From positions 62,001-126,000 of the forward strand of contig MCFH01000042.1 in NCBI GenBank assembly GCA_002104945.1: a stretch of DNA of 64,000 bases, given 5' to 3'. Numbering within the stretch: the stretch's first letter is position 1; every line of letters starts with the position of its first letter. This document shows positions 1 to 64,000 of this stretch, in pieces. The stretch is from Piromyces finnis finn. Lineage: Eukaryota; Fungi; Neocallimastigomycota. The position numbers and the translations under genes were made by a program. The notes under the pieces were generated by a model. It saw only the letters and a list, made by a program, of their open reading frames with translations. It had not been told where the DNA came from and did not search any database.

Positions 1-564
1 TTTAAATTATTTTAATTAATTAAAAATATATTTTTTTAAATATAATTAGATTTAGAAAATAATATATATATATTTTTTTTTCTTAAAAAAAAAGAATAGA
101 ATAAATGTAGTTTATTTATTTAAATAAAAAAGAAAGGTTTAAATTGAAATATAAAAAAGTAATGCTAAAAATATATTTAATATAAATAATATAATAATAG
201 TTAAGTGAACAATAAAAAAATATAATACTTAAAAACCGAAAATACTATTGAATTTATATATAGTAAATAATAAAAAATATATATATAGGAACAAGAAAGA
301 AGCAAAATAAAAAAAATAAAGTCTAAATTGCATTAAATAAAATATACAAAATTATAAAAGTTTATATATAAAAGAATTATTTATTTTCGGTGTATATTTT
401 TCTTTCTTTTATCTAATTTTTCTTTTTTTCTTTTTTCTTTTTATTTTTTTTTTATTCTTAATTCTTTATTTTTTCATTGGTAAGGATAAAATTGAATTAT
501 AATAAATACTGTATATAGAAATTTTGAATAGTGAAACAACATAAATTATAATTTATAATTCATC

Positions 565-2188
565 ATGGATAATGGGGGTTTTTACAATAATTATTCCAAT
601 TCCAATAATAAAAAGGAATTTATGGAAAAAACATTAAAAGAAAGACAAGAGAGAAAAGAAAAAATGAAATATGAAAAAGAATTAAAAGAAAAAATAGAAA
701 GTGGCTCTATTATTTATCAATATTACAAAAAATATAAAACTAAAAAGGAATGTATAGGTATGTTAATGAAAGAATGGGAACAAAAAATTGGATATGTTGA
801 AGATAAAAATAAAAAAGAAATTCTTTCAAAACCAATAAAAAAGAAGTATGACGCTAATGAATTATTATGGATTGGAAGAATTTTTTGTTATCTTCATAAA
901 AATAATTATTTTAAATCTGACCAAGATTTAAATGCTCATACTGTCATTTTAACCAAAATATATTGTGATAATAATATATTATCTATATTTCGTGATGTTA
1001 AAAAAGAAGGAGAACTTCGAAATATTCTAAAATATTTATTATTGGTAGCAATGGATGTTGTTATTACAAACTCTGCCTTGGTACCCTATAGTGGTCAGGA
1101 ATTAATTTTTGCTTTAAAATATTTAGATGGTAAACAGTATTCTAGTTTAGATAACGGTGACTTTATTATTGATAATATCCATGAATATTTAAAAGATCAA
1201 GAACTATATCGTCGTTTGAATGAACTATTAACTAAAAAAATGGAGGCTTTTGTTAATAATAAAACACCTACTAGATCCGTTTCATTATGGATTAATGCTA
1301 TTATACGTTGTACTCTTCTTACCATTGAATACAATTTAAATACTGTAGATAAAGATATTAAAGAACGTGTCCAAAATAGAATTGTACTTTTAATTATTAA
1401 TATTTTTACTGTGCCAGTTTTAGCTAGCATTTTAAGTGATCAAGGTGTAAAGATGGTTGAACAGTCGAAGGTTATTCCAATGGGAATAAAACTTTTGAAT
1501 GAAAATGATCAACTTCGAAGAATACTATTTAATATATTGGAAGGTGAAAGAACATTCTTCTTAATTGCAAATATAACAAAGTTTATTGAAGTTCTTCATT
1601 TAATTTCAGATCATGATCTCATTCAAACCAAACCTACTAAAACTGGAACGTCATTTAATTCACCTCTCACTAATGATGATTTAATTATTCTATTGACATT
1701 TTTAGCCCTTCATTGTCAAAGATTTATTCATGAAAAGAACACTGGAAGTTCATTGATATATCATCCAATATTTAATTGGTACTCAGGTAAAAAGAAGGAA
1801 AAAATATCCTTAGATCTATTTAAACAAGCTATTAATCAATTAAGTTATCTTTGGAGTTTACCATTTATGTTAATAGTCTTCAAACCAATACTTACTTATA
1901 ATTCTCAGGAGTTAATTATCTCATCAAAGACAATACTTTCTATTTACATTAAAGATATATGCAATTTTTATCTTGCTTTAGCGAAAATTATTGGAAATCA
2001 AAAAGATGAAATCTTCAATGCTATTGCTTACCATCCAAATCTAATTCCAATGTTCTGGTGTTTTATGAATGATATTGGTCCAAAAAAGAAATTAGAAATA
2101 TTTTTAAATGCTGCAAAATTCCCATCTCGTGAACCACTCATATCTGTTTTAGAATTCTTTTGTAGATCATGTAGTCTTCTATTCCTGT

Positions 2189-2223
<35 letters not shown>

Positions 2224-4748
2224 TCTTATTATTTATATATATATATATATAAGAAAAAAAAGCATTATTATAATATATATTATTATATAATCTAATATAT
2301 ATACCTATAATAATTATAGTACTTTAGATGATCAAGAAATTTATGAATTACAGAAACCATTTACTCTAATATCTTTAAAACAAATGTCTCTTTTCCTTAA
2401 TAATTTCTGTTTCCAAATGTATTGGCAAGAATCAGCAAAATCACATAGAGAGATTTTAGAATCAGCACAATCTCTTTTAAATATTCTATATGATAAAAAT
2501 GATAGGTAATAACTACACCTACACCATTAATTAATTTTTATGAAACTTTTATATTATTATATAAAAAAATAACTTTTATACCTTTATTAAAAATAGGCAT
2601 ATTAATTTAATTTTTTTATAAATATTTATATTTTATTGATATTCTATTAACTGATAGACGTCCATTTTCATCCGATATGGAATGGACTGTAAAGGAAATT
2701 CGCCATTATACATTTTTAGAAAATATAAAGAAAAATGATGAAGTTTCTTTAAAAATCCTAGAATACATGCCACATGTTATTCCATTTAAAATGTAAATAT
2801 ATATAATATAAATAAATAATATGTTTATTCTTAAAATATTTTTTGAAATATTTATATTAATTTTTTTTATTTAATTCAAGTCGTGTAGAAATATTAAGAA
2901 ATTATATAAAAGCAGATAAGGATTCATTAGTTAAACTTAAGAAAAAAGAATTTAATATTAGAAGGGCAATGATATTGGAAGATGGGTATGAACAACTTGG
3001 ACATTTAAGTACATTACATTTTAAACAAGCTATTAGAATTAAATTCATAAGTGCTCATGGTTATGAGGAAGCTGGTATTGATCAGAATGGTGTATTTAAA
3101 GAATTTTTGGAAGAATTATGTAAAGCTGCTTTTGATCCAGGTTTAAATCTTTTTAAAACTACGACTGAAGGTTACTGCTCACCAAGTCCTACCTCTTATA
3201 TTCATGAAAATTATCTTTCCCTCTTTGAATTTATTGGTAAAATATTAGGAAAGGCACTCTATGAAGCCATTGTTATTGATTTCCCATTTGCTCAATTCTT
3301 CTATGCTAAACTTTTATCCAGATATAATACATTGGATGATTTACCTTCTTTGGATCCTCAACTCTACAAAAATTTAACTTTCCTTAAGCATTATGAAGGA
3401 AATTGTGAGGATCTTGGTTTAACATTCACTGTTGATCAAGATGTTTTTGGTCAAGTTAAAACCATTGATATTAAACCTGCAGGATCACATATTAATGTCA
3501 CTAATGAAAATAGATATCAATATATATATTTAGTAGCAGATTATATGTTAAATCAACAATGTAAAGAACAAAATAGGGCTTTTATTAAAGGATTTAAGTC
3601 TATTATTTCAGAAAAATGGTTAAAGATGTTTTCACCTGCTGAATTACAAAAGTAACATTATATCATCGATATAATTTTGTTTTTATTAATTATTTGCTAT
3701 ATCAACTAAACTAAATAAAATTCTTGTTAATTTATATATATTAATTTTATTATAAATATAGATTGATATCTGGTGAATCAATGAATATCGGTATTTTATA
3801 TAATAATAATAATAATAATAATAATATATATTATTTAAATCAATATTTAACGGATTATATAATATGTAATTTATATATAATATAATATGCAAATATAAAT
3901 TTTTAAATCGATTCTATCTAGATATTGATGATTTAAGGAAATATACTAAATATGAAGGTGCTTACTTTGACCAACATAAAACTATTAGAAATCTCTGGAG
4001 TGTATTAAATAGTTTTTCTGAAAAAGAAAAACAACTATTTTTAAAGTTTACCACTAGTTGTTCAAAAGTAATATATTTTATTATGATATAAATTAACTAA
4101 TTGTGTTTTCTTTATTCCCTATAGTATATAAATTTATAATATTATTAAATATATATTTGTATATATTATTTTTTATTTTAAAACTTAAAGCCACCTGTTG
4201 GAGGTTTTGAATATTTAAATCCTCCTTTAACTATTCGTTATGTACCTTTAGATGAAGATGGTAATGTTGATATTAAACCATTTGAAGCTTTTAAATCTGT
4301 ATTTGGTTTAGCAAAGGTATTTATCAATATTGATTGAAATTAATCAAATAAATAGCAAAATTTCTAAATAATATATCACTCCAATATTAATTTTATAGGA
4401 TACTACTCGTTTACCAACAGCCTCAACATGTTTTAAGTAATTATTTCCCTTTATTATTCTTTATATTTTTATGAAAATAATATTAATAATAAATTACACT
4501 TTTTTTCTCTCTTTTTGTTATATATATTCAGTTTATTAAAATTACCACCCTATCAAAAGAAATCTACTTTAAAGGAGAAATTAAAATATGCTGTAAGTAT
4601 CAAATATTAAATGTGTATATATATTTAATGATGTGATATTTATTGTTTTCTTTTTCTTTTTTTTTTTATAATTATTATTATATTATTATGATATGTTAAA
4701 CACACCCTTTTTTAGATTAATGCTGGTGCAGGATTTGAATTATCTTAA
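565..4748 (+). CDS. HECT-domain E3 ubiquitin ligase, UBE3B/UBE3C (Hul5-like) family, about 10 exons
   Basis: ORFs 565-2190 and 2969-3655 join through GT-AG introns (first: donor 2187, acceptor 2319, giving SLLFLTLDDQE). HECT motifs EAGIDQNGVFKEF and IGKILGKALYE are present. The catalytic-Cys exon 4399-4436 reads DTTRLPTASTCFN. The protein ends INAGAGFELS* at 4748. Confidence 0.93.
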
Positions 4749-5246
4749 ATATATAAAATATTACAATACCATATAATAATAATTGCTACGATAACTGTTA
4801 ATACTAAACTATATATTATTATAAAATAATAAAAAAATTTTTTTTTGTCTAAAAAAAAAAAAAAAAAAAAGCCAAAATGAAAATAAAATAAAAAACTATT
4901 AATAATAAATATATAATGAAAAAAATAAATAATAAAAATCATAATAATGATAAAGTGTATTTTGTATGCAATTGTTATACTATTACAAATCATTATTATA
5001 TTAATAATATATAATGATAAAATGTAAATGCAAAAACTTCGAAAATCAGAATATATATATATATATATATATTTAATATTTATTTATATATACTTTATTG
5101 TAAAATTTACGATGAAAAAAAAAAATTTCTTTTTATGAATTAATAATAAAGGTATCTATTTATTCGTTTCTTTTCCTTTCATTATTAATTAATTATTAAT
5201 TTTTATTAATATGATAATGATATATATTAATTTATTATTTTCATTA

Positions 5247-6941
5247 TCATTCTCTCCTTTTTCCTCTACCTCTACCTCTTCCTATTAATTTTTTTTAATG
5301 GTCATAAAAATAATTTAGTGTCTATTAGTTTTTATATATTATTAATATATTTTTTTGTTTTACCTCTTTTGGAAGACCGAGTCACACGTCGTTTCACGTT
5401 ATATTCATCGCTATCTTCACTTTCATTGTATTCACTTTCACTTTCACTATCACTATAACTTTCATCATCTTTGACATTTTCATTATTATCATTTTCCTCT
5501 TCTTTTTCTTCTTCACTATCATCATTTATAAAATTGTCTTTAATTTGATAATCATTGGTTCTTTTCCCTCTTCCTCTTCCTCTTCCTCTACCTCTACTTC
5601 TACCTCTGCCTCTGCTTTTAGTTTCTCTTTTTATTTTTATAGTTGTATCCTGCCCTTCAAAATAATCCTTATTTTCATTATCACTATTATTATTACCTTT
5701 TGGTTTTCTTCTACCTCTTTTCCTTTTATTATTAGTATTTTGGTTTGATAAAGCTTTATTTTTTTTTAGTTCATCGTGGTTTTCTTCCTGTCGCTTTTCT
5801 TGTTCGATCAATTCTAAATGTTCATATTCACAAATATAATCAGATTCCTCTGAAAAGTCTGAATAATTTTCATATATTTTTAACTCTGGATGATTCGTTT
5901 CTTCATCACTCATAGGCCTTTCTTCTTCATTTTCTTCTTCATCACTTGTTATTGACGATTCATTCTTATCTAATATGTTATTTTTTTCAGATAATTTTTC
6001 TCTTGATTCACTTTCTATTTTAATTTCTTTTTTCTTTTCAATATCAGCTTGACTATCATTACTATTATTTTCTTCTTCTTTGTCATTTTCATTATCATCA
6101 TCAAAATCTATTAAACTGTCATATATATTATCGATATCTAACTCATCACTTTTATCTTTGTCATTTTTTTTCTTTTCAATAATATTTTTATTTTTTTTAT
6201 CAGGAAACTGATTTAATAATTCATTATTCTCATCTTTTATATCTTTTTGTTTTTGTTCTACTTCATTAATTTCTTCAGTATTATTATTGTTGTTATTATT
6301 ATTATTATTATTAAGGGTATTATTAGAAGTAGTATCTTCAATAATTTCTACTTTAAATGGGTATCTATTTTTAATATAAAAATAATAATATATATAAAAT
6401 ACATATATTTATATACATATAATATAGTACGGAAAAGAATTAATATTTATTATTTAAAAATTTTATAGGCAATAAAAATAAAAATAATAAAAATAAAAAT
6501 AATAAAAATAATAATAATAATATATATTAACATAAAAATTAACATTTCGAAATGAAATTTCAATTTCAAATACATTACTTATTTTTTAATAAATGAATGA
6601 GTGAATTATGCTTTAATATAATTTTTTCATTTCTTTTTAATTGAGTTGAATTCAAAAAAGCACTATTAGTTCCTTGACTTATAACATATACTTTATTCTT
6701 TTCTATGTCTAATATTACTTTTATCTATAAATTAAATATATTATTAATAATAGCAATTAATATTTATAGACATAGACTATTTTGAATATTATAAAAAATA
6801 AAAAAAAAATACATGATTTCTTGAGACTTGGGGGTCTGTTATAAGTGAAAAAGTGCTTCTTCCTATATTCAGTTCTTTTTGTCCTTCTGTAGATAGTATA
6901 AATTTATTTCTTGTTCCAACATAAGTTAATATTACTTTCAT
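5247..6941 (-). CDS. FHA-domain protein (PNKP/aprataxin/APLF-type FHA) with long acidic low-complexity region and RG repeats, 436 aa, 4 exons
   Basis: Phase-consistent exons 6941-6813, 6724-6579, 6364-5364 and 5281-5247. The N-terminus MKVILTYVGTRNKFILSTEGQKELNIGRSTFSLITDPQVSRNHIKVILD...VISQGTNSAFLNSTQL...HLLKNKYPFKVE carries the FHA signature GR...SRxH...GxN. The ORF track shows only the tail (5332-5913). Confidence 0.82.
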
Positions 6942-7209
6942 TTTTTTTAAAAAAAATATGTTTATTTCATGTTTTTTTTTTTTTTTTTTTTTTTTTTAAT
7001 GAAACATAATAAAAAATGATATTATTGAATGTTGATTTGTAAATTTTGAAATTGCAAAGAATAATGAAGAAATTGAAAAAATATATTAAGATGCTTATTG
7101 CTTATTATATATTACCAATGTTGTTGCTTTCTATTTTTAAAGGAAATTTTATATTTCATTAAAATACCGACTTTCTTTACAATTACATAAATATAGTATT
7201 TTAAGAAAA

Positions 7210-7240
<31 letters not shown>

Positions 7241-7350
7241 GAAATTAAATTAAAAATTAATTTGGAAAAATTGAATAATTTTTTAAAAATTTGTAAAAAT
7301 TCAAACCGAAAATTATAATATATTTTATATTTTATACCTGAGATAAATAA

Positions 7351-7387
<37 letters not shown>

Positions 7388-7713
7388 CAAGGTTTTTAAT
7401 TTAGTACTTAAATAGTGCCAAATTCAATAATCAAAATAGAAATAAATATTTTAACAGGTTTATATTTATTATTATTTTATAAAGTAAAGTAGTAATAAAG
7501 AATATATAAAAATTAAATATTCAATTTTTTTAATAATTAATTATCCATCAAATAAATTCTATATTCAATCATTAAAAACCTTTTTTTTAATTCATTACAT
7601 TAACATATTAATACATTAATATTAATAATATTTATATATATTCAACATAAAAATCAATATAATTTAAATAAAATGTTATTAATATTATAGCAAAAATAAG
7701 TATTAAATAAAAA

Positions 7714-8758
7714 ATGATAGCCGGAGTTGAAGTTGCATGTCCACCACATTGGACTGAAGAAGAAGCTGGTTATGGTATTCATTGGGAAACAGCAAAGTAA
7801 AAATTATTCAAATAATACTTTATCTATTTTAGTAATAAAACAATGAGATATGAAAATATAAATTATTTTATTTTTTTTTAATAAATAACTAAAAATAAAA
7901 AGAAAACTAATATAATTAAAGAAATGTAAATTTCAATAAATTATTAAAACTAATAAATATTTATTATATATATAATGTATTTTATAAAATGGTATAACAT
8001 TTATTATTGTGAAAATAACATGATATACTATGTATATTTACAAAAAACAAAAAACTTGCTGTATTGTATTACAGAAAAATTGCATATGAAAGTAATTGTG
8101 ACATAGATTTTGTTGAATTTCCATTATCATATATAGTAAATATCAACCAAAATAAATTATTCCACAATATTATAATGATAATTCTTAACCATTTATTATC
8201 ATTATTTAAATATTTACTTTTTCTTATAAAATTTTAACTTATTATTATAAATAAAAAAAAAAAAAAAAAAAGGTTTCAGGAGAACAAGAAATAGCATTAG
8301 AAGTGTAATATAATTATATTACTTATTTATAAATACTTGTATATATGTATATTAAAAAATACATATATTATTTTTTTTTAAATAAAAATGTATATAATAA
8401 TATTTAATATATTAAAACCGCAAAAAACAGAAGGAAAAAAATTGAAGAGTATTTAGAACAAGCAGTAAAAGCTGAAGGTGGAAATGTTCAATATTTATCA
8501 CGTCAATTAGTTGGCTTCTTCAAAGAATTATTAAGAAGAATTTTATTCCTTCTTAGTTTATTATTAACCCCAATTTCCAAAGTATTTGGATTAGAAAAAA
8601 AGACAAAGAATGAATATATTACAATTCCAGACGATGATTATAATGAATTTACTTCAAATAGTGATAATAAAGAAAAGGATAAAGAATGTATAGAGAAAGA
8701 AAAAATAGGAAAAGAGGAAGACATTAAAAAATCTAAGGAAGAAAAGAAAAATGATTAA
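7714..8758 (+). CDS. Hypothetical protein, 167 aa, 4 exons (true start may lie upstream)
   Basis: Exons 7714-7796, 8075-8135, 8273-8304 and 8431-8758 splice in frame: MIAGVEVACPPHWTEEEAGYGIHWETAKKIAYESNCDIDFVEFPLSYIVSGEQEIALEVRKKIEEYLEQAVKAEGG...LLRRILFLLSLLLTPISKVFG...KKND*. Absent from the ORF track. Confidence 0.7.
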
Positions 8759-9228
8759 TTTTATAAAGATAATAATTAAATTTTTTGCAATATGATAAAG
8801 TATAATTAATTTTAAAATAATTATAAATAATGTAAATAAAGCAAATAAAGAAATAATAGAATTAAAAAAAAGCAAAAATGAATTTATTTAAAGATTATTT
8901 ATTTTTATTATTATTATTATTTTTTTATTATTATTATTAAATTTATTTATATGAAATTTACAATTTTTTTTTTTTTTCCTATAAGATAATTATGATATTA
9001 TCTATCATTAATGAGTAAATATATAAAAGCATTAGATATTATAATTTTTAATTATTATTTAGATTATAATTTAGATCATTACATAATAATGAAGCGCTTT
9101 TTTAATAATGGATATATAATCCTAAATATAAACTTTTTTTTTTGTTGTTATTTAACTCTATTTCATTAATTGTTTTATAATAAAATAGATAATTTTAGAA
9201 ATGAGACTTTTTATATTTTAATAAAATT

Positions 9229-11733
9229 TTAACATATTAATTTTTCTATATTATTAAATATGTGTTCATTTTTGCTGGCATTATCTAAATCATTTGAGAT
9301 TTTGTAATAATTCATACAATATTCATTTTCATCATATTTTAATTGTCTAAAGTTAAATTCTTTTATGAGAATATAACCATTAGAATATCCTTGTGGATCT
9401 CTTTCTTGTAAATCCTTTAATACTAAATCACTTCCAAAATATGGGTGCTTTAATATATTATTTTCTTCACGGTGGTGTCCTAATGTGATAGCCTTAATTC
9501 CATTATCAAATTCAACTTCATACTTTTGATTAATATCATCTTGAAGAATTAAATTAAACCAGGAATCAATTGAAACTTCTTTTGCATTGATAAGGTCGTT
9601 AGGGAAATACCAGGTATTATTAATAGCAATAGGGTGATATGGTGTTAAAAGAACTCCATTAATATCACACATATATGGCTTACTTAATTTATTTAAAGTT
9701 TGTTCAATCAAACATTGGACAATTGCATTATTATAAAGAATGTCTCCTTTCTTTAAGTCTCTAACACATTTTCTTTGTCCATTAGCCAATAATACAATAG
9801 CATCACCATTGAAACATCCACCATGACGATTCATGAAATTACCCATTTGAACTCTACTACCTGTACTTGTACTTGTATTGATAACTCCTCTTCTACTAGT
9901 TTTTGTAGATGGTGGTGGTAAATTGATAAATATTCTTTTGGCCAATAATCTGTAAGCATCAGCAACTTCTTGAGTGTAATATTGAAGAGATTGGTCTTTG
10001 AAATTACCACATTGTTCATATTGATGGAATCTTAAGAATGAATTAATGTAACATTCACCCCATTTTCCATAATAATCTTGTTGAATAGCTTTTTCAACTT
10101 GTCCATGATTAGGATCAGGATTTGTAATATCAATAAGTAAATCCTTTGCAAATTTGGTCTTATATTTCAATTCCTTTAATATTTTAATATATTCATCTAA
10201 AATTGTTTTTGCTTTTCCATTTTCTTCTTCATTTGAAGCTATTCCCTCAATTTTTATTATTTTATTAAGAGCAATGATAAATTTATTTCTTAAAATTTGA
10301 TTTAATAAACGTTCTTCATATTGAGTAGATTCTATTTCTTTTTCTTCAATAATAATATCAGTATCGATATTATTTATATCAATAGAAACAGCATTATCAT
10401 CTTCGGAATCAGAATCAGAGTCAAGTATTTCATCATCATCATCATCTTCTTCTTCTTCTTCATTTTTCTGAGCTTCTTTTAATTGTTTTTCTTTTTCATA
10501 CATATCATCAATAAAGGACTTAAGGTCTGGACTTTCATTAATAATAGGAACATCAATTATTTGATTAGTCATTGGAAGCTCAACTGTAACTTTTGTCTTA
10601 TCAATTAAATTTTTATCAATTTTAAATATAGCATTTCTATATGTTGCACGGTATAATGGACCAATTGTCATTGTTTTTTTAATATCATCACCTTGTTCAA
10701 CAATAACTTTAATAACTGGAGTGATAGTAGAAAGAAGACTTGCCATATAATTAATGAAAATAGTTCCTACCATTGTACCATCTGGACAATATCCATAAAT
10801 ACCATTTCCAAGATTTGCAATATCAATTAATAATTTTGGACCTACGTCATTACCAAATGAGAATGTTGATATCGTAAATTTATCATCACAAACTTTTAAT
10901 GTATCTTTCAATGTTTGGTATACACCGTCTGGTGGATTTATATTAGAATTACCATCAGTAAATACCATTAATGATTTTTGATAATTTTTATATGTAACAG
11001 ATTTTGATACATTAATTCCTTCTTCAATACCTCTCCAAATATTAGTACAACCACCTAAATTCATTTTATTTATACTGGAAATAACAGTTTCTTTGGCAGC
11101 TTTATCAATCAATAATGTTGGTTCCAAATGAATATTAGCATCATTACTAAATGTTACAATACTAAACATATCTTCTTTTCTTAATGATGATACAATTGCT
11201 TTGAGTGAATGTTTGACCAATTCAAGACGTGAAATATATTGTGTTTCCATATTTTCAATATTATTACAACAATTACATCCCATAGAACCAGAAATATCAA
11301 CTACACAAATTATACATGCAGGTGATGTTGTTTTTAATTTTTTTGGCTTCATCCATACATGAAGTGAGTCTTTACATAATCCTGAACTTTGTTCTTCTGA
11401 GATAATGCGTGATTTTATTTCTTCAAATTCTACTTCCTCTGCTTCAGTAGAAGCAGCAGAAAATGTTAAATTATTTATTTTTTCAGTAATATCATTTAAT
11501 TGAATATTATGTTCATTAACATAATTTTCTATTAAACTTTTTAAAGAATAATTTATAACTCCATCTTCAATTTTCATAGGAATCTTTGTTAAAGGAGAAG
11601 CGTGTGTTATTTCTAAAGCTTTTTTAATAGCTTCTTTTTCATATGTATGACCATCAGGCATAATTAAAGGTTCTTTCATAATATCCAAAGTAATTGGACA
11701 TAAATATTCATTTGGAATTTCGTCTTTATCCAT
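9229..11733 (-). CDS. U-box / VWA / Vwaint / Hint-Vint domain protein, 834 aa, intronless
   Basis: U-box EYLCPITLDIMKEPLIMPDGHTYEKEAI. VWA MIDAS motif VVDISGSMG. Vwaint-like block NHGQVEKAI...KWGECYINSFLRFHQYEQCGNFKDQSLQYY. Hint start GG/CFNGDAIVLLANG and LLTPYHPI. Vint-like C-terminus ITLGH...HPYFGS. Confidence 0.9.
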   Translation of the reverse strand: MDKDEIPNEYLCPITLDIMKEPLIMPDGHTYEKEAIKKALEITHASPLTKIPMKIEDGVINYSLKSLIENYVNEHNIQLNDITEKINNLTFSAASTEAEEVEFEEIKSRIISEEQSSGLCKDSLHVWMKPKKLKTTSPACIICVVDISGSMGCNCCNNIENMETQYISRLELVKHSLKAIVSSLRKEDMFSIVTFSNDANIHLEPTLLIDKAAKETVISSINKMNLGGCTNIWRGIEEGINVSKSVTYKNYQKSLMVFTDGNSNINPPDGVYQTLKDTLKVCDDKFTISTFSFGNDVGPKLLIDIANLGNGIYGYCPDGTMVGTIFINYMASLLSTITPVIKVIVEQGDDIKKTMTIGPLYRATYRNAIFKIDKNLIDKTKVTVELPMTNQIIDVPIINESPDLKSFIDDMYEKEKQLKEAQKNEEEEEDDDDDEILDSDSDSEDDNAVSIDINNIDTDIIIEEKEIESTQYEERLLNQILRNKFIIALNKIIKIEGIASNEEENGKAKTILDEYIKILKELKYKTKFAKDLLIDITNPDPNHGQVEKAIQQDYYGKWGECYINSFLRFHQYEQCGNFKDQSLQYYTQEVADAYRLLAKRIFINLPPPSTKTSRRGVINTSTSTGSRVQMGNFMNRHGGCFNGDAIVLLANGQRKCVRDLKKGDILYNNAIVQCLIEQTLNKLSKPYMCDINGVLLTPYHPIAINNTWYFPNDLINAKEVSIDSWFNLILQDDINQKYEVEFDNGIKAITLGHHREENNILKHPYFGSDLVLKDLQERDPQGYSNGYILIKEFNFRQLKYDENEYCMNYYKISNDLDNASKNEHIFNNIEKLIC

Positions 11734-13022
11734 TTTGTATTTTTTTTATTTTAATGTATTCGGTATTACTATAATTTTTTTTTTTTATAATATATATTTA
11801 TGGAATTATTATATTTTTAATTAAAAAAATTTTTTTTAATAAATTTATTTACACTTTAATTTTTAATATGAATTTGGTAAATTTTTTGTTCTTTATATAA
11901 AAACTATTAGGTCCGAACTATCCATATGATCTCTAGTTTTATTGAAGATTTATTGGTTAATTATTAATTTAAAAATTCAGTAAAAATTAATGAGGATTAA
12001 TTTAATAAAATTAAAGAAAAATACTAAGATCTTGTTATTACTAAAATTAAAAATTTTATTAGAATTTACTAAAAATACTTTTTTTTATTTTATCACTTTA
12101 TTAAACATGATACAACATAATAAATATTATACTCTATTTAATCTATCTATATCTATCATTATCTCTTTTAAAATATTTCTAAATATTATATTATTTTAAG
12201 CCACCTTTTTTTTAAAAAAAAAATGAAATAGTATCTTAATGTCTAAACCTTCCTTCATATAAATTTTGAAGGCTTTGGTATTTGGTAATAGAATATGAAT
12301 TCTTACAAAGCCATTGAAATAGGGTATTGTTTATAGCAATATTATTTTAAAATAAAATTTAAGAATATTATTATAATAATAATTGTAGCAGTTAAATAAT
12401 CAAGGATAATGATTATATATAATATTATTTATAAATAAATAATAAAAAAGCAAGCACTTTTTGATGGCATTTTACTTAATATAATATGAAAAATGTTTTT
12501 TTTTTAAAAAAAAAACTTTTAAAATTTTAATTTATTAATAATTAATTTTAATTGAAATTAAAACATTTTTCATATTGTTATATATTAAATATTAAATAAT
12601 TAATGAATTATTTATAGATTAATCAAGATCAGAATAGGATTAAAAAAATTCTTTATGCATATTGGTAAAGCATGAAAATAATTAATAACACTAATAAAGA
12701 AATGGCTTTATGTATATAAAATAAAGTTTTAAAAAATAACTCTTTATATACAGTATAATTAATAAATATTGAAAAATTAGCAAAGGACCAGAAACTTTTA
12801 TTAACAAGTAGGAACAAAAAAAAAAGGTTTACTTGATACTATTTAAAGTTAGTATCAAGTAACTTTAAATGTTACATAAACTTTAAATAATAATAAATTA
12901 GTGATTTTTTAATTTATTAGATAATATTAACTACTCACTTTTTATTATATATAAAAAATAAAAAAAGTATTTATGGCTCTTTTTAGTATTATAAAAATAT
13001 ATTATTATATTATATATAAAAA

Positions 13023-13551
13023 ATGAAAAAGTTGGTTTTTTTATTGTTGCTCAATTTAACTTTTACAATAAATGGTATCTTTTCAGAATTTGTCGAGGAT
13101 TGTCGTATTGTAAATAAATTGTTGGGAGAATCTGACAATTACGATTGTTGCACTCATGGTAGAATTAATTGTAAAAATGGTTTCGTAACTGATATGTAAT
13201 ATAATAAAAAAGTTAACTTTTTTTTTTTTATTTCTACTTAATAATATAAAGAAATATTCTTTTACAAATATATATATATTTATTTTTTAAACAAAATTAA
13301 AAATATTCATTACTATTCTTTTTATTTTCATTAAAAAAAAAAAAAAAGAATGATATCTGATAATAAAAAGTCAAGTGGTTTTATTCCACCAGAAATTGGC
13401 AATTTATCAAAATTGGAATGGCTGTAAAGAATTGATAATTATTATCATTATTATTATTTTTAAATTGTATTCTAATAATCAAATTTTTAAAATTTTCTTA
13501 ATATAATTAAAAATATTCATTCATTACTTTTTTTTTTATTATTTTATCTCT

Positions 13552-13614
<63 letters not shown>

Positions 13615-15491
13615 AATCTCTCTAATAATAATTTAAGTGGTTCCATTCCGCCAGAACTTGGAAATTTATCAAATTTAAAAGTTTTGTAATAAACAAATAA
13701 ACAAATTTATAAAATTATTATTTTTAAATTGTATTTTTTTTTTTAATTTTCTTTAATATAATTAAAAATATTCATTCATTACTATTCTTTTTATTTATTT
13801 TTTCTTAAAAAAAAAAAAAAAGAAAGCTCTCCGCAAATAATTTAAGTGGTTCTATTCCACCTGAACTTGGAAAATTAACAAATTTAATAGATTTGTAAGG
13901 AATTGATAATTATTATTATTATTGTTTTTAAATTGTATTCTAATAATCTAATTTTTAATTTTTTAAAATAATTAAAAATATTCATTACTTTTCTTTTTAT
14001 TTATTTATTTTTTCTTAAAAAAAAAAAGATACCTCGATAAAAATAATTTAAGTGGTTCCATTCCACCAGAAATTGGCAATTTATCAAATTTATTTTATAT
14101 GTAAAGAATTGATATTATTATTATTATTTTAATTATATTCTAATTTTTTAATTCTTTAAATATAATATAATTAAAAAATATTCATTACTATTCTTTTTAT
14201 TTTTTCTTTTCTTAAAAAAAAAAAGATATCTCAGTAATAATAACTTTAGTGGTTTTATTCCACCTGAATTTGGAAAATTAACAAATTTGAAAGAATTGTA
14301 AAGAATTGATAACTATTATTATTATAATTATTTTTAAATTGTATTCTAATCTAATTTTTAATTTTTTTTTTTTTTTTTTTTTAATATAATTAAAAATATT
14401 CATTCATTACTGTTCCTTTTATTTATTTATTTTTTCTTAAAAAAAAGATACTTCGATAATAATAATTTAAGTGGTTCCATTCCATCTGAACTTGGAAAAT
14501 TAACAAACTTGAATAATTTGTAATAATTAAATTTATAAAATATTTTATATATAAAGTTTTTATGCTTTTATATTTATTTTTTTTTGTATATAAAATCACT
14601 CATGATGCATTAAAAAACAACTAAATTTCAATATTTTTTTTTTTCAACTACAATTATAATTTAAAAAAAAAAAAAAAAAGAAATATTAGTAATAACGGAT
14701 TTAGTGGTTCTATACCTCAAGAAATATTAAATAATGACGCTTTGGAATTGTAAGTACTTTACTTTTTTTGATTATTTTATATTATTTATTACATAATAGT
14801 ATTAAATAGTTTATATTTATAATGTTGTTAAAACATTCATTTTCATTCAAATATTTATTATTTAATATAATATAGTATTTATGATAATTATAATGATAGA
14901 AACAAACAAGTTGTAGAAAAAGAGGAAAAGAATGATTTAAACAAAGATAATGATATAAATAAAGATGATAAACCAAATAAGGAAACTGATGAAAATAAAA
15001 GTAATGATTTAAATAAAGAGGCTAAATCCAATAGAGGCGGTTTTTCATCTCTAATAATAGGCATTGTGTTTGGAATAATTAGTATTGTTTTGTCCATACT
15101 ATTATTCCTAGTTTTAAGAAAAAATAAAAATTTAAAAAAGAAAAATAATGAAAACAATAGTTTTTCTATTTTAAATAATGTTCACATTGACCCACCTTCA
15201 ATTTCTGGAAATGCAGAAAGTACAACTAATCCTCCTGATATAGCTTTTACTCCGCTTCATTCCTCTAAAAATAAATTTACTAATATTACTACTACTGATA
15301 TTGATAATGATAATATTAATAATAATAATAGCAATAATAATGATAGTTATGATAATAGTAATAATGAGAAGTTTTTAAATAATGAAAATAATAATAATAA
15401 TAATAATACTATCAATGGAAGAGAAGATTTACCTCCAAGTTATGAAGACGTATTAAATGAAAATTGTGAAAATAACACTGGTAATATGTAA
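13023..15491 (+). CDS. Single-pass LRR receptor-like membrane protein (plant-type SGxIP LRRs), 430 aa, 9 exons, cytoplasmic PPSY motif
   Basis: Exons 13023-13195 (signal peptide and Cys cap), 13349-13423, 13614-13685, 13823-13894, 14029-14100, 14226-14297, 14448-14519, 14681-14749 and 14876-15491. All introns are phase 2. Each internal exon is one LxxNxLSGSIPPELGxLxNL repeat. The last exon encodes a stalk, TM LIIGIVFGIISIVLSILLFLVL, RKNK and DLPPSYEDVL. Confidence 0.9.
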
Positions 15492-16629
15492 GGCTTCAAT
15501 CTCTAATTAAAATTTAAAAAATGAAGAAAATAAAAAATCACTTCATTCCTTAAGAAAATAAAAAAAAAAAAAAAAGTAATTTTCAAATTTTGATTATTAT
15601 GATTAATCAAAAATTGAAAAATAAAAAATAGAAAAAATAAATAAATAAATAGAAGAAGTCTATTCTCTTCCTAGTCTAATAAAAAATAGAACGTACACAT
15701 TGAAAGTATGTGATGACAATGAGGTCATTAAATTCCATTGGAGAAAAGGGTATACTTCCAAGTTATGAAGATGTTTTAAATGAAGATGGAAAGCATAACA
15801 CAAAAATATTTTTACAGTCTGACGATACGATAAATTCAAAATTCAAATGATAAAAAATAAAGAACCGCTTCATTCATTTAACTTTTAAATATTATGATGA
15901 ATCAAGAAGTAAGAAAGAAAAAAAAAATAGAAAAAATACTTTGAAAGTATAAAAACAATAATAATAACTGCATAGTAAAATAATAAAAAAGAAAGAAAAT
16001 AAAAAGAAATAAAAAGAAACAATAAAAAAGGTGATATAATAAAACAAAAACAAATAAAACAAAAATAAAAATATAAATATAAAAAAAATACTTTAACTTT
16101 ATAAATTGAAAGATCTTTTATTATTATAGTTCTGTTTTATTTTTTTTATTTTCAATATTAAAATAAAAACTAGTATCTTTATATTTTTTTAATAGAAAAA
16201 AAAAATTTCAATATTGTTGTATTTTAATGGTTTTAAAGAGTTTATAAAATCACACAGTGGATACACCTTTTTATTTATTTTAAAATGAAATATTGAAAAA
16301 ATAAATCTTTTTTTATAACAAAAAATTATATTATATTTATTTATGATTTGAATGGGCTTTTTTTTATTTTTTGAAAAAACAACTACAGGATATAATAAAA
16401 GTAATTATGAAAAAGATAGTATAAATATAGTATATGGATAGGTAGTTTCATCATTCAAATGATTCTATCTAACTTTATAATATGTTGCAATATTCATTAT
16501 ACAATACTCATTTTTATAAAGTTTTCATTTTCATCTTTTTCATGAATTTAAATCAATCCTCAATCTCATAACTATAACTTTTTTTAAAATCATACACACA
16601 CACAAAACATTATTTATATAAAATAAAAA

Positions 16630-16750
16630 TAATAATAATTAGAGTAATAATAATAATTAGAGTAATAGTAATAATTAGAATAATAATAATAATAATTAGA
16701 ATAATAATAATAATAATAATAATAGATAATAATAATAATAATTAGAGTAA
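16630..16750. repeat. Interrupted (AAT)n / AATAATTAGAGT low-complexity repeat
   Basis: Units such as aataataataattagagt recur directly in the sequence. Confidence 0.8.
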
Positions 16751-17061
16751 ATGTATTATAGCAATAAAAGTCTATTATGTTAAGAAGAAAGACATTAGCA
16801 TGTAAAAGTTTCTAATAATAAAATTTTTTTATTATATTGCCTAATATCTATATAATTTGATATTTAATAGTTGATATTAAATTAGTTCAAGAAATATCAC
16901 TTTTAAATGAAATCTACATTTTTATAAATAAATAACAATATATATTATTAAACTAATAATTTGTAAAAATTAATATTTAAAGTTAATGTTACAAGAAATA
17001 ATATATTTATAAATTAATTTTTTATGTGTAATAATTAAAAATATATTATTTCTTGTAACAT

Positions 17062-17252
17062 TGTACTTTAAATATTAATTTATAAATAGGTTTATTAATA
17101 AGGTTAACAAAGAGAAAAAGATATATAGTGAGATGCTAGTCATATGATCTATGAAATAACTGTCTTTAAAACATTTTTACATGTTTATGTTTTATTAACT
17201 AATCACATGTATTCATAAATGTATGGTATGGGTAAATAAAAATATATGTTCA
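17062..17252 (-). mobile_element. Degenerate solo-LTR relic of the copia family at 60110-60380
   Basis: A 29-nt block tttattaataaggttaacaaagagaaaaa is identical at 17091-17119 and 60138-60166. It is followed in the same order by gagatg..gtcat.tga, the identical 17-mer tacatgtttatgtttta, and a terminal atgttca. Ends are approximate. Confidence 0.75.
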
Positions 17253-18479
17253 AAATACTATATATAATTATTCAAGATACCTTATATTTCTATATAATAA
17301 AATTCCTATATAACCATTTATTATTGTGAATTTAAATATTAGTAGTTTTTTACTACAAAATACTTAAATATCATAATATTTAATGAATTTATTACACTTT
17401 TATGAACTATTATATATTATTGTTATGATTTAATAATTTCTTTTTATTGGTTCTTTAGATTATCAATATATTAATATATTTTGGTAAAAAATTAATTATA
17501 AAGTATTAATAAGTAATGGTTTTATTAAATAGATAAATATTATATAATTAAATAAATTTAAAAATACTTGAGAACAAAACTTTACTCTCTTAATGAATAT
17601 ACCTTTTATAAAGGTGAATTCTATTTTTAAAAAATAAACAATGAATTCAACTCTTATTTAATATTAATGATTTTATATTTCTTTTATTAATAGTTTTACT
17701 ATCCTATTAATTTTTTTGGAATAGTGTTTAGATAATAAATTGAAGTGAATAATTTTTTTCCACATCCTTAATATAGTAATATTATTTATTCATTTATCAT
17801 TATTACCTTTTTATTAAAAAAGGTAAAACATATTTCATTTACATCATTTATATTGTTAATCTTATTTTTTTAATACTTCTTGTTTCATTTATATTGTTAA
17901 TATTTCTTGGTTAAATTAAATTAAAATAGCTTACTAATAATAGAATATTTAATATATCTAATTTAAGCATTAATATTTAATATATATCATCTATACATAT
18001 TTTATAACTATTAATTACATATTTTATAATTACTATAAAAAAAGTATTTCATCAATGTAGAAAATGTAAATCCTCTTTAATAGAATATAAACCTTTAATA
18101 TATGAATACTAAAAACATTAAACTTGATTTTTTCTCAAAAAATAAAAAAATCCATTAAATTTTTAATACAAAAAATTAATATTTTATTTCTTTATATGTG
18201 CATAAAATAAAATTTTTAAAATAAAGATTTTTTTAAATAGATAACTTTAAAAAATAAAATTGAATTATTGTGAAATTCACTTTCTACATTTCTTTATAAA
18301 TGGATTAAACATATTAAATAAATATTTTTTTCATTATATATATATATATATATATTTTATAAAAAAAATTAATTATAAATATATTGTGATATTTTATATA
18401 TTTTATAATACTATAATTGTAGAAAGGATATGTAAAATAGTTTATATTTTGTTATAAAAATAAAAATTATTAAAAATAT

Positions 18480-20255
<1,776 letters not shown>

Positions 20256-21700
20256 CTTTTAATATAAAAAATTAAGTTTATTAATTAATTTGAAATATGA
20301 ATTATATATAACAAATGTTTAATTGATAATTTTCTTTTTTTTAAATTAATACTTTAAATATATGTTTCCTTATTATTTACTATTTTATTATAAAAATATG
20401 TTTATGTGTGTAAATAAATTATTCAAAAGTTGTAAAACTTTTATTAATACAATATAAATTGTCTTTTTTTTTAAATTCATAATTCCATATATTAGGTTTA
20501 AAATGAATAATACATTTTTACTTTCTTTTTTCCATATTACCAATGTATATTTAATTATTATAAATAAAATCACTTATATTTGATATCTTTATAAAAATAT
20601 TATATTATTAAAAATACCTTTTTTAACTTAATGAATTAATAGGTTTGAAAAATTAAAAGATCTCTCTTTTTTTTTTTTTAAGTTTAAGTATAAAAATTTT
20701 TTTTTTTTTTTTTTTTTTTTGAAAAAAATTAATTTAAATATAATAAACTTAAAAATAATAAAATCTCTTCTATTAAATTTTTTACTTTTTTTTCTAATTA
20801 TTATATTTGATTTATTTATTATATTTTGATTAATTAAATATTTAATTTTATTCATTAATTAAATACATCATACAAAATATATTATTATATAAGTAAACAT
20901 GATTGGTTGATTTTAAAGTTTGTATTTTGTAGTATTTCAATTAATTAGAAAACATAACAAGGCTACATCTCTTGTAATAACTTTAATGATATATTGATGT
21001 ATTGAAAAAAAAAAAAAAAAAAAAAAAAAAAAGAAATATTATATATTATATAATAAATACATTTTCAATTATTATGTTATTTTACTTACAAGATCATATC
21101 TTAATACTTCTTCTAATAAAATTATTTTTAATTATTCGTAGAAAAAATTTATGGATATTTCACTTTTATACTCTATTATTTAAATTTTTTTATATTTATT
21201 TTATAATTTTTACAGTTAAAATGTTTCCAATAAATGGTAGTTAGTTAAATTGCGTATAATATACATATATATAATTTATTCTGTTTTAAAATCAAAATAT
21301 TTGTTCATTAAAAAGAAATATAGCATTGGTTTAAAAAATAAGCTCTGATTATTAAAAAAAAAAATTATAGTTTTTTATTTATTTTTTTTATATAGTATTA
21401 TAATATGTTATATGTTACAATTGTATTTGATGTAATATTATTACGGATAAAATTAATTTTAAATATTACTTTTATAAATTATAATATATTTCCGATGATC
21501 AATGTTTAAATAATAAGATTTTTTAATGTGCCTTTAAAAAGGACGACTTCTTATATGAATATGAATAAAAAGAGATATGGTGTTTTCTATAATTGTTATA
21601 AAAATTTGATACTTGCATTTTATATCGAATTTTTCTTCTGATTATATGGCCATAGCAAGTAATGTATCAATGTCAATATAAAAATTAATATATATTTATG

Positions 21701-24583
<2,883 letters not shown>

Positions 24584-24768
24584 ATGGTTTAAAAAATTTA
24601 AAAACAATAATTATAATATACAATTTTTCTTTTTTCATCTATTTATGTTTTTTATGATATACTACAAATGTAATGGTTGATATTTATAAATTCTATGAAA
24701 TGAAAAATTAAAATAGGTTTTAACTATCACAGCTATACCAATTTAATTATAAAAAAAATCATTCATCT

Positions 24769-26118
24769 TTATGATTTTGTTGATAAAATCCAGTCAAGAC
24801 CATCATATAACCTATTATTATTATTTTAATAATATATATAAAAAGCATTAATATTAATATTATATTATGAAAAAGATTATAAATAAAAGAATTTAATTAT
24901 AACAGTTAACAATATTAAATAAAAAAAAATATATATATTAAAATCACAATATCACAATTATTACCCATCACCAGTTAACGCACAACATGATTGAATATGC
25001 CAGTTTCTATCTTTAACAGATGTTAAATTTAATTTTTCCGTTATTTCTGCTGCAGATAATGCACCTTTACAATCCTGTTTATTTGCAAAAATTAGTATTG
25101 AAGCATCTTGTAATATCTCTGATTGGAATATTTTGTTCATTTCTTCTGATACGATATTCAATCTCTCAACATCTGTACTATCTATTACCATAATTAAAGC
25201 CTATTGGGAAATTAAGAATTTTATATAATTATTTAAACATTACACCTTCATATGATTCAAAATTTAATTTTATAATTGACTTAGTTTTGAATAAAGCCTT
25301 ACCTTTGCGTTAGTATAATAAGTAACCCAAGATGTTCTTAAGCTTTCTTGACCTCCTATATCCCACATTACCATTCTATTTAATAAATAATAAATTATTT
25401 AATTATTATTAGTACTGTTATTGTTATTGCCATTATTTATTCCATATACAAACTATTAATTTTTTTTATTTATTTTTTAAAAATAAACAAGATATATCTC
25501 AATATATTAAAGGTATAAAAATTATTAATATTTTTAATATTAATTCTATATAATATATTTCAATTATGTATTATCTTTTAAAAATGTATTTTTCCTTTTT
25601 ATATAATTATTCTCTATTATTAATAGAAAACTATTATTTTTTTTTTTTTTTTTTTTTGAAATTTAATTTAGTTTAAAATTTCAATTCAAAATTCAAGCAA
25701 GAAATTTTAATTTTTTAGCTATTTCAAATAAAAATAATATATAAACGAAAAAGAAACTTACTTCATATTTTTATATGTAATTTCCTTTTTTAAATTAGAA
25801 TATATGTATTAAATAAAATATAATTAACATAACATTCAATAATTAAAAGTGATTATATATAATTACTTCAACATTAGAACCAATGGTTGGAGTTGTAACA
25901 ACAGCTTCATTTAACAATCTATTATATATGTATATCATTATTATTGTTGTTGTTACATATTACTTATCATTTCTATTTTAACATTATATATATATAATTT
26001 TAAATTACAATTTATATACAATAGTAGTTTTTCCTGCATTATCAAGACCAACAATAACAATTTTAAAGTCCTCTTTTGACAAAAATATTGATAGTAATTT
26101 TGAAAATAAAGCACCCAT
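24769..26118 (-). CDS. ARL5: ARF-like small GTPase Arl5, 6 exons
   Basis: MGALFSK myristoylation start, [31 protein letters not shown] and [14 protein letters not shown]. Exons 26118-26009, 25918-25867, 25784-25762, 25375-25303, 25200-24965 and 24811-24769. The [16 protein letters not shown] and CCALTG motifs are typical of Arl5. Confidence 0.9.
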
Positions 26119-27306
26119 TTTTTTTTATTTATTATTATTATTCTTTTACTTATTTAATATTATTATTACTATTATTGCTGTCTTATTTTAGATTTTAATA
26201 TATATATTACTTTATTCGAAACTATTAAAAATTGTTTGTTTCTATTTTTTATTTATATATGTAAATTTCTGTTTTTAAAATTGGTATAAAATAATTTTTT
26301 TATTATTGTTATTATTGAAAAAATTGTAAAGACTTTTTATAAAGATACTACTGAAAAAAAAAAAAAAAAAAAAAAAAAACTCTTTAAATAATATTCTTTT
26401 AAAAGCTTAATGTTTTTAAGTACAAATTTAATAAAGTAAAAGTAAAATAATTAATATAGGCCGCCGCTTTATCTATTTTTATATAAATTAAAACAATTCA
26501 ATAATACAATAAAAAAAAAAGCAAAACAAAAAATTTAAATTACCAACTTTTTTTTTTCATTTTTATGAAATAAAAATTAATTTTTATATTGAAATGTAAT
26601 ACAATGTAATATATAAAAATAATATAATATAAATATATTAAATTTAATTAATCTAAAATTAAAAAAATCATTTTTTTTTTCTTTTTTTTTATTTCTTTAT
26701 AAACAATTGCTATCTCCCTCTCCCCTTTATTTTAAAGACAAAATTCCCAAAAAAAGAGTAAATTAACTATTAGACAATAACAATTTCATATTGACTCTTA
26801 ATTCTCTGGTTCCTTATCAAAATTCAGACAATTAAAAATGTGTAACAAATATTTTATATAGTATACTACGTTAGAGTCTATAAAAAATTTCCTTTTATAT
26901 AAATAAAAAATAATAATGAATTGTTCTCCTTTCTATTCAAATTTAAATAGAATAGAAACTAATTAGGCAACATTAAAAATAATGATATACAAATAATTAT
27001 TTAATAATGACTTTAAACATTAATCCCTCAATAAATTCTATGATATCGAAATGTCCACCATAAATCGCTTAATAATCTTTATGTTTTATATGAATTCCTG
27101 ATAATATTTTTTACTGTATTTTTTTTGTTATTACTATTATTATTATTTATTAGTAGCTCGATTTCATATTTAAATAAATAAAAAATAAATAAATAATTTA
27201 AGAATATATAAAAAAAAAAATATAAATGTTATGATTATAAAAATAATATAGTTATCTTGAAATATTAAGAAAATATATGATGAAAATTATTAAATATTAT
27301 ATAGGT

Positions 27307-30300
27307 TTAAAAGAAATCTATCGCTTTAGTACGCTTTTGACCTTTACGACCTTTTGATGCTATAAAAAATATAGAATAATAATAATAATAATACATTTAG
27401 TTTTTTACTATTGCTTTTTTAAAATATACAAATATAAATGATAGGGGGGAATTACTTACGATTATATGTAGTAGTTGGAGTTACTAATGCTTCTATTTTT
27501 ATTTTTTCAGGTATTTTTTCTGAAGTAGAGTTAGAGGTAGAAGAAATGAGAGTAGAATTGGATTTGGTTTTGGTTTTGGTTTTGGTTTTGGTTTTTTTTG
27601 ATTTACTATTACCTAATAAATGAACTTCTCTCAAAATTCTATTGGCGAAGGCTTCCTCTTCTGATATTTCTTTTTTTCCTTTTTTTTTCTTCTTCTGAGT
27701 TTTTTTGGCTTTTTTTATGGTTTTTTCCGAAATTTTTGGAACTGAAATTTCTTTTTTTAAGGATTTTTTGGTTAACTTCGAAGAATTACTAATGATATCA
27801 TCAGAAGTTGAGGAATCTATGGTAGATTTTTTGGTTTTCTTTGTTTTTTTATTAGATGATGGTACCGAGGATATAGAAACAATTGGATTAGATTTTAAAG
27901 GTGAAGATTGTTGAGATGATGATTTTATTATAGTTGATGATTGACTCTTTGAGGTAAGAGAAGTATCTTGTTGATTATTTAATAGGTTATCTTTTTGAGG
28001 AGCCTTTTCTTCTACTACAAAATCTATTTGGCGGCCTTTTTCTTTTGATTTAAGCGTTTTGACTTTCTTAGCTTTATTATTATTTTTAGAGGTAGATTTA
28101 GATTTAGTTTTAGTTTTAGTTTTAGTTTTAGTTTTAGTTTCAGAAGTTACTTCTTTAGATATTTTTTTAGAAGAATTTTTATTATTCGACTTTATATCTA
28201 CCTTTGGTTCTGACTTTGGTTGCTTAGATTCTTCATCAGATTCCTTGATCTCAATTACTTCTTCACTTTCTTGCTTTGGTTCGACCTTAGTCTTGTTTTT
28301 TCCTCTAGTTTTGGCATTTGTAGTTTTCTTAGCAGCAGCAGCCTTTGGAGTAGTCTTCTTTCTCTTCTTTGGTGTTTCAATAACTTCAACATCATCTTCT
28401 TTTTCTTCAATTTCTACTGGTTCAATTGGAGCCTTTCTCTTTTTTTGAGCTTTCTTTTCTTGATTATCGTCATCTTCTTTTTTATTATCATCATTATTAT
28501 TATTGTTATTTTATTATTATATTTAATATATTCATTTCAAAAAAAAATATATTAAAATTTTCATATTTTTATTTATATATAATATAATAATAAATAGTAT
28601 TGTAATATAAAAATATAATATATTATTATAATATTATATAAACATAGGAGTAAAATAAGTATGTATTAATATATATTATGTATAAAAAAATATTCAATAT
28701 ATTATAAATTTTTATAGTCATATAAATAATATTAAATAAATAGAGAGTATATAAATTTATACTATATAAAAAAATAATATTATAAAATTTACCAATATCT
28801 ATTTCAATTGGCTTTTCTTTCTTGTTATTCTTTTTGGCTTTTGTAGCAGCAGCTTTTCCTTTACCTTTACCCTTTGATTTTGGAGTAGTTTTAACTTCTT
28901 CAACTTCATCAATTTCAATAACTTCATTTATTTCTTCAGGATCTTCAGCTTCAGCTATAATTTCATCTTCAACAACTTCTTCATTTTGAAAAACTTTTTG
29001 TGTTTCTGCTAATCCCTTAAATATAACAATTAAACTTTCAATGTGTTCTAAATTCTTCTTTAAAACAAGGGCTTCTCCACTTAACTTTTCTAATCTTTTA
29101 TAAACAGATACAAAATCACATGATTTTATTATATTTGATTCTTCTTCTTCATTTGCATCTTCATTTTCTTTTGTATTTTGAAAATATATTTAACAAAAAA
29201 GTTAAATTACCAAAATGTCTATATATCCATTTATAAAAATTTTGATATCTTTTGATTTATTTTTAGATAAATTTAATTTTTATCATACCATAAATATTAA
29301 CAATTTTTAAGAAAAGTTCATCAATAACTCTTTCAACAAGAATATCATTTGAACAAAAACCAACAACATCTACAAATGGTTCTAAGATTTCAATAAAGAC
29401 TGTAGATGGTATCTATATTAATTATTAGTAATCAAAATAAATTAAACATAAAGAGAAAAGCCATGAAAAAATTAATTATGTCATCTCATCTTGATTTATA
29501 TTAATGATATATTATTTAAATGAATGTAAAAGCATACTGGTTTGCTGATTGCTTTTTCTAATTCTGTAATGAAAACTTCACAGGAATGATATAATAAACT
29601 TGGAGGAACAGTTTGGTCTAATAAACTTTTAAATATTTAATATAAAATGTTTTCATATATAATAATACAATATTTATCTTAATTTTTGAAATCTCTGAAA
29701 ATGTTTTTTTTCTTTTACAACTGGTTTATAACATTAAACGTAATAATTGAATTTTAAAATTGTTTAATTTTTACATGATTAATACCTTAATGGTCCATCG
29801 GTATAAATATCCATATATTTAATAACATAAGTGGTATCCCAATTGACCTTTTCAAGGAATTTAAATGAGTATAAATGCATTTGTCTAAATAAATAATAGA
29901 ATTTATCCAAACTATTTGTTTTTGTTTTTAATAACAATAATAATATTTAATATAAATATATTTGATGTGAAAGAAAAAAAAAATTTAATCAACTTGATTT
30001 AAAATATATATATACTTATACATATCAATATATATTACCGTAATCTATCAACACCGTTCCATTCTAATCTTATTTCTTTCCAGAATGCTTCAATAAATTT
30101 TATAGCAATTTCTTCTGGGATTTTTAAAATTAAAGAAGCTAATTTTTCTGATAATTGTTGTTGAACTAATGGTTTATCAGACATCCAGAAGCCTTTGATT
30201 ATTTTTTCCAATTTATATAAATATATATTTATAATGTGTTTATTTATGTTCATATATAAGAAAATAAAAATGGAAATTTATATTGAAATTTATCAATTAG

Positions 30301-30537
30301 GATTTCAAATTATAAAATCATGCATATTATTTTGTATTAAAAATAATAATAATAAGATAACTACAATAAAATAAGCCCTTCCATAATTTTAATAAATCAA
30401 GTTCTGATAAATCTTTCTTATTAGATAAATATTTTGATAATTTTTTTACAGCTTTATCTCTAACTGACTTGTCTTTATAATAGAATTATTATATAAATAA
30501 ATAAAAACATTTTTAGAGTTAAAAAAAAATAATATTT

Positions 30538-30574
<37 letters not shown>

Positions 30575-30660
30575 AAATATATATAATATAATATAATATA
30601 ATATAATAATTTACCAGCAGAAGCTAATGCTTTTCCGAATGAATTTTTAGCAGAAGACAT
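27307..30660 (-). CDS. RRP1: Ribosomal RNA processing protein Rrp1/Nop52 with long Lys/Glu-rich C-terminal tail
   Basis: Nop52 motifs: ALASA..VRDKA..KL, LWKGL, WMSDKPLVQQQLSEKLASL, FWKEIRLEWNGVDRLRLDKFYYLFR. Further exons to about 28790 and a long open frame about 28510-27468. Final exon reads PSKGRKGQKRTKAIDFF* with stop at 27307. Linkage of the tail to the N-domain is inferred. Confidence 0.85.
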
Positions 30661-31228
30661 TTTTCTTTTTTATTATTCTTATTATTGTTTTAAGAAAGAA
30701 AAAATAAAAAATAAAATTAAAATTAAAAATACTGTACTATATACTTAATACAATAAATTATTCTTAAAACAATAAAGATTAAATAACTTTTAATTATTTT
30801 ATTTTAAAAAAAAAAAAAAAAAAATACAAAATAAAATAGTATTCTAAACCAATCAGTTTATAATGGCTAATTAAAATGAAATACTTATTATTAAAATTTT
30901 ATAATACTTTTATAATGAAATCTTCCCAATTTTCCAAAAGTGGTTTTGAATTTTTAATATAATGTATTGAAATTTCGAATAAATGTGGCGTATAAATTAT
31001 ATTTGAAAATGTAAATTTTTATTCAAAATATTCAAAATAAATATTCAAATTTGAAAATCTCTAATTAAAAGCAAAGATTTTTGGTAACAAAAATTTTATA
31101 CATTTTTTATTATATTATCCAATAATATGATAATATGAAAAATGAATGTTTAAACTATTGTAATAGTAATTTTTTTTAAAATTTTTATATAAAATTATTT
31201 CCTTCTATATATAATAAATAGAAAAGAA

Positions 31229-33180
31229 ATGTCAACAGCTTATAAAGGAAGTGAAGTAGGTTTATTTCTTGTTATAATATAAGGAAAATTAAAAAAAAAT
31301 AAAAAATAATTATTAATAGAATAATGAGATAAAATCAATGTTTTTTTTTTATATTTTGTTATATAAAACTATAAAGAATTCAATAAAATAATTCTCAATA
31401 AATTTTCACAGGAAACTTTTCAAAAAAAAAAAGTAAAATAAAATTTGTTCATTCTGACTTAAAAAATTTAATATATAATTATTCGTATTTTATATATATC
31501 ATATGCATATAATATAAAGAAAGTCGTATATAAAAATAATAAAATAAAGAAATGTTTTATTATACAATTATACATCAAATATTGATTTAAAGTATTTTAT
31601 AACATTTTATAATAATGATTCAACACTTTATTACAAAATAATTAACACATAAAATGGATATAATATGTTTTTTTTTTTTTTTTTTTTTTTTTTGTAATTA
31701 ATTTAAATTTTATTAAATGAAATTTAAATTTCTTTTTGATACTTAAAGCTTTTGTTTTGGTATTAAATTTTGAATAAAATAAAAGATAAAAAAATAAAAA
31801 GAAATTTAATAATTCTTTCTAAAAAAAAAAAAATAATAATTATTAACAAAAATTAAAATATTAATCATTGATTCTATTATTATATTTACTGGGATTTAAA
31901 TTTACAGGTATTAAAAAATAATAAGAAATAAAACATCTCATTTACAAAATTGAAATGAAATTTTAAATTTTTAATAATAAAATATAAATAATGAAATTTA
32001 CATTTCAAATTAAAAAAATAAAAAATAAATGAAATTTCATTTGAAATTATATTTACATATATGTGTTTTTATTATTATTAAAAAAAAAAAAAAAAAGGGA
32101 GGGAATAAAAACAATATTAAAAAATAATGGGAAGAATAATTTTCTTTGCTTTATTTGTTTTTTTGTATTACATACATGCACACTAGATAATAAATAATTT
32201 ATTTTATTAATTTTACTTTATATTTTAAAAAAGGTTGGTGGAGATACTAATTTCAGAAGAACATGGGATAAAGAAGAATACGAAAAAAAAGCTCTTGAAA
32301 GAGAAAGAGAAAACGGTATTATATTTATATATTAATTTTATATTAATTTTTTTTAAAAAAATATATTATTATTATTATATTTATGTCTAATAATTAATAA
32401 TTAATAATAAATGAATAAATAAATACAAAAAGAAAGAGCAAAAATAAAGGAAAAACCTACCGAACTTTTAAAGGCAAGAAAAGAAAAGTTAGAATTAGAC
32501 AAATATCTTGGAAAATCACAAGTTGTACAAACTACTGGTTCTGCTGCAAAGCAACCAGGTTTTTACTGTAAAGTATGTGATTGTACTATTAAAGATAGTG
32601 TTAACTATTTAGATCACATTAACGGAAAGCGTCGTATGTATTTTATGTCATTTAATATACATTTAATTTATATTAGTAATATTAAATATTATTGATATTA
32701 ATGAACATTTTTTAATACAAATAATATATTAGATCAAAGTAAATTAAATAGAACTATGAAGGTTGAAAGAAGTTCTATTGAAGATGTCAGAGCAAAATTA
32801 GCAAAATTGAAAAGTAAAAAAGAACCAGAAAAGGAATTAAGTAATATTAAAATGATAATAATAATGAATACTATATAACATATATTCCTATTTATGAATA
32901 TACTTTAATAAGATTTTTTATTATATCCTTTATTGTATAAAATTCATGCAATCATACAATCAAAACAACAAATATTTATTATACCCTTGTTTTATGAATA
33001 GCCTTTGATGAAAGAATAGAAAAGGCAAAGAAAGATGAAGAAAAAAGAAAAGAATTAAGAAAATCTAAAAAGAAGGAAAAAAGAAGAAGAAAGAGAGAAC
33101 AAGAAGAACAAGATAGTGAAAGTATAAATCCAGAATTAGCGGCTATGATGGGTTTCAAAAAATTTAAATCTTCAAAATAA
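31229..33180 (+). CDS. SNU23: U4/U6.U5 snRNP matrin-type zinc-finger protein Snu23/ZMAT2
   Basis: [45 protein letters not shown] and ELAAMMGFKKFKSSK*. Probable first exon 31229-31255 (MSTAYKGSE) splices in phase 0 to 32234. Confidence 0.9.
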
Positions 33181-33795
33181 ATTGTATACCCATTCTACAA
33201 AGAATATATTAATATTCTTTATTAATTTTTTTTTTATTATTATTTTTCAAATCATATTAATATATTGTTCTTTTTCTTAATTTTTTTTTTTTTTTTCATT
33301 TCCTTTCTTTAAACCAAGAAAAAATTTTGTTAAATTTTAATCATTAATTATACTTTTTTATAATAATTAAATTAAAATAAAATTATATATAAACATTCAA
33401 ATATGTTGACTATGTACATCCTTGATTAATAGTGTACATCGGATAATATAAACAATGGTTAAATATAATGAACACTTTAAAAAAAATAAAAATAATAAAT
33501 ATATTTATAGTTTTATATTTAAAAATTATATTAAATTATATTATATTGTTTTAAATTATTTTAATGATAATTAATAATTTTTAAAATATTTTGTTCTGTT
33601 TTGTTTTTGTTTTTTGATTTTTTGTTTGTTTTGATTTTGTTTTTTCTTTTCTTTTACTAATATTACTGTTTTTTTTTTTTTTTTTTTGTTTTTTTGTTTT
33701 TTTTAAAAAAAATATCTGATATCTAATATTTTATTTTATTTTATATATATAATTTAAAAATTTTATTGCTTTCAATATTCTAAAAATTTTATTTT

Positions 33796-36091
33796 CTAAT
33801 TATTCTTTTTGGATTTATTTTTCTTAGCTTTCTTTTTATCGGTGGAAACTTCTTGTGGCTTTAATTCAAATGGCTCATTGTCTAAGACTTTTGAAGTCAT
33901 ATCATTTTTATCCTTACTATCATCTTTACTAGATTTTTTAAATAATGGAGTAAAAACAAATTGGTATAAAGCAAATATAGCCAAACAACCGAAAACAACA
34001 GACTAAAGTATAAATATATTAATAAATAAATTATAAGCAATTTAATTAATACAAAATAATAATTGAATTAAATAAAATATTAATATCAACATATATTAAA
34101 AAAAAAACTTACCCAGAAAATTATTATTCTTTTTGGTGTTGGTTCATGGAATTCACCCTTTGAATACTTGATACAAATAATGGTTTCAAGAGCTAAAATT
34201 GCTACAGTAACCCAAGCTTGTGTACCTAATTTCTTACATGATCTTGAAAAAATAATAATTAATAAAAAAATTAATATTCCATATAAAAGATATCCACATT
34301 AAATTTATCTATACATTAATTATTCCTTATAAAAAAGGGGGTATAATATTATTATTTTTTTCAAATGCTTACTTATCAATTAAGAATCTGTAGGCTTCAC
34401 TTGTACCAGCAGCACTAGCACCTGCTAATAAAACTAAACGTAAGGTAACATAAAGATGTTCAGATGGAATCCATAAAAGATATTTAAGGAAGAAACCATT
34501 AAGATCAAGTTGGATAGCAAAGAATAACATTAAAAGAACACCGCAGAAGTTTCTGAAACTAGTAGTAAATCCCCATTCGAATTTTGTCCAGTGGTGTGGA
34601 GTAAATTGTTGAGCTGCTCTCTTAAGTTTTCCTTTTGCGGTTTCAATTTCGTTAAAGCCTCTCCAGGAATAGTGCTATTAATTAATAATTTCAATATATA
34701 TCATAAGTTTGTATAAATAAATATTAAATCATATTAAAAACATAAAACAACTAAAACATAAAACTAAAATTCTTAATTTTTTTATAACAATTTATTCTTA
34801 AATTACTTACTTTCATTTCAAGATATTTGCATGTTTTCATACCAAGCCAAATACCAGCCCAGTTACAGGTAAGAACATCTAAAATCCACTAATTAAAAAA
34901 ATAATAAAATAAAATGATTTTAATTTTTATAAATAAATATATATTTAAAGCAATATATATTATGTAATATTTATAATTATTTTAAAACTTACGTGATCCC
35001 ACCAACATTCATTAAAGTTTGGAAGAAGATGTTGTAAAGAATATTCACAAAATTCGAATAAAATTGAAAGAATCCAGCAGAACCAATAATCACGAAGAAT
35101 AAGAGCACGACCAAACCAACCTAAGAAATGAGCAAGAACAAAAATATCATAAACTTGATCCTTAAGATTTTCATAGGTTAAATCACAATTATCACCATAA
35201 CTTTTTTCAGGTAATTCAATACCTAATGAACTATCGATATATCCTAATAACTTTCTCATATCATTTTTATCCTAAATGAATTAAAAAAAAATATAGAATG
35301 AAATTATTAGTAAATATATTACACATATTACTAAACATTTTTTAAATTATCTTTAATATATCTATATAAATCTTACTTGGAATAACATAAAGACAAGAAT
35401 TAACAAATAAATAATAGAGAATGACAATACCATTCTCCAAAATGCTGGATGTGGTCTAATGAAAGGACCATCTCTGAATTGCTGTATACCAATTAATATA
35501 AAAACGAAACAGACAACGAAGAAACCGCTAATAAAATATTAAACACAAAGAAGTTGGTTAATCAAAAAGAATAGTTAAAACTAATGATAAATGAATTTAT
35601 TGTAACTTAAATATAATATTTTTTATGAATATGTAAAGAAAAATAATGATTTTAAATAATAATATATTTACTATTTGACATTTGTGATAGTATCCTTTGA
35701 TTCAAAAAAGAAGGCAGAATATATAAAAATACCTAACAAAATTACTATTATTCATAAATATAATATTTTATGTGAAAAAATGTGGAATATGTTTAATAAA
35801 ATTAGACAGCAATAAATAATATTTATATTTAAATAAATTTTATATTAAAAATAAAAATATAATATGTTTGAAAATATCATAAAATAAATAAAAATGTTAA
35901 TATTTACTTAAAGCAGTAATGGTATGTGGAGAATATAGCCATTTAACAGATATTTCATCAACACCCGAATAATATATTGATGATGCTGAATTTGATAAAA
36001 CTTTATCAGGTAATAATAATTTAGGGCTTGGAACTGAAAATTCTTCAGTTTCTATTTGATTATTAATTTTTTCTTTTTTATCTGAACCCAT
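33796..36091 (-). CDS. Phosphatidylserine synthase, base-exchange type (PTDSS1/PTDSS2, PSS family), about 8 exons
   Basis: Family motifs YSPHTITAL, RDGPFIRPHPAFWR, DIFVLAHFLGW, LSILFEFCEYSLQHLLPNFNECWWDH, WILDVLTCNW and QFTPHHWTKFEW. Confidence 0.93.
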
Positions 36092-37076
36092 TTTATATTT
36101 ATTTATTTTATATGATTTGTTTTTTGTTTTTTATTTTTTTATTTTATTTATTAATTAATTAATAGATATTATTGGTATCTATAATAGTAAAAAATAAAAA
36201 ATAGATAATAGCATATTTATAAAATACAATATATAAATAAAAAAATGTTAGTTTTTTCTTTTTTTTTTTTTTGCAATGTAAAAAAATAAATATTTTAAAA
36301 TAAATAAACAGTTGAAAATATATATATTAATTATAATTAGATATTATTATTTTTTAATAGATATAAATACATAAATATACTATTAAATTGTTTATTCGAT
36401 TTGATTTATAAATGCCTTAATTTAATTTTACATAAAATATGTTTTTATATTCCACAATATTTACTTCATTATATTTATACTTTTTTATTACTATTATTAC
36501 TATAAATATATTCTATCTATACACAAATTTTAAAATTCTTTTAAAAAAGTAAATTCTTACCTCTTTTTTATATATACAATATTTTTATATATATTGTTTA
36601 TATTTAAAAATGTAAAATTAATATACTAATATAAAATGTAACTTTTGTGTTTTTATTATTCTTTTTCTTTTAAAAAAAAAACTTTTTTACTATTCTTATT
36701 TTAATGTATTTATATTTCAAAGTTTATATTGTTTTGTTGTTATTATTATATTTTTTTAATTATATTATTCTTTTATAATTCCTTTTATCTTTTAAATTTC
36801 TTTTTTATCAATTAAATAATAATGTTTTAATGTTTTTTTTAAACATCAAATGTTTATATAATTAAAAATAAATAAGAATATCAAAAGTAAGATTTAGAAT
36901 AATAATAAAAAAAAAAAAAAATTATATATTATCAAGATAATTTTTTTTAGAGAGAAAAAAAAATAAATGGTAAAATAAAACTTTTATAAAAGTAACAAAA
37001 AAAATTAACAAAATTGTAAAAAAAAATAAATTTTTTGGGTAGTTCAAAAATATCAAATTTATATTAAATAATTTAA

Positions 37077-37411
37077 TTAGCATTCGTTTATTCATTCGTT
37101 TATTCATTTATTTATTTATTCATTCATTCATTTATTTATTTATTTATTCATTTATTTATTCGTTTATTCATTCATTTATTTATTCATTCATTCATTTATT
37201 TATTTATTTATTTATTTATTCGTTTATTCATTCATTTATTTATTCATTCGTTTATTCATTTATTTATTCGTTTATTCATTCATTTATTTATTTATTCGTT
37301 TATTTATTTATTTATTTATTCATTCATTCATTCATTTATTCATTTATTTATTCGTTTATTCATTCATTTATTTATTCATTCATTCATTTATTTATTTATT
37401 TATTTATTCAT

Positions 37412-37446
<35 letters not shown>

Positions 37447-37555
37447 TTCGTTTATTCATTCATTTATTTATTCATTCGTTTATTCATTTATTTATTTATT
37501 TATTTATTTATTTGTTTATTCATTCATTTATTTATTCATTCATTCATTCATTCAT

Positions 37556-37586
<31 letters not shown>

Positions 37587-37590
37587 CTAT
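37077..37590. repeat. About 510-bp degenerate tetranucleotide array of TTTA/TTCA/TTCG units
   Basis: Continuous mosaic of attt, attc and gttt 4-mers. Confidence 0.95.
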
Positions 37591-39865
37591 AATATTATCT
37601 ATTGCCACATTTAGTAATTTTTTTGTAACATTGATTAATGAAATGATATTTATTTAAATAGTATTTATTAATTGATTTAATAATTATAATTGATTTATTT
37701 AATATTATATTATTCATTCATTTATATTTAATTTAACCCCACTATGATGATTTTTAACTATTTACTTTTTTTTTTATTTGGTTACATAGTATTAAATAAT
37801 AAATCTTAAATTTTATAAAATTTTGATGATCATCATTAACTTTTTCTTTTAGTTTATTATTTAATAAGGTTTTTAATTAAATAGAAAACAATATAAAAAA
37901 AATAAAATTTAACCACCAACCCTTCCTTTTATTAAAATTTTCATTACCAGAAGTTTAGTTAAAATTTTGTATTATAAAAACAAACTTATTTTAGATTAAT
38001 AAAAGATTTAATATATTTTTCATATATTAAAATTTTATTATTTTAAATGTAAACATCTTACCTATTTATTCTTTATAAAATAAACTATGAAAAAAAAAAA
38101 AAAAAGATGATGAGTAAATACAATACTTGTTAAAATACTTTTTTATACAAAATAATTTGTATTTATTTTTTTTTCACATTTCCTTATTTATTATAATATT
38201 TATATTAATACCTATCGAATAAAATTAATTATTCAAAATCATACCACAATTTTTAATAAAAAAAAAAAACAATAAAATAATATCATTAAAAACAACTTTT
38301 AAAATATAATAAATAAATATCAATATTTTTTCTTTATTTCAAAAAAATATATTATTTTTCAAGCCACACCAATTATCTCTCAAAACAAAAAAAAATTTTA
38401 CCACTAAGAAGCTTCCATAGAAAAATAGAAATATTGAAAAATGCTGATCAGATATAATAAAATTGTTTATATATTAATAGGTTAGAATATGAAAATTTTC
38501 TTAATCCATCCTTTAATAATTACAAATAAATGAATAGCTTAAAAGATTAACTTTTTTATATACTAAAAGATAAAGATAATTATTATATAATAATATTTTT
38601 ATATAATTTATATTTAAAAAAAAAACTATAAATTATTTTAAGCATACACTTAATAATGACTCTATTATAAATAATATTTATATAAAAATTAGAAAAGATA
38701 TAAATAACTACAACTTTTTAAATAGGTAAATGAAGCGTTACAGGATTATATTTTTTAAAAGCAAAAATTTTATTAGTACAATTATAATAATATAAATATT
38801 TTGAAGTACTATAGATAATATATTTTTATTATTTTCAAAAAATAATAGCAATACATTAATAACAACAACAATTATTATTATAATGATAAATTCTAAAAAA
38901 TATTTTAATAGTAATATAATTTATCATTAATACATTTTTTATTTCTAAAGTCTAATATACACTTCTAGATTCAGCAGAAGTTTCCTATGATTTTTCTTTA
39001 TTGGAGTAGAGAATTAATGTTGAACTGTTGGACTACCTAAGTTAAAAGATACTAAAAAGAGAGGATTATAAGTTTGTGATGAATCACTAGAGGAGGACTG
39101 TTAGAAATAGTTTTCTATATTAGCCTTACTGGAGGAAGTCAGAGAAACACAATAGTTTCTGGTGCATCATGTGATACTTATCACATAAAAAGTCTAAAAG
39201 AAAAACTCTGGTTATAATAAATATATTTTTTTATTTTTTTAATATATGATTTCCAAACTTTAAAAAGTTAATTTTAAATAAGAATAAAGAAAAATTAAAA
39301 ATGAATAAAAGTAAAAAAAAAAAAGATATACATAAATACCTATATATATTAGTGTATTAGTACAATTTATTGTTTTTTTTTTTTAACAAAAGAAGAAAAC
39401 TAAAAAAAAACATAAATATATTAAGAAAGTCTTTACATTAAATTTAATATTATTATATTATATTTATTATTTATACCTCTTTTTTATTAATCTCTAAATA
39501 TTTTTAAAAGTAATATGAATCAATAAATAATAAAAAAAAAAAAGAAAAGAAAAGAAAAAGAAAACAGATGAAAAAAGAATATCAGAATATCAAAAATTAA
39601 TAATTTAATTTTATTATTTAGAAGAAATAATTTTTTTTAATTATATAACAATCATATTAGTAAATATTTATCCTTTTTTTTTTTTTTTTTTTTCTTAATT
39701 CTTATTCTGAAACATATAAAAAAAAAAAGCAACTCTGAATAAAATAGATATAAATTTGAATTATACCCAATTTTTAATGACATAATATAAAATCAATATC
39801 AACAAAAAACAATAATATTTTTTTTTACTGCTATTTCATTAATATAATAATATATAAAGTATAAA

Positions 39866-42800
39866 ATGAAATGTATAATTAATAATAATATGTGAGTAGG
39901 TGTATTGTAAATATTTTTAATATTAATTTATATAAATTTATATAACTATTAAAATAAAAATATTATACTTATATGATTATCACCAAATTTTACTTTTTTA
40001 TACAAGTTTTTTAATACTATATTTTTTTTGGATTGTACATGCAGAAATATTCATTGATAATAATAAATGTGTTACTACGAATAATAATACAATTGAATGT
40101 TCTATAAAAATATGTAAATCAAATACATATGTATATTATAATAATAGAGGCTATTTATGTTCAACGGAATCAACACTAACGTTAATAGAATATGATGGAT
40201 ATTATATTGATAGTATGTAGTACCTTTGCATTTTTTTTTAAAAAATATATAACAATAATAATTCAATTACTATAATATATAATAAAAGTTATTGATTTTT
40301 TTTTTTTTTCTTTTCTTTTTAAATATGATATATTACTTTTTTTACATATAATTATATACAACATATAATAAATTTTCTTTTTTTTATATTATTATTATAT
40401 ATATATATAAATAAAGGTAGTATAATTAGTAATGGTGTAACAAAGCATTTAATAAAAAGAACAACAACAAAAAATAGTGAAATAATGTATGAATCTATTT
40501 TTGGAAAAAATGGATATTACATTAATTCTGGATTAGATCGTTCTACCTATGGATTAATTTTATGCTATTCTAATAAAGGATGTATAACAGGTTATGCTTC
40601 AAAAAGTGGATATTATATTCCAGGAGATGAAATAGGGATTATTTCATGTTCAAAAAATTCTGATTGCTATCTACAAAAAGAGGTCTCAAATTATTATATA
40701 AACTCAGGGTATCAACGAAAATCTTTTCCTCTTATTTATTGTAATAAAGGAAAATGTACGGGTAGTATGGAAATTGATGGATATTATTTAATGCACCATC
40801 CATCTACTTTGATTAAATGTCTTGATCATCAATGTAAAGTAATTAATGCTATGGCTGGTTTTTATTTAAATTCTGAAAATAAAAAATACAATATCATGTG
40901 TATAAAATTTAAAACAAATGTATCATGTGGCAGGAGAATAGCAAGTCAGGGTATATATATTTCAGCTGATAATAATGTTTTATTAAATTGTATGAAGGAA
41001 CAATGCTATGAAGATGAAGTCAATAATGGTATTTACAGAGCTTCATCAACCTACGAATTAATTCCAAATGGTTCTCACCGAGATCAAGGAAATGAAAAGA
41101 TTATGTATAATTTAATTTCATGTGAAAATAGTTTTTGTAAAGAGTTAAGTATGCCAGAATTAAAATCCATTCCTGTGTGTTCTTTTTCTAATGGTATATG
41201 TTTTATCAAGCAGTTGTCTCATGAAGAAAATAGTAAATATTATTTAATGCCAGGAGAGTTTTGTACAAATGAAGATCGCTCCATACTGTATTTATCAACA
41301 GATATTATCTCTGCTAAAGATGACTCAAGTTCATTTTATCCACCATCCCAAAAAAATTGTCTTGCCGCTAGTGATACCTACGCCAACAACTATTTCTTTT
41401 TCACTAATAAACTATATAAACTTGATGAAGGGAAAATTACAACAATTTCAAAGATTGGATTTTATTTAATTAATACTTTAACCAATACTTTAATTACCAG
41501 TTATCATATAAAAGATTATAATCATGAAAATGTCGGAATATATTACTGTAACGGAAATTATTGTAAATATTGGGAAAAACCAGAAATGATTACCTACTTT
41601 ATAGATATACACAATCGAATTTTCAAATATAACCCAAAATATAATGAATTATCCTTTGCCTATAATCATGATATAAAATGCATTTACACAAGAAATCATT
41701 GTATATTAGAGAGAGAAAGAACAGAAAATCAAAAATTTTGTAAAACTGAAAATGGTGAATTAGTTCTTCTTTTACCATCTAAAAATAATGATGCCCTGAT
41801 AGATAGTGTTCAGACTAGATCATATCAGCATCAGCCGAACTCCAATATTCCTAATTCGTTTCACTCCACCAGAGGAGATGTGCCCATTCGATCAACAACT
41901 CGGGATAATTTCACTATGGAAATGGAATGTATAAAAGCTGGTCAAGAAGATAATACAGTGTATGGATTAGCAAAGAATTTATATCAATTAAATTTAAAAT
42001 CTGCTGCACTAATTAATATTTCGGGTTATTATATTGTTAATAATTATACTCATAATGCAATTGATAATAAATATTTTTCATCTTTTGATCATCCTATAAA
42101 AATCTATAGTTGCATTATAGATCAGTGTAATATTGTTTTAAAACCATCTTCAGACTATTTTTATTATGATTATGTTAGTCAATTAATGATAAAATATCAT
42201 CCTAATAATAGTACATGGGAATTATTAACTAATTCTGGATATGTGTATGCTTCAATTTATCCAAAATATGAAGGCATATTTAAATATACGTCATTTTCAA
42301 ATAAAATTACAATGAATACAATTGTGGAAGAAGGTGAATACTATACATTAGATAATAAGCTTTATACTTGTATCAAAATAAATGAGGATGACTATGGATG
42401 TGAACAAATAAGTCAACCAAACTATTATTTAACAGTAAATGGACTTATTTTTAATTGTGAAAATGTTGAATATGAAAAAGATAATCTTACGAAAACATCT
42501 TTTCAATGTACTAAAATGAAATGCAATCTTGATGAAATTTATTCTATTAATGATAATTATTATCGGTGTCTTTCTAATGATATACTATTAAAAATTAATA
42601 ATAAGCATTGCACATTTGATGAAAAGGTGGTGATTAATTATCCAACTATGTTTAGTAATTCAATGGATGAAGATGTCTATCGTCAGGTTTTAAATTCAGA
42701 AATATTACAAGAGAAATATAGTTTAAAGGTATCTTCTACTCAAAAAATAAAATCAAATGTGATACATAGTATTCATGGAGTATTTACAAATTGTACTTAT

Positions 42801-43037
42801 GATCAAGATGTAAAAGTATTTAATTATGATTTGATTTGTGCCGAAGACCAAATCATGGTAAATATCACAACAAAAATTATTGAAATTTGTTCAAAAATGG
42901 ATTATGGCTTTGTTCAATGTATAGCAGAAGATACAAATCCTGATAAATGTAATCCAAGTTCATCAACAAGAATAGTACTACCTATCATTAAACTATTAGT
43001 ATCTATTTTATCACTTTGTTTTATTTTTATCTATTAA
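39866..43037 (+). CDS. Secreted, C-terminally anchored Cys-rich repeat protein, scaffoldin (ScaA)-like, 950 aa, 3 exons
   Basis: Exons 39866-39891, 40007-40212 and 40417-43037 join in frame and supply the signal peptide MKCIINNNIFLILYFFWIVHA. Repeated GYYIN...LIxC....C units. Hydrophobic C-terminus NPDKCNPSSSTRIVLPIIKLLVSILSLCFIFIY. The scaffoldin label rests on recalled similarity to Neocallimastigomycota scaffoldin repeats. Confidence 0.72.
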
Positions 43038-43737
43038 CAGGACTATTTTTAATATAATAATTAGAATAGTATGATTACTATGATTATCATTAAAATATAT
43101 ATATATATCTACATATTTATTTAATATTATCTTATACATTATATAAAAAATATATTAGATTATCTTTATTATTTTAATTTTAAAATATACCATTATATTC
43201 TGTATTTTATACCCATTAATATATATCACACTATACTAAAACAGCTATACTAAAATACATTCTTATAATACAAGCAATAAATTAAAAAAAAGAATATTAA
43301 TCAGTTTAAAAATCTTAATTTATGCCTCTATATTAATTTTTTTTTTTAAAAAAAAAAAAAAAAACTCTTTTTTTAACAAACACAAGATATACGCACCCAC
43401 ACATACACACTTTACTAATTATTATTTTTGTTATTATTATTATTAAATATTAATAAATAAAAATAAATTTATTATAAATTAAATAATTGCAAATTTAAAT
43501 TTTTTTAATAAAAAAAATTTATGTTTTTTTTTTTTTTTTTTATTTTTTGTTTTTGATATTTATGGTGAGTTGTTAAATGGATGTGAGTATGGAATAAAAA
43601 TGTTTTTGGGATGATACTAAAAAAGTGCTAAAAAAAATAAGATTCTAAAAAGTGGTCTTTATACTTATTTATCTTCCTTTAATTGCGCTCTTATTTTCAA
43701 CTTTCATTTAATTATTATTATTTCAAAGGTAACTATA

Positions 43738-45312
43738 TCAATTTTCTTCTTTTAATTGTTGTCTCTTTATACAAGTTTTGCATCCAACATGACGCTTTAA
43801 CGAATCTAATCTTCCAAATTTTTTCCCACATAATTCACATTCGTACATTTTTTCTTGATGAATTACTTTATGACGTTCTAAATCATGAGCACGACAGAAA
43901 CATTTCTTACAAACATCGCATTCGAAAGGTCTTGGTCTATTTTTTTCATGAATCTTTAAATGAACTTCAACATTGTAATGTCTTTTTGATTTATAACTAC
44001 AAACAGAACATACATAAAATTTCTTTTTATACTTCTTTTTCTTTTGGTCATCATCACTACTATTTCCCTCATCTTCATCATCACTTTCAGTAATTACATA
44101 AATAAAAGGCTTTCCTTCATTTATAATATTTTCTTTTTCCTTCTTGGTTTTTTTCTGTTCAATTTCTGATTCTTCACAATCCTCATCTTCTTCAATTTTA
44201 CGTTTTTGACTTTTTTGAGCATTTAAATTTTCGTTAGTTATAACTTCTAAATTTAAAGGTAGTGTTTCTGAGATTTCTAGTGTTTGATTTAACAATTCTG
44301 GTGAAAGTTCATTTGCAGTATATGCTATATTTTCCATCAAAATATTAGAAGAAGGAACTTTACTTTCAACAGTTCCAACTAAATTATTGTTAATTAAAGC
44401 TTCTTGTTGTAACTTTATAATTTCTTGGTTAAGTAAATATTCTTCTATAGATAAATCATTGTAAGTAGGATTTACCATATTTAATTTTGGACTTAAATTT
44501 TCATATAATTCTGGACTTGAAATTATATTTGATTCTGGACTTGAGATAATAGTATTGGTTATTGGACTAGATAAGAGGGTACTATTTGGTGGAGATAAAA
44601 TAGTATTCATTGGAGTATTAGCAATGAAATTATTTGGACTTCCATTTAAAAGATTTCTTAAATTCATTAATTCATTTGTTTGTTGATAATTCATTGTGTC
44701 ATCACTACTTTGACTTGTTGGTGAAAATACAACAGGATCTAAAAATAAACCATTTTGCTCTTGAACTGTAAATTGATTAACAGAAAGATTCTGTGAAACA
44801 TAATTATTGCTATTATTTAATAATAAATCACTTGAATTATTGGATAATATGTCATATTCATTTGGGGAAAGTAAATAATTGCTATTTATTGTTTGTCCTT
44901 CATTTATTTTATTTTCATTAATATTTTCTAAGTAATGAGCTAATTCTTGATTTTCTTCATTTATTTTTTGAGTAATTATTACATTGTCTAAGATCTTTTG
45001 TTGAATTATTTCTTTAGCATTTTCTTTGTCTAATGGGCTTAAAAGGAGGGGGTTGATATTTCTTATTGCTTGCCTTGAAGGCGAAGAAGTCCTGGAATGT
45101 AAACAGCTTGCATTTTCATTATTATTATTAAGTTTGTTTTGATTTAAGCTTAAGTTGCTTAAAGTGTTTAAGTTATTTAAATTTGAAGTTAAATTAAGAT
45201 TAAGATTTATTAAATTATTATTATTATTATTATTATTATCAATTAATGTTATTTTATCTTTAATAATTGTTTCAATACTACTATTACAATTATTTTCAGA
45301 ACTAAATAACAT
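43738..45312 (-). CDS. C2H2 zinc-finger transcription factor (three C-terminal fingers, Crz1-like finger pair), intronless
   Basis: CSVCSYKSKRHYNVEVHLKIH, PFECDVCKKCFCRAHDLERHKVIH and YECELCGKKFGRLDSLKRH. Basic NLS-like KKKKYKKK. Asn/Ser/Pro-rich N-terminal region with many SP sites. Confidence 0.9.
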   Translation of the reverse strand: MLFSSENNCNSSIETIIKDKITLIDNNNNNNNNLINLNLNLTSNLNNLNTLSNLSLNQNKLNNNNENASCLHSRTSSPSRQAIRNINPLLLSPLDKENAKEIIQQKILDNVIITQKINEENQELAHYLENINENKINEGQTINSNYLLSPNEYDILSNNSSDLLLNNSNNYVSQNLSVNQFTVQEQNGLFLDPVVFSPTSQSSDDTMNYQQTNELMNLRNLLNGSPNNFIANTPMNTILSPPNSTLLSSPITNTIISSPESNIISSPELYENLSPKLNMVNPTYNDLSIEEYLLNQEIIKLQQEALINNNLVGTVESKVPSSNILMENIAYTANELSPELLNQTLEISETLPLNLEVITNENLNAQKSQKRKIEEDEDCEESEIEQKKTKKEKENIINEGKPFIYVITESDDEDEGNSSDDDQKKKKYKKKFYVCSVCSYKSKRHYNVEVHLKIHEKNRPRPFECDVCKKCFCRAHDLERHKVIHQEKMYECELCGKKFGRLDSLKRHVGCKTCIKRQQLKEEN

Positions 45313-48151
45313 ACGATAATTAACTAAAAATAAAAAGGGGGTAAGTTTAAAAACGAAGTTGCTTTTTTTATAAAGTACTGTTTTTTAAACTTAAATTTAA
45401 TAAATAAAATAATATATAAAAATAACTTTTAGTTGTTTTAATATATTACTTTTTTTAATAAAAAAACTTTTCTTTTTAGTTTTTCTTTTTAAATCACTCG
45501 TATTCACTTCAAAAAAAGAATATATTTACTCTTTCTTTGAAATTTATTATTGTTTTCTTCCTTTTTTAAAATTGAATTTACTTTTACACTAAATTTATTT
45601 TAATATTGAATAATTAAATTAAATTTAGTACTTTTATCGTTTTGAATTAAAATTTTAAAATTACTTTGTTACTAAATAAATATTATTGCTTTTTTAATGT
45701 TTTTAATTAAATCGCTTTTTAAAAATATTATTAATATTAAATATATATTGCTTTTTAAAATAAAAATATATCGCTTTATTCTTTTTTTTTTTTTTTTTTT
45801 TTTTATTATTGTATATATATATATACAATGATATATATATGAACTAGATTATATCTTATTTTTTTACATATATTTCTTTACTAAAATAAAATGAAGTTAT
45901 TTTTTCCTATTTTAAATTAATAAAATAAAAAAAAATGGATATATATAATATCTATATATTATATAGATAAGATATATGAAAATTTACAAACTATTTAAAT
46001 GTAATTTTTTATGGATAAAGAAAAAAAAATAACAAAAGGGAAAAAGATATTTTTATATAATTTAATTTAAATGATTGATGATAATACTATAATATATTAA
46101 AATATATTCTAATATATATAGAATCTTATTTCAATACAAATTATTTTCTATTAATAAATAATAAAGAAATAATAATAAAAAAAGTTGTGGTTTAGTAATT
46201 CTTATATAATATTAATAAAAATTTAACATTATTTAAAAAAAATAATTATAATTAAAGTTTGATATAAGGTGCCAATATATTTTTTATAATATATTAAAAT
46301 ATATAATAAACTATTAAATAATTAAAAATACTTTTATTAAATCAAACATCTCAATTTGAAATTTAATAAATAGGAAAATATATATCATAATATTTTAAAG
46401 TATATTATTTTATATATAATAATATAATATAAATAATCTAAAAATAATTAATCATAAAATGATGATTTAGGATAATTTTATAATTAATATAAAAAATAAT
46501 AAAATCGTAGAATAATATATTGCAGCAATCCAATTTTTTCCTATTTTTTTTACCATACAACATACAACTTTTATGTATTTCAGCCAATAATCGAAAAGTG
46601 AATGAAATAGTAGATTTAAAATAAAGTTTAAGATATTTAAAAATAATTGAGAATTTTAATTTTTTTATCAGAAGTAAAAATGAAAAAATTAAAAAAAGAA
46701 TGAATAAAATAAATGAATGAATGAACTAAAAAACGAATAATGAATATATATAAAATGAATGGATATATATTATAAATAAATAATTAATTAACGAAAAAAT
46801 ACTGATCAAATAATACTATTTATAATGAATCCATTCCATTTAATATACTATTTTAATTCAAATGACAGGTCGAAAATTAAGATTCAATCAAGAAAAAAAA
46901 TTAAAAAAATATTTAACGTTTACTATTTATTTATTAAAAGAAAAAAAAAAGAAAAATCTTTTATTAATTCTTTTGAAAAATATTATTATAATAGTATAAT
47001 TGAAATTAATTATTTTTAAATATTATATTGAAAAATATTTCAGATCAAGATATTTTATAAGTTTCTTTTAACTAGAGGAATAAATCTAAAATATAATTAA
47101 TGAAATTAGTATAATACAGTAATAGTATAATGTTTTTTTTATTTAGTTTTAAATAGTATTATCAAAAGCCTTAATTATATTATTTAGTTTTTCTATACCT
47201 TAGAGTATTAAAAAAAAAAAAAAAACATTTTTTCGATTTATTAATAAATTATATTTTAATTAATTCTAGAGATTTTAAACTCAAAAACGAGTTTAAATCT
47301 ATAACGAAAACTTTAAAAATATATAAAAATTTACATTAAAAATTTTAAATTTCATTTATATTACAATAGATAATTGATGTATACAATAAATTTTAATAAA
47401 TACATGATTTAAAAAATATTAAAGAAAAAAAAACATAACTAACAAGTATTAACAATAAAAATAAGAAAAAACAATGATATTAAAACAATAAAAAAAAGTA
47501 ATAGTAAATACTAATGTAATAGTTTTCATATAATGCAAATATTATAATATTTTTAGTATTCACCTTTATGTTTGAATATAAAGTGAAAAATAGTAAAACT
47601 TTAAATTTTCTGTATTTAATTTAATTAATCATTGATAAATTTTTAATATAATGGATTAAAATAATTTATATATTACATATTATTATTGAAAAGAAAATAA
47701 AATACAGCTGCTCATAACTACCTAAAATAATATATATTACTAATATGATATATTAAATAAAAAAAATATCTTCTTAAGTTTTATTATTTTTTAAATTTAT
47801 TAACTTTTTTTTTTACATTTTAAGAATTAATATTTAATAAAAAAATTGTAAAGCATATATCTAGTATTTCGAATGAAATTTTATAAATGATATAAAACTT
47901 ATAATTAAACAAATATAAATGTAAATATAATAATTATCTATTATAATTAAAATAACATTTAAATATAATCAATACAAATAAGTGAAATATAGATAAATAT
48001 TAAGAATAAAAATAGTAATTTTTTTTTTTTTTTTTTTGTAGAAAAAGCTATAACCTAATTATTTTAATGTTTATTTATCTTTTTAAAAAGAATAATATTT
48101 ATATAGAAAAACTTAATATTACATTCTTTGATTCATTAACAAAAAAACACT

Positions 48152-50479
48152 ATGAATAATTCTAATTCAAACATCAATTTAAGTAAAAGCTTATTCGATA
48201 TTATAAATGGAAATAATTATACAAATTTAAAGGCATTCATTGAAAAAAATCAATTTCCGTTATATGAAGAAAAAAATGTATTAAAAAGTGGTTTAATACA
48301 TGCTATTGAAAATAAGTCTGATAAACGAATTATAGAATGCTTAATTAATAATATAGAAGAAATTAATTACAAAACAGAAATGGGGGAAATTCCATTATTT
48401 TTGGCCATTAAAAAATCTAATTTATACATAGCATCATTGTTATTAAATAAAAATGCAAATATTAATATAATAAATAAAGATAAGGATAACATATTAACTT
48501 ATTTATTTAAAAACAATAGTTTATCAAAAAAAACTCTAAAATTTATATTAAATAAAGGCATAGATATAAATTACAAAAATAAAGAAGGAAAAACAGGAAT
48601 TTATTATGCTGTTGAACATCGAAATGAATCCTTTCTAAAAATAATATTGGAACACTATATATTAAATAATGATTTTATATTAAAATTACTATCACTAAGA
48701 AAAAATAATATAAAACTAGAAAAAAGTAAATTAAAACAACTTTTAGACTATGAATTCTCAAAAATCAATTTTAATGAAAAAGAGATTAATACAAAAAATA
48801 CAGCTTTAATTGTAGCTATTCAATTAGGAAACATATCTATTATTAATAAACTTTTAGAAAATGGTGCCGATGTAGATGAAAGTAATAATGATGGAAAGAC
48901 CCCATTAATTCTTGCTTGTCAATTTAAAAAAGTAGACATTGCCAAGACCATAATATTAAAATATCATGCAAATGTTAATAAAAAAGATGTTGATCTTTGT
49001 TCTCCAATAAATTATGCTGCTGAACATAATTTAATAGAACTAATAAATATATTACTTGATTACGGAGCTGATATCAACAATAAAAACAAATTTGGACATA
49101 CCCCACTCATTACGGCATGCTTAAAAAATAATATCACTCTATCAAAATTATTATTAACAAGAGGTGCTAATATTCATGAAAAAAGCGAAAAATTAAAAAC
49201 AGCAATTATTTATTCTTGTGAAAAGGGTTGTTATGAAATAGTAGATACCCTCATACACAATCATGCTAATATTAATGAAAAAGATAAAGAAGGTTTAAAT
49301 CCTCTTATGCATGCATGTTTTTCTGAACATGAAAGAATTGTTGATCTCTTATTAGAAAATAATGTAATTATTAATGATCAAGATTATCTTGGTTTGACAG
49401 CATTAATGTATACTTGTATAGTTGGTAATGAACGTATTGTAGAAAAACTAATACAAAATAAAGCCTGTATTAACATGAAGGATAATAATAGAAAGACAGC
49501 ACTTATATTTGCTAGTGAAGATGGGTTTTTAGGCATAGTAAAATTACTTATAGAACAGGGTGCTGAAATTAACGATAAAGATATGGATAATTTTACAGCG
49601 CTAATGTATGCAATTGACAACGGATTTACTAGTATTGCTAAATATTTAATTAATCAAGGTGCCACAGTGGATCATAAAAATGTAGAATGTGGTTATTTAC
49701 TTAAGCGTGCAATTCTCAATGGCAATAAAGATATCATTCAATTTCTAATCAATAGTAATGTTAGTATGAATGAAAGAGACAAATACGGAAGAACACCTCT
49801 GTTTTATGCCGCAAATTATGGTTATAGTGAAATTGTGAAACAACTTATTGATAAAGGAGCAGAAATTCAAGCTATAGACAATAATGGAAAAAATGCATTA
49901 ATGTATATATTTAATGAAAATCATGTCAATACTGATGCAACACAGAATTATATTGATGAAGAATATGATGATTTATTTGATGATGAAGAGGAAGAAAATG
50001 ATGACAAAACAGAAACAAATAGTAATAATATATACGAAAATATATTGCATATATTAATTGAAAATGGAATTAACGTTTTAGAAAAAGATGCTAATAATAA
50101 ATCTACTTTAATGTATGCATGTGAATGTAAATATGCGAATACTAATATGATTCAATATATAATTCAGCATGGTGGAATTGTAAATGATAAAAATGATGTT
50201 GGCATCACACCGTTAATGTTCGCATGTATTAATGGCAATAAACATATTATAAATCTTCTTCTTGACCAAGGTGCTTTAATAAATGAAAAAGACGAAACAA
50301 ATAGAACGCCATTAATATATGCTAGTATTTCTAATAATATGAACGCTGTTGAAAGATTATTAAAAGAAAAAGAAAACCTACATATTAGTGAAAGAGACAA
50401 TACCAATAAAACTGCATATGATTATGCTGTGGAAAATGATAATAGCTCCATTCTCTCACTATTAGCACCATATCAATAA
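48152..50479 (+). CDS. Ankyrin-repeat protein, 775 aa, intronless
   Basis: Many G-x-TPL/TAL-x-x-A...IVKLLIE-x-GA-x-IN repeats, with an acidic insert (DDEEEENDD) near residue 610. Confidence 0.95.
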   Translation: MNNSNSNINLSKSLFDIINGNNYTNLKAFIEKNQFPLYEEKNVLKSGLIHAIENKSDKRIIECLINNIEEINYKTEMGEIPLFLAIKKSNLYIASLLLNKNANINIINKDKDNILTYLFKNNSLSKKTLKFILNKGIDINYKNKEGKTGIYYAVEHRNESFLKIILEHYILNNDFILKLLSLRKNNIKLEKSKLKQLLDYEFSKINFNEKEINTKNTALIVAIQLGNISIINKLLENGADVDESNNDGKTPLILACQFKKVDIAKTIILKYHANVNKKDVDLCSPINYAAEHNLIELINILLDYGADINNKNKFGHTPLITACLKNNITLSKLLLTRGANIHEKSEKLKTAIIYSCEKGCYEIVDTLIHNHANINEKDKEGLNPLMHACFSEHERIVDLLLENNVIINDQDYLGLTALMYTCIVGNERIVEKLIQNKACINMKDNNRKTALIFASEDGFLGIVKLLIEQGAEINDKDMDNFTALMYAIDNGFTSIAKYLINQGATVDHKNVECGYLLKRAILNGNKDIIQFLINSNVSMNERDKYGRTPLFYAANYGYSEIVKQLIDKGAEIQAIDNNGKNALMYIFNENHVNTDATQNYIDEEYDDLFDDEEEENDDKTETNSNNIYENILHILIENGINVLEKDANNKSTLMYACECKYANTNMIQYIIQHGGIVNDKNDVGITPLMFACINGNKHIINLLLDQGALINEKDETNRTPLIYASISNNMNAVERLLKEKENLHISERDNTNKTAYDYAVENDNSSILSLLAPYQ

Positions 50480-51132
50480 AATTAATAGTAACGTTTGTTT
50501 ATATTAGTTTTAATAAATTATGTAATAAAAAAAAAACAATTTATATTTATTTTAAAGTTTTGTTCATTAATGTTTTTATTATATTAATTTATATATGAAT
50601 TTATTTCAAAATACAAAAAAACTCGAAATTAAAATCTTCAAACAAAATAACATAAGACATATATATTATTATGGATAAATGTATTATACTAAATAATGTG
50701 ATATGTATGACTTATTTCATTATAAAATATGCGTTTTTGAATATTAGATATTTTGTTCTATGCTAATGTTTTTATAAATTTTTTGTTTTACATATACTAA
50801 CATAACTATCTTTTATTAATATAAGTTCATTATTATATGATGATTTTAAAAATGTAATAACATTTGTGTAAATATTAATTTAAATTATCAATAAATAAAA
50901 AATATCATGTTAATTTAAAGCAATTAAATTATCTTTTAATAAAAGAGCCGATTAATATATTAAATATGTAATTATATTATTTGTGGTTGTAGTATTATTT
51001 ATTTATTTTATTTCATATTAATATATGGTTATGCTTACGTAATTTTTTAAATATGTATCTTGCTTAAACCTTAAAATAAAATTTAGGATGTGTAGTTTTT
51101 CAGAAAAGTCGATTAGAATCTTTTTCTTTATT

Positions 51133-51410
<278 letters not shown>

Positions 51411-51649
51411 AACAAAAGAAACATTTTACTATTATTAAATATTATTTTTATTTATTAAAATATATTATATTTAGTATTGATACATTTACATATTAATAAT
51501 GCATATCTAAACAAGTATCTTTTTTTATACAAATAAATTATTATTCACGGTTAATCTGAAACTTTTAAAATCAAGAATATATTTAAATCATTCAATTATT
51601 AATTAAATTTAATATTAATTAAAATTATAATTGATTATAATTGATGTAT

Positions 51650-52130
51650 TATTGTCATAACCCTAGTATTAATTATATTGTTGTAAAGCTTCAATTGAGA
51701 ATTATTTTCAATATTATATAAAAACTTTTTATTATTACTTTTACTTAAAAAAAGTTCTTTAAATGCTAATAAAAAATCAGATTTTAATTTAAACATAAAT
51801 AAATTATCAAATTCTAATTAATAGTATAATTATTCAACCTATTCACCAACTTCTTGATAAATTGTTACACCTAAATGGTTTAGTTCTATTTTAGTCATTC
51901 TTGCTAATTAATTTAATATACCTATAATTCTTATTGATATATTTTTAATTTTCGTAAAGTCATAAGAAATATTCATGATTCATACTTGATATCATATTGA
52001 TTTTAATTTACCTATTAAAATCTTTAAATGATAATATCATCCTTAAATGATAAATTAGAAGGACTGTGATTATACCAAAATGTAACTTTTTTCCTTATTT
52101 CTAATAAAATTTGGTTTCACAGCTGTAGCA
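51650..52130 (-). pseudogene. Decayed coding-like segment, possibly a transposon remnant
   Basis: Minus frame RMTKIELNHLGVTIYQEVGE*VE*LYY*LEFDNLFMFKLKSDFLLAFKELFLSK is protein-like but interrupted by stops. Origin not identified. Confidence 0.3.
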
Positions 52131-54958
52131 CTCGTTTATGTTTTTTGTTTGTTTATTCTTGGTTAAGGGTTATAGTATTAATATTAAATTTTTGAAGTCA
52201 TAACCCTTTCACCGAATCAAATATCAAAAGGTGATTTTTAAAGGTGTTTTAAAATAATTATTGAAATTATTTAATTATAATTTTTATGTTTAATTCATTA
52301 TAGATATTATCTGAATTTGTTATAAATCTAGTTAGTATCTTCACATCGTGTCTATTTATTTAATTTTTATTAAATTTTTGTGTGAGCAGCGTACTAACTT
52401 TTGATATAATTTGATAATAATCTTAATTTTGAATTTTACTTCAAAAAGTGATTATTATATTATATCTTTAGTTATAACTATATAAGTTATATGAATTAAA
52501 ATTTAAAATTGTTTTTATAAAAATTAATAAAATTGTTTTATTAGAAACATTCGTTTTTCTAATATTTAAATATTTAAAATTTTATTTATTTAAGTATAAA
52601 GTGATTATTAAAATTATAAAATATTAATCTAAACTATATAATATTTCTTTATTAATAATAATAATAATGATTAAAATAAGAATATTTACATGTATTTATA
52701 TTTTCTTTTAAATTTAAACTATTTACATTAAAACAATAAAATTAATAACTATTTACAATAAAAATAATAAAAGTAATTAGAAATAACAATAAAAGAAATA
52801 ATTAAAAGTTAAAGAATATAAAAAGTTGTTTATTTTACAATTAATTAAAGTAATAATTATTTTTAATGTTTTAATAAAGGTGTTTAATTATATTATTTTA
52901 TAACATGAATTATTATATTTGTTTACTTTTAAAGTGTAATTTACTAACGAAGTTATTAAACATTTAATTTAACAATTAATTTAACAAAAGTTATATATTT
53001 TGATCTCGATTAATTAAAGTTTATTATTTTCTTTCAATAATCAAAACATATGCAGTGTTTAGAATTAATTTTATTTAAGAATTTTGGTAAAGTACTTAAT
53101 TAAACTATAACTTGTTTTAAGTTACTTTTAGGGTTAACTTAAAATGTCAAAATCACAATTCATGAAATTTGACATTTCATGAAATTTCATAATTTTGAAT
53201 TATTAGTTAAATTAATTAAAATATTAATTTAATAATATTTTACTAATAATAGTTTATTTAATATAAATATTAATTGGAAAACTATTTATTATCCGGAGAT
53301 AAATAGTGTAACAATTAATTAATATTAAACAAACCAATTAGTAAAATAAGATTCATTTAAATAATTATTAATATTATTTTTAACAACTTATTAATATCGA
53401 TATTTAAAGAAAATTATATTATTATTATTATTATTATATTTTATTAATATTTATATTTATATTATTATACATGTATAACTTAAATTATATTATTATTATA
53501 CTTTATTAATATCAACATTATATTAAAAATGAAAGTATAAATAAGTTGAACAAAGAACAACTTTAAGAAGTTCTTTGTGAGATTATTATACTCATTTTTA
53601 TATAGTAAATTCAATATTTAAAATTAATAATTATCATTTACTTATTATAAAAATTAAATAAAATATTTCTTAAAAAACTATATTTATTACTCTTTTATTT
53701 ATAAAAATTTATTATTTAGCCTATCCTAACCTAGTAGACTTAATTATAGTTCTAAATCCACTCTAACTCTTGACATAAAAATCAGGTATAATAATAATTT
53801 TATATTTATTAATTTCATTATTTATCAACTTGATGCGTTGACCGCTATATTTGTGAATAATATAATGTTTTTAATAAATAATAAATTCTATATTATAATG
53901 ATGAAACAATAAATTTAAAATAAAATAAAATATGTTTTATAATTAACAAATAAATCACTCAAAACTCGAAAATAAACTTTTATTATGTTTTAAATTAAAT
54001 CTTTATTATATTTTATAATTTATTTATTATCTGTTTATGGTCTTTTTATTCTCTATTTATTGTCCGCCCTTTATAAAGAAGAATTTTATCTTCCTTTTAT
54101 ACATTTTCATTTATTACATGTATTATTATTTTTAACTATTAAATGCTATTATTACTATTGTTATTATTTATTAAAATTAAAAGAATAAATTAAAATTATG
54201 TCTTAGTATTATAAAATATTATAGAATATTACTTATTTGATTTTCTTATTACTTCAAAATGTTTAAATTTAGAAAAATTATTATAAATTATCATTGACTA
54301 TCATTAAATGTATAATACCTTGAATAAAATAATTAAAATTTAAAATTAAAATAATATTAAAATAAAATTAAAATAAAAATTTAACAAAATTAAAATATTA
54401 AAAGTATCAATTATTATAAACACTCATTTTATACAGAAACATAAAAGAGTTCTGTATTTTATCTTTAGGATTGTTATTATTGTTCTATTTCCAGGTTTTA
54501 AGTTTATCATTTTAGTAATAATTACTCAATTAGTTATTTTTTTAATTTATAAGTTTAAGAGAATTTCTAAAGAACACTTGGATAAACACTAGAATTAATA
54601 ATTTGATGTATATCATTTTATTTTTAGTTATTTATTCATTTTTATTTATTTATTATTATTTTATTATTTTAGTACATTATTGGATTAAGTCGTTTTATTT
54701 TATTTAATAATTTATTTTATTTAATAATTTATTTTATTATTATCACTATTAGGTCGTTTTTACTCAGAATTTATTATATAATAAAGATAATATTATTTAT
54801 TTAAAGAAAGGGTTATATTTTCATAAAATTATTATTCATTCATCTTTAAGGGTTATTATTGTTTATTTTTATTATAAGTTACTATGGGTTAAGTCGTGTT
54901 TATTCAGCTAGTTTTTATCATGTTTTTATATGAGTAGCGTATCAAACTTTTTCAAGCT

Positions 54959-55030
54959 GGGGATATAACTCAGTGGTAGAGTGCTTGCTTTGCATGCAAG
55001 AAGCCTCGGGTTCGATCCCCGATATCTCCA
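54959..55030 (+). tRNA. tRNA-Ala(TGC), intronless
   Basis: Acceptor stem GGGGATA/TATCTCC, D-loop AGTGGTAG, anticodon arm CTTGC-TTTGCAT-GCAAG, T-loop TTCGATC, discriminator A. 72 nt long and followed by a T-run terminator (gtattttt). Confidence 0.97.
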
Positions 55031-55263
55031 GTATTTTTATTTATTTTATCAAAGCTGATGAATTGTCTCTTGTTATAAAACATGGTATTATTAATTTTTT
55101 TTTTTATTTTTTTAGGAATACAGATTTATATTAAAATTAAAAAAGAATATAAAATATTAAATTTATTTATTATAAGTATATGAAAATAATAACTTTTCAT
55201 TTATTTAAAATGGCTAATGTTTTAATATTTGAATACCTTTTGAAATAAAAAAGACTCAAAAAA

Positions 55264-55294
<31 letters not shown>

Positions 55295-55783
55295 TAAGAA
55301 AAAAAATATTAAAAACAAGTCGTTCTTTGTTCTTTTTATGTATTATGTATTACTATGTATTATGGTGTATTATCTATAAGTAAATCTAATAAATATTGTA
55401 TTTAACAACAGAAATATTCTATTTCTATTTATTTTATAAAATCAATTACTAATTAAATAGTATTTAACAATTAGACTAATATTAAATAAAAATATTCCAC
55501 ATTCATATATACATTTAGACCTTACTTTTTATTTTATTTTATTTTTTTTTTAAATTTATTTTTGATTTCTAAAACTGATTAATATTATTACTATATTATT
55601 AATAATATTTTCAAATTTTATTTATATACATTTATATATAATTAAAAAACTTAGTATTAGCAACTTTAATACTATTTACAAATTATATATTATTAATATA
55701 CATATGAATTTATTTTAAATTTAGAAATTTTAAAATATAAATGAGGATTGTATATACTTTATTTTTATTTAATTTTTTATTTT

Positions 55784-57067
55784 TTATTGACATTGACTGT
55801 AATATTCATTAATTTGCTTACAAGTACCTTGAGAACAACATGATGGACCGTTAAATCCAATACCACCACATTGAGCCCATTGACCAGCACAATTACCACC
55901 TACAGCATTATTTTGGTTATTATTGTTTTGATTTTGGTTTTGGTTATTATTATTGTTATTATTTTGATTTTGGTTTTGATTCCATTGATTATTATTATTT
56001 TGGTTTTGGTTTTGGTTTTGATTCCATTGATTATTATTATTTTGGTTTTGGTTTTGGTTTTGATTTCCATTTGATGAATTTCCACTTCCACCTAAAGCTT
56101 TAATTAAAGCAAAATAAGAATCCTTTGGTTGGTATGTACCATCGAATAAAAGACCTTTAGCAGATCCTCCTAACCAACTATCATTATCACCAACACCCCA
56201 AACTAAGAAGGCTTTACAACAAGAGTTATTCAAACAAGCTCTAAGTGCATCAGCGAAAATTTGTGGTTGTTGAGATTCATTTCCTTCACATTTGACATCC
56301 ATTTCAGTAATATGGACTTCAACACCAAGTTGACAGTATCTGCCAAGAAGACTGTTAACTTGATCGTAAGATGGATGACCATAAGCAGATGTAGAAACGT
56401 GATATTGAAGACCAACACCATCAATTGGGATATTACGAGATTTTAAGTCCTTAACAAAATTGAAAACAGCATCAGTTTTAGCATAAATACCATCAGCACT
56501 GTAATCGTTATAGAAAAGTTTAGTAGATGGAGAGACAGAACGAGCAGTTTTGAAAGCAATATCAATAAAATCTGGAACGTTTTGAGAAAGGAAAGAACTA
56601 CGTAATTTCCAGTTAGAACCAGTAGAATTATCATCAATAGCTTCGTTAACAACATCCCAGGCATCAATTTTTCCATCATAATGTTTTAATACAGTAGTAA
56701 TATGATCAACAATAGCTTTTTTTAAATCATCTCCTCTTAAACTTTCAAACCAAGCTGGTTGATAAGCATGCCAAATTAAACAATGACCACGGAAAGTCAT
56801 GCCTAATTCTTTAGCCTTGGCAAGATGAGCATCACAATCATTGAAATTATAGACACCTCTTTGTCCTTGAATAGCTGGTAATTTACAACCATTTTCAGCA
56901 ACCATGTAATTGAAATTAGATAAAGCACTCATATAAGCACTATCATTGAAATTCAAGGTATTGCCAGCAACACCAATCTTAATGCCATTAGCATGTGACT
57001 TGAGTGATTCATAGGCGAAAGCTGATGAAATCAAAGGGAGAGCAGTTAAGACAGTTGAGAATCTCAT
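55784..57067 (-). CDS. Endo-1,4-beta-xylanase, GH10 catalytic domain + Asn/Gln linker + C-terminal fungal CBM1
   Basis: Signal peptide, then GH10 motifs [20 protein letters not shown] (acid/base Glu), FYNDY, GVGLQYH and HITEMD (nucleophile Glu). CBM1 [35 protein letters not shown]. No dockerin. Intronless. Confidence 0.96.
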
Positions 57068-59139
57068 TTTTATTTTTAATATTAATAATTACAAATAAAT
57101 AATCAATATTTATTTTTTTTTCTATTATTTATATTAAATATAATTATATAATTATAAATATAATAACAACTAATATTTATAAAAATTGTAATTAATATGT
57201 ATATAAAAAAAAAAGAAAGATCATTATTTATATAATTTTATTTCTTATTAATGAATTACATTATAATATTAATCAAATTAATATATTAAAAAATATTATA
57301 GTTTTAATATGAATATAAAAGGAAATGTAGATTTTTATTTTATTAATTTTTAATAAATATATACAAAAAATTGTGTAATAGGAATGACTTTGAAAATTTC
57401 AAATTAAGTAGACATTTTTATATGTCATTATATAAATTTGTTACTTTAAACTTATTTCTATAATTAAAATTAAAATTTAAATATTAATTATTAAATATGC
57501 ATTTTTTTTAATTTATTTTTTTAATTTAAAATAAATCTAAATAATAGGAAAACAAGAATATTTATCTTTTTTTTTATGGGTTATATTAATTAATTTTGTT
57601 TCAAAATATTGTGTTGTTTCATGTTCAAGTGTAAAATTATCATAGAATATGTGTAATTAAAAAACTAATATATATTTTTTGTGTATTTACTTGCTCTATG
57701 AAATAAACCTTAAAAATTAAGTGTATAGGGTCATTTAAAAAACAAAAAATAACAAATATTCATAATAAAATAATAAATTATATTAAGTAGTTTCTTAAAA
57801 TTAAGAAAAAAGATAAATTAATAATTACTTTTTAATAAAGTAACAAAGTTCATATTAACTTATAAAATAGGATTGTGGAATAATAAATATTAATGATATT
57901 AAAGTGTGCGGTTCTCTATAATTTCATTGGATAAATCATGACATATAAAAGCTTAATAATCTGATATGAAATATTAAATAAAAACTCTAATTATTAATAA
58001 AATTATTTTATTAATAATTACATAAAATAAGTTAAAATAGTCATGTAATAACGTGACTAAAATCAATTGAGGCGTATATGACTTCACAAGATAAAATAAA
58101 TTTAAGTGATAACATAAATTTATTTTATTAATTTTTATAATAAAAATATAAAATTATAATATAATTTTATATTAATAATTTCTTTTACTTATATTTTTAT
58201 TTATAATATTTTATATTTATTTTTTATTATACTATAATAAATATTTTTATACTTTTTATACTAGTTTTATATGAATTGCTAATTATACAAACAAAATACA
58301 GTTTATAATTATTAAAAGATATATAAATGTATTATTATTCCATGTATTTTAATTCCTTGATTCTCATTATTAAGAGTCATATCTAATAATTTAATAAATA
58401 TTTATTTTAATTTAAACTTTAATACATAAAGTTTCCCCCTAAAAAGGAAATAGTAATAACTTTATTGAATAATTGCTTTAAAAATAAAAAATATATTTTA
58501 TTTCATATACTATTTGAAAAGTAAATTTTAAAAGGAATAAATATATAATACTAAGAAATCAAGCACTTTTTTTTTTCGTAGTTTCAGTATAATTTTTTTT
58601 TTTGATGAATTAATCTTTACTTTTTTAATATCTTTATATTTTATAAAATTTAAATTTATTAGAAATAAATTTTAATTCTTTTTATTAAAATAAAATAGTA
58701 ATAAAATTTTCCTTTAATTCAGTTGAAATAATTTTTTAATAAAAATTAATAAAGTTTAAAATATTAACCTTAATCTTAATATTATCAAATTTACTTAAAG
58801 CATATTAAATAGAATTTTAATTATTAATAGAACATATATGTTAATAATTACATAAAATAAATCATCACAAAAACAATGTGACCAAAATCTTGATATATGT
58901 TTCTTTACTGTTGTAGTAATTTAATACTAGTTTATTTATGATTTATTATATTAGGTGAATATATTTTTATTATTATAATTAATGCTTCTTTTTAATAATT
59001 ACACTTCTTTAATTAATCATAAAAAAACCTCTTCTAATTATTAATTATTAAACATCAATATTTTTATATTATAAAATTCTATAATATAATTGAATATTAA
59101 TTATATAATGTAATGTATTCATAATACATGAATAATAAT

Positions 59140-59593
59140 TGATATAAAATATAAATTATAAACCTTAATTATTATAAACTGATAAATTTATAATAATTAC
59201 ATAAAATCCATAAATTTATTTACTACAAAAATCTTAAATTCACATAAAATGGTATAGTCGTGGCGAATATTTAAATTATGATTATCACGAGAAATTGTAC
59301 ATAAATAAATGTTATTTCTTATTTTATTAATATTTCTATATTTATTTTATATATTATTATTAATTTTATTATATTTATATTATTACTAGTTCTAAATTAA
59401 ATTTTATATTAATTATTCTTAAATTAAATATTTAGTATATATTATGAAAAATATGGATTATTGAAAACAAGTCTTGTATGATAATATTAATAATAAATAA
59501 GTATTTAATCACAAAAACCCTTAAAAAATAAAATTGTATTGAACCAAGTTATATCATTTGGTGGAGATATCGGTTCTTTTAAGGGAGGAGGAG
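59140..59593 (+). mobile_element. Orphan 5' LTR with tRNA-Ala primer-binding site and adjacent purine tract
   Basis: Inverted termini TGATATAA (59140-59147) and TTATATCA (59549-59556). PBS TGGTGGAGATATCGG (59559-59573) is complementary to the tRNA-Ala 3' end plus CCA. Purine run AAGGGAGGAGGAG at 59581-59593. The left LTR boundary is inferred from the inverted repeat only. Confidence 0.65.
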
Positions 59594-59649
59594 TGATTGT
59601 AGCAGTATTTTAATTATTTTAAATAGTGGTTACTGATTTAAAATAACTT

Positions 59650-59680
59650 ATATATATATAAAAAAAAATAAAAAAATAAT

Positions 59681-59756
<76 letters not shown>

Positions 59757-59778
59757 TATATATAAAAAAAAATAAAAA

Positions 59779-59844
<66 letters not shown>

Positions 59845-59845
59845 T
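59650..59845. repeat. Tandem duplication of a (TA)n-A-tract-(AAT)n unit
   Basis: The block tatatatataaaaaaaaataaaaaaataat followed by (aat)n occurs twice in succession. Confidence 0.85.
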
Positions 59846-60109
59846 ATTAACCAGCTAGTTTTACGGTACTCGAGAGTTATCACACAAAATTTTATATATT
59901 GGTTTTTATATTTTTATTATTAAGTCTATATATATTAAAATAAAATTTTTCGTTACATTTATATCATACATATAACAAATACATTACATTATTATGTTAC
60001 ATTAATCTATTACATTATTCAAATACATATTATTACATTATGATTTATAATGTATTACATGATTTTGTATTATGTTAACAATAATAATAATAATAATAAT
60101 AATAATAAT

Positions 60110-60380
60110 TGTGAAATAAATTTAATTAATAAATAATTTTATTAATAAGGTTAACAAAGAGAAAAAATTACATTGTAAATATTACAGTTATATAATGAGA
60201 TGTAAGGTCATGTGACCATAGAAAATAAAATAAAATAAATAAAAAATAACTATCTCTACAACACGTAGACATTACATTTACAACACTTTAAATACATGTT
60301 TATGTTTTTATAAATTAGTCACGTGTGTTTATAAATATATGATATAAATAAATAAAATTATGTGTCCATAAATGTTCACA
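60110..60380 (-). mobile_element. 3' LTR (271 bp) of the Ty1/copia retrotransposon
   Basis: TGTGAA...TTCACA inverted termini. Directly preceded on the minus strand by the polypurine tract TTGAGGGGGAG (60391-60381), which follows the pol stop at 60393. Confidence 0.88.
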
Positions 60381-60392
60381 CTCCCCCTCAAA

Positions 60393-63300
60393 TTAGATTT
60401 TCTTTAAGAATATCTTATTTGTATATTCTAACATTCTTGGACCAGGTAGATCTTTGGTTAAAGGGTCAGCTAGCATTTCTTTAGTGTTTATATATTCTAT
60501 TTTTATATTGTTCTTTTCTATGTTGTCTATAATGAAATGGTAGTGTATATTTATGTGTTTTAACTTTGTGTTTATTTCACCGTTTTCTATTATTTTCTTG
60601 CTTGCCTTGTTGTCGGTGAATAAAGTTATATTTTTGTTGTAATTAAAAATTTCATCTACCATATTTTTGATCCATAAGATTTTCTTCGTATTCATTGACG
60701 TACTGATGTACTCAGCCTCAGCAGTAGACGTAGCCACACATGTTTGTTTCTTTGACAACCAGCATATTGGACTGTTTCCCATTAAGATTATCCCTCCAGA
60801 GGTAGATTTAAAGTCTTCTGCGCCTCCGTAGTCCGAATCAGTGTATCCTTGGATTTTCCCTTCACCACTGTATTCGATTTTGTAATGCTTTGTAGTGGAT
60901 AAGTATCTGAAAATGTTTACAATTGTATTCCAGTCAGATACTGTTGGGTTTTCGGATTTTCTTGCAGCTTTATTAACAGCGAAAGCAATATCCGGTCTAG
61001 TACTTTTTGATAAGTATATTAATGCACCTATTGCACTTTTATATTTGATTCTATCAAAAGGATTATTATTTGAGGTGCTCTTATCAATTGTTGTACATGG
61101 CGTATTTCTTCTACGTACGTTTTCTATATGAAATCTTTGTAATACATTATTAATGTAATTCTCTTGAGAAATAATGTATTTGAAACCTTTCTTCTCAATC
61201 TTTATTCCTAGAATATAATTAATGGGACCGCTATTTGATATTTTAAATTTACTTTTAATTTTGCTTATTACTCTCTCTATTGTATTTGTTTTTCCAACTA
61301 TAACCATGTCGTCTACATATAGACCAATTATACATTTTACGTATTTGTTTTCTTTTAACGTATATATACATGGTTCGGATTTTAATGGTTTAAAGTTATT
61401 ATTTTTCAGGAATTTATCTATTATTTTATTCCATTGTCTTCCTGATTGTTTTAAACCATAAAGAGCCTTATTCAGCTTCCAGTATCCTCCCCCAAAGTTG
61501 CTATCTCCAAGCGGAATAGTGGTGTAAATATCCGTATCTAATGGAGCATTGAGGTAGGCAGCTTTAATATCAAGCTGAAATATATCCCACTTAAATTTTG
61601 CAGCAATAGCAATAATAAATTTTAGACTGTCAATGTTTAAGGTTGGAGAATAGGTTAAGTCAAAATCGATTCCTTGTTTTTGACGGAAACCTCTAGCGAC
61701 AAGTCTAGCTTTAAAACGTACAATTTTATTATTGCTGTCCCTTTTAACAGCAAAAACCCATTTGGTAGATATAATATTTTTGTTTTTTGGGATATTTTTA
61801 ACCAGGGACATAATTTTATTAGAATATAAATTATTCAATTCATCTTGAATGGCTGCTTTCCAATATTTTGAATTCGTACAAGACATTGCTTCTTTGTACG
61901 TAGTGGGAGCATCAGTAAATACGGTAGCTATATATTTGTTCCTGTGCTTCTTAGGAGTACTGGAATTATTTAGAGAGGTAGGACTGCAAGGCCTTTTTCT
62001 TTCAGGATGGGAGGAATCATCAGATTTATCGGCCATGATATCATCCATGATATCATTTTCATCTTCCAAGTTTGGATCAGGATCATCCATAGATTTATTG
62101 TCGTCTGGGATAAAAGAATGAGAGTCATGTGCAATATCAGGAGAATCAGAAATTTTTGAATTTAAATTTATGTTATCATTAATATCCATAGTATCTGAGT
62201 TGGTAGAATTATCCTGTGTAACATTAGAATTTATGCTAGAATTATGACGTGGATTATTTGATTTATCATCCAATAGAATGTTTTCATTTTTATTTTGAAT
62301 TTTTGAGTCAATTTTTGAAAAATTTTTATTAATAAAAATTTTTTCACGATGATCAGAAATTGAATTTTTAGTAGTATTTTCGCCATCAATTTTGGTATTA
62401 GAAATATCTTCAGTGGTGAATTCATCAGTTGAAGAATTATTATAATGATCATGATTTTCAATAATTTTATTTTTGTTTTTGTCAGCAGGAGTTTTACCAG
62501 AACAAACGTTATCGGAACCAGGTGTTTCAGGAAATTGGTATTTATTATTTTTATTGATATTATTTGAAATTTTACAATTTTTCTTTTCGAAATTGCAATT
62601 GTCATTTGCAATTTCTTCTAAAACTTTTAAAATGTCATTTGTAAATTTAATTTTGTCAAATTTCGAATTTGAATTATTATTTTTGTTTTGAGTGTCTTCA
62701 TTCATGTATAAAGAATTTGTTTTGGAATTGTTCATTAAATTACTTTTTGAGCTTTCCTTAGTTTGAGAAATAATATTGGCCTTTTTGTAACTTTTTTACT
62801 TCTTTCCTTTCAGTTTTTTCGTTATAAGTTAAATTTTTATCAACCAGGTCCTCGTCCATAGTACTTATATTGTCTTCATTTACCATTTTTTCTTCTATTT
62901 CTTCTTCATTTACTTCTTCTATCACTTCTTCTCCACTGTTTTTAAAGTGGAAATCCTTCTTCTTGGAAGTAGTCCTTTCTGTATTATTGTTTTGTTTATT
63001 AATATTTGAATTTGTATCCGTAGTGTTGTTGTTCTTGCTGTCAACAACTTTCTCTTTTACACCTTCCGTGTTATTGTTGTTCTTCGATGAGTCTGAGGAT
63101 ATCATATTGTCGTAATTATTAATATTATATGAATCGTTGAAAGAGAAATACGGATCGTTTATATTTTTCTTTTTATAGGTGTATTGTGCCGGCTTATCTT
63201 CGCAGCATTCTATTTCTCTAGAATAGTGAATTTTAAGTTTATCACCACATATCTCCATGACGATATATGAGTGATGTATTTCACTGAACCCAAGAAATAT

Positions 63301-63929
63301 TCCTTCCTTTGAGTTTGGCGCAAATTTCGACTTTTTAAGAGAATAGTCCTTAAAGTAACATATGCATCCAAATACTTTTAGGTATTTTAGATCGGCTTCC
63401 TCGTTGGTAAATACTTCGCCAGGGATTAAATTATTGTTTCCTTGGTGTGGTATTTTGTTGTAAATATAACAAGAATATTTTACAGCAAAACTCCAAAAGT
63501 CTTCAGATAATTTAGCCCAATATAAAAGTGTTTAGCAGAATTTTGAATAGTTTGGCTTATTCTTTCTGCTTTACCATTTAATTCATGTACGTAAGGGGGT
63601 GAGTTTATCTTAGATATACCGTTTTCCTTACAATACTTTATAACTTTACTACTGTTATATTCTTTTGCACCATCTGTCTTGAATATTTTGACTTTATATT
63701 TGTCAAAAGTGTTATTGACATTCTTTAGGAATCCAATAATGATGTCAGGTGCTTCAGATCTTGACTTGAGAGTGTAAATCCAAAGTTTTCTTGAATATTC
63801 ATCCAGCATAGTCATAAAATATTTCTTATTGTTTACGGATGAATTAAACGGGCCTGAAATATCGGAGTGAATAGTCTCTAGAACTCTTCCGGCTTTAGGT
63901 ACTGTTTTGTTGTGGGGAGACTTCTTCAT
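60393..63929 (-). CDS. Copia pol polyprotein, broken by two single-base frameshifts (about 63532 and about 62790)
   Basis: ORFs 63480-63929, 62758-63258 and 60393-62735 become one frame if one A is added at GCT AAA (A)CA CTT TTA TAT TGG and one A is removed from GTA AAAAAA GT. Confidence 0.85.
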
Positions 63930-64000
63930 TTTTGATATTTTGCAGTCTAGGCAAGGCGTTACTTTAATTTTATGTTGATTTAGATATTTCTTCAGATTCT

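Follow-up and report, generated by a model that had tools for sequence, protein, structure and literature searches.

The gene that we analyzed, from Piromyces finnis, a gut fungus, lies in the window (the whole 64-kb stretch of DNA under study), and every leucine-rich repeat (LRR) in it has an exon of its own. It is probably an intact germline gene for a type I, RLP-like surface protein of 430 residues, and it belongs to a one-LRR-per-exon family of old design. The gene grew by the duplication of exon-plus-intron cassettes, and its codons next to the exon junctions diverged.

Anatomy of the gene

Nine exons (173, 75, five of 72, 69, and 616 nt) and eight introns could be read directly from the sequence (Table 1). 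All exons are open and the splice sites are canonical: the introns are of the GT..AG type, in phase 2, and each splits a codon for Leu or Ile (CT/A, TT/A, or AT/A, the slash marking the intron). Every donor reads GTAA in phase 2, and retention of an intron leads to an immediate stop. The seven internal exons, symmetric and of 75, five times 72, and 69 nt, each encode one plant-type LRR of 24 residues, just as the first-pass annotation of this DNA had claimed, and the junction strings that it listed (EWL/NLSN, KVL/KLSA, IDL/YLDK, FYI/YLSN, KEL/YFDN, and NNL/NISN) are all correct.

Table 1. Features of the gene and its surroundings, in positions of the window.
Feature	Position	Strand	Description
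Exon 1	13023..13195	+	173 nt, phase 2 end; hydrophobic signal-like N-terminus at about 13023-13085, four-cysteine cap at 13101-13172 preceding the first repeat
Exon 2	13349..13423	+	75 nt, first LRR MISDNKKSSGFIPPEIGNLSKLEW, phase 2 on both sides
Tandem array of cassettes	13279..14523	+	Exon-plus-intron cassettes of about 206 bp; Tandem Repeats Finder, alignment, unit tree, private intron motif
Exon 3	13614..13685	+	72 nt, one LRR NLSNNNLSGSIPPELGNLSNLKV; Pfam LRR_1 20.8 bits (cut-off 20.6)
Exon 4	13823..13894	+	72 nt, one LRR; nearest relative exon 6 (unit tree)
Exon 5	14029..14100	+	72 nt, one LRR; nearest relative exon 7 (unit tree)
Exon 6	14226..14297	+	72 nt, one LRR; Pfam LRR_1 20.7 bits
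Exon 7	14448..14519	+	72 nt, one LRR
Exon 8	14681..14749	+	69 nt, terminal LRR of distinct type NISNNGFSGSIPQEILNNDALE
Exon 9	14876..15491	+	616 nt including stop; charged linker, TM helix, Asn-rich cytoplasmic tail
Predicted single TM helix	15042..15116	+	FSSLIIGIVFGIISIVLSILLFLVL, 25 hydrophobic residues, then RKNKNLKKK; read by eye
PPSY, PPxY-type motif	15432..15443	+	In DLPPSYEDVL; kept in paralog tails (LPSYEDIL on C197, DLPPSYNEVI on C165)
Relic of duplicated gene end	15719..15850	+	Short ORF ending ...GILPSYEDVLNEDGKHN..., 230 nt downstream of the stop; matches the tail-motif region of the C3 copy

The hydrophobic N-terminus, MKKLVFLLLLNLTFTINGIFS, is kept in 13 paralogs and resembles a signal peptide by inspection. 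The predicted TM helix and the basic stretch that follows it suggest a type I topology, and other subfamilies have, by inspection only, the same layout of a TM helix after the LRRs and then positive charges. The tail in exon 9 is 85% identical to that of the copy on C3 and 51-67% identical to those on C197 and C23; within the length range searched, which leaves longer proteins outside its scope, relatives of the tail exon were found in P. finnis only. We found no kinase or other Pfam domain above the cut-off in the 204-residue last exon, and no kinase or other signalling domain in the paralog models P0001, P0002, and P0062. By inspection, a putative signal peptide, a putative TM helix, and the PPSY tail are present as annotated, and the lack of a kinase agrees with the annotation as well. 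The Pfam and database searches of the gene were run exon by exon; no protein model of this exact gene is among the database matches listed.

The five 72-nt exons read xLSNNNLSGSIPPELGxLxNLxx plus the split Leu, in accordance with the plant-specific (PS) LRR consensus LxxLxLxxNxL(S/T)GxIPxxLGxLxx, and the same pattern is found family-wide in 192 LRR units. Single exons match Pfam LRR_1 weakly (13.6-20.8 bits), with two reaching the cut-off, while the paralog P0002 scores 56.7 bits with LRR_1 and 40.8 bits with LRR_8, matches to LRR_4 being recorded as well. The best solved structures (PDB) for P0002 are the ectodomains of the plant LRR-RKs GSO1, FLS2, and PEPR1. In the cap, an alignment of 13 paralogous first exons has four invariant cysteines (residues C27, C42, C43, and C50), and all these exons end at a GTAAT donor, in phase 2. 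Pfam LRRNT_2 (PF08263) was absent from ten first exons at E <= 1; a profile of the cap aligned with LRRNT_2-type caps (hhalign) with 42% probability and an E-value of 2.6e-4 over CCxxxG[IV]xC. An Atlas look-up of exon 1 gave scores of only 0.80, which were not usable.

Possible expression and exon skipping

In four presumed-RNA runs, which come from three studies, the share of the gene's sampled 31-mers is 0.37-0.40, for an expectation of 0.419 from exons only, which is a hint that the gene is expressed. The same figures bear on an isoform-diversity system, in which regulated or stochastic skipping of symmetric LRR exons would produce varied sets of repeats from one gene. Exon skipping has been proposed for the ROCO genes of brown algae. 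The LRR exons of P. finnis, with lengths divisible by three and phase 2 on both sides, would be suited to it, and exon modularity is a documented precondition of alternative splicing (PMC6642158, PMC11378527). Human NLRP3, for which exon skipping has been reported and demonstrated (Hoss et al. 2019, PMC6642158), likewise has its LRR modules on symmetric exons, so that skipping stays in frame; it differs from the gene studied here in being a cytosolic protein with RI-type LRRs and two repeats per exon. The share of 31-mers is slightly under the all-exon expectation, as skipping would have it, but it is near the value of a full-length transcript and such a small shortfall has many trivial causes. 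The database models of two near-identical paralogs, P0001 and P0002, disagree in six residues where one exon ends, a difference that may however be an artefact of the gene models. The immediate stop after a retained intron is no argument for or against skipping. We consider a system of this kind unlikely.

The family in P. finnis

The gene is one of about 45-60 genes of P. finnis with a common four-cysteine N-terminal cap exon. The search for the family returned at least 126 DNA matches and 63 matches to the cap exon, around 45 of them full length. The kinase-less family of receptor-like surface proteins that had been attributed to gut fungi is found in P. finnis, the one gut fungus covered here. 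For the family analysis, 50 loci were merged into 20 regions, a sample which does not correspond to whole clusters. In these regions, 152 of the 192 LRR units are exact 72-nt AG..GT phase-2 exons, and the paralog gene models in the databases use the same junctions. A six-frame profile scan placed all LRR units of the 20 regions on the coding strand of their own gene and revealed no reverse-strand or intron-embedded LRR exons. Only three of the 192 units are broken (C3:56930, C63:23026, and C197:147629), all in dead-looking copies. Exon order is kept position by position in three tandem paralogs on C177. The first and terminal exon types have a fixed position, the terminal LRR type NISNNGFSGSIPQEILNNDALE being at the same place in the paralogs on C197, C23, C63, and C3.

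These observations bear on the first-pass view of the locus as a candidate exon-shuffling system. Ongoing germline shuffling of exons between genes, of the Ectocarpus ROCO kind, would move, invert, and swap units and leave mosaic genes. The number of units does differ between the closest relatives, from seven in this gene (on C170) to five on C197 and four on C3 (one of them broken), and in the unit tree exon 3 is closest to a unit of another gene. Yet the latter link is distant (tree distance 0.82), and the copy on C3, which is colinear with the gene from intron 6 to the 3' UTR (84.6%) and differs upstream in the number of units, lacks the first exon and is interrupted by an in-frame stop. 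Hence, this copy looks dead rather than reshuffled. For most LRR units, the nearest relative is the unit in the corresponding place of a paralog, a pattern indicative of whole-gene duplication. With coding-strand units only in the 20 regions, few broken ones, a kept order and purifying selection on the binding face in the tandem paralogs, positionally fixed exon types, and an ancient design (see below), the shuffling claim finds no support, and we hold the process to be very improbable here.

Duplication of exon-plus-intron cassettes

The gene itself bears the traces of repeated copying. Between 13602 and 14523, Tandem Repeats Finder identified a period of 206 bp (4.4 copies, 76% match) and one of 403 bp (2.2 copies, 80%), which agrees with the earlier claim that exon plus intron had been copied as a unit of about 200 bp. 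In the alignment, homology extends over introns 2-6 and the 3' part of intron 1 but not to introns 7 and 8. All six occurrences of the intron motif AAAAATATTCATT..ACT in the 64-kb window are on the + strand and in introns 1-6 of the gene. Hence, the similarity of the introns reflects neither a general splicing signal nor a chance effect of AT-richness. The unit tree pairs exon 4 with exon 6 and exon 5 with exon 7, and the latest event was the copying of a two-unit block of about 403 bp, from exons 4 and 5 to exons 6 and 7. The gene gained at least four units by cassette duplication. The unit-level analyses (unit tree and divergence comparisons) left out positions 13710-13760.

The same design in Catenaria

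A comparable organization is found in Catenaria anguillulae (Blastocladiomycota), where the exons have 74, 72, 75, five times 72, and 54 nt in L051, and 122, seven times 72, and 54 nt in L053. All LRR exons of L051 and L053 are in phase 2, with the codon split as TT/G or TT/A, and L053 has a cassette array of 161 bp with 91% identity. The genes BCR44DRAFT_1437553 and BCR44DRAFT_1444112 (P0061 and P0085) share with the P. finnis gene a Cys cap (CCxWxGVxC), plant-type LRRs, one TM helix, a short tail, and the lack of a Pfam kinase. One of the two also has the exon-plus-intron tandem array and the hypervariable junction codons. The pair differs in belonging to another phylum, with a GC-rich genome, and in having a Cys-rich membrane-proximal region and tails without PPxY. 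Both are called kinases in the databases, by similarity only.

The Catenaria genes, too, are built on 72-nt exons, and their phase-2 introns fall within the same Leu codon; the design is therefore old and inherited. The repeat is present in many proteins of bacteria and plants as well, and we considered a recent horizontal transfer from bacteria or plants; this is not favoured, since the position of the intron is common to two fungal phyla. A plant 'ERECTA-like' match picked for the comparison of intron positions proved to be intronless.

Divergence and probable selection at the junction codons

In the P. finnis gene, the ends of the exons differ at 18 of 48 sites, their centres at 11 of 96, and the introns at 5-12% (Fisher p 3e-8 to 1.5e-4), the intron divergence in this AT-rich array being dependent on gap penalties, such that very strict ones bring the contrast to p = 0.07. 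The constant scaffold and variable junction residues noticed at first are borne out by these counts of ends and centres. The junction codons are 3-6 times more diverged than the adjoining introns in this gene and about 17 times in the Catenaria array, where pi is 0.34 at exon ends, 0.055 in centres, and 0.02 in introns, and where pN of the concave codons is 0.58 for a pS of 0.076 in scaffold codons. For the end variants of the Catenaria array, recombination (a four-gamete reading) was considered and rejected, since the combinations that occur can arise without it.

Within the P. finnis gene, omega is around 1.1 for concave codons, with dN near saturation, and 0.25 for scaffold codons. Hence, positive selection is argued from the comparison with introns and not from omega alone. 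The junction divergence in these young arrays suggests that, once cassettes had been duplicated, selection favoured binding residues that differ between them. Between the three paralogs on C177, the binding face appears to be under purifying selection (omega 0.29-0.44 for concave codons, 0.38-0.46 elsewhere). The diversifying binding face proposed in the first-pass annotation therefore applies to the young arrays but not to these paralogs.

One could also see in the variable junctions the relaxed constraint of a silent or decaying duplicate, i.e., a young, solitary, and unexpressed copy. The gene is indeed solitary, lying away from the C177 and C196 clusters, it has a gene-end relic just downstream, its closest relative on C3 is broken, and its own protein is missing from the database matches listed. 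But relaxation cannot lift divergence above the rate of introns, which the junction codons exceed, nor does it suit the low omega of the scaffold codons, the nine open exons with canonical splice sites, or the 31-mer share, which fits a spliced transcript. Decay is in our view a highly unlikely account. A variable receptor put together somatically from cassettes, of the lamprey VLR type, is the least credible account, as it has for it only the general resemblance of tandem LRR cassettes, while the gene is complete in the germline, reading in frame from the cap through to the tail, the window contains no flanking banks of partial cassettes, no LRR units were found on C170 beyond the seven of the gene, and no rearranged forms are known.

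Comparison with known systems

The type I arrays of Ectocarpus ROCO genes (Zambounis et al. 2012, PMC3341825) also have one 24-residue plant-like LRR per symmetric 72-nt exon, in clustered multigene families with variable repeat number and variable exposed residues. They differ in encoding cytosolic GTPases and in the register of the exon (GxxP...NxLx), and the case for their shuffling rests on reverse-strand exons and inactivated exons in introns (PMC3341825), neither of which we found in the 20 P. finnis regions. The LRR genes of Tetrahymena (Xiong et al. 2019, PMC6564038) resemble the fungal genes in their exons of uniform length, their almost exclusively phase-2 introns, the clonal expansion of exon plus intron, and the junction codon common to neighbouring exons. 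Unlike here, their exons have 90 nt for a 30-residue repeat, and they number in the thousands and are linked to a LINE-like element. The uniform phase-2 exon design was called unique to Tetrahymena (PMC6564038); given the fungal genes, it is not.

Plant RLPs and LRR-RK ectodomains (GSO1, FLS2, PEPR1, and TMM) have the same repeat, LxxLxLxxNxLSGxIPxxLGxLxx, and with its ectodomain, TM helix, and short tail the P. finnis protein is laid out like an RLP. Among plant LRR-RLK genes, those rich in introns have mostly phase-2 ones (PMC4654520). The P. finnis gene differs from plant RLPs in lacking a Pfam LRRNT_2 match and a Cys C-terminal cap, and in its fungal host.

A model for the receptor family and its significance

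We propose that the product would comprise, in order, a signal-like N-terminus, the four-cysteine cap, seven 24-residue LRRs, a charged linker, a TM helix, and a low-complexity tail of about 125 residues with a PPxY motif. In the family, each LRR would be its own 72-nt exon, the phase-2 intron splitting the codon of the fourth-position Leu of LxxLxLxx. With symmetric exons, unequal crossing-over between cassettes could add or remove whole repeats in frame. After duplication, the five concave-face codons flanking each intron would have diverged far faster than introns and scaffold codons; alternatively, they may have been kept different while the remaining sequence was homogenised. By either route, every repeat would end up with its own ligand-contact residues. 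The protein is presumably located at the surface, its concave face would bind a ligand, and the PPSY motif may be recognized by a WW-domain ligase of the Rsp5/NEDD4 type for endocytic turnover.

According to Soanes and Talbot (2010, PMC2939053), whose sample did not include gut fungi, LRR-type surface receptors are lacking in fungi. The large LRR-plus-TM family of P. finnis, with about 45-60 LRR-ectodomain genes, many of them membrane-anchored, contradicts this report. In the arrays, the introns can also be taken as a neutral yardstick within the gene, against which the ligand-contact codons are the sole fast-changing part of fresh cassettes. Much more tentatively, zoosporic fungi (Neocallimastigomycota and Blastocladiomycota) might have an old and expanding repertoire of plant-like surface LRR receptors, with an intron in the middle of the contact strand, in which duplication or homogenisation of cassettes and selection would jointly maintain hypervariability at the five residues flanking the junction, with introns and scaffold remaining almost identical. 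It now becomes possible to test which rumen partner is bound, be it the plant wall, bacteria, methanogens, or the host, and whether surface LRR recognition existed in early fungi. If the repertoire exists as described, its germline diversification would follow a regime like that of plant immune RLPs, and fungi would have candidate surface pattern-recognition receptors after all.

Structure of the LRR gene

Direct reading of the sequence gave a nine-exon gene in an extremely AT-rich window (12-34% GC in 1-kb windows), and confirmed the one-repeat-per-exon structure observed in the first-pass annotation, whose quoted junction strings all proved right. The internal exons code for one repeat each, following the pattern xLSNNNLSGSIPPELGxLxNLxx. 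The eight introns are all GT..AG and all in phase 2, and the codon split at every junction is CT/A, TT/A or AT/A, encoding Leu or Ile. All eight donors read GTAA, so that a retained intron would read xxG TAA, an immediate stop codon. In introns 1-7, an A-run following a T-rich tract precedes the acceptor AG, rather than a pyrimidine ending; this run is longest in intron 2, with 10-20 A in the other introns. Many introns of the paralogs likewise finish with AAAAAG or AAATAG. Four sequencing runs from three studies, which all carry one organism code and are guessed to be RNA data, contained 0.37-0.40 of the gene's sampled 31-mers, where 0.419 is expected from exons only and 0.299 from the first and last exons only. 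This is compatible with a spliced, near full-length transcript, but is no proof of it.

Coordinates and sizes of the features described
Feature	Sequence	Position	Strand	Size or content
Upstream neighbour	Window	9229-11733	-	834 residues
LRR gene	Window	13023-15491	+	Nine exons
Exon 1	Window		+	173 nt
Seven internal exons	Window		+	75, 72, 72, 72, 72, 72, 69 nt
Last exon	Window		+	616 nt including stop codon
A-run, intron 2	Window	13559-13616		58 A
Tandem repeats	Window	13602-14523		
Short ORF	Window	15719-15850	+	
Closest relative	P. finnis contig C3 (G000)	56200-58170		
Five-repeat gene	P. finnis contig C197	134-154 kb		Three copies, one inverted
Five-repeat gene	P. finnis contig C23	15-23 kb		
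Five-repeat gene	P. finnis contig C63	18-23 kb		Several stops
Exon-plus-intron array	Catenaria L053 (MCFL01000077.1)	663-1856		161 bp, 7.4 copies
Exons of L053 gene	Catenaria L053			122, seven of 72, 54 nt
Exons of L051 gene	Catenaria L051			74, 72, 75, 72, 72, 72, 72, 72, 54 nt
Second LRR gene	Catenaria L051	4531-5007		

Duplication of exon-intron cassettes

Tandem Repeats Finder identified periods of 206 bp (4.4 copies, 76% match) and 403 bp (2.2 copies, 80%) within the gene. In an alignment of its introns and cassettes, homology extends over introns 2-6 and the 3' portion of intron 1, and excludes introns 7 and 8. One might have taken this similarity for a splicing signal. This is ruled out by the motif AAAAATATTCATT..ACT, whose six occurrences in the 64-kb window all fall in introns 1-6, and by the scarcity of CATTAC upstream of paralogous LRR exons, where 7 of 160 intron segments contain it. 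Hence, the similarity is a private trace of duplication, and together with the repeat periods and the alignment it bears out the earlier claim that exon plus intron was copied as a unit. The unit tree groups exon 4 with exon 6 and exon 5 with exon 7, which implies a two-unit block duplication and agrees with the 403-bp period. Around 230 nt 3' of the stop codon, a short ORF ending ...GILPSYEDVLNEDGKHNTKIF... is a duplicated remnant of the coding sequence for the family's C-terminus.

The family in P. finnis

We searched the P. finnis genome (56.46 Mb, 232 contigs). With one two-unit stretch of the gene as query, at least 126 matches in DNA came up, spread over 13 or more contigs, and a first-exon profile matched 63 places, about 45 of them at full length. 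The first-exon places lie mostly in clusters (two on contig C177, one on C196). Some matches are near-identical copies on the small contigs C23, C63, C93 and C75. A fair estimate of the family size is 45-60 genes. Paralog proteins retrieved with the tail exon bear BCR36DRAFT (Piromyces finnis) names. A repeat profile identified 192 LRR units in 20 fetched regions. Of these, 152 form exons of exactly 72 nt, bounded by AG..GT and in phase 2 at either end, the remainder being mostly first or terminal repeats of 66, 69 or 75 nt. The database models of two C197 paralogs, P0001 and P0002, have the same junctions as the window gene. The latter is a solitary member of the family, with a U-box/VWA/Vint gene and PRMT1 as neighbours. 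The first of these neighbours, upstream, consists of one ORF in which U-box, VWA, Vwaint and Vint (Hint) domains occur, and has no relation to the LRR gene. Copies of one five-repeat gene on C197, C23 and C63 arose by recent segmental duplication, or else the contigs are redundant or represent haplotypes.

The encoded protein

The protein was described by inspection and by exon-by-exon Pfam searches, not as the joined product. A hydrophobic N-terminus is followed by a cap with four cysteines, invariant in an alignment of 13 paralogous first exons, then by seven LRRs, a Lys/Asp/Glu-rich linker, a 25-residue hydrophobic helix and RKNKNLKKK. The tail is Asn-rich, with DLPPSYEDVL close to its end and no Pfam domain in the last exon; a PPSY/LPSY motif also occurs in the tails of C197 and C165 paralogs. 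In other subfamilies a fixed 66-nt LRR exon comes last, before an exon with the TM helix and a different short tail. The repeats are of the plant-specific type; among proteins of solved structure, the GSO1, FLS2 and PEPR1 ectodomains match P0002 best. The cap resembles LRRNT_2-type caps weakly by profile, with no LRRNT_2 match in Pfam searches of the first exons.

Age of the design

The LRR matches to P0001 include two proteins of Catenaria anguillulae with the P. finnis layout (CCxWxGVxC cap, LRRs, TM helix, short tail) and no kinase by Pfam. Mapped back onto their genes (in stretches L051 and L053), their LRR exons are in phase 2 on both sides throughout, and the introns interrupt the Leu codon that is also split in P. 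finnis, here reading TT/G or TT/A. The shared exon lengths, phase and split codon show a design common to Blastocladiomycota and Neocallimastigomycota, which is thus inherited and no recent invention of gut fungi. In L051, a second LRR gene adjoins that of the LRR-TM protein P0061.

Symmetric one-repeat LRR exons expanding as cassettes are known from Ectocarpus ROCO genes (72 nt; PMC3341825), although there the exon register differs and the protein is cytosolic, and from Tetrahymena (90 nt, >96% phase 2), where they were claimed to be unique (PMC6564038). Human NLR genes also have symmetric LRR exons (PMC6642158), and introns of intron-rich plant LRR-RLK genes are mostly in phase 2 (PMC4654520). 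No paper describing a family of this kind in anaerobic fungi came up in our literature search. The sole trace is a gene of Pecoramyces with the annotation 'LRR receptor-like', which ranks with those most down-regulated when the fungus is grown together with a methanogen (PMC6414434). Soanes and Talbot found LRR-plus-TM proteins almost absent from 49 fungal genomes, with gut fungi accounting for 0 of the 49 (PMC2939053).

Exon shuffling

The first-pass annotation had proposed an exon-shuffling system, which we assessed by criteria taken from the Ectocarpus case (PMC3341825). The proposal was not supported. Scanning the 20 regions revealed no reverse-strand or intron-embedded LRR exons and only three broken units, all in dead-looking copies. 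Three tandem C177 paralogs agree in exon order position by position across nine repeats, and the first and terminal exon types are fixed in position. There is thus no sign of programmed or ongoing exon exchange. In most genes the nearest relative of a unit is at the same position in another gene, which indicates whole-gene duplication. Comparison of the C177 paralogs gave omega values of 0.29-0.44 for the five concave-face codons and 0.38-0.46 for the remainder; in these genes the binding face is conserved and not evolving fast.

The window gene has its closest relative on C3, colinear with it at 84.6% between intron 6 and the 3' UTR. This relative has fewer units and lacks a first exon. Its counterpart of exon 7 is interrupted by an in-frame TAA, one intron contains some 300 nt of (ATT)n, and one unit, 81 nt long, includes an internal duplication of 9 nt. 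The copy is probably partial and dead. Close relatives do differ in repeat number, whole cassettes being gained and lost.

Variability of the binding face

The array in L053 has 91% identity between copies and no indels. The introns hardly differ between copies (5 of 89 columns variable, pi 0.02) and the exon centres vary little (6 of 48, pi 0.055), whereas 14 of the 24 columns at the exon ends vary (pi 0.34; Fisher 5e-8). These 24 nt encode x2, x3, x5, x7 and x8 of LxxLxLxx, and pN on their codons is 0.58 against a pS of 0.076 on scaffold codons. The latest duplication in the window gene shows the same pattern, in line with the earlier claim that residues at the splice junction vary between units: 18 of 48 end sites differ versus 11 of 96 centre sites, and with reasonable gap penalties the introns differ at 5-12% (p 3e-8 to 1.5e-4; very strict penalties break the alignment and raise p to 0.07).

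Relaxed constraint does not account for this, since it raises divergence no higher than the neutral rate. Two explanations are left: positive selection might have altered the contact residues following each duplication, or homogenisation of the cassettes might be tolerated everywhere but at these residues. Under both, the concave face is under selection to differ between repeats, and this supports a role in ligand binding. Of the first-pass reading, exon exchange finds no support and the cassette-built, predicted surface LRR gene stands: it belongs to a large family whose binding face is diversifying in young arrays.
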